A stretch of DNA of 64,000 nt, taken from NCBI RefSeq assembly GCF_009914755.1, contig NC_060930.1; one strand, 5' to 3'. Origin of the DNA: the human T2T-CHM13v2.0 reference genome, Homo sapiens. This document shows positions 1 to 64,000 of this stretch, piece by piece. Each line of letters begins with the position of its first letter. Position 1 is the first letter of the stretch. The position numbers and the translations under genes were made by a program. Under the pieces are notes generated by a model. It ran no database searches and was not told the origin of the DNA. It saw only the letters and a list, made by a program, of their open reading frames with translations.

Positions 1-21
1 TCCTAAATCTTGCTAATAGGC

Positions 22-385
22 TGCTATGGACTGAACTGTGCCCTCCCTCAGATTCACATGTTGAAGCCCTAATCCTCAGTGTGGCTGTATTTGGAGATAG
101 GGCCCAGAAGAGGTAATTAAGTTTAAATGAGGTCATGAGTGTGGAACCCTGATGATAAGATTAATGTCCTTATAAAGAGAGACAACTCCCCCACCCCCTG
201 GCCTACCCTGTGCACACAGGAAAGGCCATGTGACAACATAGCCAGAAGTAACCTACAAGCCAGTAAAAGAGCTTTACCAGGCCTTGATCTGGTACTTCTA
301 GCCACCTGAACAGTGAGAAAATAAATTTCTTTTGTTTAAGCCACCCAATATGGTACTTTGTTATGGAAACCCTAACATTAATGCA
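22..385 (+). mobile_element. MLT1A-like MaLR solo LTR
   Basis: Begins TGCTATGGACTGAA, has a typical MLT1A body and ends TAATGCA. Perfect 5-bp TSD TAGGC at 17-21 and 386-390. Confidence 0.9.
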
Positions 386-3299
386 TAGGCCAAATAAATA
401 TTCTGGGAAATAACAGAGTCCTGTGTAGAAATTAGCTTTAGAAACACCCTAAGATATTGTGCATTTTGAAACATTTTGCCAACATGAAGTATTTTCACTA
501 TCTGATTTTTATTTCAAAATTTGCCATCTTAAAAGTTCAAAATGTTTCAATATAGTACCTTCTAGATAATCTGCTCATAAGAACTAGTAAATTTATTATA
601 TAATTCATCAAATCGCTAAGCTTTTTATTCGGAAGGAAGGATTATTGGAGAACTAACCCTTTGGAGGACTGCAAAGGATCAGAGTTGAATCTAGCATAGA
701 AGATTTTTAGCAATGCTTTGGCTGTATCTCCATGGAGTAACCAAACTAAAGAGCCTCTGCATCATTTTTTCCCATCTTTGAGAGCTCAGTGTAAGGAGAT
801 GAGCCATTGAGAGCTCTGAGAATAGATTCAGCCATTCCAAATTCTTGACTGCATGATTTATTTTTCAGACCTCTAGTGATGCTCTTCAATCTTAGGATAA
901 TTGGTATAGTTTTATTTGTTAGCAATCTTTTCTCAGCAGATTTCTTAAGCGTAGTAGGATATGTCTGTCTCTGTCTCCATCTCAACCCCTACATTTACAT
1001 CTGCCTCTAGGTCTGTATCATGTGATAGTGTTCCTTAAATACACTTTCCTGAGAGATGCTGGTGGTGCCTCGCTTTTAAATATGCCACAATCCCCCCTCT
1101 CCATCTATGCCTCACTAAATCTGTTTTCTACTTGATCTATAGTAAATTGAAATCTTGAAATTAAAGTGCAGGTTGGTGACTTGCCACATATTCCAAAAAG
1201 CATCACAGAATCCAGAGAAATCAATGGAGGAATAAAGAAGCATGACCAATTTTGTCTCAAATTTATTCTTTCACAGCTGAACCACTTGCTGATAGGACAG
1301 TTGTTTGATTCTGAGATCCCTCATTTGCTCTATTTTCCAGTTTAGGTATTGCTGATTTGAAATGTACCAGTGTCTCAAGCTCAATGCAGCAAAGATCTGG
1401 AATCCTTCTCTTCTTTGAGGGAAGTGGAGGACCCCTCATGCACTGGCTGTGACCAATCAAGTTTTGCTCGATGCCAAAAAATTAAACACAGTAAGGCCAG
1501 GCCCTGTCAGCAAAGAGTTGATTGCTTTAAATAAGGGAGATTTCCTGAATGTTTAAATTGAAACTTCGACTTTGATTAAAGCAAAGAGAAGTACCAGGAT
1601 GGCTTCCTAACTATTTAGTTCCTAAAATTCCTGTGAGGTCTGGAGATGACAAATTCAATTCTGATGTGCTGTGTTTTACACTCTGCAGACTGTAGTAAAA
1701 GGGAAAACTAATCAAGCTTGGGTTTCCCATGGGCTGAGCTTTAAGATGTTTTCCTATTTAAAGCCATGGAAATATGTTAAAACCCACATAGGCACAGTGA
1801 AGTTTATATAAGGCAAAATCTATGTGACTATGTTTTTGCACAGTGTGCATATTTTGATTTTTCATTATTTTTGGTTTGTTTAATGGCTTATTTTGCTTAA
1901 AATTATATTCCTACAATAGTTTTATAATAAAAGATTGGAAAGAATGGTTTATAAATATATCTATACGTCTATTATACATATACACAATTTATATTGTAAA
2001 GTGGTTATGTTGTCAAGTAGAACACATTCACTTGAATTTAAAATTTTTATTAAAAATAAAAAATAGAAAATTGATGAATGACAGACATAAAAATGCATGG
2101 CTATCTATCCAGACATGCCAAGATACAAACTAAGGATTTATTTTTAGAGCCAGTGCAGTTATCATATAATTAAAAATATTAATTACAATGTAAAAATCAT
2201 CACATGAGAAGAAATGGGAAAGGAGAGTGAATGAATACATATGTCAACTAAACAAACTAGACATTTCATATACAAGCAAGGGATTGAATTTTACATAAAC
2301 CATTGTTTGTAAACAAATGATAATTAAAAGTAGTGCTTTCCATTAGAAGATAGAGCAAGGGACTGTTCATTCTTCTGTTTCATTTTAACCTGGTCATTAG
2401 GCCAGTTTTTCATTAAGTTTTATGCCTATGAAATTATAGTCAAAACCAAAATCTTGTAAGGAAGTTAAAGATGATACATGTGTATGTGTGTGTACATACA
2501 CACTATCATCTATCTGTCTATGTATCTACTTATGTCTGTAGTTTTTTTGGGTTGATGACTACTTGTTTTTAGAACACTAGAAACAAAATGACTATTCACA
2601 TTGAACATTTCATGCTGTAGAAAAATGGAGATTTCTTCATGAATATACACAGGAAATTTATTACACTTAATCTTTGGATCTTTTCTCAAATTTAACACAC
2701 AGTAAACACAATCAAAAGACTAAGTGTCTTTTTGATCCTCACAATATGACACAATTTTATATTTTCACAAGGATTATAATACTCAATTTATGGAGATATA
2801 TTCATTCTTTCAGGTCACATTAACTAAATGATTTTTTCTTATCTCCTGAAAGGGTGTAGCCAAAATATACGTTCACCAGTAGCACTCATGGCTTTCCTTG
2901 TATCTATGTAAGATGATGGAATGAACACATTTAACTGATTTGTCCATACACAACAATTTTACACTTAAATAATCAGTGTTGGGGTCTTCCTCTTTGTGTA
3001 TTAGCTTTGGAAGGGGTGATACTGAGTCAAAATTTAATTCACTAGGGGCTTAATGGAAGTGGCAAAATCAAACTTTGTAGCCTTTGTCTAGAAAACTGGT
3101 TTATTTCTACAATGAAAACTTGACATGGGTTACTTTTTCAAGGTTAAGTCCTTTGAAAATTCAAAGCTTCTTTGATTTTGAACAAGTGACTAAGCTTTTA
3201 AAATTTTATCATATTTTCACTAATAATTCACATAATACAAGAAATCTTGAAGTTTATTTATTGATTTATTATTCATTTATGGTGGCTGATTTATTTTGA

Positions 3300-3440
3300 T
3301 TCTCAAATTTTATAGATGAAGAAATTGAGACTCAGAAACTTGCAATGCATTTTTGGTCCTGCAGGCAGTCAGTGGCAGGCCAGGGACAGTCCTTCACACA
3401 GGTCTTTGGCTTTCTGAACTGAAGTCCATCACTACCCCAC
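3300..3440 (-). mobile_element. MIR fragment
   Basis: ATTTTATAGATGAAGAAATTGAGACTCAGA matches the MIR core in reverse orientation. Boundaries approximate. Confidence 0.65.
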
Positions 3441-3592
3441 CACCTCCCTTCCTATGATTACTCAACATTTGTCATTAAAATCATGCAACATGAGAGAAGA
3501 AAATATCCTAAAACATGAAAATCATGATGAGAAATTCAAAGTTGTTTTGGAAGAGCTTTTATTTTTCATAAAAAGCCTTTATCAACAGTTTA

Positions 3593-3955
<363 letters not shown>

Positions 3956-4763
3956 TCATTTTACATTTTTTTAAAAAAATGTAAAAGTTTTTAAACAAAC
4001 AAAAATAAAAGTTCAGTAATAGAAAAATACAATTTTGACAAAACTTTCCACTATAGTTAAGTATAAAGTTGGCTCTTGTGGTCTTTGAGGAATTCATACT
4101 TGTGTTAGAAGGGAAGTTAAGGACATATTTATGTGAATACCAAATGAGCTGTTTCAGAAACAAATAAACTCTATCTTTTTGAAATGAGAATGTTTGAACA
4201 CACGATTACAGATCTGGTTGGTTTTGATCTTTAGAAGTCCGTTGCATGCTCTCCTTCTGCCAAATTACACCAGAAACTGTTGTTATTGCTGATGAGCAGT
4301 TTGACTACACCACTATAATATAAATGTTAGTTTAAAGCTCCTTATTTTCTTTATGAGCATATTCATTTGGATTGATAGAAAGTGACTGCATTTCACCCAG
4401 AGAACTGGTTGGTGGGAACGGTTTTTGGTTTTGTCCGGTGGCAAATATCTGGAATCAAAAACACTTTCATGATAAAATCATATTAGACTATTAGGTAATT
4501 GGTAGGAAAATGCTGTTGAACATTATTTAATTTCTTGTTAAGTTTAATGGGAGCTTTTGCTCAGATTATAGAATAATGTAAGACTTAAATTGGGTTATCT
4601 TTTCTGTTATCTCAAAAAATGGAGTTTTTACTGTTTTTGCTGTTTGGAGCTTATGTAAATGATACAAAATTTGTCATTTGGTCCTCCAACCCAGAAGGCC
4701 AACACTGATAGTCTTGTTTGGTTTAATAATAGCATCCCTTGCTGTGTTAAGGATTCTGTAGAT

Positions 4764-5083
4764 CTGTGCTGACTAATAAGACAGCCACTAGCCATATGTG
4801 ACTAGTGAGTACCTAAAATTTGACCAGTTTGAATTGAGCTATGTGCTCCAAGTTGAAGATACATCCTGGATTTCAAAGAGTTAGTATGAAAAAAGGAACA
4901 TAAAATGTCTCATCATTTTTGAATATTAATTACATTTTGAGATGACATTTGTATATATTTAATTAAATAAAATATATAGTTAAAACAAATTCCTTTTCCT
5001 TTTTTGCTTTCTTGTAATATGACTACTAGAAAATGAAAAATTACATATATGTCTCACATTGTATATCAATTATAATAGTGCTG
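4764..5083. mobile_element. MER33-like hAT-Charlie MITE
   Basis: CAGCCACTAGCCATATGTGACTA...GACTACTAGAAAATGAAAAATTACATAT follows the MER33 consensus over ~320 bp. Confidence 0.8.
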
Positions 5084-7086
5084 CTGGGTATAGTTATTTC
5101 CATACATAGAATCCATGTCACTCCTTCTGAAGTATATTCTTAGAAAAGCCAAAGTGGAAATGAATCATCTAAATCCCATCCTGATGTATGCATAGGCATC
5201 ACATAGAAGTCAGTGAGCACTCGATCCATACCTCAGAGTTGAAATTTCTCTTAACAGGTTCTGTTATAAACAGAAGAATCATTGAGTTAATTCACAAGCT
5301 GAACTCAGTGGTTGTTTAGTCTTATCTCTTTAAATTTTTCTTAATCTATGAGAATTTTTGTTTAAATTATATATGTTTTTCTCCCCATTTTTCCAAGAAC
5401 AGAACTGGTATAACAGACCACTGTAGGTGATAACAGATTCTCCTGTCCTTGTTCAATATCAGAATTATCATTGCCTTACTTGAAATGGCTGAGAAAGACA
5501 GATGTTAGGGTGATCTAGTTGCAATCTAGCTGCTCCATAAACGGTCTTTTTTTTCTTTTTTCACAAGGTGGAGAAGCACCATCCCAGTATGCCAGTGTCT
5601 GTGTAGTGGGAAACACAAACAAGCTAAGATAAACCTAGAATCAAATAAAAAGAGTGACCCCACCAACCTTGACCTCTCTTTGAACTTGATCGTGAAAAAT
5701 ACAAATAACCACCTAGTTGAATGTGGATGAGATGTTGAGATTTTGTGGGGTCACATCCAGTCTCTTGTTTATCTTTTATCCTTCACTACACTGGCACCAT
5801 GTCAAGTATGCATACATTAGGAGTTTAGGACATTTTTGTTAAATTGAATTGAATCGTTCAGAAATATGAATTAGCTTAATAAAAAAGATGTTTTAGGGAG
5901 ATCATTTGTAATAGAATAAAGAAAAGGAACTAAGAATAGGCACCAAAATGTAAACTTACTTCTAAATTATCTATTTTAACTTTCATGAATATTATGTATT
6001 TAATTTAACCAACTTTAGTTAGAAAAGAAAGAAGAGGTTTTCGTGCTCTTTGAGGTTTGTGTATACCGCTTACCAGAACGCCAGAGCTTCTGTCAGTCAA
6101 TAGCACATGCAAAATTTATCAAGTATGTTGCTTGACATAGAGTTTACTCTGTCATTACTAGCTAACTTGGATCTGCCAGAGAATTTTTCATGGAAGTGTG
6201 TACTGCCAAAAAAGAGGTGTCCCTTGATTGATGGCCACAGCTGACCTAAATACTCAAGGATCACATTGTAATAACCCCTTTATCATATATTAACCACAAA
6301 ACCCAAGTCCAAATAGCTATAAGTGTTTTGTTCAAACCCACAAAACCTAGGAAGGCCAGAGACTGGAAGGATTTTTATCCTTTCCACAACCCAATGACAT
6401 CCCACAGTGTCTGTGTAAGATTGGGTATCTGATTTTCAGCCCGTGAGAACAGACACACTGAAAAGCCCTTGGTATTGAAGGTTCATTCATAACACCAATA
6501 TTTTCTTCTTTTCCTTTGGTTTTGCCTATTTTTTATATCCATTTTAGCTTAAAAACGTGAGGTATAATCATAATATTTTAAGCCATAAAAATAAATATAC
6601 ATACAGTTTACTGGGAATGTAAGCCAGACCAACAATATTTCATAAAAGTGGTTTATATAATTTCATTTCCTATTTTATTTTGGTAAATGCCAATTTGTAA
6701 AGGGAGAAAAAGAAAGTGAGAATGAAAATCTCTATGGTTTTGAAGTACATAGAAGTCAGCAAGATTGACTGTAATGGCTACTCAAGCCTATATGGTCTGC
6801 CATATGTTATTCTAATTTTCTTTGTGGTCTAGACTACAAGCTGCATTGAAAGTACCTAAGGAGTATTAAGAGGGTTTAAAGCAACAAAACCTCAGATTTG
6901 GTTCTTGTATGTTTGAGGGGAAAGACGCTGGTAACTCAATCAATGTGGCCATTGAGAGATTTGAAGTAGATAAATATACATCTTGACTAAGCTCATTTCT
7001 GAGTTTATCTTCTGTTTAGGAAGAAAGGATAAAGATGGTGTATTAGTTCTGGTCTAATAATTGTCAGATAGAAAGCTAGAAATATA

Positions 7087-8077
7087 CAGTCATGTGCTGC
7101 CTAAAGACATTTAGATAAAAAACAAATGACATATATGAAGGTGGTCCCATAAGACTATAATGGAGCTGAAAAATTTCTATTGCCTAGTGACATCATAGCT
7201 GCCATGATGTTGTAGGACAACATACTACTCATGCAAAACTATGGTTAAAAAAAAAACAAGCAAAGCATCATGGATGTACTTCTGAAAAGTGTAACATTTC
7301 CTGCAGATGAGCCCCAGACAGGTGCTTGAGGAGGTCTTATAGAAGAAGGCATTGTTATCACAGGAGAGGACAACTCCATGTATGTTATTGCCCCTGAAGA
7401 CCTTCCAGTAGGACAAAATGTGGAGGTGGAAGACCACAATGTTGTTGATCCCAACCCTGTGTAGGGCTAGGCCAACTTGTGTACATTTTTGTATAACTGT
7501 ACAAAGTGTTTGTGTTTTAAGCATAGTGTTATCACAAAAGTGTCAAAAAGTTTAAAAAATTAAAAAGTTCATAAAGTAAAAAAGTTACAGTAAGCTAAGG
7601 TTGATTTATTATTAAAATATAAAAAATAAATTGAGTATAGTCTAAATGTATCATGTTTATAAACTCCACAGTAGTATATAGCGATGTCCTAGGCTCTCAC
7701 ATTCACTTATTACATATTCACTCACCCAGAGCAACTTTCAGTCCTGCAAGTTCCATTCATGGTAAGTTCCCTACACAGGTGTAACCCTTTTTTATCTTTT
7801 ATGTAATATTTTTGCTGCATCTTTTCTATGTTTAGCTATGTTTAGCTACAAAAATACTTACCATTGTGTTATAGTTGCCTATAGTATTCAGTACAGCAAC
7901 ATCCTGTATGGGCTTGTAGCCTTCGGAGCAATAGGCTATACCATAGAGCTTAGATGTATCGTAGGCCATGCCATCTAGGTTTGTATAAGAAAAGTATACT
8001 CTGATGATCGCATAATGACGAAATCTCCCAGTGACCTTTCTCAGAACGTATACCCACTGTTAAGTGACACATGACTG
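7087..8077. mobile_element. Tigger3b (Golem)-like Tc1/mariner non-autonomous DNA transposon
   Basis: Terminal inverted repeats CAGTCATGTG...CACATGACTG with TA on the left flank. Internal GGTGGTCCCATAAGACTATAATGGAGCTGAAAAATT is typical of Tigger3. Confidence 0.88.
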
Positions 8078-8149
8078 TTTTCATATCCAGGTAAGTAAAT
8101 CATAGACACCTCCATAAACTATTTTTCTCTCATCTGTCTGTCATTAAGG

Positions 8150-8325
8150 TTCTTCCCTCTCTCCCTGCCTTTCTTATTCCTTCCTTCCTTTCTTCCTCCT
8201 TCCTTCCTTCCCTCCATCCCTCACTCCCTCCCTCCCTTCCTTCCTTCTTCTTTCCCTCCCTCCCTCCCTCCCTCCATCCCTCCCTCCCTTCCTCCCTCCA
8301 TCCCTCCCTCCCTTCCTTCCTTCCT
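8150..8325 (+). repeat. Polypyrimidine (CCTT)n/(CCCT)n low-complexity repeat
   Basis: Directly visible ~175-bp C/T tract. Confidence 0.95.
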
Positions 8326-9275
8326 TGAGACAGAGACAGAGAGGACCATAGCTTGAGTCAATTTGAGAGAAGCAGAATTAGAAGATGAAAATACATAGAA
8401 TTCTGAATGCGTGCACTGGGCTAATGTGTTCAGATCTCCTTGGGGGTAAAGCCTATGCTTTGGACATATTATTTTAAAAGGATGAAGCATTCATAACCAG
8501 CTGTGTTTGGCATCACACACTTCTCTGTGTCATTGATGGCACTAAGTAGTGGTTATGCACCTGTATACCATCAAAGACTCTGTCATTATCCTCCACTCCA
8601 TTTTGCTAAGGAACTGCTTTGACGTCGTTACATGCTAAATACACTTTATTTAGAAACTAATAATTTGTATATCCATTTTAGAAGATTAATTGAAGGCATA
8701 TATTTATTAGAATTAGGCCATTAAGAGGAGAGTCTGGCAGATTTGAAGATATTTCTTGTATTTATAGAACTACAGGTGGAGTGCTTGTTTGTTATGCAAT
8801 TATGCAGCAGTTTGTTGGCTATGCTGTAAAGAACCTCTTTTCTTTTTCTTTCCATTACCTACATTTCCCTCCTGGTGTTCCATGGACTACAGATGGCCAG
8901 TTATATGTCCCTGGTCTCTGCTAACTTGCACCTTTGTTGTCACTTATTCCAAGAGAGTCTCATGGCTTGACAAGGCCTGGCCCCTGCTCAAAGGGTGAGA
9001 GAAATAGCCTCATACATGGAAGCTGTGGTTCAATAAAATCCCAGTCTTAATTTACCATCTGATATCTAATTCTCAACCTCAACAATTGCTTAAGTACTCA
9101 GTCGGGTTCAACAAGAAGCTGACCTGCGATCTCAAAATCTTTCTCAAAGTTGAGCTAGATCATGGGAAAAAGCAAAAGACACTTCACAACCTATTCCATT
9201 AGAGGTTAAAAGAAAGAATGCTAAGTTCTGTTTGGCAAATAATCTTGTGGTAAGGTTTGCTCCATTGCCAATTTT

Positions 9276-9617
<342 letters not shown>

Positions 9618-10099
9618 GCCAATTTTTCTTTAAACAATCAAGCATTTAATTTCCAATGATTGATTCAGATGTCTTACCTGGAACAAATGTTAATTAGATG
9701 GGCTATGATTACCATTTTCTCACCCATCATATTTCTTGAACATAGACCTTCCACTGTCTTGCCTAGTAAATAATAAGATTGCAAAATTTGACCTCTACAG
9801 TACTTAGTGTCTATACACAAATTTTGGCACTTGATTGAATTGTTTTCTCTTTTCTTATTAGTTTATGAATGTAAGCCTTGTTTTCCTACTTATGATTACA
9901 AATCTGTCTTTTATATCTTTTTTTTTCCTTAATATCCACAGAAGTGTAACATAGTGCTAAGGGTAGAGGTAAATGCTGGAAAAACTTGTTCAATGTAACT
10001 GAATGGCTCCTTCTGTTTTTGTACATGAAACTGCTCCCGGTCAGTGGGTTTCACCATAGTATGTGATATCTTTGTTGTCATTTTGAAATGTTGGTTCTT

Positions 10100-10367
10100 C
10101 TACTCTTCCATCAAGATTAGCTTACATATTACTTCCTTTGGGAAGATTTCTCTGATCACCCTCCAGACAATTAACCACTCCCTCTGTGCCCCACTGTGTT
10201 TTGTGTATGCTTCGATTTCTGTTGTATACTCCCTTCTCTGCAACTGCCTTATTGTTTGTTGCAGTGTTTGTTTTGGCTACTGGAATGTGATCCTTCGGGA
10301 AGAGGGTCTTCATTATTAGCCTTTCATTTGGCTTAGCACAGTATAGCTGACATTTGTTGAATTGATA
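10100..10367 (+). mobile_element. L2 3' fragment
   Basis: Matches the L2 3' region (TCCTTTGGGAAGATTTCTCTGATCACCC...GCTTAGCACAGT...ATTTGTTGAATTGA). Boundaries approximate. Confidence 0.6.
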
Positions 10368-12511
10368 GATAGACGTGAATCACTAGAATTGCGTCATCTC
10401 GGATAAACTGCTGTTTATGTCTATTGATCTGCTTTTGGTGAAAATTCCAGTAGACTTTAAAGGAAATTCCATATGTTTGATAGTTGAAGGTCTTTTTTGA
10501 ACTTTATAATATTTACTTTATGTCGTGCCTTGGCACTGGTGTCTGTGTATATATACTCTTTCTCCTAATATCCCCATGAAACTTGAGTTCCTCAAATTTC
10601 CCCTGCCTTTGCCTTCCAGCTCCTGATTTCTTCACTTGCCCTTTGGGTTTAAATGTTCCCTTTGTACATTTTTATACTTGATACATTAGCGAGTACATTT
10701 ACTCCAAATTTCACTTTACTTTCTATGCCATCTAGAAGAAACGGGAGAGACCTCTTAAAAGGAGGCAATTTGTAATTCTGGAAGTTGTATGAGTATCTTA
10801 GCTCTTCAGTGTATTTGGAACAGAAGTCTTCGCTGTGAACAAAGAAAAGTATGAGTAAAAACAGAACATATAAAACAAATAAAGTAGGGGTCATAGTCCA
10901 TATATCAAAAAGGTAAACCTCCTCTTACAAAATTATTCTCAGCAGGCCTCCTTTTATAGCTAGTTCACGGAGGTCAATTGATATGTAATTGAATTTTCCA
11001 AAAATATCTTCACATGAGACTTTTCAGTAATGATATATAATAAGATTTGGTCTCACAGTGGTATCTGCAATCCTGAAAAACTATGCAGTGTTTTGAATTT
11101 TTTTGTGGGTTGTATTTTTTTAAAGTAAGTGAATACCTATGTATCAGGGGCCAGATCATGCCTGTGAAAAGGACATTGTTCATATCTCCACCTGCTACAA
11201 GCTGCTATGCCTCCTTGAGGACATCAGGTAGAAGCCCATGTTATTATTCTTGGGGTTAAAATGAAGATGAAGGTAAGGACTGAAAGTCTCTCCAGGCTGG
11301 AGAGAAGGGTGAGATGATAAAGTATAATCTCTGGGCACAAGCATGGTTCTCCCTGGGCATAGTTCCATGGCTGTGTTTGAGGTTTTGTGTTATTCACTTC
11401 TATTAATTTTTTTTTTACAAGTCTCTAGTGTCATTATCTCTGGAGCTCTCAGTTTGGTGATATTTCTTTTTATTTCCTCACATATGTGCTACTACTTGGG
11501 ACAAGATGCATTCTTCTTCAGCCTGAAAAGCTGAAGCCTTCTTGCACACTCCTGAAGACAATAAGGTACTATGGATGATGTCATATTTTCATTCTGCTGA
11601 GAGTGGACTTAAGTTTTCCTCCTAGGTCAGGAATATGTGCCTTGGGTCCCTTCTTTTGGCTTTGGTGGGATGAAAGTGCAGAACCAGTTCCTGCCATATC
11701 AGTGGGTGGAGTTTGCCAAGCAGCAATGATTTTCCCTGTGTGTCCTTCTGGGCAGAATGCCTTAGTTACAGTCATAGATGGCGGCGCACATGGAGAAGCA
11801 GTGCTGAGTGGCCGGAAACCCAAGTGCTCCCTCTATTCCAAATGCATTTTTTTTTTTAGTATACATTGAAAAATTTTTCCACTCACAATCACCTAGTTTT
11901 CCAGTGACTCTAAAACCATGAAAAATAACACAGTGGAGGAAAATCCAGTATCTTCTGGGGCAAAACAGCCTGTTTCTGTAAAACAGCTGTCAGTTTGGTG
12001 AGGAGAGAGATTTCCAAAAAGAAGGGAAATGAGATCAATGGCTAGGTCAACTGAAATTGCTTGGAAGTTGAGGGAAACTGCAAAGAGGCCCTGTGGTCAT
12101 GTGTAAGATGTTTGTTTCCCAATGATGTAGAGAGAGAGGAAACAGGAGAGGGTTGTGTGTCTTCCTCAGTAGTTTGGACTTTGCACCATAAGCCACAAGG
12201 TGCCTTTGAACAATTGCACATGGAAGGTGGCATGTTGGGGTGGAGAGATCGGGAGCTTTGGAAGAAGCTGCTTGAACAGACATCCAAATGTTTTAGTTAT
12301 TAACCGTGTAACCTGAAACCAAAAACATTTTCTTATCTTCATTTTCTTATCTAAAAGGTAGCTATAATGATACTGGTGAGAATTAAATAAATGTATAGAT
12401 GTAAAGCACCTCACCTAGAGCATGGCACCCAAACACAGGCTATGTAAGTTAATGTTTGTCCACAACAAATTCATACAAATGTTGTTAATTCTTCTTTAAT
12501 TAGAAAGTTGG

Positions 12512-12630
12512 GGCCAGGCATAGTGGCTCATGCCTCTGATACCAGCACTTTAGGATGCTAAGGTGGGCAGATTACTTGAGGCCAGGAGTTCAAGACTAGC
12601 CTAGGCATCATAGTAAGACCCCTATCTCTA
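12512..12630 (+). mobile_element. FLAM / Alu left monomer
   Basis: GGCCAGGCATAGTGGCTCATGCC...GAGGCCAGGAGTTCAAGACTAGCC...ACCCCTATCTCTA, with no right arm. Confidence 0.88.
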
Positions 12631-13149
12631 AGGTTGGCTGGGCTGGTTTAATCAAAGGAGGGAAATGGTTAGCTAATTTGTCTCATATGAGACAGGAAAA
12701 TACAGACCAAGAGATAATGGCACTGACCCTCGAATGGCACGCAGAATATTTAACATGCATGTAGAGAATGATATCTGAAACTTACATTGGAAAGCAGAAC
12801 AGCAGATTTTTAAACTTTCTTTTGTTTTGACTAATTTTTTGAGATTCTGAACAAAATGTTCTAAGCAGGTCGGCTGGCTGGCTCATTTGGTTCAGGGAAC
12901 TCAGTGCCTGAGTATTGTAATATTCCCTTCCTTCCGGCCCTATAGCTGGCCCTTGAAAATGACACGGAAGCAGAGATGCATTGATCAGTGGTACCTACCT
13001 CCAGCAGGTATAGACATTCCTGTGCCGGAACAGTCTTGTTTGTGGATAAGATGCTTTGCTTTTAGTCAAAACTTTTGAAATTAACAGATTGTCTATGCAC
13101 TGAAAATCGAGATGCTCAAAAGAACTAGCCGGATAAATTGATCAGCTGA

Positions 13150-13630
13150 AAAAACACAGCCTGGGACTGGGAGAAGCTGCCTTCCAGCTTGAGCTCTGCC
13201 AATATTACACTGTATGAACTTGCATGGATTAGGCCACCTCTGACCCTCAGGTTCCTCATCTATTGAATGGGGAAGTTGACCTGTATTGCTAAAGTCTCTT
13301 TCAGATCAAACTGTGTATTATTGTAAATCTTGATTTGTATTTCTAGGCTCAATATAGCATTATCACTCTGATCCCCAGGCCTATTTTCCAGCTTCTAATC
13401 AATCACTAAGTCCTGTTTAGCATTTCTGTTAAGAACCTGAGCTTTGGAATCAGACGGACTTAGATGCAAATTCTAGCTCAGTGACGCCTTAGCGGGGAAG
13501 TTACTTCATTTTTTTCTACACTTCAATTCCCTCATCTACAGAACAGGTCAACAATAGTATTTATATTATTGAATTAGATAATGCGTGTAAAGCGCTTAGC
13601 ACAAATGCCTACTGTTTAAATAAATAGCTA
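13150..13630 (+). mobile_element. Two adjacent MIR fragments
   Basis: CTCAGGTTCCTCATCTATTGAATGGG, and GCTTTGGAATCAGAC...CCCTCATCTACAGAACAGG...GATAATGCGTGTAAAGCGCTTAGCAC. Confidence 0.7.
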
Positions 13631-15289
13631 GATTACAAATCTCCTTTCCAAATAGCTCTTGAATTTGACTCTTCCTCTTTACTCTCACCGCCTTAAAACT
13701 TTTTGCCTGGAATACTAAACCTAAATTGGCTTCTTCAACTCTAGTCTAACTCTGCCCTGGCAGAAAGGTGATCTCCGAAAAACATGTGACATTACAGCAA
13801 TAATACAATTTATATGGGGGTCCACAGAAATGGAAGATGGGGAGGCCTAGAAATGCAAGGCCTTATTTAACAAATTTGAGACCAAAGTGATAAAAGGAAA
13901 GGCCTTCTTGAATGTTCTAGGTCCATCGTATTCAGTCAGACTGAAGGCTAGTTGAAGGTAGGAGGGACAGTATTAGGAATTTCTAACAGGGGTCCCCTAA
14001 TGCCTCCTTACACTCTTTTCTGAAACATTCCCAAGACTTGCTTTGATTTGGGGGCAGATTCCTGCTTGAGCAGAAGTGTGGTTGATTGAGCTCTGTGTGG
14101 GCACTGGCTTCTGGTCAGACAGGCTTAGGTAAAGGATAAACTTTCTAAATCAAACCAGGCCATATACTGACATTTTCAGATGGAAGTTGGAGCACAGCAC
14201 AGCTGCTTTGGCACAATGCAAGGACTTCACTTCGTTCCCCATGTCTTTCCTGAGCTGGGGTAGGGGAGGAAACAGCCAGAAAAACATGGATTTAAACTGC
14301 ACCATCTATGATTTAAGTTACGCATAGGCATTTCCTGCTCTGAGTCCTATATAGCATAACAAAATTCACTGGACTTTGCATTTGGCAGAGAGAGGAGTCT
14401 CTCCTGCTGAAAAGTATGAGGACTCTCCCACCAAAACAAACCAAAAAAAATTTGGCTTCCATAACTGACCTGCTAGCCCTCTGGATCACTGTGAAAAAAA
14501 GTCAGAAGGGCAGAGCTGTATCAGCGTGCCAGGAGCAAAGAGGGTTAGCATGTCACCAGGGAGAACTGCAGGCTTTTAAACCCCTTTTCAATTTCAGAGC
14601 AATGGTAGCAACAGAGCCAGGGACTGGGGAAGGGTGAGGGGGCCCATGTGAGGCTGATTTGGGCATCACATTACAGGGCCGGAGGGACTGGAGAAAGGGA
14701 ACATTTGGCTCTCATTACAGAACAAAGGGACAGGGTGCTAGAAAACAGAGCGAATCTGGGTCAGAGGTACCTGAATCTCCCACAGGTGCAGTAGTCAATT
14801 TGCACATCTCCACTCAGGAGGGAGCCTCCCAAAGCTGTCTCCTGCAGTCCGCATTTGCCAACAATAACATTTTACCAGGAACGCAGCTTGTCAAAACCAG
14901 CATTATAACTCAAGCAGTGGCGTGATGAAAATAATGTTTTCTCAGGGGCCAAGCTCATTGCTATTGAGAAGTTAGACCTGTTAGCACGTGATTTTCACTA
15001 AATCTCCTCCAAATAGTCAAAATCTTTATATAATATTATTTTTTACAAGCCTCCTCTAATAAATTGTTTACTTTTTCTTGGAGGGGGTTGGTGGGAAGAA
15101 GGGAAGACAGAAAATCTATGATTCTTATTAAGGGTGGATATTATTGATCATAATTCAAAATCTAAACTTTACATCTTCCTTAATTTTAACAGAGTTGTGT
15201 ATAATTTGATCGAGAGGGAACTACTTTTATTTTTCTTCAGTTTCTTTTTTCTAATTAATTACTCTTGTGCCCCTTTTCTCACCCTGCCT

Positions 15290-15548
15290 TCTGATGCAGC
15301 ATCATTTTGAAAATCTCTATTTTTCGGCAAGGCAGTGATTGGTTAAAGTTTTGGGTGGGGGGGGCTTTCCTGTCTTTTGACTATTGCTCTGTTTTTTTCT
15401 CTTTTGAAATAATCCCAAGCCTTAGAAGGGCGAAAGATCAGCTCAGATGCCACGCTGCCTGAAGATCTGCCAACTTACCACCCAAACCTTGTAACTGTAT
15501 TTTAAGTCATTAACGACGAAGCCCCAGAAATGCTGGTGGAGGGTATGT
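15290..15548 (+). promoter_or_regulatory. Candidate CpG-poor promoter / first exon
   Basis: Reverse CCAAT box GTGATTGGTTA (ATTGG 15338-15342), GT/GC box GGGTGGGGGGGGC (15353-15365), and ATG CTG GTG GAG G|GTATGT donor at 15543. Motif evidence only. Confidence 0.3.
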
Positions 15549-16466
15549 TTCATCTAAAACAATATATAAGTGTATAAGGAGAGAAAAGCAGGCCTCAGGT
15601 ATTTGCAGGGGTCCTGTTATGTGGTGGTTGTGATGAAAATAGGCTTAGTGATTTTAACAGCTGGCAATTTATTAGCAAACCTGGTCCTACTAAAAAATAT
15701 GGAAAATCAGAATTGATGTAGAGTGTTAATTGCAAATCCTTTATATTTGCAAGACTTCTGTATTGTGTTAACTTTTACTATTGCAGGGAGCAGACAACCT
15801 TTTGGAGCAAAAGGTGGGCAAATGAACTTCTTTTTCAAACACCACTCCATAGGGATGCAGGCTGTGTCTGCCTGTGTCATTTGGTCTAGAGGGCAAATAA
15901 TTTTCCTTCATGTGAGTGGGCAAAACCATGTAAAGAGTCTTGCAGGCTTAACTAGTGTTGCTTTTGAGAATCCCTTCATAAGGCTTAATGTTGGAGTTGC
16001 CATTTTCAAGCTACATTTGTGGTGGTTCTTTCTCTAGGCACATCATCCTAAGAGGTTGCCTTCCTGTTGGCTGAGCTCTTATACACAGTAATTGAAAACA
16101 ACACATTTTCTGCTGCCAACTGGTGTCACCGAAGTGATCACTCTCTCTTTCTACTTTAGATTTAACAATGTGGTAGTGGATGAGATGGGAGACATGCTCT
16201 AAGTGTTCAAAATGAAAAACACCAGAACACAACCGTTATTTTATGAAAGAGGCTGGAAAATGGTTAGTAAAGAAATCACAGATGTGTTTCACAGACAAGG
16301 GGGAGGTGAGGGTAGTGCTACACTCTGAAAGTAGCATGACAAGCACAATATCTTCCTAATTTTGCTCAACACATTACTTTTTGGATTTCCCTAGCTTTAT
16401 TTGGTGGTGATGATGGTGGGGGGTTGTCTTCACTTTCCAGAGGATCTGTGTGATTGTTCATGTTCA

Positions 16467-16545
16467 TGTGTGTGTATGTGTGTGCATGTGTGCTTGTGTG
16501 CGTGCATGTGTGTGTGCGTGTGTGTGTGTGTGTGTGTATGTGTGT
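16467..16545 (+). repeat. Interrupted (TG)n microsatellite
   Basis: Directly visible alternating TG/CA/CG tract. Confidence 0.95.
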
Positions 16546-17619
16546 TTATCCTCTAGGGAAACATAAGAGTATTTTATAGAATATTGACCACAGTTGTTTA
16601 CCTATAGCCACACTAAATAAAGGCAGCTAGATGAAACATGGAAAGAACTACTCTCTCAAATTAGAAATTACATTTTTCAACTCTTGCCCAAAAAAATGAA
16701 ATGCAAAGAATGTGAATATATTTAAAATGGTAGACCACTCAAAATGGACCTTATGTTCCTTATGTTTGGCAAAAAGCCCTACAATAATAAATTGCTGACT
16801 TTTGCCTTAATTTTACTTAAATCTACAAAAGATTTAAGTGTTTTGAGCACAGGGATTTTGTCTCATTTTGCAGAGCCACATAGCAGGTATTCAGTATGTC
16901 TGACTAATCAATTAAGGATATTAATTCTGATTTATGGTACTAAATTAATATATAAGATGTCTAGTTTAACTGCTGAAAAGGATCTTGAATGAGTGTGTTT
17001 TTATAGATGACATTTGTCTATTTTCCTCTGTCTACAAAAAATTATAAAATAATGTTTTATTTATACTTTATTTTTTGACTAACCTTTTATGTGTATTTTA
17101 ATAAATATACTGACAGAAGAATCACAATTTTAACTGACTTTTTTTAGATAGTTTAATTATATCTAAGTGACGTAATTGCTTATAATACTAAAAGAGACAC
17201 ACAAATATTTCTACCTATTAAGTGTTTGTGGTTGATTGTCATTTACAGCAAGTGATATCTAAGCAGAGTTCTGTGCTCTGACAGTTTCAGTAATCCCCAA
17301 AGAGAGAGGAGCACACCACAGGAACAAGAACAGTATCTCCAGGTCTACACTTGCCTTTGGTAAAGAGTTTTAAAATAAATTTCAAGGTAGTGCTACGCTT
17401 TCATAAGAATGTGTGTTTTGGTTGGTCCGTATCATAAGTGTCATTTTGGGGGACTTAATAAAAAAAACTATCTATTCAAATTCTTCATGTATTACAGATA
17501 TTTAGTTTATATCATTAGATTAACTGTGGTAACTTTGCTCTCACTGAGTATCCGTTGGAAGAATTTTGATCTGTCTTTTCTAGAGAGGAATAATTTGCTT
17601 TTATTCTCAATTTAGAAAT

Positions 17620-17845
17620 GTATAGATGGTGCTTACTGTATGTAAGGCACGATTTTAAGCACTTCATAAATCTGAATGTATTTAATCCCCATAACCCTAT
17701 GAGGTAGGTACACGTATTTACAGATGAGAAAACCAGGGTACAGAGAAGCTGAGTAAATTTCCCCACAGCTTAACAGGTGGTAGGTAGAGGAGTAGGGCAT
17801 TGATCCCATTCAGTCTGACACCAGAATCTTTGTCCTACTTTCTCT
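17620..17845 (-). mobile_element. MIR
   Basis: TTTAATCCCCATAACCCTATGAGGTAGGTAC...TTTACAGATGAGAAAAC...TCAGTCTGACACCAGA. Confidence 0.85.
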
Positions 17846-17849
17846 AGAA

Positions 17850-18600
17850 TAGCATTGTGCAATACAAACATAATGTGGGCTATATATGTAATTTCAAATT
17901 TCCTATTAGCCACACTAAAAAAGCAAGAAATAAAATTTAATTTAAATAATATCTCACATTTGATGCAACAGTTAAAGTGAAATGTTGTACAAGGTTGACC
18001 CTTGAACAACATGCGCTTGAACTGCACAAGTTCACTTATACCTGGATTTTATTCCTCTTCTGCACTCTTGAGAGAGCAAAACCAGCCCCTACTCTTCCTC
18101 CTTCTCTTCCTCAGCCTACCTAACGTGAAGATGACAAGGATGAAGACCTATATGGTCATTTCCGCTTACTGAATAGTAAACATATTTCTTTTCTTTGTGA
18201 TTTTCTTAGTACATTTTCTCTTCTCTAGCTTACTTTACTGTAGGAGCACAGTATATAATGCATATAATATACACAATATGTGCTAATTGACAGTTTATAC
18301 TATAAGCAAGGCTTCCAGTCAATAGCAGTCTATTAGTAGTTAAGTATTTGGGGAGTCAGAAGCTCTATTTGGAGTTTTGACTGCTTGGGCTGTCGGTGTC
18401 CCTAACTCTCATGTTGTTTAAGGGTCAAGTGTACTTGCCAAATCAATATAGATGTGTTGAACAGAAATGTTTTACATGATGTCAGTTTTAAATTTTAAAT
18501 TAATTAAAGTAAAATAAACTTAGTTCCACAGCTGCACTACCCACATCTTAAGCAGTCAGCAGCCTCCTATGTCTGATGGCTACCATATTGAATACTACAG
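17850..18600. mobile_element. Charlie1-family (MER33/MER3-like) hAT element split by Tigger2a
   Basis: Left part ATGTAATTTCAAATTTCCTATTAGCCAC and right part GGCTACCATATTGAATACTACAG resemble Charlie1/MER33 ends. Confidence 0.65.
17990..18431. mobile_element. Tigger2a (MER28)
   Basis: TIRs TTGACCCTTGAACAACA / TGTTGTTTAAGGGTCAA. TA on both flanks (17988-89, 18432-33). Internal CCTCAGCCTACCTAACGTGAAGATGACAAGGATGAAGACC. Confidence 0.9.
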
Positions 18601-19199
18601 CTTTGGAGAGTAAACTTTCCATAGAGGTATATTCCTTGGAAATAATTCCAGAGAATAAAATTGAGGAGAATTTAGCACATGAAATTGTGTTCTCCCTGTT
18701 ACTCCAGGCACATTTTCATGGCAGAAGGAAAAATAACATTGGCTTTCAACTTCTAACTTACCACAGGGCCACACACCATTGGGTGAGCAAAAGAGTATCC
18801 TCTGACGGGACTTTCTGTTGAGTTTGTGTTCTTCAAGGGGCCATTTTCAACAGTGTTCAGACTCTGGCTCATCCGAGGGGACCTGTGTGCCTATCCAGAA
18901 GAAACATCACCACCAACAACCACAAGTGGAGGGAGAGAGGGACGGAGGGAGGGAGAGAGACGTTTGGATACATTCCCATCACTCACACATTAACAAGCTC
19001 TTTTTTTAAAAAAAAATTACACCTTACCGTGATTTTGTGTTTCCTTTTTAGATATAAATGTAACCAATAGCACTAAATATATCTGGAAGTTAGGGATGTT
19101 GAATCACAAATGAGGGACTAGGTTGACAGAGGACAGAGAAAAGAGCTGTTTTGTTGTTTTCTTTTGATCATTAAGAATCCAAAAATAAATCAAGAGAAA

Positions 19200-20105
19200 G
19201 CATAATGACTGGATAAAGAAAATGTGGTGTATATATACTGTCAAGCACCACATAAGGACATTTCAGCCAACAATGGACCACATATATGACTGTGGTCCTA
19301 TAAGATTATAATGTAGTAGAAAAATTCCTACCACCTCATGATGTCATAACCATCATAACTTCTTCATAGAGGACTGGGTTAGCCAAGTGTCTGTGGTGAT
19401 GCTGGTGTGGCAGTAACATGCTGTATAGGTCTGTGGCCCGGGAGCAATAGGCCAGCTATTTCATAGAGCTTAGGTGTGTCACAGGCTCTACAACCTAGGT
19501 CTGTGTAATTTCACTTAATGATGTTCACACAATGATGAAATCACCTAAAGGTGCATTTCTCAGTCGTATTCCCATCCCTAAGCAATGCATGACACTGTGT
19601 GTGTGTGTGTGTGTGTCTGTGTGTGCTTATAATGAAATATTCTTCAGCCTTAAAAAAGAAAAAAGAAAATTCTGCCATCTACAAAAACATGGATGAATGC
19701 AGAGGGCATTATGCTAAGTTAAATAAGCCAACACAGACAAATAAATGAATGCTCCTGTTTATGTGCAGAAGCAGAGTAGAATGGTGGTAGTCAGGGGCTG
19801 GAGGATGGGGAAACAGGGAGAAAAAGGGACAAGTTTTAGTTATGCAGGATGAATAAGTTCTGGAATCTAATGTACAGCATGGTGACTATAGTTAATAACA
19901 CTGAATCATGTACTTAAAATTTGCTAAGAGAGTTGATCTGAAGTGTTTTCACCACACACAAAAAATCATAACTATGTGAGGTGATTGGTGATTGGATATG
20001 TACATTAGTTTGACTTTGACAATCATTTCACAGTGAATACCTATGTCAAATCACCACATTGTACAGCTTAAATAAATACAGCTTTGGCAAGTATACTCAA
20101 AAAAG
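19200..20105 (+). mobile_element. L1MA8/9-like 3' end interrupted by Tigger3a and (TG)n
   Basis: GGATAAAGAAAATGTGGTGTATATA...AACATGGATGAA...GTACAGCATGGTGACTATAGTTAATAA...TTTGCTAAGAGAG. Confidence 0.85.
19238..19596. mobile_element. Tigger3a-like MITE nested in L1
   Basis: GGACCACATATATGACTGTGGTCCTATAAGATTATAAT...GCATTTCTCAG...GCATGAC, homologous to the ends of the 7087-8077 element. Confidence 0.8.
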
Positions 20106-20464
20106 ATTGAAAATTACAAAAAACATTCTATATTAAATGTGGCAAATATGCATGCACTTTTTATTTATTCTATGAGCCTAGTACAAATTTAATTTTGCTA
20201 GCAATATTAAAGTCAATTAAGCTATGTTTTATTTACAATGGTGATAACTTTTTCACTCAAATCATTTACTATTAAAAGAAAAACAATTTTTATTATTGCA
20301 TGAAACAAATATTTTTAAAAATTGATGTCAATGTTACCAATTATAATTCTTCTTTTCCATTTTTTTGTTGTTAATGAGGAAAAATATATTTAAATTTAAA
20401 AATATGTAAAAATTTAAAGTTCAATTTTTGGCTGAGTGGAAAATCCTATGGGATAAAATGGAAA

Positions 20465-20710
20465 GAGAAAGAGCCTCGGGGTCAGCAGACCTGGATTTTA
20501 ATCCGGATTCTGTCACTTAAAAACAGTTTCTTTCTAAACTTGAATACTTTAATCTTTGTGAATTTCCAGTTTTCTGCCCTGTAGACTGGGGACAATAACA
20601 CATATTTTGTAAGGCAGTAAAAAAGAGTAAATGAGAAAAAATATGGAAAATGCTTAGTTTAATATGCATAATGCTTGGCATATTAGAACACTAACTAAAT
20701 GTTAATTTCT
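20465..20710 (+). mobile_element. MIR
   Basis: GTCAGCAGACCTGGATTTTAATCCGGATTCTGTCACTTA...GACAATAACAC...GCTTGGCATAT. Confidence 0.75.
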
Positions 20711-22829
20711 TTTCCATAGTTACATGAGCATTCTTTCATATCAATAGATCTTAATTCATCCAATGTCTCAGAATTTTTATTAGAAAAAATACTATTAAAA
20801 ATTGTTTGATAATATTTTCAATCCTTAAAACTTCTGATAATTTGGCTTAATTATGTTCTTTTTTCATTAGAAGTTTCTAAATTATGTCTAATTTAATGAT
20901 TGCAGTGATCAAAATTGACTCAAATGAGAAATCATTCAGGTTCTGAATTTCTAGAGGAAGAAAAGACAAAGTGGACAAAAAAAGGAAGAACGAATAAAAT
21001 CTTGAACAATAGTATAGTAATTATACTGGTAGTAATTGAATAAAAAGTTATCTTCTGGATTAAACACTTAAGAGGATTTTTCCTTTACAGCCAATCCGTA
21101 GTGATGGGAGATCCACTGAAGTCATCTCATGATGTGTGTTGTCGGGCTATTTAAAGGCTGCTGTTTCACTTCCAAACTTCACTCCCTTCTGACGTCTTCA
21201 GTGCTGTTCACTTGGCAACCTTGGCTACTCTTCAGCAGATAATTTGTACTCTACGTAAGCATTTAGAAGAACCCAGAGTTAAACCAAGGATAAGAGTCAT
21301 CGGTAACATTTATAGTTACTGAACTCCTCACTATGTGTCACAAAGTGGGTCAGAGGGTGCATCTTTCAGGAGAAAAAGAACATTCTTTTAGTGCTATTTC
21401 TACTTCCACATTGATACGACAATGATTCCTACAGCTAAATTAAGGTTTGACCTCATGTGTCAAATGATTTTTGTTTAGTCAATAGATTTTTTTCTAAATG
21501 TTATCCTCTCCAAAAAAATCAGAAATTTAGCATTTAAGTTATGCATGATCACAAGTACATATATATATACACACACATATATATATGCAAGAACAGCCTT
21601 TTCTTGACAATAATTCAATGCGAGAAAAATTTAGATAAATGTATTGAATGTACAAAAGTGTAATAAAACCCCCTTTAGTTTAATAGATAAAAGAGCATTG
21701 TGGGGAGTTTTTTCTTTGCAGGGTTGGAGTATGTGCTCTGCTCATGGAAACCAGCTGTCATGCCACTTCCCAGCACTCGGAGGGAACAGAAACTTGTTTC
21801 TTCTCTACTGTTAAAGCAAAAGGGTGTGCCCAAGGCAAAGATTAGAGTGGCTGTGGATCTGCAGGTGGTTTTACGTATTTGCGGTGAGGTCAAAGAAACA
21901 TCTTTTTTTGCACTTCTTCTTTTCTCCAAATTGGGCATTGCCTGAAATGGACGCATTCAGCAGCACTGTGGGATGAGATATGTACAAGGCATCATTTCCC
22001 TCTAAGGCAAATACCTTCACTGCTGGCAAACCTTCAGAATTTGCAAGCTCAGCCAGCACCTTTGACCCGGCCACACAGCTGACAGCACAGTTGGCAGTTG
22101 GTAGCTTCCATTTATCCTAGGTCAGCTCCCGAGGCATCGGCATAAAATGAAATAAAGATTTGAGCAGTCACTTCAGAAATGAAAATGGGAATGCCCAATA
22201 GTTTGCTTCAGTTTGCTCAGGCTGAGAACCATTTATTAAGCTGGTAAAATGGGAAAGTCATACATGAGAGTACCTGCTCAGGAGAAAGAAATAGATTGAT
22301 CAGACACATTATCTAAAGATCCAGAAGAGAAATCCACTGATTTCTAACAGTCAACCCACTGATGGCTTGAGATGTAGTTGAGACTACCACACATTTCAGT
22401 AGGCAGATATTGTCACCTTCATATCCTCAGTGCCTAGCACTGTGCCTGGTAGTTTGTGCTTAGTCAGTGAATGTTTGCGCAATTAATGAGTAAAGCCCAT
22501 ATGTGTATATGTTTATAATAATTATTTTTTCTAGTTCATGTAACTAACGAATGAAATTCCCAAGTCATTGTTCTATGAGGAACAGGATGAGAAATAAGGA
22601 ACTAATATTTTTCTTCCTACTGTATGCTAGACATACCAAATTTGCATAGTGAGAAATGGTCAAAACAAGATTGAAAGGTAGGTATGTTTCATGCTAAAGT
22701 CCATGGGTTTTTCACTTTACCTAAAACTTAAATGTCATCAGTTGCAAAGCATTTGGAGGAAACACTGTGTATAAGGAGATATTCATCAAGAATTCTATTT
22801 TAAATTATGATTATCTTTCTATATGACAG

Positions 22830-23900
22830 AAAAATACCACTTAAAATATAATGGATTGAAAAGATTCTTTTGAAGAGATACAAAATATACAAAAATATAT
22901 ACTAATTTGGAATAAACTTAGTAAGACATATGCAGAAACTAATGAAAACAAAGCTCTAAAGCTTTACTCAAAAATATATAAAACAATAAATGGAGAGATA
23001 TATTTTGTTCTCTCCATTTATTATAATAATATATAGATGGGAATATATAATATATATAGATGGGTTATATAGAAGGGAATATATGATAATATATAGATGG
23101 AAATTTTCAACACTGTATAGTTGTCGCTTCTTCCCCATATTAATGTATACATTTAATGAAATTTTAACCCAATATGCACAAAAATAACTCTTCTTTGAAA
23201 TTTGACCACTAGTTCTAGAATTTATTTGGAAAAATAAATGGAGGAAACTAGGCAAGATTGTTTTTAAAAGAAAAACAATAAGACCTACTTGCATTATCAG
23301 ATATTAAAATAAATTATAAATCACATTACTTAGAGCAGTGTGGCACTGGCATTAGAATTTACAGCAGATCATTGGAAGCATAAATAAATTGGATAGATGA
23401 TAAATACGTTAATAAATGATATGTGTAAAATGAATGTGATAAAGATGAGATTTCAAATTAGTGATGAAGTAACGGATTATCCAAGTAATGGTAATCAGAT
23501 CTTTGGTTTAAAAATGCAAAAAAGGAGTTAGACGGCTGTTATATTAAAAAATTTTATTCAGGTGGTTTATAGAATGAAATATAATAGCTTAAAGACAAAT
23601 GTCTTGCTGATCTTGGAGTGGAGTGTAGAGAAAATAAAAGAAAATATTGATAGATTTGGGTTGAAACATAAATAAAACCAAAAAGCAAATTACAAACTGT
23701 AAAAAATAGGATCAACATATTGCAGAAAGATTGTTAATATCTTCAGATTATAAACCATTTTAAACGAAAAGAATGAACATCACAGCATAAAAAGAGAGAT
23801 ATGAACAGGCAAGTCACTAGATGTATATGACCAATAAACTTGTACATAATTTTAAACATTCCTTAGTCATCAAAGACATGCTAATTAAAACAAGACATCA
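22830..23900 (+). mobile_element. Ancient L1M (ORF2 3' region) fragments
   Basis: GGAATAAACTTAGTAAGACATATGCAG, TTGACCACTAGTTCTAGAATTTATTTGGAAAAATAAA and AGCAGTGTGGCACTGGCATTAG are degenerate L1 ORF2 motifs. Confidence 0.7.
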
Positions 23901-25919
23901 TTCCTTGCCAAATCCATGGACCAGGGGATATCTTTCTTGCATTTGCAGTCTTGTTATAGATCTTGCCTCCCCTGCTGCTGTTGCCCTGGGTTGGGTTGGA
24001 CAGAATTGTCTTCCACCAGTATTTGTTGGGCATCATTTTCTCCCACCTGAGCTGAAGCACTGAGGACCTCCCTCCAGATACCAAATACCTCCTCATTGCT
24101 CTTTGGATAAAATGGAGATATGGTTTATTTCCTTTCTGTGATACCTCCTCTTAGGGAAATACCTGCATCATCTTCTTTATTTCCCAGGGACTTATTAAGT
24201 TTTATTGGAATAGCTTTTCCTGGATTCCCCAGCCTTCTGTTGGACCAACATATGATCTTAATAAAGAACTGGCCAGAGAGCCCACTTCTAGCACTGGACC
24301 CCATGTGGCACTGAGACTGGAATAGCAGCTCCCTTCCAATAACTAAGTCTTTCTAGGGGTCAGGCTTATTTTGTTGGGGATTTCCTCTCAGGCTTCCTGC
24401 AATAGCAAAATCCCAAAGACTCCAGACATATTCACCCCTCTCTGATTTGCCCTTAGAGTTGAAGTGAGACAATCTCTCTCTCTCTTTTTTTTTTTTTTTT
24501 TGGTATCATATGCCCATGAAAGGGAGTTGATTTTTTTTCTTGTATATGTTTTAAAATTTCTCTAAATCTCTATCATGAACTGGCCTTACTTCTGTAATTT
24601 TAAAATGCTATTTTAAGAGTAAATATGTGTACTGAAAAATACAAATTTTATTTCGTGAGTTCCTAGCCCAGGGATGTTGACTCCTTAGCAAGACCTTTTT
24701 CCTGAGCTAAAGATCAAGATCTATATTTTACCTTATCCCAGGCAGGATAAGCAACATTTACAGATATTTTAAATTGAATAAATGGAAGTTGAAGTTAAGC
24801 CCTTAGTTCATTTTTAGATTTCTCTAGTTTTGTTAAGTCATCTGATTTTTTTTTTTTTTTTTTTGCTTTTAACGTATAGCTCAGTCTGTTAAATAGAAAC
24901 TCACATCTTGACCCTGGCATTTAATAAATTCCTTTGAAGGTTGCTTTCAAAATAAAATAGAATATTTCCCATATTTGCTACAATTATACCTCCCACAAAA
25001 CATGCAAAGGATATGTGAGAAAATGTTTCTAATTTACATAGTGTCTCCTAAAAGTTGGTTTGAACTTGGAAAAGAGCTAAAACTATAAATATTTTAAGGG
25101 TGTTTATGGGCAACTACTAATTTGTTCAAAGCTTACATTTCATATATTTAAACCCTATTATAATGACAAAGTTCTTGACATACACTGTGATATTTATGCT
25201 TTTAGATAGTTTACATACTTTATTTAAACAATTCTCATTTATTTACTCCATAAAGTTTGATTTTAAATTGTCTAGGAACAAAGATTATGGACTTTTTTGT
25301 TCTTTAAGCATTTCTTCCTGGTGATTATCTAAGTATTTAGTATATACAAGTTACTAAACGAATCAGCCAACATATTTATTGCCCACTTATTATGTGAAAT
25401 ATTCAATAATAGGAATTGAAGGTCATTTAAGAGAAAAAAAGTGTAGTGCATTATACTTGTCCCCAGTCTTGAGGAAACAATCTATGTATACATAGAAAAG
25501 AGTAACTATGGGGCAGCACCTAGTGACAAACAAGTGACAAAGTTGATATTAATGTAGATGAGTAAGTAGCCATGCGGAGGAGCAAAAAGGATAGTCATGA
25601 GCCTGCCATATAGTAGGTGCTCAACAATTGCTGTTTGAGTGAATATATTTGTTAAATTAAGTACCCAGTAAGTACTTATTGTCCCTTATTCTTATAACGC
25701 CCTGAAGAAGGCATCATTAGCATCACTTTTGATGAGAAGAAAATAGACCTTCACAGAGGTTCTAGGTAGGAAGCATTCTAAGTGGTACAGTAGGGGGTTT
25801 CATAGCCACATCTGTTTGACTCAAAGATCTATGCTTCCCCTCTCCAACTATATTGCTTCTTGTAGACAGAATGCTTTTGCTATGGCCACCTTGAAAAGGT
25901 GGACCTACTTTTGTAGGGA

Positions 25920-27420
25920 TGTTCATTTGTTAAGTCATTCTTGCAACAAATACTGACCACTCACAATATACCACATACTGTCCTGGACACTGGAGATACA
26001 ATGGTGAGTAAAAGCGGACAATGTCCCATATGAAATTTAAAGTCTCTTCAAAGGATAGCAATAAAAATACCACATATCAAAAAAAAAGTAGTTAGAATGA
26101 ATAAAACCTACTATTTGCTAGCACAACAGGGTGACTGTAGTCAATAATAAATTAATTGTACATTTTAAAATAACTAAAAGAGTGTAATTGGATTATTTGT
26201 AACAAAAAGAATAAATGCTTGAGGGAATGGAAAAATATCACAAAATTCGATAAAAAGTTGAAATTTGAATTGTATGAGAAAGAAGATATGCGTGGTACTA
26301 GAGAGCTTACAGTAAATAGACTTGGTCTTATTAAGGTGTTCAGGATCCTAAAGTCTGAAGAGTAAGTAAGCTTGAACTTTACAATTTGGAAAATAAAGAA
26401 TATTCCAGATCCAAAGGATGAGGAGCAAAAGGGAAAATGGTGATTAAGAAGGTCTAATTATGGCCAAAGGGATCATGGTGCAAGATGGAGCTGAAACAGC
26501 AGGTAGGCACAAGGCCATTCTGGGTTTGAAAAGTCATTGTAAAAATTTTTTCCTTTTTCTGAGATCAATGGCAAGCCAGTGAAAAGTTTTAGCTGGGGAG
26601 TAGTGAGGTTGAGGGAGCAATGGAGAACATATGACAGAACGTGCAGATGGATTATAGAAGGCCAAGGTGGATTTGGATTGACCAGAGGGGAGGCTTTTTT
26701 TACACCAGCCAAGAGACTGTGGTGGCTGGTTCTACAGGGTTCATAATAAAGACTCAGGAAAAGGAATAGATTTCAGAGCTTATTTAGGAGATAAATTAGC
26801 ATAATTTCATGAGGGATTGAATGTAGCAAGTTTGTTAAAGAAAAGGTAAGTCTCAAGGATGAGCTCAGGTTCCTGGTTTATATAACTTGATAGATATTAG
26901 TTCCCTTCACTGTGACAAGAAACAAAGTCTGGAGGGGAAGATATGAGTTTATTTTTTGACATACTAAATTTGCAGTACACTTGAGACTGGTTGGTAGACA
27001 TATGAAATCAGCTGCTGATTATATGCATCTGTAACTCAAACAAAGGTCTCAGCTAGAGAGATAAATCTGTGGGTTGTCTGAGTGGAGGTGGTGATTGAAG
27101 TTGTGAGTGTAAATGAGATCACCCAGGGAGAGATATAGAGCAAGCAGAGGAAAGGGCTACTAAGCACGGAGCAACAACAACATTTAATGGCCAAGTAGAA
27201 GAAAATGTGCTTCTTAAAGCGACAGAAGCATGGTCTTCACCTGTGACTTGGCCTGGACTCACCCTCACTGGGGCGGAAAGAAGCAACAAATAAAATAGAA
27301 TAAATGAATAAAGAGAGAGGTAGAAAGTAAGAGAGTGTTATATCTGAAAACCATGGAAAATAGTAATATTAAAAGAAAAGAATGGACCAGTAACTTTGAA
27401 GGCTTTTGCAAGATCATCTG
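25920..27420 (-). mobile_element. L2 (long fragment, reverse) interrupted by an L1MA piece
   Basis: GCAACAAATACTGACCACTCAC...CACTGGAGATACAATGGTGAG, GCAAGCCAGTGAAAAGTTTTAG, GAGATCACCCAGGGAGAG. Confidence 0.75.
26088..26232 (+). mobile_element. L1MA2/3-like 3'UTR fragment
   Basis: GCACAACAGGGTGACTGTAGTCAATAATAAATTAATTGTACATTTTAAAATAACTAAAAGAGTGTAATTGGATT. Confidence 0.85.
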
Positions 27421-27538
27421 AAATACTTCACATGGAGCTAGAGAAGAAAGAGGGAATTTCTGACTGCCTCCCTTCCTGTTACAAAGAATTGAGGTGGAGA
27501 TATAAATTACTCTTTTTTTATTACTGGAAAATATTCAT

Positions 27539-27600
27539 TGGATGGATGGATAGATAGACAGACAGACATAGACAGAGATACAGATACAGATATGGATATA
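27539..27600 (+). repeat. Compound GGAT/AGAT/AGAC/GATACA microsatellite
   Basis: Directly visible. Confidence 0.9.
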
Positions 27601-28479
27601 AAACCTAGTCCATTTCTGAATAATTGCTACCCAGGAGACCTTAGGGCTAGACTGAATGAAACTGGGGGATAGGGCTCCACCACTATCTCCAGTTTCATTG
27701 CCAATAGATTGCCCCATAGAGATAGTACTTACATTACTAATACAATATGTAATATATTTATCCAAGGATCATTCATGCTGTCTAAAATAAATTATGGTTG
27801 ATTATATTTCCAAAACTGATAGAAAACCTGCTGTTGTTAATTTCTCAAACACACAGCTATTTCAAGCGGAAAAATTTTCAAATAAAGGAAACTTTTTTTA
27901 GGGTTTTTAAATTTGCTTCATTTGGAAAGTCAACTTATATCCTCAAAATAACTTGAAATTCTTTTCAAACTTGGTTTTAACAAAATATTTTTGTTGCCTC
28001 ATTGGGATTGGAAGAAATGTCTTGTCATTTAAGAAAAAGCTTTAAATTTATGCATACATTTGGAATTAAAATGATTTAAGTAAGAAAATGACTAGATCAC
28101 AAGATCTCAGAGACAGTCTAGAAAGAGGAAAAATTGGGAAGTTGATACTAGATCAGATGCTGTTGCAATAGTCCCAATTTAAAATATTTCTAGTTCTAGA
28201 CATCTACAGTGGGACATGGGAATGGGAAAAAAATCAGTTTCTGGAAATAGGTAGAAAAATTGATATGATGCCAAGACTAAGTAGAAGTGAAGGCATAGAG
28301 TTGAGATTCAGCAAATGTCTCCATTTTGTGGAAGAGGAAATTCAGAGAGATGCGATAATATGTCCCCAAACACTTGTTTAATAAGTTGCAGACCTGGAAT
28401 CTATGCTTTAGACTTCTGACTTCAAATGCAAGGCTTTATCTAATATAAAGCCATAACAAATGCTGTTAGAAAAACAAGT

Positions 28480-28810
28480 TAAATATATAGAAACAGAGAG
28501 TAGAAAGGTTACCAGGGGCAGGGGGGTGGGGGAAACGGAGAGATAAAAGGTCAAAGGGCACAAAGTTTCAATTATGCAAAATGAACTTGTCTAGGAATCT
28601 AACATACAGTATAAAGATGATAGCTAAAAATGTTGTATATTGGAAATTTGCAAAGCGATTAGATTTTTAGGTACTTTTACTACATACATACACGTAAAAG
28701 GTAACTATATGAGATGATATGTTAATTTGTTTGACTGTGGTCATTATTTCATTATGTATATGTATATCAAACATTATGTTGTGTATCATAAATATATACA
28801 ATAAAAAGAG
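28480..28810 (+). mobile_element. L1MA9/10-like 3' end
   Basis: ATAGAAACAGAGAGTAGAAAGGTTACCAGGGG...GGAAATTTGCAAAGCG...GGTAACTATATGAGATGATATGTTAATT. Confidence 0.8.
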
Positions 28811-31252
28811 CTAAAATAAGTAATAAAAATTTCACGGAAGTATGTTCTATGAAACACATTTGATTAAGAAACAAAATGAGTCAGAACTCTCTTTCTGATG
28901 GAAAAGTAGCTTCCTCAAATGAGTCCTTTCTTGTAAAGAACTAGCTAATTACCACTGGCTCTTGATGGAGAATGAAGAGAGTGAGGATGGTCTATCTTGG
29001 GCTAGCGCATGGTACCTGCCTGGCCACACTGAAGATGCACACTCTCAACACAGTTGAACCAGGGTAGGTGGTTGGACTCACACCTGCTGGTTCATGGTTC
29101 CACAGTGAGCTACCATGCTGGAAGAAATGACATAGTGACTATGGATTAACTCATGCCCAAGCCCTCGAACTTCCTATCTAAGGATTTCAGGAAAATAAGA
29201 AAAAGAGCAAAGTTGATCATTTACCTTTTTTTTTTTTTTAAAGCTGAGGGAAAAAGACTGTGAAAAAAGACAAACATCTTGCAAAGAAATAGAAAATGAG
29301 GCCTTTAAACACGTTGTTTATACACCCCAAAGAAATCAGCTCTTATTTCAGTCAGGATCACAGAAGCCTTGGATATATTTTATATTTTCTTTTCAGAAGT
29401 GTAAAAAAATACTTAAAAGTGCATATATAGACTGAACATAGATTTATTGCCAATGACTTTTGTAAGGCGGGTGGATTGAGGCTGCTAATGTAGGTTTATG
29501 AGTACAGCTGGTCCATTTAACAGCAGGTTTATAGGCACTCCTCAAGAGCGGCCCATGTCTGTAGAAGGTATGGTATCACACAGACTGTTGGACAGATGGG
29601 CCCATCTATGGGCAATGCACTATAAACCAACCCATAACTACTGCAGCTGTGACCATAAACCTTTTTAGAAAACAACTAGAAAAATCTGACGTAGAAATGT
29701 TTGCTGTGTTTCCAAATAGAAAGGTGGAACAGGCAAAGTGAGTGCCAAGGCAATGGCTTGGATGAACTTACCACAGACTCAGGTTAAACCAACAAAACCT
29801 ACTTCACTCTCACTCTGCATTGTTTTCATAAACCTCTGTTGAAGGATCAATGGCAACTCATTTTCTGCTTTTAAAATTCTGAGTGCCTGAGACCACTGGT
29901 ATTCCATTGAACACCCAGTATTCCTTGAATAAGTCACTGGGATGTTGGTACTCACCTACAACGTTAGTATAGTGTTTGCTTACATGGGCATACCTTGGAA
30001 GATTTGTCTCCTATGTAATGAAGATACATTTCAAAGCTGAGATTTTTCATCTGTTAAGAAGGCATTTTGCTTTTCCTCTGACATTTTGAAATATTTATTT
30101 TTAAAACAATTTTGTGGAAAGGACCACCAGCAGACGAGTTAAGTGCATTATAGAAATAACTATGACAGGATTTTTGTTTTTGTTTTTTACTAAGGTAGTA
30201 AGAGAGCGAGTATACTTAATTTATAATAAATATGGCTGCTGTCCAAAGCCCCTTGAAGGATAGAACCATCTCTTAACATATTTTTGTATTTTCATGATAC
30301 CAAAAGTTAGAATTTGCAGGGAAGTCATTGTCATTTGGTCAGTATAAGGATTTCATATTAAGATGAGATACACAAATGAAATTTCCTTTACTTACTTATG
30401 TAATACCAACAAAATTTCTCAATTTTCCCTTCTTTTGGTTTATGTTGACCAGTTGCAATTTGTGATGTTTTACATGTTTTTTTAAATTACCTATTAAATA
30501 ATATTTTTAAAATATGTATAAAAACATCTAGATTTTATATGCCATCATATTTATTTGAGAGAAATAAATAGTGATGGGAAATGGTATTGTGTGTATGTGA
30601 GTCAGTATGTGTTTGTGTGCATGTCTGGTCTGTGTGTGTAACCTTATTATGAGACTGACCTGGTCCCTGGTCTCTATCTTTTTTTTTTTTTAGTAATTTA
30701 CTAAATCTGATGAATCTACTTGGGCACATTTTGGGTTGCACTGAGAACATTTTGTGGTTAATTAATATCACTTTGATGAAGGAATCTGTTATTGACTTTA
30801 TAGCATACTATAGTTAGCAAGTATGATTCATTCCTTTTTAAAAGGAGGAGTATTTCTTACATTAGATCCAAATGTTTTTATATTTACCTCTGTAGTTGGT
30901 TCCTTTACTGGACTTGCAAAATAGCTAGTAAGAGGCTTAAATTTCCTATTATCATAGTATTTAGTCAGTTTATAGATTATTTCTGAAGGCTGATTTGATA
31001 TCTTGTACATTGTTGTAGAAGATTACATTACTTGTTCTCAAACAGAATAAATGGGTGTGGGTAAACTCCCATTTTCTCTAGATGACTTTTTAAATTTTGG
31101 TCTTTTTGAACCTAGGTGAGTAGAAATCAGGGAGTACATGAGTATATATTATTTGGAGGAAAATTGGATTTCCCAATGCAGAATAACTAAATCATTTCAA
31201 GATGACTTTTAAAATATTTGAAGAAAATGTAGATGACTACTTACGTGTTTCA

Positions 31253-31551
31253 GAAGAAAATTACACAGAACTATGATTATGTGTCTTTTTCTTCTGAAGA
31301 ATAATTCAAGTGATTTAATGTGATTATGGTTTAGATGAGAAGGGAAGCAAAACAGCCCCAAAATCTGGATAAGCATTTAGCAATAATATGAAAGGTGACC
31401 TAATTCAGAATTGTAAAATGACACCCAGTGGGATATTTATATTAATACAGTGAATAAACGTATGGGATTGGAAATTTCGCATTCAAATAGAAATTTTCAA
31501 GTCACCCAGAAAGGTAACTAGATTTTTTTTTTATTTGAAGAATAAATAATA
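31253..31551 (+). repeat. Long inverted repeat, left arm
   Basis: Reverse complement of 34417-34719. Perfect blocks at 31277-31328 (52 bp) and 31343-31410 (68 bp). Confidence 0.97.
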
Positions 31552-31689
31552 CTACTGTGAAGATGCCTGAAAAATATTCAGGGTCCAAGAAGTCGTCATA
31601 TTCAAAATTATCTCTAGTAAAGTCAACCACTAGAATAAGACTTAAAAAACAATTAAAAATAACTTGTGGAGATTTACATATTTCAAATA

Positions 31690-31880
31690 CTTTAATGTAT
31701 TTTATCTCATTTACTGATTACAATAATCCTTTGAGGTGAGCAGTTCAGGTATTATTCTTCCATTTTGTAAATGAAGAACCTAAGGCCCAAAGAGATTAGC
31801 TGTTTTTCATGTCTCACAGCTAGTAAGAGGTCTACCTTGACCTTCAACACAAGTCTTGAATTAAAATTCACATATTACCT
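31690..31880 (-). mobile_element. MIR inside the inverted-repeat spacer
   Basis: TATCTCATTTACTGATTACAATAATCCTTTGAGGTG...CCATTTTGTAAATGAAGAACCTAAGGCCCAAAGAGATTAG...CACAGCTAGTAAG. Confidence 0.8.
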
Positions 31881-32449
31881 AAGTAGAGGAGGGTAAAAAA
31901 ATCCAATTCCACTCACACTACTGATGATATTACTGTTGCATTGGAAGCTGAAAAAAGAGAGTCTCATAGGAAACAGAATGCAGGACAGTTACATTTATTG
32001 TAAGAGGGCCATTGAAATATGTTGCCATTTATAGCACTGGTTTGGGAGGGAAAAGTTAAGTCACACTCTGGACAGCTGAAGTGAGGAGCTGAATGAGCAC
32101 ATTGGTGATGATGTATGAGATGTTAAGATGAAAGGACCAAAACACGAATGTCACTATTTGACTAGAGCCGGTACCACATGAGTATCAAAGTGAACCAAAG
32201 CAACTGTGGAAAAGAACAACATATATTTCTTTTATTTTTAACTTTCTTATATTTTTAAATGTATAAAATGATGGCTCTTCACTTTAGCAACCTTGGGTCG
32301 AAGATGGAAGAAAAAAACCACATCAGAAGGAACTATTTCATTCAGCCACCACATCTGTTCCAGTACAACTGGACATTCCAAAAATCTTTTGTGCTTGTTC
32401 TATCATGCCAGATATTCTATCTGTTAGAGAAGAGGTCACAATATATTAT

Positions 32450-33995
32450 CTAAAAATCTGACTGTTTAATTTACTTTAACTTTAATTTTTTTGGATTGTT
32501 CAGTGATTACATAATTTGCTGCATATTCCTTTAAGTTTATAATTTAATCTTAGCTCAATTATTTTAAATATAATAATATACTGTGGTTGTTTTCCATTTG
32601 ATAGTATCTTGAAGAAATGTTAAATCGTCCCATCTATATATTTTTCCTATTTCATGATGAGGATTTTGAACTTAATTCTTAGACATAGGGAGCCATAGAT
32701 AATCTTATTTTATTTAATCCTCTTTTCTTTATTTCTTCTGTTTGCTTGCCTTCTTTAACATTGATCAAGTTTTTCCATTCCTTTTTTCTCCCATTATAAT
32801 TTGAAAGCTTTATAGTCTCTTTCTCTATAAGAGATCAGCCTTAATATTTAACATGCTACTGTTCTTAGAAACCCTAAGAACCCTGTGGTTCTTAGAAACC
32901 CTAACGTTTCTCCTAGCCAATAAAGGAACATTGAAGCAGCTTCACTCCAGTTTATTTCCTATATGTAACAGTTATCCAGTATTTTACTTCCATCTTATTT
33001 TTATATACTTCCAAATGAATCATTTAAAAATATATAACCAAATCTTATTTATAATTGTTCAATCATTGACCAATTTTATTTCACATCATTGCTTATTGCA
33101 TTCTATATATTCCTTCTGTGTTAAATTTTCTTCTTAAAATACATTTTAAAAGAGTTTTATTCAGAGGAAACCTTGTCAATTATAAACTCCTTCAGAATCT
33201 TTGTCTCAAAACTCCCTTAGAGTGTTTCCTTTTAAACCCCTCTCTCGAAAACGTTGGTTTATTTGTTTTGCAGTTGTTTTCACTCAGCATGATGACTTGA
33301 TATTCCATTTTCTTCTGACTACATCCTTGTTGAAGAAATCTGCTTTAATCTAATCATTGTTCTTTTGTAAGTAAAGGGTTTTTCTTTTTTTAAAAAAAAG
33401 ATTTTCTAAATTTGTGGTTTTCTGCAATAATTTGTTTAGATGAGGAGTTACTTTTACTTATCATGCTTGGTATAATATTTCTTTAATTTGAGAATTCAAG
33501 CCTTCATCAATTTAGAAAAATTGTCAAGGATCAACTCTTTAAATATTGCCTTCTTCCTATTCTCCTTTTTTTTCTTTCCACATGTAACTTACAAATAGAT
33601 TGTATCTTGTCATTCTATATTCCATATCTCTTAATCTCATTCATGTTTTCCAACTCTTAATCTCTACCTTTTCTGTATTTGGAACAATTTCTTAGTTTTT
33701 TATTTTTTAAAACAAAATTATCTATCTTCCAGTTTAGCAATTTTATTTTACCTGTGTGTATTATTTGATTCTTTTTTAAGTCTGACATTTTTTTTTTTTC
33801 ATGATGCCTTTCGGTTCTTATATAGTTTCAACTTTTCCTTTTGTGTCTTTCATCATTTTAAAAAACACTTATTCTGTATATTCTGTCAAATTATTTCTAT
33901 TATTTCATGCTATTGAGGTCTAAATGTGCTGTTTCTTATGCCTTCTGAATCTTGTTCATGGAAGATTATATCCCTGGATATTTTATTATTCTGAA
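32450..33995 (-). mobile_element. Ancient L1M fragments (reverse) inside the inverted-repeat spacer
   Basis: T-rich, with ATATTCCATTTTCTTCTGACT, GAAGAAATCTGCTTTAATCTAATCATTGTTCTTTTGTAAGTAA and CCTTCATCAATTTAGAAAAATT typical of old L1M. Boundaries approximate. Confidence 0.65.
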
Positions 33996-34416
33996 TTATA
34001 AATCCTATACTATAAGAGTCACAGTATTAGCTCATGAGCTAACCAAGCTGATGCTCAGTTCTCATTTTATCCTAAGCACATAGAGAAACTTACTTTTGGT
34101 GAATTTCAGCTATGTATTTAGATGACGTGTTTTTATTTTATCTTGAATTTCTGTGTGTTGGAGGTGAGTGGGCTTACAGGCTGTCATTATGCCTAGTTAC
34201 ACATGGATGAAAAAGGTATTAAACTTGCTTCGGGTAGAAGCTTTACCTAAATACACAAAACTAGGAAGAATTAAAAGTCAGGTTTTTAATTTTTGTCGTC
34301 AGACTAATGCATTACAGGGATTATTAAGTCATTATTGAATCTCCAAGACAAAAAAATAATGACCCCCAAAGTAAGAATTTGATCAGAATTCAAATGAAGC
34401 CTTGTATTCGTAGTCA

Positions 34417-34719
34417 TATTATTAATTCTTCAAATAAATAAACCATTCTAGTTACTTTCTAGGGTGATTCAAAAATTTCTATTTGAATGAAAAATTTCCA
34501 ATCCCATATGTTTGTTCATTGTATTAATATAAAAGTCCCACTGGGTGTCATTTTACAGTTCTGAATTAGGTCACCTTTCATATTATTGCTAAATGCTTAT
34601 CCAGATTTTGGGGCTGTTTTGCTTCCTTTTCCATATAAATCATAATCACATTAAATCACTTGAATTATTCTTCAGAAGAAAAAGACACATAAGACTCACA
34701 GTTCTATGTAATTTTTTTC
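34417..34719 (-). repeat. Long inverted repeat, right arm
   Basis: Reverse complement of 31253-31551. Perfect blocks at 34641-34692 and 34559-34626. Confidence 0.97.
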
Positions 34720-35599
34720 ATGATTTATCAATTCTCCTTCCTCTGTGGTGTACTTGAAATAAGACTATGAAACTACAAAGTTGGCCCTAAAATAGGAGAT
34801 TTGGTTGCTTCCTGCCTCTTTTGCATCAATAATATGTATTTTATTTCAAGGAAAAAACTTTAGAAGGTTTTCTATAGTAGAGTGACTAATTTACTATCCT
34901 CCTGGGTAGCAGTAATATTCATGCCAAGAAATTATGAACATTTTACATATCTACGGTTTTTGCTCTGGTGGCCCTCCACTTACTAGCAGAATAATGTGGG
35001 AATCACATGAAACAGATGGCCTGTGAATCAGTGTAAATGTACATATAGTATGAAAATAAATGCAGCAAGTGTATGCATATGAATGCACATTTATGAGTAA
35101 ATACTAATAATTGTTAAAAGTACACTATTGGTGTAAATCACAGAAGTGTTCATAAAATAAAAATTCATATAAATTAGATTTACATACAAGGTGATTCTAT
35201 GTAAATGGCTATATAAAGAAAAAATATTCATTTTGTAGATATGATCTAACCCAAGGATTCCAAATCCTTTTGTACTTTACAAATAAAACGAAACTTGGTG
35301 AAATTTAAATTGCAAAGAATTGATTTTTATTGTATTAGTCTTACGTATTTTTTTTAATTTGTCAAATTATAGCATTCCTGTCAGCTGTGCTAAGCTATTT
35401 GGGAGTTATTTGGGTATTAAAAGAAATAAATAGCAACAACAGCAAACCAAGAAGAAATTCAACTTGCTACAGCAGAGAAACAGGACAAAAATTGATAGCC
35501 TGTTTTTGATTTTTAAAACAGGCAATTAAATGAGAGAATGTATTTTTCAAGTCTCATCAGTGTAGCCTTAAAGATTAGGAAAGAGTCCATTTTCTAAGC

Positions 35600-35928
35600 T
35601 TTGGGCCTTACGAAGATTCCTGGGATCGGGAAGAATCAAAAGATCTAACTAGCAGAATATGAGTGAAGTGACCAATTCCATGTCTGATGCATAAAAACAT
35701 CCTACTTGATCCTCCACACTCTTTCTTCCCTGATCTACTGACCAGATGCAGATGATCAGCCGAGGATCCATGAAATTGAAGAATCCACAGTGCTTGAAGA
35801 ACCACGTGATAAACTTCCCATTTATCGGGATATCCATATTGGACTTACATGAGCAAGAAACAGATTGATGGATTTAAGCCACTGAGATTTGGGTCTTTGT
35901 CATATTAGATAGCGTTATATAACTAATA
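35600..35928 (+). mobile_element. MLT1I/J-like MaLR LTR fragment
   Basis: 3' end TTGGACTTACATGAGCAAGAAA...TTAAGCCACTGAGATTTGGG...AACTAATA. Confidence 0.65.
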
Positions 35929-35946
35929 AAAATATGTTAAAAGAAG

Positions 35947-36195
35947 TTTGATAGCACAATTTGATAAGACGACAGGGTGACCATAGTCAATAATAATTTA
36001 ATTATACATTTAAAAATAACTAAAAGAGTATAATTGGATTGTTTGTAATGCAAAGGATAAATGCTTGAGATGATGGTTACCCCATTTACCCTGATGTGAT
36101 TATTGCACATTTTTTGTCTGTATCAAAAACATCTGATATACCCCATAAATACATATACCAACTATGTACCAACAAAAGTTAAAAATTTAAAAATT
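35947..36195 (+). mobile_element. L1MA3-like 3' end
   Basis: CAGGGTGACCATAGTCAATAATAATTTAATT...CCCCATTTACCCTGATGTGATTATT...TACCCCATAAATACATATACC. Confidence 0.88.
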
Positions 36196-36485
36196 TGAAA
36201 GAGGTATTCCAAACCTACATTTCTAGCAATCACAGAGGTTATTTGAAAGATAGCAAATTCTAATTTGCATATAAAAATAACTTATTTTAATAATTGTTTA
36301 GCTGTTAATAAATGAGATAAAAATAAATGCTAAAGATACTTGGCTTTGAGGAATAACGGACTTTTTAGAATAAAATTTTAAGGTAGAAAATCTGAGCATA
36401 TTAACCTAGCAATAAATAAGCTCTCCAGTAACCAAACTAGACCCTGTGATGGGATCATCTGTACAGAGGATGACACTGTATATTT

Positions 36486-37086
36486 TATTAGTTATCTATT
36501 GCTCCATAATAACTTATCCCCAAACTAAGCATCATTTGGGATAATATTATTATCCCAAAACTAAACATTGTATCCCCAAACTAAACATCAAATAAGAAAC
36601 ATTTGTTATCTCACACCGTTTCTGACAGTCAGGAGCTTAGCTAATAGCCTTCATGAGGTTGTTGTCAAGATGGTGGCTGGGTCTACAGTCATCTGCATGC
36701 TCAACCAGGGCTTGACAATCCACTTTCAAGCTCCATGATGGCTGGCAGACCTTAATTCTTCATCTGGTGCACCTCTACCTCTTCAATGGGCTGTGTAACT
36801 GTTCTCATCATGAGATATCTGGCTTCCCCCACAGCACTAATGAGAATGAGGGACAGAGAGAGATGGAGAAAGAATTCTGAGAGAAGCCTCATCGTGAGGA
36901 AAGCCTCATTCCCAGGAAAGCCTCAGTCTTTTGCATCTTAATCTCAGAAGTATATACATCTCTTCTGCCATATTCCACTGGTCATACCAACCAAACCTAG
37001 TGCCATGTGAGAGGGCAACACAGGAGGCTAAGAATACGAGGAGGCAGGGATCACTCAGGGGGCATTTTGGAGGCTGGCTACAGCAT
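36486..37086 (-). mobile_element. MLT1H-like MaLR solo LTR
   Basis: TATTAGTTATCTATTGCT...CATGAGGTTGTTGTCAAGATG...TTCTGCCATATTCCACTGGTCA...TTGGAGGCTGGCTAC. Confidence 0.8.
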
Positions 37087-37381
37087 ACATAATATAACCT
37101 CTTCGATGGTTATGAATATGGAATAACTATCATTAGCATTACAAAAATGTTAAGGTAAAAGCAAATGTTTATTACTTTTTTTTACAAGGAAACACATGTT
37201 CATTTTGAAATAAAGTATTTGAGTAATATAGATGTGCATAAAAATAGGAGACGTCTCCCTGCAATGTCCATCCTGTACCCTACCTGCCTTGGTAGTTTAA
37301 AATTTTCTTTCATCCAGGAGCTTGTTCCTCCAAAAGAGTTTGCAAATGACAGAATATCTTAGAAACAAAGATTTGTTCAAA

Positions 37382-37622
37382 TTATTTATTTATTTCAACT
37401 GATGAATAGAAATTTCACATGTTTATAGTACACAGCATGTTTTGAAATGTGTATAAATTGTGAAATGGTCAATTCGAGCTAATTAACATCTACATTACCT
37501 CACATACTTATCGTTTTGGGGTAAGAACACTCAAAATCTACTCCCAACAATTTTTGAGTGTACAATACATTGTTATTAACTATAGTCAATATGTTGTACA
37601 GTAGATCCCTTGAACTTATTCT
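37382..37622 (-). mobile_element. L1MA6/7-like 3' end
   Basis: GCTAATTAACATCTACATTACCTCACATACTTATC...TACAATACATTGTTATTAACTATAGTCA...TTGAACTTATTC. Confidence 0.85.
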
Positions 37623-38859
37623 TGAGAAATAATTTTTGAGGATACCCATAACTTAACACTATATTACTCGAAATCCTGGAAGTCCAGAGTTGTATTTTAG
37701 GTTCCATTGCTCTTCCAAAACACCTAACACAACAGGGTTTTGCAATAAGAACTCAGAAATATTTGCTGATTTGAAACAAATTCAATGCCAAGAAGTAGAG
37801 AGATGTATTCTCTACACACAAAAGGAGAAAATCATGTGGGTCTTTTTTTATAAAATTGTTTTTCAGTGAATCCATTAAATAATTGGAAATAAAGAAATCC
37901 AGACTCTAAGATATATAGCATGGCCCCATTTAAATGATGCTAAATTAGCTGAAACTTAGGTACTGTAGCTCCCTCAGGACTTTCAAAGAGTTTTGGCTTG
38001 AATACAAGGCTCACAAAATACTATTAGCTGGGGACCTAGGGCATGTTTTCCAAAGGGCTGCTTGGTCCCTATTCATGTAAAACTTTGTTTATCCAGAAGT
38101 CTCATAATGTACATTGCTCGACTCTGTCCACCTTTCTAGCAACCATGACAGAGAAATCTACCTAACTAGTCTTAGTTAACACAATTATAACTTAAATATT
38201 AGTAAACTGTATTTTTCCATTAACCAAACAGTCCAGAATATCACATTTATATACAGAACATCTTTATGGTAAAAATTTGAACTGAACTGTGCCATTTCTG
38301 CTTCGTTTCTTGTCGTAACTATTTCCAACTAAGAAATTCACACACTCCAATCAAAATATTTTTCCTAACAATGGATATTTGTAAGCTTTTATTCCACAAT
38401 ATGAATGAATCCATTAGTTAATTGTAAATTTTACCCTGAAGAAAGGTATCAAGAAAAAGACTTTTATGTATATTTTGGTTTCTCAGAGATATTTTGATAG
38501 GATAGACATTGGTTTTAAAAGGGAATCACTTTGTTTCATGAAAATCTTCCATCCTTTATAGTCAAAGGTGAACATAGCATAGATTCACCAAATAATCTAC
38601 TTCAGTGTGAAATACTTTGGTAGAATATTTGCTGCAGGAAGTTTTAGCAGGTTTAAAGACTCTTATGTCACGAATGTTCTTCTCATTTTATGTCACTCAG
38701 GTATTATGATCAGCATGAAATTTGTGTGTGTTTTTATTAACATATAACTATTATGCATATATAGTATGCAACTGTTGGTTGCCAGCACAAGGGCCATTTT
38801 CCTCATTTTTCTTAACCAACACCATTCTGATTTTTTTCAGATATTTGACAATACTGCAT

Positions 38860-39300
38860 TCAGGGAAGATGCACCCCTTGTCTAAATTTAGGGGATAAAC
38901 CATGACTGTTTTAAGCCAATCCTTGCAATTCATCCTCCTTTGTCAGTGAATGTTCAGGGGGAAAATATGTGATTCATTTCCGGATAATGAGACACAAAGT
39001 AAGTAGGTTATAGGATTTCTAGGGAAATACCTCCTCCCTGATAACAAGAGAGATGTGCAAGGATTAATGTCCTTTTTATTCTTGCTTTGGAGGCAATACT
39101 GAGAGGAAATGATTGAAACTGCTGCTACCAGCTTATGACCGTGAGAGGAAACCAAATTCTCCCTGAGCATTTGACTTCATTAAGCTGCTGAATTAACCAA
39201 CCATGAAGTCCTCTACATTTGGACTTCTTGTTATGTGAGCCAAACACAAATTGATCTTTACTTATTTCACTATTTGCACCCCAAAACATCTTAACTGATA
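38860..39300 (+). mobile_element. MLT1K/J-like MaLR LTR
   Basis: CCATGACTGTTTTAAGCCAATC...ACTGCTGCTACCAGCTTATGACC...GGACTTCTTGTTATGTGAG...CATCTTAACTGATA. Confidence 0.7.
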
Positions 39301-39439
39301 GAACATTAGCCATGTGTATCATTTAAGGGGCTAGTTTTATGCACTTACTTTATTCATCTATACTTGATGGAATTTTGTTTCCATAATTGTTAGCAATGGC
39401 AACTGTGAATAATGTTTAATATCTTGTGAAGACTTTTTA

Positions 39440-39610
39440 TGTTTATATTTTTATGAAGTAGGCAATATTGTCTCCCTTTTACTGATGCCAAAAGAGGGGC
39501 TTACAGAGTAAGTACATCAAAGTTACACAGCTGGTCAGTGCTAGAGCTAAGATTTGCTTCTAGATGTGTTTAACTTCAAAGAGTGTGCTTTTAGTTACCA
39601 TGCTGTACTT
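39440..39610 (-). mobile_element. MIR
   Basis: ATGAAGTAGGCAATATTGTCTCCCTTTTACTGATG...AAAGTTACACAGCTGGTCAGTGCTAGAGC. Confidence 0.7.
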
Positions 39611-41606
39611 CCTCTCTACTGGGCAGTGATGCTGCATAGTATCATCTCACCCTTTCAGGTCTTTGTGTTCTTAATGCACTTCTCTTAGCTATCACTTTTT
39701 AATGTTTCCCTAAATCTTGTTTTCACCCATTATATTTAGAATTTTCTCAAGTAAACAGTGAAGTTGAAATAATTTTATAGTGAATTTACATACTCACCAC
39801 CTAGACTCTGCCATTAACATTTTACTATACTTGTCCAATCAAATATTTTGTGATGTTTTACTGTCAACCCAATCATGCCTTTTAAAACATTTTCTTCTTT
39901 AGTTTTTAGCCGATTTCTAACATAGGCTATATCTGCACATTTTCATTTACAGTGGAGTTGATGATCCCTTGCACGCTCATTTAGTTTTCTAAGATCCAAG
40001 TGTTTTAAGTAGTTATTTGCATATAAATGATAACTTCTCTTTAGTATTTCGCTTCATGTTAGAATAATGTAATGGTGCAATGCTAGCATTAATGATTTAA
40101 AATAGTCATTATTATAACCAGGCCAGGTCTGAATTTGTGAGGTTCAGTATAGAAAGGGGATATGTGATGTCACTATAATAGACTCAGATTGTCTTTCATT
40201 TACGATTATGTTTACACAATGGTTAATAATTGTGTCATTACATACTTACTGAAACAGACAAAAGGCTTATAACATTCCTAAAGTAGTTCTAGTTCAGAGC
40301 ACTCATGCCTATTTTTTCTAATTTTAAGAGTTTAAAGAGGTTACTCTCTTGATTCGCCAGCAAGAAAGTTGTGTTTTTGTGTGAGTGTGTGGGTGTGTGT
40401 GAGTGATGCCACAGTTCTTTGTCTGAGACTCCCCTGTGCCCTCTGCAATATGTTTCTGTTTCTGAACTTCTGGCCAGACGTACTTAGGCCAACAGAATAA
40501 TTCAGCAAAGTTCTTTAATTCAGTTCTAACAGTCCAATTGGGAAATGTAAAAGAAACCAGGTTTGTAGCTTGGGTCTCCAGCCTCCCCTTTCTATTTCCA
40601 TAGCTTCTAGTTTTTTGGTTGCTCATAACTAAAAGCCTTAGGGTGGGCAAGTGGTGATATTTTAAAACTTATTTTTATCTCCCTATCTTCATTCATATAA
40701 ACAAATAGTGATAAGGCTCTTTTATTTTCTAGGCTTAAATATTCCATGTAATAAAGGAAAACGAATGTCTATACCAACTCTTTGATGCACAAGATATTAT
40801 TATCTGGCTTTTAAAGTTTATTATTTGCTGTCTTTTCTCCTAAGGGAAAGCAATGCCTTGTTTTATTGTTCTGTGGTTTCTTTCCTTAATATTAATATTC
40901 TTCGCATTCTTATTGTCCACATAATACAAATATTTTATTATCATTCTCTCTCCTTGCAATGCATTTGCTGATCAATTACATGGTTATCACTTATTTTTCA
41001 TTTTTTTAAACAAATATTTGTTGAACTCTTTTTTTGGGCAAGACACAGTCTGGGACATAGAGATAAAGCTGCCATTAATCCTGTCTTCAAGCAGCTTATA
41101 CCTAATAATATGCATAACTCCTTTCTATTTTATCTCCTTCTTTTATTTAATTCAAAATAGAATTAGTAAAATATATTTGGTAGTAACAGATACTTTTATA
41201 AAGTTGTGGTTTCCTATCCTTTTTCTCCCCCATAATTGGATGGCTTTTTTTTCCCTCTCAACTATTTGATCTGTGTGTGGAAATGGTATTACATATTACA
41301 TGCTACCTTTAAAAATCAAAAACTTGAATAATTCAAGAAACAAGAGCCAACTTGCAGTAAGTCCTGCAAAAGTAAAGTTTTTAAAGTAACGTTGCTTTGG
41401 TGCTTCAAAACCTGCCTGAGGAATGGGACCTGAGATTATCTCATACAGTCAAGGCCGGTAAACATGCTCACACCGTTAGAAAGTGAGAGTCACGTATTAT
41501 AATGAATACCCATAGTATCGTCCATATTTCCTTTACTCCAAAGAAGCGATTCTGCTTGGTGTCATGGGAAGAGCATAGGCTTGTAGTTGTTCAGAAATTG
41601 GTTTGA

Positions 41607-41990
<384 letters not shown>

Positions 41991-44900
41991 TGTCTTCTCC
42001 AGTTTTATCCAGGGCTGGCTCCTCCTCCTCCTTCGGATGTTTGTTCAAATGTCTCTTCTTTAGTCAGGCCTCTCCTGTCCTCACTCTGTCCTCTTTGTCC
42101 CTTACCCATCTCTGATTCTCCATCTCACTGATAAATACTATGAGGAAGATGAGCCCAGTGAAGTGAGTGTAGCAGGATGGGGAATCACTGGGCTTGTTAT
42201 TTGGCATCTGTCTCTCCCAGTGGAATGTGGCCTCCATGGAAGCAGGGGCCTTTCTTTTCCCATTCACTGCAATTTCCCCAGGATCCATCTACAACAGTGC
42301 CTGGCACACATGAACTGGGCTCTCAAAATAACTGTTATTATTTTTAACCTCATGCCCAGGGATAGACTCTGCCCTCCTACTTTACAAAACAGTACAGTAC
42401 CTCAGTTTCTCATGTTTTATCACAGGGCAGACTCGGAGTGATGTGATAATATACAATGCCTTAGTGCTTAGACAACTGTTTTGTTAGGTTTAGCTGATTA
42501 ACTATTTCACTGGGATGGAGCCAATGAGTATAATAATACTGGCAGGTGTTTATTAATATTACAACCTTATTTCCTCCTGCTGTTCAGGATCGCTAGCTTC
42601 TAAACAGGCAGACACCTGAGCCTTTTGTGTGCCACATGACAGTCTTGTATTTTTTTCACAGGTGTTAAAACAAAACAGGGATCAGCAGATTTTGTAATCT
42701 TGTGTGCTATGAGCCAAGCAGAAGCTGTGCAGCTTGTTTTCATGGCACAGTTCACAGTGGCCAGACAGGAATTAAGTAGGACATCACCAGGGGCACAACA
42801 TACTTCTATTTATTTAATTAGGCCTGTGACCAAAGATTTGTTTAAAGTGAGTGGTGGAGTGATAGCAGGTAATTTTTTGAAATATTCCACATCTTCAGTT
42901 TTGCATTAGTTGTATCAGAAAATGTTCAGGAGTTAAAATAATTATATTCTTCATGATATTCAACATAATTTGTTAATGAAACCAGATTTCAAGTATTGAA
43001 AAACTTACAGTGGCATAGGCTTCCAGTGGTTACTCCTGCCATTTTCCTTAAGAAACTTATCTTTCAGACTGCTCGTTATGTAAGTTGTGCATTCAACAAT
43101 TAGCATAAAACTCTTGCTATTTGTTTGATTTCCTTTGGCTCATTTCTTTTAGACTGAGAGAGATTCTAATATATGCTAGTGTTTTAAATGCTAAAGAAAT
43201 TCTAAAATTATTTTTAACCCTTGTATAGGCACTTCTTACAAAACCTGAAAATGTTGTGCAGCATTTGACATGACATAGAATGAGAAGTAGTAATTTATAG
43301 AGCTCTCACCATCCTTCATGTGTTACTCCAGGTGCTTTCTCAAGTACATATATAAATATGCTATATAATATCACTCTTTCTGTATATATGTAAAAACATA
43401 TATTACTCTATCTTTACCATAATCTAGTGCAATACATTGCAAGTGATTAAAGTGAGTCCCTGAGAAGTACAGTAATTTGCTCAGAGTTGCACAGTGAATA
43501 AACAGTAGCACCAGTATATAAAATACTTTGTTCAACTCCCAGGTCCCTACCATTTCCATGGTACTAGGGTAATTTTCATAAGATTAAAAACATCAAAATT
43601 CCTTTAAATAAAGCATTTGAATGTAAATGCTGAAACAAATGAGAGCAAGGCAGATTTATGTAATAATGTGAGGTTCAAAATGCAATCACAACTAGGGTTA
43701 AAAAGAATGGTTCATGGAGCCAAAGAGAGACATTTCAATGAGTCCAGGCAAGGCCAAGACAACTTGATGCTTCATGATGGTGGTTGTATTACTGGCAATT
43801 TTGTGAAATTTTCTTTGAGGCTGCATCAAATCACAATTTGAAAACAGAGTCCAAGTTTTGATTCACTTTTTCAAATCTAGAGAAATCTGGACACACAAAA
43901 AGGTTCTGGGGGCCTCTCCAAGGAGATGCTATGAAAGGAAGGATACAATGCCCACTTTTCCTACTGTCCATCAACGTTCCAGTGTTCTGGAAGCACAAGA
44001 CCTGATAAAGAGCAAATCAGCTAACAGTAGCAATAGCAGAATAGGGTTGGTTCACTTCCCTGCTGTTTGTCTCTTGGCCAACTATTCTTTTCCATACTTA
44101 ATCTTACCAGTAAAAGCAAACCCACTCCAGTTCCTCAGAGTCTCTTCATTTTAATCTCACTTTTCTTCTATCTCCCACACAACTACCACCAAAACACGCA
44201 CACGCACATATACCCACACAAATTAGAAACTGAATTAGTTTCTATTCTTTATTAATATTTATCATATTGGAATTTGTATTTTCTCTTTTAATGCAGTAGC
44301 AAGTTTCTTGGGCTTATTATGGATATGGGATGTGAAAATACAGACTGCTTTCTCACTAAGAAAGGACTTTGATCATTAAGAACTGAAGCTGGCTGTCTGA
44401 ATTGAATGAGAGTAGGAGTGGGATAATGCTCTCAGACATTTCTTCTGCAATTATACATTTATGCTTGACCAGGTTCTGCTATGATAACTTTATTTTTGAA
44501 ATGATGCATTTTCCTTACACAAATAATATCCAAATCCTGAAAAATTCTTGGGAAATTATGACTTCCAGGACTAGAATTGAAACAATGCCAACCTGAAAGT
44601 TTTATAAATTGGGCTCAAAGTGTGAAATCCTTCCAGCTGTTAAATGCATCCCATATCAAATTTATTCACAGTTCTTCAGAATATTTCCTTCTGTCTGAAG
44701 ACTCCTGCAAATATATATGCCTAGAAGCTAGGAGGTAAACATTCTTTTAAATCCTCTAAAGACTATGCGGAAAGCAAATAGAAAAATTATGTGTATACAG
44801 GTCATATTTTTAGATGGTTTTGTAAGCATTTTTCTGTGTGGCTTTCTTAGGCTCAGAATAGCTCTTCTAATACAAAATGAACTATGAGCTATAATCTGCC

Positions 44901-46221
44901 CATTTTATAATTTTGAAAGCTTTAGGCAATTGCATATAAGAAACTGTGGATTGCAGTCTTTTTTTAGTAGTCGTTGCTTCCAAAGACTGACACATTTCCC
45001 TGCTGATACAACAGCTGTATGAGTCCCTGGAAGCAAGGCATGCTCTCTTGACTTCCCCTTCAGCCTTAACCAATTTATTCTGCATAGAGCCTGGTCACAT
45101 CCTCTAGCTTACAGAATGTAGCTGATTCGTAGTCCAAATTCCCAAACTCTGTTTACTATTGAAGAATTCAAATTCTAATTTGTGTTGGTGAGAAGTATAA
45201 GATTTATTTTGTAAGCTTTAAAACCTTTGACTTTCTGATCATCATTTTATATCCATGCAGGCTTCAGTAGCAGAATATCCCTAGGGAAGCAAGTACTTCT
45301 CCAGAAAAATGTAAGGTAAATTTTTTCTGCCTTACCAGATGCAAGAGAGGAAAGTATAGTGAATGGAAGATTGCCTTGATACCTGATCTGTGGATATTTT
45401 CCCAGCCTGTTTTGTGAGTCTGTCAAATCCATAGACCTTAAGACATACAATTCCTTAAGATTATTAACTGATTCCAGCTAGTATTTATTTTCATTCAATT
45501 CACAACTATTGTGAATATGTAAAACATTAATATCAAAAAATCTATGTGAAAGACTATGTAAGTTATTAAAATAATTTTATTGGCATCTCAAATCCTTATT
45601 TATTTATTTTTATAGGTGGCATCCCAGTTTTGCGACTTCTTGAAATCTTCCTTTTGCCTCCTGTTGCACCTTAATGGCCATTAGGAAATGGCCGTCATTG
45701 TATCAGGGGAGGTGCCAAGACCAGTCCTTTGCTAGTTTCTGGAGGATATTGCATTCTGGCTATAAAAGTAAAATGCTCATAATATTTATTTATGATTACA
45801 AACAAAAACAATCATTCATGGCTTTTACCAACATTAATATTTTAACATATCACTTGCTATTCTCATGTTCTATTCATTTTTAAAACAGAAATTTTGCTAC
45901 ATGCAACAATTATGGGAAATGGTCTTATAAATATGAAAGTTTGAAACAATGAACAGAATTAACACATATAATTTAGAGTTTGAGTGTCATTTAATACTTT
46001 TTTATTAATCCAGGAGGCAAGTCTGTTCACAGTATAGTCACAGAGGTTGTCATATGGTAATAATAGATCTATAACATTAAGAAAACTATAAGAGATGTCC
46101 ATTAAAAATATCTCCTTATATGTATTTTTACAACACATCATCAGCTTGTTTATGAACAAGGACACAAATCAAAATAATGACAGATTGCCCAGATTAGGTT
46201 AATCTGTACTTGATAATAGAA

Positions 46222-46370
46222 TGTCTTTCATTTATTCATCATTCATTCATTTATTCATTCAACAAATGTTACTTAAATGTTCATGCTGTGTCAGGGACTA
46301 TGCTAGGAGCTTAAAATACATCAGTGAATAAAATCCTCCATCATTGTTCTTGGGGAATTTACCTTCTAAT
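46222..46370 (-). mobile_element. L2 3' end
   Basis: (TTCA)n followed by ACAAATGTTACTTAAATG...TGTGTCAGGGACTATGCTAGG. Confidence 0.75.
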
Positions 46371-46881
46371 GAATTCTTCATTTTTATTCCCCAAGCTAGT
46401 TTAAATAATAGAAATTTTCATTAGCTTTTCAGTAATTCTGAGTCCAAGAGGCACAAGGTACAAGACATCTAGTCCAAGAAGCACTGGTTCCACCAATGTC
46501 ATATAGCAAGCTAATAATTCTCCCTGGATGGCTGCCTTTTGTTTTACTTTAAAAGTTATCAATTGAAAATTTATTTTAGGAGATAATTTTACATAAGTAT
46601 GGCCCATTGACTGGAATATTGCTTTTTGAATAATGACACTGATGTATTACAGAAGCTAAAAACTGAAAAATCCACTAATTTTCTGTTTGGTCTTTTAAGT
46701 AGACTCTGTGGCTACTGAACTCTGCTTTCAACTGGGAGGTGGTTCACAGATAAGGCTTCCATTGGAAACATCACATAATGGATTTTCTCCCCAAGTATGT
46801 TGCCTATCACTAGGCCTGTCAAAGGTGGATGCACATAGACCAAATCCAGTGGAGTGACTTTTTCCTTTGTAATTTACCTTC

Positions 46882-47468
46882 TGTGGAAGGTAGGTAGGAT
46901 GTCCTCCAATGATGCCCACATCCTAATTCATGGAACCTATGACTATGTTATGTTACACAACAAAATGGACTTTGTGATGTAATTAAGAAGAGAGACAATC
47001 CTAATCACACAAGACCTTAAAAGCTGAGAACTTCCTCCTGCTGGGGACAGGACAGATGAGGCAGAAGGGGAGGTTAGGGAGGTTTGAAGAGTGAGAAGAA
47101 CTTCTGCAGTGGCTGACTTGGAAGATGAAGGAGGTTATGAACCAGGGAATGGGGGCAGCCTCTAGAGGCTGAGAACCTGCTGACACCTACCCACAACCGC
47201 TAAGGAAATGAAGACTTTAATTCCACAACTGCATGCAACTAAACTCAGCCAACAACCTGAATAAGTCGGAAAAAGGCTTCTCCAGAGCCTCCAGATAAGA
47301 GGCCAGGCTGGCGACACCTTGATTTTGACCTTGTGAGACCTAGAGCAGAGAAACTAGCCAAGATCACTCAGACTTCTGATCTACAGAACTGTGAGACCGT
47401 AAATTTATGTTGTATTAAGCCACTAATTGCGTGGGAATTTGTTACAGGAGCAATAGAAAATGAATACA
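46882..47468 (+). mobile_element. MLT1D/E-like MaLR solo LTR
   Basis: TGTGG start and GCAATAGAAAATGAATACA end. Perfect 5-bp TSD CCTTC at 46877-46881 and 47469-47473. Confidence 0.9.
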
Positions 47469-49824
47469 CCTTCTGATGTAGTTTAATCAGTTGACATTAG
47501 GTAAGTCTTCAGTCATGTTTCTTTTCAGAAATAAATACACAAATTATCATATCCTGGGGGTTTGTGTATTAACATGTTACATTATGTCAGTAAGTGATAT
47601 TTCTGATAATTTGGCACTTACATATGTGCCTGTATTTCCTAAGTGTTTTATTAAACATTCCTTATTCATTAAGTGTTGACCCTGGTTAAAATATATATAA
47701 TACTTGAAAGTGCTGCTGTTTGGTGTTCTTTCTGTGCCAGACTCCTCCCGTTTGTAATATGGAGATTTATTTACAATGGCGAGAGCTGCTATGGGGCCAT
47801 CCATAATAACACAGAAGTCTTGGCCGACAAACACCAGAAGGAGCTGTCTGGAAGGTTTGAATAAATAAACCTGGGTGGGAAGTATACAGTTATTGTGCAT
47901 CACCAATGAATGAATCAGGTTGAGTTCCATCCTCTTCACCTAAAACTTCCTTAAGTGAGTGACAAGCGTAGTATAAATCAGAAAACCGAGCCATCAAGAA
48001 GCTTGCCTTGACCAACGACTCAAATCACATCAAGCAGAACCAGAAGAGAACTTTACACCTGTATCTTCAGCCCCACAGTAAAACCCAATGACACGATGAA
48101 TGCCATTTAATCTGTGTGATTTCACCATGAAATCTAAACCATCATTTGAAAGGCTGCTGAATGTGGTACCAGTGACACACTTTGTGCCTAACTCTCTTAA
48201 CTTTTTGCTCATTTGATTGCCATACAACTCTAGAAATCTGATTTTAAAACAATTACCTTAGGTTCCAGGGAATAATTACTTTAATGATCTTTTAAATATT
48301 TTCCCCCTAAGAGTTGACCTTGCTGTAAATTCTTTATTGCCTATTTATATGGTGATAGGGGATTAGGCAGGCACTGTTCTTGAGTCTTTACTGAGCTAAA
48401 GGAAAGTGGCCAATAGATGGCCTAAAAGAATCATGGGGAAATGTTTAAGGGGGAATTGAAAATTCAGTATTTTCACAAGCTACAAAAACATCCAAAGTCA
48501 ATGATAAAAACAGATGTATTATGGCAAATTAGCAGTAGAGGGAAACAGAAAATGTCGTTTTCTGAATGAGGACTTAGAGTGGGAAGCTGTCCTTTAACTA
48601 TTATATATATTTTAAAATAATTTTATTGATATACGAAAACTAATTTAGAAACCACATTAATAAATTAATAAAATTATTAAAATGATGGTACTCCATGAAT
48701 TTTTAACAAGAATATTCCCTATGTTACACTTACAAGAAATCTTTTTTGATAACGTAAAGTCATAATTTGCAAAATATTTGGCACTCTTGTTTGCTTTCTG
48801 CTTCACTATCTTTGAGTCTGTGACAGGTAGCTGATGGTAAACCTCATAGGATTTGGAGTTATATTTGAAGACACTATCCAAGATATTTATTTGAACTTAC
48901 ACAAAAAGGCTATTTTCACCCTTAATATTAAAAAGCTGAGATGCATCCCAGGAGGCAAATATCACTCATGTACCTGGAAGCTTTTACTAAATGTAAGTTA
49001 CTATGGCAAAGGAGTAAGAAGAGGGCACTATTCATTTACAGAATACAAAAGATATTGAATCTGAGAAATTCAAGGGGCTATGCCCATCGTATAGCTGAAG
49101 ACAACAAGTAGAGAGTTTGGGTGATGGAAAATGAAAATATGTTATTATAATATGCTAACATTCCATTCCATCTCCAGTCTGCAAGCATTTCTTGAGCACT
49201 CGCTTTCTGCTACGCCCTGGGAAAATGCTAATCTATTTAGCACTTTTCCATTTACAAAGCTTTTACAAAGCCATATACTTTGGCTTATTTGACACACTCA
49301 TAAACACTTGGAAGTGGAAAAGGTATTATTAATAATACCATTTAAACAAAGAGAAGACGTGTCCATGTAAATGGCAGAGATGGAAATCATAAGGACAAAG
49401 TGTGAACCAAAACCAAAAAAAAGTAGATTATTCACCACGTATAAGACCCAAAGAAGCATAGCGTGACGTGTTGAGGAATCATAAACCAATAAATGGTGAA
49501 TAGACTTTGAAATAGCGATCAATCTTCTAAATTATATAACATTTAACCACAATGAATGCACAAGGCTTTTATGGGACAATCTTTAAAGCCTCCTCAATTA
49601 AATAAAACAATGCTTGAAAAAAATAAAATTGTATGATACATTTGTGAATGGCAAAGCTTAACACTTCAAAGACACAAATTCTTACCAAATTAATCCAAGA
49701 ATTCAATACAATTCCAATAGACATTTCACCAGGATATTTTGAAGAATTTGACAAACTTACTCTGAAATTTAGGGGCCAAGAATCACTAAATCAGTCTTGA
49801 AAAGAAGATTCAGTCTTGAATCCC

Positions 49825-50246
49825 CATGTGGATTCACCATATTGGTAACAAAGGGGTGCCCCTCTCCATCTCTAATGCAGCAAGCATGAGTGGGCCAGTC
49901 CCTAGGTGCTGCACTCTGAAATGCTTTACCATGTTGGTGCATTTGTGCCTGAGAATAGGCTTGCTCCTACTCAAGCATTAAGCATGGTGGGAATAGTAGG
50001 GTAAGCCCAATACTGGAGGACATGAAAGGCTTCTAATAGGCAGCTTTGGCTCCAGGACTCTCCAACAACCTTAACAAACTCTCCTTAAAACTGCACAGCA
50101 GCCCAAGAGGGTTTTTGGCAACCTTTCTTCTTTCCTTCCATAGCCTCTCCACTCGAGGTCAGACTGGCATGATGGTCTGATGACTCCCCTAGCTCCCAGC
50201 CCTCTCTCCATCTTTGTGTCTGCTTCTTATAGGACTCAGACTTAAC
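49825..50246 (+). mobile_element. LTR16C-like ERVL solo LTR
   Basis: AAACTCTCCTTAAAACTGCACAGCAG...GTCAGACTGGCATGATGGTCTGA...TGTCTGCTTCTTATAGGACTCAGACTTAACA. Confidence 0.7.
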
Positions 50247-50420
50247 AATTATTTTAAAAAATAATCACTGAGGCACTAGCACAGAAACAAACAGACTCAA
50301 AAAGTAGAATGGATAGCCCAGAAATTATATCTGTTTATTGTACTTGATATATAATAAAAGATGATACCACAAATTAGTGGGGAAAAATAGATTGCTAATT
50401 GAATGTGTTGAGGGAAATTA

Positions 50421-50496
50421 CTGTTAGTGTCTTGTAAAGGTCTTAACAAGTGGTTAAACTTTGGTATGAGGGATGAGAAGTCCATAGGAGGAAAAG
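50421..50496 (+). repeat. 76-bp dispersed direct repeat, copy 1
   Basis: 72/76 identical to 56542-56617. Confidence 0.95.
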
Positions 50497-51649
50497 TAAG
50501 ATTAGGTGCCTTCCTCATATTGCATACAAAAATAAATTTCAAATTAAATAAAAAACTAAATGTGAAAGGAAAAATTGTGATTCTGTGGTGGGAAAGGCTT
50601 TTACAAAAATTGCCCCCAGAGTCTCAATCATAAGAAAATAATTGATGCATTAAAATTGAGGATTAAATACATAGGTGACAGAATTGGTAAATATAATGAT
50701 AATACATGTGAAAAGAGATCAATATCAGAATGTATAAGAAACTTCTGCAAATTAAAATAAAAAAGGAAGGAAGCGAGAGAGAGAAAGGAAGGAAGGGAGG
50801 GAGGGAGAAGAAAAAAGAGACTGAGGGAGAGAAAGAATGAAAGAGAATAGGTAAAGTACATGAATTGGAATGTCACAGAAGGGGAAATTCAAACAGCTAA
50901 TTAGGTAAGATTTTACAGCCATCAAATTGAATAAACTAAAAAAAAAAATAATTAAACAACACTAAGTTTTAGTAAGATTATGCAGAAACAGGAACTCTCC
51001 TGCACTGCTGGTTGAAATGTAAGCTAGCCTTCCAGAAAGCAATCTGACAGCACCTAATAAAACCACGTAAACACATACCCTACGATCAGTCAATACCCCT
51101 TTTGAGTATATTTCTCCAGCATACACAGACATGTTTGAAGATACTTACCACAGTAATGTTGGTGGAAGAAGGCAGTTGGAAGCTAGGTAAAGGTCCAAAA
51201 CCTAGGGAAATAGATAAGTGGCAGATGAATTTTAGATAATAATGAATAGTACCAATGTGGCTACATTTTGAAATCATAAGCTTGAGAGAATAAAGTTAGA
51301 AGTAGAATGAGAAGTATTACACAATATCATTTATATGAATTAAGAGCACACACACACACACACACACACAATTGCTCAATAACACTGTATTGTGTGAGGA
51401 TCATTACATAGCCAAAGATATATATTACAACATGAAAGAGGGTGCCCATTGGGGGCTGGAATAGCAGTGGGGATCTGGAGTAAAGCGGAAAAAAATAAAA
51501 CATGAGAAAGTTGTACAGACCAATGCTGATGGATGCCATGGAAGGGCAGCCTTTTTACTTCTCTCTTCCAAAGTCAATTCATATTTCCAATCATAACACA
51601 CAATTCTAGAAATTCAACAAAACCCAAATTTTAATGTTAGAGTGGCTCT

Positions 51650-52462
<813 letters not shown>

Positions 52463-53536
52463 GTGATCCTTTTGAGATAGCAGGGCAAATACTCAGCTGT
52501 ATATTTGGCAAATATTCATGGCATACCTACTATGTGCCCCATACCAACTAAACAATTGGGTATAAGGCAGATAAAATATTAATAAAATACAGTCCTTGGT
52601 CTTAAGAAACTCTCATTTTAGTGGTCAGAAAAGATGTGCACTCATTTAATTAAAACGAAAAATAAAATAAGTGGTTAGAGTTTGAATTTTTGGCACCATA
52701 TTGCTTGAGTTCTGGCTCTATTTCATAGCAGCTGTATAACTTTGGATATATATTTGTTATAGGAGGAAGAATATATATATATACTCATATATATGTATAT
52801 ATATATATACTTGTTATGCGAGGAAGGAAGAAGGAATAAGAGAGGTAGGGAGGGAGAGAAAAAGGGAAGAAAACAGAAAAGCTTACAGAGTTTTTGTTTC
52901 CATTAATGAGTTAGATATAAAAAGCTTAGAACAGCATCTGACACAGTGAGAAATCAATAAATCTCAGCTCAGATAACAGAGGCAACTGTAAGGTCTTATG
53001 GGAGCGTAGAAGCGCAGACAATGGTAGCATTTTATAGATGAAAAAAATGAGACTCAGCAAACAATAGGCTTCTCTGCATTCACACAATTAGTGAGTAACA
53101 GAACCAGGAACGGAAATGAATTAACCCTGATCTGCAGTAGTTGAAAGCACCCTGCTTAGTAAGTAAGGGCCCAGGTATGATCAGGCTGAAGACTAGCCAA
53201 GGACTTTGAGGAGGATGGAAGCTATTTCATGTGGATGCAATGACCTCTACACTATTCCTTCACTATGTAACTTTGATTCTCTAAGTGTTGGCATGATGAT
53301 TATAATAAAAATAAGGCTCATAGTTATGAAAAACTGTAAGGTCAACAATAATTTTCAAAAATATGACCTCAATTAATTCTTAAAAAAACCTATAAATGAC
53401 TTTCATACGAGCCTTCTCAAATCCTTTTCCAGGGAAATCAGTGGATAACAATTTCAGCAGTTCAACAAATGTTTGTAAGTGCTCTGTTTGCCACATTATA
53501 TAAATTTTGCTAAATTGTATAAAAAACTTGTTAAAT

Positions 53537-53838
53537 CACCAGGCGCAGTGGCTCAAGCCTGTAATCCCAGTACTTTGGAAGGCCAAGGCAGAAGGATTGT
53601 TTGAGGCCAGAAGTTCAAGACCAGCCTGGTCAACATAGCGAGACACCCTCCCTACAATTTTTTTTAAAAATTAGCTGGGTGTGGTATGTGTGCATGTAGT
53701 CCCAGCTACTCAAGAGGCTGAGAAAAGAGGATCACCTGAACCCAGTAGTTTGAGGCTGCAGTGAGCTATGATTGTGCCACTGCACTCCAGTCTGGGCAAC
53801 AGAGCAAGACCCTTGTGTCTAAACAACAAAACAAAAAC
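53537..53838 (+). mobile_element. AluJ (Jo/Jr-like)
   Basis: J-type diagnostics GAGGCCAGAAGTTCAAG, AACATAGCGAGAC and GAGGCTGCAGTGAGCTATG. TSD AAAAACTTG(T/C)TAAAT at 53522-53536 and 53839-53853. Confidence 0.93.
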
Positions 53839-54749
53839 AAAAACTTGCTAAATAAGCTGAAAAAAAAAAGCCAGAACATTTTATAATGAGCCACTACTAT
53901 ATACCAGATAGTGTGGATACAAAATGAATAAGACAAATTCATAGCATCTCTGGGCAGGGAAAAAATTTCAACTATTCCTCAAACTGGGGCATCTGCTGTG
54001 GAATAACAAGATTCTAGAGGGATTTCTGGCTGCTTTGAGCAGCAGAACAGCCTGCAACTGATTAACTCTCCTCACCTGTGCCTGTCATGGCCCACACTGA
54101 AATGAAAAGTTATTACTCAGTATTTTCTGGGATTAGTTTGAGAATCTGTTTATCCTGAACAGTAGATAGAAAAGAATTGCTACAAGATAGTGAAGTTTGA
54201 TCAGCTTAATAAAATCAGCAGGGCAATTCAATTCTACCCACCAGGCAAACTTTCAAATTCACATTCAAATTGATAATAGTGTTGTTCAGTTAAAAGATGC
54301 TTTGATCCAAAGAATTCCCAGGGCTTTGCAAATTTAGGTGGTTGATGTTCAAGAGTGGGGTTTACAGACAGCTGTTTGAAGTAGGAGAACAGCCTGGTAG
54401 TGCCTTCTATCAAAAGCAGAGTTATACTCCAAAACGTTTCATTGTGTCATGGTGAAAATAGCGTTTGAGAATACAAAATCAGGACCTTGTGACCAAGTTT
54501 ATATTCTTAAAATTAAACAATTAAAAAACTATTTGACTAAACATTAGTCAAATAAAGAGAGATCAGTGAATTCTAATAAATCTTAAATTTTATAATTAAA
54601 TTGGTATAGTATGCTAATTTCTATACTATTTTGCTCACCATAAACTTTCACCCCAAATGAAATATAACTAAAGTTGTATTTTTTAAACACACATATATAT
54701 TTTTTTCTTTATCTGATGTTCCATTCAAATATCTAGTTAAATGTTCTAG

Positions 54750-54874
54750 ATATTTATTCATCACAACAACTGAGACTCTTTTGAGAATGAAAGGGGGCAC
54801 TTTTAATAATTACACTGAGGGAACAGGTGTCAACTGGAGACGTCCTCGGCAAACCAGGACATATGGCCACCCTA
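54750..54874. mobile_element. MER94 (hAT-Blackjack MITE)
   Basis: TTTTGAGAATGAAAGGGGGCACTTTTAATAATTAC...GGCAAACCAGGACATATGGCCACCCT. Confidence 0.8.
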
Positions 54875-55699
54875 TGATTAGTGCTTTTTCAAGTTACAAC
54901 AGTTGTTGACTCCTGCATTCTGGGCCATACTTCTCATCTCTCTGAATCCCACCTCCCTTCATCTTGTACTTTCTCTTTCAGTGCTTTCTACGTGAGATCT
55001 CTTTATCCTCCCCCATTTATTCAATAACTAGTTAATGAGCATGTTCCACCTGTCAGATATTATTCTAGTAGCTGGAGACACAAATATGGCCCTGGGTCTC
55101 TAGATGCTTATATTCCAGCCCGAGTTGGGAGCACGCTTTAACTAGTTATATAATTAGGTATTTTATAACAATTTCGAAGCATGCTACAAAGGTGAATCAC
55201 ACAGTGCCTGGGAGCATATAACCTGTCCTGTCTGGAAAGTCAGAGAAACCTCTTTCTTTACAGATGCCATCTTAATAAAATTCTAGGGACTGTGTTTATT
55301 ATTCCTCATCTCTATCAATTGTTAAAACTATATTTTTTCCTGCTATCGTCGTCTTCTGCCTCCCTTCTTTTTTTATTATTTTTGTTAACATTTCTGGTCT
55401 TCAGTTTCTTTTTTTCTACTAATATTTTATAGGGGTGACACCAAGATGTGCTACACTGAACCCAACTTCTGCATGTTTAAGACAAGGTATGCAAAATTAA
55501 ATGAATCTATACTCCAGTTTTGTGAATAATAATTCACAGATACACAATATAATGCAATAAAAGATGGCTGTGCTACCTGATCAGATGCCTGATTAGGTAC
55601 CAGTGGACAAGTTTGCCAAGGAGGAGTCCAAAAATCTTGCCTTAGTCAATACATGATTAAGTTGCTTCCCTTCAGTACTTGCCTGTTCTTTATTTCATG

Positions 55700-56500
55700 C
55701 CTCTTCTTGACTCTTCCCTTAAATGTCAGCACTCCCTAAGGTTCTGTCCTTTACCTTCTTCTAATTTTTTTTCTTTGGAAAACTCTTCTACTTCCATGGC
55801 TTAAGCCACCACTTCCATACAGATGGCTCTGGAAACTTTTTCTTCTGCTCTCTAGGGAGTTCTCTACAAAGAACGATCCTGCATTTGCAGCTGTGTGCCA
55901 GACAGTGTCACAGCCCAAGCCACTGGCACTGCCCAGCTCATGCCACCATAATCTTTCATCTTGATTATTGCAAAAACCTTCTGACTGGTTTCCCTGTCTC
56001 CAGCCTTGCTCCCACCCAAATCAATTTTGCCTCTACACCACAGCAAACGTGATCTTTCTAAACTGCTTGTTATTGTGCTAACCCTCTTCTTAAAACTCTT
56101 CCCTAGCTCACTGTTGTTCCTTAATTAAAACCCAAGCTCTTAACAGAAACTGACACTATCTGCATAACCTGGCCTCTGTTTTTCCCTCTAGACTTGCCAA
56201 CAACCACTTCCCACCTTATATATAGAGAGCACTTCCTGCTCTATAACCCATGTTGTCTCTTGACTCTAAGCCACCACACATGCTCTTTCTTGTTCTGAAC
56301 ATGCTCTTTTCCTCTCCTGACTTTCACTCATCCCTCAGGCCCCAGCTCCTTAGGAGCTTTCCTAGATTTCCAAGTCTGAGTCAGGTGCTCTTACTATGTG
56401 CTTTCTCACAGCACCCTCTACCCTTGTTATCAAGCCCCGTTTTACTCTTGCCTTTAGCTTACTCACTTTCTCCACTTGGCTGTGAAGTACAGTATGGGAT
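55700..56500 (+). mobile_element. L2 fragment
   Basis: CTACTTCCATGGCTTAAGCCACC, TTATTGCAAAAACCTTCTGACTGGTTTCCCTG, AGCAAACGTGATCTTTCTAAAC. Confidence 0.75.
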
Positions 56501-56541
56501 GTAAATACTTCTATAGAATGGGAAGATTGAACACTCAATAG

Positions 56542-56617
56542 CTGTTAGTGTCTTGTGAAGGTCTTAACAAGCGGTTAAACTTTGGTATGAGGGATGAGAA
56601 GTCCACAGAAGGAAAAG
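56542..56617 (+). repeat. 76-bp dispersed direct repeat, copy 2
   Basis: 72/76 identical to 50421-50496. Confidence 0.95.
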
Positions 56618-56724
56618 CATTAGCAAAGATGTGTCTAGAGATTGGAAAATGCAAGGCAAATGTAGTTATTAAATCATACAGAGTGACATATACACTCATA
56701 TAGGAAAATAATGGGAGCCTGCTG

Positions 56725-56873
56725 GACATTAGATTTACCTGGGGAACTCTTATTAAAACACCAATACCTGGGCTCCACCTTCAGAGATACTGACTGAATT
56801 ATCCAAGAAAGAGACTCAGACAAAAGCATTTAAAAAAAGCTTTCTAGGCTAGAATTGAGAATCATGACTCTAG
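56725..56873. mobile_element. MER5A/B-like hAT MITE
   Basis: ACATTAGATTTACCTGGGGAACTC...CCTGGGCTCCACCTTCAGAGATACTGA...TTGAGAATCATGACTCTAG. Confidence 0.7.
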
Positions 56874-59343
56874 GAGGCAATGGAAACTTTGGAAGTTTTT
56901 GAGTATAATCTAGTATATATTAAATTTGTAATAAAAAATGTGTCAAATGAATGTTGATGTCGCACACACCAGATATCTTTGTTATTGGTTTTCAGAAATT
57001 TTTCATGTTTTATAAAAATATGTTTATTCATTAAAAAAAAGCCTCAATGACTTTATTCCCCTTTGTTACAGGTAATGTGTAACAGTCCACAAAAGCCACT
57101 TAATTATCTCATGCTTTAAATTTTATTTTTTCTTTCCTTGTGCGTAAACACAATTGTTTTAAACATGATTTGAACTGTTTTTTTTTTTCCAGAATGTGCA
57201 TCTTTATTTTTCCTGAATATTTCTATTGTCTAAATACCTTAGTAAAGTTTACTGCTTCTACGGATGGCCTAAAAGTTCTGGCAATGAAAGAAGTAAAGTG
57301 TGAATGTATCCTTAATACCAGCTATTCAGATGTCTTCATCAATTATTATGTGAAGTCTTTCCAGTTCTATCCTAAACTGTAGAAACTCTTCCAGTTAAAC
57401 TACAGAGCATGATAAGAGTTTCATAACATGCTGCCTCCAAGAAGTAATTTCGTTGTACCAAATTCATTTTCACTTTTAATAATCTTGATCTGATCCTGTA
57501 TCACTAATAGAGGCTTTAAAAACAATTTATATATTTACTAGACACTATGAGGTTCATGATGCTCTTAGTTTTTACAAATAATAAATATGTATATACATTT
57601 TTTTACAAATAATAAATGTGTACATACAGATTTTTCCTGCTATTATCTGTACATACACATTTATTATTTATTATTTTCAAAAATGATAAATTACTTTTTA
57701 CACCTTTATTGTTTGTAAAAAAATGTGTGGTAATGTCAGAATTCCTAACTGTTAACAGTTATCTCTAAGAAGGTCTAAAGTTTTTATTCTAGGACTTGAA
57801 GGGGACGTTAGCCGTATTATATACTACTTTTCTCAAACTTAGTTCTCAACTCAATATACTGTATTTGACAGGCAAACACAGGTATTATATCATGATAAAA
57901 CAATAGTGGTGCAATTATTTCTTAGATTGAAAGAGGTGCAATCATTGCACTCTTGCAAGAGTAAAGGAAAAAACAGAATTGTCATTATCCAATGAATTAA
58001 TAGGGTTCTAATCCCACTTAAAGAAGAATTTTGTTTTTCTGAGGAATTCCAGTATTTATGCTCCTGTGAAGCATTTTCTAATATTTGACTCTTTAGTTAG
58101 GGGCCAGGATATATTTTTTTTCTAAGTGAGAAGGAAATTGGTTATAAGCAAATTAATTTGGGGAAATAGTAAGATTTAAAACTCCCATATTTTCATCAGA
58201 TACCACATTTTTCTGGAGTTCTGGCTATCCTTTGTTCTTATATTTCCAAAACATCTAGTAAATTACAAAATGCAATGGGAAACTTTAAGCCCACAGCCCA
58301 GCCCTTGATAAATAATCAAACAACAATTGAGTATTTATGCTTGCACTGCAATAGAAAGGTTAGAGTTCATTGAAAAATCCTCTTAATTTAAGAATTGTAG
58401 TTGTTCCATACAATCATAAATAAAAGAAGTAATTATAAACTTTGGGGTAAAAGGACTAAAAATGTTTTTGAGAAAAATATGGCTTTCTAATCTAATTGAA
58501 AGTAAGGGAAATTTTTTTTTGTCTTGTAATGTATGATTATATATAGTTGTGTGTGACTGGTGAATGATGTTTAAAGAGGTTGCTCAAGGTTACAGGAAAA
58601 ACCCTAAGGAATTCTTGCAGCAACATCCTGAAATAAGAGCTCCTGCATAATAGATTCACTGTGGTTTCCTTAGTGAAGTGAGCCTTCTGTGAATACACAA
58701 TCTTTAACTATACAAGATCAAGAGGAGAATTGAGTCATGCATTGGAATGCTTTTAGCTTTGGTTTACCCCTCTGTTTAAAGAAGAGAGTTATGAGATTTG
58801 CTTAATTTGATCATTTTCCTCTTTCCTTTGGTAATCTCCTTCCTGTATTACAAGATATATAATGCTTCCTTCACACTTCAAATGAAAGTTGAAATGATTT
58901 TTTCATTTCAACTTTGTTGTATGTTGTAGACGCAAGGTCAAAAATTTACATCAGGTATCTGAATGTGTAGCATATACAACTGAGTGTTGAAAGAAGACAA
59001 AATCGTTTTCATCACGAAGAATATGTGCTCAGTAAGAATCAGAATGTTCAATTGTGTGAAGGTGGGAGATGGGAAGATTGGTATTATGGCCTGGATCCAG
59101 AAATCAGGTATTTACCCAAAATTATCTCTATAGTTTTCACCTATCACCTATTCATTTAATATCTTTACCATAATTTTTTATTTTAATTAAGAGTCAGTAA
59201 TCTTTTCGTGCTGCTAGATAAGAGCCTCGACATTTTAAAGGCAGACATTTTTCTCATATTAGGTTCTAGATATAGTGTATGACAGTGGGACTCCTAGTGG
59301 GATTTTCTTGAGTTCGTAGCACCTGTTGAAGATGCATATAATA

Positions 59344-60100
59344 AAAGAATAAAAGATAAAAAATCAAAGAAATGTTTGAAGAGGTATTCTGGGGGACTTG
59401 ATCTATTGGTTATTAAAAATGTAATACAGGGCCACATTAACAAGGCAGAGTGGTTTAGATTCAAGAATCAAAAGGCAGATTCAAGAAATAGGAAAAAAAA
59501 CTAGAAACAAGTCCTAATTATGATAAGTATTTTCTATATGACAACAGTACCACTGCAAATAACCATAAGCAAACAAATAAACAAAACTCCAATAAACCAA
59601 ATAAAATCATTAAATAAAAATACAATCGAAAAATCAAATAAATTACAAAGATATATAATGAATGCTGCTGTAACAGTAGATTAAATAAACTATCTTCAAA
59701 TATTATAACCAAACACATTTCAGATAAATTAAAAATTAATGTCAAAAAATAAAATGATACATAATTTATATAAATAATAATATAATTCCAGATTTCAGAA
59801 AAAGAAGTAATCACTAAAGAAGAAAAAAATCAATATAAAAAGCCCAAGCTGTGATACATTAAATCCTTTCATAAGCAAAATTAAGGGATCAGCAATAAAT
59901 TCGAAAAGTATTTTCAGAAAAATGACAAAGGGTTATGTCATTAAATAGAGCTCATGCCAACCAGTAAGTTTGCCAATAGGAAAGAGGTCCAAGTGTTTCT
60001 AAATAAGAGCTCACAGATGAGGAAAATATTTGTGACTACTAAATATAATAAAACATGTTACCAACTTAAAATGAGATATCACTTTGTCTGCTGGATTAGT
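59344..60100 (+). mobile_element. Ancient L1M ORF2 fragment whose first ~100 bp are duplicated at 60223-60323
   Basis: GGGGGACTTGATCTATTGGTTATTAAAAATGTAATACAGGGC...CAGAGTGGT and ATGACAAAGGGTTATGTC...AATGAGATATCACTTT. Confidence 0.6.
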
Positions 60101-61173
60101 GAGGACAAGGGGATATACAATGGGATTTCACACATCCTCCATCCCACCCGCCAGCCCAACCCTATACTAGACGGGTTTGCTCACCCAACTTCCCTTCCGA
60201 GACCATAGTCTGAGAATAATAGAAAGAATAAAGGATAAAAAATCAAAGAAATGCTTGAAGAGGTATTCTGGGGGGCTTGCTTTACTGGTTATTAAAAATG
60301 TAATACAGAGCTACAATAACAAGCTACTCTTCAAGTACAGGGAAGAGACAGAGAACAAGTATCCTTTTATAAGAGCAGATTCATTGCTGTGTTAATGTTT
60401 TGCTGTGAGCCTGGGTCTGGAGGAGCTGTTTTTCTTGATTCCCTCCTATTTTGCAGGATTGCAATGCTACTGGAGATCCCTCTTTGACCCCAGGACTAGG
60501 ATGGAGAGAAAAAAATAAAACTGAGATAGTGGGAAGGGGAGGATGACTCTCTAATGTCTGTCTGAGATAGCCTCAGTATGCACAGTTGGTCATTTAGAAG
60601 GAAAGTAAAGAGGTGTTTTGTATCATGCTGTGAGCCACATGTGTATGTCAGGTTGTCTAATCCGATGATGTTCTTTTGAGTAGTGGACTAGTAGGACATA
60701 AAGGATGGTTAAGGGGTTGGTTATATTAGCAGAACTTGTCCAAAATAGTAATGCAGGATGTAAATGAGAGAATATTGAGATAGTCACTCTAATACTGACA
60801 CTGATGACAGTTCTAATTGATACAAGCTTTCTATAAAGCATTTAAAGTACCAAGAGTCTTACATTTTTAAAAATATCTTCTTTGACCCCCTAACTACATT
60901 TCTTAGTATTACTCATTGACCACACTTTTGAAAAGCACCACTTTATGACAGGCAAAGGAGATGACAGATACAGCAATTAACAAGGCAGTCCAGGTACTTG
61001 TTCTTATGGTACTTTCATTCTAGTGGGGCCAAGAGAGAATAGACAATAACCATGTACATAAACAAATAAGTAAGATATTATAGAAAGTGACATGTAGAGT
61101 GAAGAAAATAAATTGGAGTAATATGTTAAAGAGTGACCAGGGGTTGTCAGGGACACTCTCTTTGAAGAGGTGA

Positions 61174-61889
<716 letters not shown>

Positions 61890-62017
61890 GGTGATATTTC
61901 AGCTGATAATCGAATAACAATATGTAACCAGCCACGTGTGGTCCTGGTGGAAGAGATGCAAAGGCTCTAAAGCAGAAGAGTGTGCAGTGGGAACAAAAAG
62001 ACCCAGTGTGCTGGGTC

Positions 62018-62225
62018 CCAGTGATGTGCTGTGGCCTGTTCATATTGCCTCTAAGAGCTGATTACAAACATCTCTTTTCAATAGCATGGTCAGTGACATC
62101 ACGCTGGTAGCTTGAAATCAGTAAGGATTTATACCAGAGGAGTATGTACACCAGAGTAATCAGCAAATGCTACAAACCAGGACTTTTATTACTCCCACTT
62201 TTTAACATTTACCAGCAAAGTACTG
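62018..62225. mobile_element. MER63A-like hAT-Blackjack MITE
   Basis: CCAGTGATGTGCTG...GTGACATCACGCTGGTAGCTTGAAATC...GCAAATGCTACAAACCAGG...AACATTTACCAGCAAAGTACTG. Confidence 0.8.
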
Positions 62226-63794
62226 ATGGGAAGAGCGCAAGGGGTAGGCATGGGCCTTAGATGGCACATCTAAAAGCTTAGCTCTCAGTCTCAGTGTGAT
62301 GATTGACATTTTCAAGTCGTGTTACAAGTCAAAACCATTCGTATTGTGGTGTACTCTTGAACAGGCTTCATAGGGCGGCAGGATTTCAAGTAGGAAAGCT
62401 AATGAGAAGATTACTGAAGCAGTCTAGAGACGAGATGATGGAGACTACACTAGAGTGTGGCAGGCACCAGGAGAGATAAAAAGCTTTGAAGGGCACATTT
62501 TGAATGAGGTGCCGATAGCTCTTGGATGGAGGAAGCTGCAGTGAGAGAAATTAAGAACGACCCATGGATTATTGACCTAAGCAAATGGGCCTACCCATGT
62601 TGGGGGATCTCTTATGACATGGGAACATTTGGGAGGGACAGTTTCAACAGGGAAATGTGGCAGGGGAATCAGTTGTTGCTTTGGCCCCATTGACTTTGAG
62701 ATGCCTCCTAGATTTTGAAATGCCTGAAGCCATTAAGGAAGAACTTTTATATGTGAGCTTATATTTGGAACTCAGTGGAAAGGTCAGGACTGGAGATGTA
62801 AATTTGGGAATCATCTCCATACAAAGACTAACTTTCCTAAGGAAATAATCAGAAATTCAGACAGACTAATAGGTTAAAATAAAAGAAGGACACAGAAATG
62901 TATATGCTAAATGGCTGAATAAGGAGGATATATTGACATAATTAGTCAATAAGCCATAATTCCACTTGCTGTAGCTAGTGTAATTATGAGTAATTTAAAT
63001 TTTTTGTCCTTCAGATATTCACAACAAATAAGTTCTTCTTAAAATTAGAAGAAAACAATCTTGTTTTAAAAGAAATATAAAAACATTAGATTTGTTAATG
63101 ATAACATTAAAATATCTAAGTAGCTAAAAATTTTATTTAGCCACTGGTTAAACTGTTTCTTTGACTTAAAGAGCTTATAGTTATGTAAGCACACTATTTT
63201 TTACTTGTCTTTCCCATTATTAAAATAATACATGTATGTTACAGATACATTTGAAAAGATAAAAGAATAGAGAAATAATTTTTACATATTATTTAATATT
63301 TAGTTTTCTTGATCCAATTTTATCTACTTTTTTGTGATATGCTCCTATCATTTTACATCTGATTTATATCTTATATCTATCTTTTTGTGTCTTATATCTT
63401 ATAAAAGCTATGTTATTAATCCCTTAACAGTGCATTTTTATCAGAGGTTAAAAAGGTTCACTACTTCACATGGTTTTACGTCTTGTGATAGTGATCTATA
63501 ATATTTAGCCTCTATGATACTGCTGCAGTATAGTGTTTCACTGGAATTTTTCATTTTCACTTCAATGCCATAAAACTGCAACCTCAAATTTATTGCAATA
63601 TTTACATATATGACAGCTGTTAAAACTACAGTAGTTGAAATACACTTAGGGAATAGTTACTGGGGCAAATGTGTGTATACACACACACACTTTCATGTAA
63701 GTTATTTATTGTAATGTTGAACTTTTATTCCCTCGTGGTGAATAAAAGGACATAAATGTTGATATTTATGTTATAAAGTTACCTGCTTCCCTTA

Positions 63795-63990
63795 CTTCAT
63801 TCATGAATTTCTTTATTCATATCAATACTTACTGAAAAGTTTATAAAGAACCTACTATGTGCCAAGCAGTGAGCAAAACACAGCATAGTTGGGGAGACGG
63901 ACACATAAGTGGAAAAACAGTATTGCCATATGGCGAGAACTGTTGAAAGGGTATAATCAACATAGTTTGGAATCACACAGGGGAATGGGA
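63795..63990 (-). mobile_element. L2 3' end
   Basis: TTCATTCATGAATTTCTTTATTCATATCAATACTTACTGA...ACCTACTATGTGCCAAGCA. Confidence 0.7.
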
Positions 63991-64000
63991 GACGGTGACC

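What the first reader, a model, noticed from the sequence alone, without database searches (positions are those of the whole stretch)
31253..34719. Unexplained ~300-bp inverted repeat with a homogenised core around 2.9 kb of ancient repeats
Seen: 31253-31551 is the reverse complement of 34417-34719. Over 31277-31477 I count 11 mismatches in 201 bp (~94.5% identity), with perfect 52-bp and 68-bp blocks. Identity decays and indels appear toward both edges. The arms do not resemble Alu, L1, L2, MIR, LTR or any MITE I recognise. Established: the spacer holds MIR and L1M relics, which stopped inserting early in eutherian evolution, so TIRs of a transposon that old should be far more diverged than this. 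Inference: the arms are either a more recent inverted templated duplication, or an old pair kept alike by arm-to-arm gene conversion (as expected for a recurrently flipping inversion) or by selection for an RNA duplex.
Basis: partly seen in the sequence, partly recalled or inferred. Interest (0 to 1): 0.85.

Follow-up and report, generated by a model that had tools for sequence, protein, structure and literature searches.

The report
Single-pair 310-bp inverted duplication
Two 310-base copies of an otherwise unique human sequence face each other across 2.9 kb of old DNA, most likely a harmless scar of a small primate-era inversion or inverted duplication rather than a transposon or an active genetic switch.

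Summary
The inverted repeat is real. 31253-31561 (+) matches 34407-34719 (-) at 89.5% over 314 columns, E 2e-96. In the T2T genome the arm sequence was found only at these two places. I found no target-site duplication and no transposase relic. The spacer holds two old multicopy relics, 60-79% identical to their paralogues. The arms are therefore younger than what they enclose. Arm divergence (K2P 0.08-0.09) falls between the recalled human-macaque and human-marmoset divergences.

The anatomy fits a known kind of structure. This is an inverted duplication of unique sequence made together with an inversion by staggered breaks or template switching (Ranz 2007, median 321 bp).

Divergence is uneven. 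The outer half has 5 mismatches in 134 bp, all within 14 bp. The inner half has 15 in 140 bp plus indels. This is suggestive of one conversion patch, but p ranges from 0.0007 to 0.11 depending on treatment.

The longest identical tract is 68 bp, which makes the pair a poor substrate for recurrent flipping. A T2T inversion call set has no entry here. No primate genomes, Dfam or pangenome data were available, so the polarity and timing are untested. Interest is low.

The parts
31253..31561 (+). Left arm of the inverted repeat (309 bp, 29.8% GC)
   Evidence: blastn 89.5% over 314 columns to the right arm, E 2e-96; alignment; unique in the genome apart from its partner.
34407..34719 (-). Right arm of the inverted repeat (313 bp, 28.4% GC), reverse complement of the left arm
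   Evidence: It is the second and only other genome match, at 90% identity, E 5.6e-111.
31562..34406 (.). 2845-bp spacer with old interspersed-repeat relics, possibly inverted relative to its ancestral orientation (untested)
   Evidence: Weak multicopy hits at 31695-31827 and 33433-33666, 71-86% identity. An old LINE-like relic at 33020-33903 is colinear with L010/L011 at 60-67%. No Pfam domain reaches its cut-off in the 17 ORFs scanned.
31277..31410 (+). Low-divergence outer half of the arm: perfect 52-bp and 68-bp blocks around a 5-mismatch cluster at 31329-31342. Partner is 34559-34692.
   Evidence: 5 mismatches in 134 bp, K2P 0.039, against 15 in 140 plus 3 gaps, K2P 0.116, for 31411-31551. 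Fisher p 0.035, or 0.0004 if the cluster counts as one event.
31249..31298 (+). 50-nt quasi-palindrome at the outer end of the left arm. The homology boundary lies at the base of its stem.
   Evidence: 22-nt arms, 86% complementary, 6-nt loop. DNA fold -14.2 kcal/mol, z -4.33; the right-arm homologue folds at -4.5 kcal/mol, z 0.25.

Best explanation
This is a one-off inverted duplication of about 310 bp of otherwise unique sequence. It was made and fixed in the primate lineage, roughly around the catarrhine stem, and has been decaying since without a function.

The most likely origin is a single event that also inverted the ~2.9-kb segment between the arms. In the staggered-break model, breaks at one breakpoint leave a ~310-nt overhang. 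The overhang is filled in and the inverted fragment is rejoined. The breakpoint sequence then sits at both ends of the inverted segment, in opposite orientation. A replication template switch would give the same product.

The uneven divergence along the arms is most simply one later short arm-to-arm gene-conversion patch over 31277-31410, or chance plus one clustered mutation.

Shown: the repeat, its uniqueness in this genome, its youth relative to the enclosed repeats, and the absence of transposon hallmarks.

Inferred: the coupling to an inversion, the date, neutrality, and the conversion patch.
For: - The arm matches only itself and its partner in the 3.1-Gb assembly, at E<=0.001 and at E<=10. 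There is no third copy in the window.
- The flanks 29253-31252 and 34720-35930 are unique, apart from a short multicopy stretch at about 30584-30641.
- The arms are about 91-92% identical, K2P 0.082-0.094. The enclosed repeats are 60-79% identical to their paralogues. So the duplication postdates them.
- No direct repeat of 5 nt or more was found at any of 90 boundary combinations. No transposase domain was found in 17 of 26 stop-to-stop ORFs.
- The size and anatomy match inversion-coupled inverted duplications of unique sequence. In passages of Ranz 2007, 17 of 29 Drosophila inversions carry them. The median is 321 bp and the range 46 bp to 1.9 kb. For 12 inversions only one breakpoint's sequence is duplicated.
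- The same reading has been applied to human X/Y strata, with gene conversion between one such pair (Lemaitre 2009 passages).
- Human polymorphic inversions carry breakpoint duplications of up to 980 bp (Giner-Delgado 2019 Supplementary Data 1).
- The other long inverted pairs in the window involve sequences that recur several times within it. This pair occurs only twice.
Against: - The orientation of the spacer relative to the ancestral state could not be tested. No primate or other mammalian genomes were available. No old repeat is split across a breakpoint to give internal proof.
- Divergence is not uniform along the arms. A single neutral event alone does not predict that, so a second process or chance has to be added.
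- The genome search has limited reach for old families. The MIR-like piece of the spacer recovered only 5 other loci. A low-copy ancient family at about 70% identity could have been missed. Dfam/RepeatMasker could not be run.
- The staggered-break model is best documented in Drosophila. A 310-nt overhang is long.
Confidence: 0.6

Rival explanations
1. This is an older inverted pair, of early-primate age or before, kept alike by repeated arm-to-arm gene conversion. It may also undergo occasional NAHR flipping of the 2.9-kb spacer.
For: - Divergence is uneven. The outer half 31277-31410 has K2P 0.039 with perfect 52- and 68-bp blocks. The inner half 31411-31551 has K2P 0.116 plus 3 indels.
- P(longest run >=68) is 0.005 to 0.04. 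P(sum of the top two runs) is 0.0007 to 0.006 with all events counted. The scan permutation gives p 0.0175.
- Closely spaced repeats can recombine through matching tracts under 50 bp. The alpha-globin case is cited in Gu 2008 passages.
Against: - With CpG and poly-T events removed, the run tests weaken to p 0.11 and 0.036. Outer versus inner Fisher is only 0.035 when the cluster counts as 5 events.
- Homology ends sharply. No fainter inverted homology extends beyond 31561/34407 or 31253/34719 in a word-7 blastn. An old wide pair with a converted core would be expected to leave some.
- The arms are 310 bp at ~91%, with a longest identical tract of 68 bp. That is below the 134-232 bp (cell culture) and 300-500 bp (human meiosis) processing segments.
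- NAHR inversions in the 45-inversion set had IRs of 654 bp or more at 93.7% or more. Alu pairs of 250-297 bp at 83-86% were classed as non-homologous.
- The T2T call set has no inversion entry at 134.25-134.28 Mb.
Confidence: 0.17
2. These are the terminal inverted repeats of an ancient low-copy DNA transposon (a long-TIR element or MITE), and the spacer is its interior.
For: - The geometry fits: two ~300-bp inverted ends around a 2.9-kb interior.
- The genome search could miss a small, very old family, given that only 5 MIR-like hits were recovered.
- No repeat library could be consulted.
Against: - Both of the 2 genome matches are the arms themselves, even at E<=10.
- No target-site duplication of 5 nt or more was found.
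- No transposase-like domain was found in the ORFs scanned.
- The interior carries other old repeats. TIRs of that age should be about as diverged as those repeats, not 91% alike. This reading still needs conversion on top.
Confidence: 0.05
3. The pair is functionally constrained. The arms either form a long RNA duplex when transcribed, or each carries a duplicated regulatory element in 31277-31410 held by purifying selection.
For: - There are two perfect blocks of 52 and 68 bp in a ~9% diverged background.
- A 300-bp near-perfect duplex would form if one transcript spanned both arms. This follows from the sequence.
Against: - No gene or functional element is annotated here in the hub annotation. 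LINC00326 starts about 12 kb downstream.
- No Rfam family matches in 30000-36000, apart from a chance-level U4 hit outside the arms.
- Substitutions do not favour pairing. Transitions split 13 to 7 (p 0.26), and 10 transversions and 4 indels break the duplex.
- The arms do not fold unusually on their own (z 1.57 and -0.47).
Confidence: 0.06

Closest known systems
Inversion-coupled inverted duplications (isochromatid or chromatid staggered-break model; Ranz et al. 2007, PMC1885836, passages read)
   Same: Inverted copies of ancestrally unique, non-repetitive sequence sit exactly at the two ends of a segment. The size (~310 bp) is close to their median of 321 bp and within the 46 bp to 1.9 kb range. 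Sequence from only one breakpoint is duplicated, as in 12 of their inversions. Duplicate identity (~91%) is comparable to their 88% +/- 5.4%.
   Different: Their cases are Drosophila inversions polarised with outgroups. Here the inversion of the spacer is inferred, not shown. The segment is only about 3 kb and lies in a gene-poor human region.
Inverted duplicates read as inversion footprints on human sex chromosomes (Lemaitre et al. 2009, PMC2817401, passages read)
   Same: A human example in which a pair of inverted duplicates flanking a segment is taken as the scar of one inversion. One such pair shows later gene conversion.
   Different: Those inversions are large and tied to X-Y strata. 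This one is autosomal, tiny and has no known consequence.
NAHR-mediated recurrent ('toggling') inversions flanked by inverted repeats (Giner-Delgado 2019 Supplementary Data 1; Porubsky 2021 preprint passages)
   Same: An inverted-repeat pair brackets a few-kb segment. HsInv0040 and HsInv0061 have IRs made of 'unique sequence + several TEs' around 1.7-3.6 kb.
   Different: Those IRs are 654 bp or more at 93.7-99.9% identity. Of 32 recurrent autosomal and X inversions, 23 have flanking repeats of 10 kb or more. Here the arms are 310 bp at ~91% with no identical tract over 68 bp, and no inversion is called at this place.
Large palindromes with arm-to-arm gene conversion (Y and X chromosome palindromes; from recall, mentioned passages)
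   Same: Inverted arms around a spacer, with conversion between arms as the homogenising force.
   Different: Palindrome arms are tens to hundreds of kb at over 99.9% identity. This pair is three orders of magnitude shorter and about 9% diverged.

Membership tests
DNA transposon / MITE with terminal inverted repeats | Multiple related copies elsewhere in the genome | tested here: not met
   Both of the 2 matches in the 3.1-Gb assembly are the two arms, at E<=0.001 and E<=10. Caveat: the first-look filter recovers few copies of very old families, and no Dfam search was possible.
DNA transposon / MITE with terminal inverted repeats | Target-site duplication directly outside the two ends | tested here: not met
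   Over 90 boundary combinations, only one 4-nt match (TTCA) and none of 5 nt or more.
DNA transposon / MITE with terminal inverted repeats | Transposase coding relic in the interior (autonomous elements only) | tested here: not met
   17 of 26 stop-to-stop ORFs (those of 49 aa or more) were scanned against Pfam. All hits were far below the curated cut-offs and none was a transposase. Non-autonomous elements would lack one anyway.
Inversion-coupled inverted duplication (staggered-break footprint) | Duplicated sequence is otherwise unique and non-repetitive | tested here: met
Inversion-coupled inverted duplication (staggered-break footprint) | Copies in inverted orientation at the two ends of one segment, with size in the reported range (46 bp to 1.9 kb) | tested here: met
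   309/313-bp arms, 2845 bp apart. Range taken from Ranz 2007 passages.
Inversion-coupled inverted duplication (staggered-break footprint) | Enclosed segment is inverted relative to the ancestral (outgroup) order, and the outgroup has one copy of the duplicated sequence | not testable with these tools
   No primate or mammalian genomes are held. The internal proxy (an old repeat split across a breakpoint) found nothing. The relic at 33020-33903 lies wholly inside the spacer and the flanks are unique.
NAHR-competent inverted repeat / recurrent inversion locus | Long, highly identical flanking repeats with an uninterrupted identity tract at or above the minimal efficient processing segment | tested here: not met
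   310 bp, ~91%, longest perfect tracts 68 and 52-54 bp. Compare 134-232 bp in cell culture and 300-500 bp in human meiosis (Gu 2008). Exceptions under 50 bp exist for closely spaced repeats (same passage).
NAHR-competent inverted repeat / recurrent inversion locus | Both orientations of the enclosed segment found among humans or primates | tested here: inconclusive
   No entry starting 13425/13426/13427 among the chr6 rows of the T2T inversion call set (Porubsky 2023 supplement, uncut file). None near chr6:133 Mb (hg18) among 45 inversions. Larger pangenome and primate call sets could not be read, because supplements closed.
Segmental duplication (conventional definition, recalled: 1 kb or more at 90% or more) | Length of 1 kb or more | tested here: not met
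   Homology ends at 31253/34719 and 31561/34407 in a word-7 blastn.

The most novel reading that the evidence does not exclude
The pair is not an inert scar. It would be a small autosomal palindrome whose outer 134 bp is kept identical by ongoing arm-to-arm conversion or by selection. The 2.9-kb spacer would flip between orientations in primates or in human haplotypes. Alternatively, a transcript through both arms would make a ~300-bp dsRNA hairpin. That would put recombinational homogenisation at a repeat length and identity well below those of known toggling loci.
Probability: 0.07. Interest if true: 0.5.

Novelty: new member of a known kind. Interest (0 to 1): 0.2.

Why it matters
If the best reading holds, this is one more small fixed rearrangement scar in a gene-poor part of 6q23. 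It is useful mainly as a dated example that inversion-coupled inverted duplications also occur in primates. It also shows that a 300-bp inverted pair around old repeats has a known explanation. It would matter more only if comparative or pangenome data showed concerted evolution or flipping at such short, diverged arms.

Tried and rejected
1. Earlier findings of this scan were not open to the session.
2. Rfam over 30000-36000 gave only a chance-level U4 match outside the arms: 18.2 bits against a gathering score of 46, E 0.79.
3. I built a sequence-only model of the two arms (R1) to look for remote copies. This genome does not accept a model as query, so the search was not done.
4. I looked for a local template-switch donor for the 5-mismatch cluster at 31329-31342. 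Within +/-300-400 bp there were only self-matches and one 9-mer. Rejected.
5. I looked for split old repeats as internal proof of an inversion. The LINE-like relic lies wholly within the spacer and the flanks are unique. Uninformative.
6. Transposon hallmarks (TSD, transposase, copies) were absent.
7. RNA-duplex selection was tested through wobble-compatible transitions: 13 to 7, p 0.26.
8. Literature. No paper holds both 'LINC00326' and 'inversion'. Aguado 2014 main text has no chr6, 6q23 or 133 hits. Giner-Delgado 2019 Supplementary Data 1 lists five chr6 inversions in part 1 of 2, none near this place. The Porubsky 2023 T2T call set has none.
Primate inversion lists that may bear on this locus were therefore not seen.
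10. hg38 and hg19 coordinates of the locus were not derived, so call sets on those builds were not checked.
Full report
**Observation**

- The repeat finder reports ungapped arms 31277-31532 and 34437-34692: 256 nt, 91% complementary, 2904 nt apart.
- A sensitive self-blastn of 26000-40000 gives 31253-31561 against 34719-34407: 89.49% over 314 columns, 27 mismatches, 4 gap openings, E 2.15e-96.
31277-31477 has 11 mismatches in 201 aligned bases (94.5%), with perfect blocks of 52 and 68 bp.
- The edges are more diverged, with indels.
- Homology ends sharply. The same blastn found no fainter inverted similarity outside or inside the arms.

**Copy number and transposon hallmarks**

- Searching the whole assembly with the left arm gives two matches, the arm itself and its partner. 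This holds at E<=0.001 with the 299-bp query and at E<=10 with a 244-bp query.
- A word-7 blastn of the arm against all 64 kb finds no third copy. Apart from the arm's own small palindrome (E 2e-5), everything else is E>=0.05 noise.
- No direct repeat of 5 nt or more flanks the pair at any of 90 boundary combinations.
- Of 26 stop-to-stop ORFs of 40 aa or more overlapping 31253-34719, I scanned the 17 of 49 aa or more against Pfam. Nothing reached a curated cut-off and nothing was transposase-like.
- Caveat on sensitivity. The genome tool scores only candidates from a loose first look. It recovered only 5 other loci for the MIR-like stretch of the spacer, so a small and very old family could be missed. 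Dfam/RepeatMasker was not available.

**What lies between and around the arms**

- The spacer has two stretches with weak multicopy matches. One is 31695-31827, at 73-76% to 5 loci. The other is 33433-33666, at 71-86% to 6 loci.
- Aligning six of those loci back to the window shows an old relic colinear over 33031-33682 and 33794-33903 with L010 (60-68%). It also aligns in three colinear pieces with L011.
- By eye and from recall, the first stretch resembles MIR and the second the 3' part of an old L1. No library confirmed the names.
- The flanks are unique in the genome. This covers 29253-31252, except a short multicopy stretch at about 30584-30641, and 34720-35930.
- Every other inverted pair of 100 nt or more in the window involves sequences that recur several times within it and coincide with the masked stretches. 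This pair occurs only twice.

**Age**

- Two paralogues in one genome diverge like two species that split at the time of duplication.
- From recall, human-macaque divergence is about 6-6.5% and human-marmoset about 10-11%. That places the duplication, or the last full homogenisation, roughly between those splits, some tens of millions of years ago.
- The enclosed repeats are 60-79% identical to their paralogues. The arms are clearly younger than what they bracket, so they cannot be undisturbed TIRs of an element that old.

**Uneven divergence**

- The outer half 31277-31410 has 5 mismatches in 134 bp, all within 31329-31342 (K2P 0.039).
- The inner half 31411-31551 has 15 mismatches in 140 bp plus 3 gap events (K2P 0.116).
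- Random placement of the same number of events gives the following results.
- P(longest perfect run >= 68) is 0.005 for bounds 31250-31561 (34 events).
  - P(sum of the two longest runs) is 0.0007 to 0.006.
  - A scan for a low-divergence segment gives p 0.0175 over 400 permutations.
- After dropping events at the two CpGs and in the poly-T run, the figures weaken to 0.11 and 0.036.
- Fisher's test of outer against inner half is 0.035. It is 0.0004 if the cluster is one event.
- The boundaries of the halves were chosen after looking at the data.
- My reading is that heterogeneity is probable but not proven. It fits one conversion patch of about 130 bp, or constraint, or chance plus a multi-nucleotide mutation.
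- I found no local template-switch donor for the cluster.

**Mechanism**

The anatomy is a ~310-bp inverted duplication of unique sequence at the two ends of a segment. It has sharp homology ends and no TSD.
- This is what the staggered-break model of inversion predicts. Ranz et al. 2007 found such duplications at 17 of 29 Drosophila inversions. The median was 321 bp and the range 46 bp to 1.9 kb. For 12 inversions, sequence from only one breakpoint was duplicated. Mean duplicate identity was 88% (passages).
- Lemaitre et al. 2009 read inverted duplicates on the human Y in the same way. They noted gene conversion within one pair (passages).
- Human polymorphic non-homologous inversions carry breakpoint duplications of up to 980 bp (Giner-Delgado 2019 Supplementary Data 1).
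- A replication template switch would give the same product.
- I could not show that the spacer is inverted relative to its ancestral orientation.

A possible mechanistic hint sits at the outer boundary.
- The outer homology boundary (about 31250-31253) lies at the base of a 22-bp-stem quasi-palindrome, 31249-31298.
- It folds strongly in the left arm (-14.2 kcal/mol, z -4.33; none of 200 shuffles fold as well).
- It folds weakly in the right arm (-4.5 kcal/mol, z 0.25).
- This was noticed after the fact and is only a lead.

**Against active flipping or function**

- The longest identical tracts are 68 and 52-54 bp.
- Gu et al. 2008 summarise processing segments of 134-232 bp in cultured cells and 300-500 bp in human meiosis. 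They note exceptions under 50 bp for closely spaced repeats (passages).
- In the 45-inversion set, NAHR inversions have IRs of 654 bp or more at 93.7% or more. Alu pairs of 250-297 bp at 83-86% were classed as non-homologous.
- Repeat length is the main predictor of recurrence, and 23 of 32 recurrent autosomal and X inversions have repeats of 10 kb or more (preprint passages).
- The T2T-coordinate inversion call set has no entry beginning 13425, 13426 or 13427 among its chr6 rows. The file was not cut.
- No paper holds both 'LINC00326' and 'inversion'.
- For the RNA-duplex idea, transitions split 13 to 7 for wobble compatibility (p 0.26). Ten transversions and four indels disrupt pairing. Rfam finds nothing in the arms. 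Nothing is annotated here in the hub annotation.

**Limits**

No non-human genomes, repeat library, pangenome haplotypes, conservation tracks or expression data were available. Supplements of the ape-genome paper could not be opened. Polarity, timing, orientation polymorphism and constraint are therefore open.

**Verdict**

The finding is real and correctly described, but it has an ordinary and already-described explanation. I put 0.6 on a one-off primate-age inverted duplication, most likely an inversion footprint. I put 0.17 on an older pair kept alike by conversion, 0.06 on functional constraint and 0.05 on a transposon. The remainder is unassigned. Interest is 0.2.

Noticed in passing
window 31249-31298 (and homologue 34671-34722): A 50-nt quasi-palindrome sits at the outer end of the arm. 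It is strong in the left arm (-14.2 kcal/mol, z -4.33) and degraded in the right arm (z 0.25). The outer homology boundary falls at the base of its stem. This may hint at a hairpin-associated break or template switch.
   Followed up: partly
window 31329-31342 / 34627-34640: Five mismatches fall within 14 bp, between perfect 52-bp and 68-bp blocks. This looks like a single multi-nucleotide event or patchy conversion. No local template-switch donor was found.
   Followed up: partly
window 35959-36196 and 26074-26230: A ~235-bp high-copy interspersed repeat gave 3698 first-look candidates, with 40 scored at 82-88% identity. It has a direct partner 9.8 kb upstream at 79-84%. The family was not named.
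   Followed up: no
window 29492-29662: A ~170-bp stretch is its own reverse complement at 64.8% over 176 columns, E 2e-10. It may be an old palindromic element.
   Followed up: no
window 35466-35600 (-): A full-length but very weak U4 snRNA match: 18.2 bits against a gathering score of 46, E 0.79. It is chance, or a badly decayed snRNA pseudogene.
   Followed up: no
window 30584-30641: A short stretch matches several loci at 78-85%, including four overlapping hits within about 500 bp on C8 at about 142.469 Mb. It looks like a minisatellite or low-complexity motif.
   Followed up: no
window 59344-59444 and 60223-60323: A 101-nt direct repeat at 91% identity, spaced 879 bp apart, inside LINC00326.
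   Followed up: no
window 32862-32906: A local tandem duplication inside the spacer. A ~17-nt motif (gttcttagaaaccctaa) occurs twice, 26 nt apart, seen by eye.
   Followed up: no
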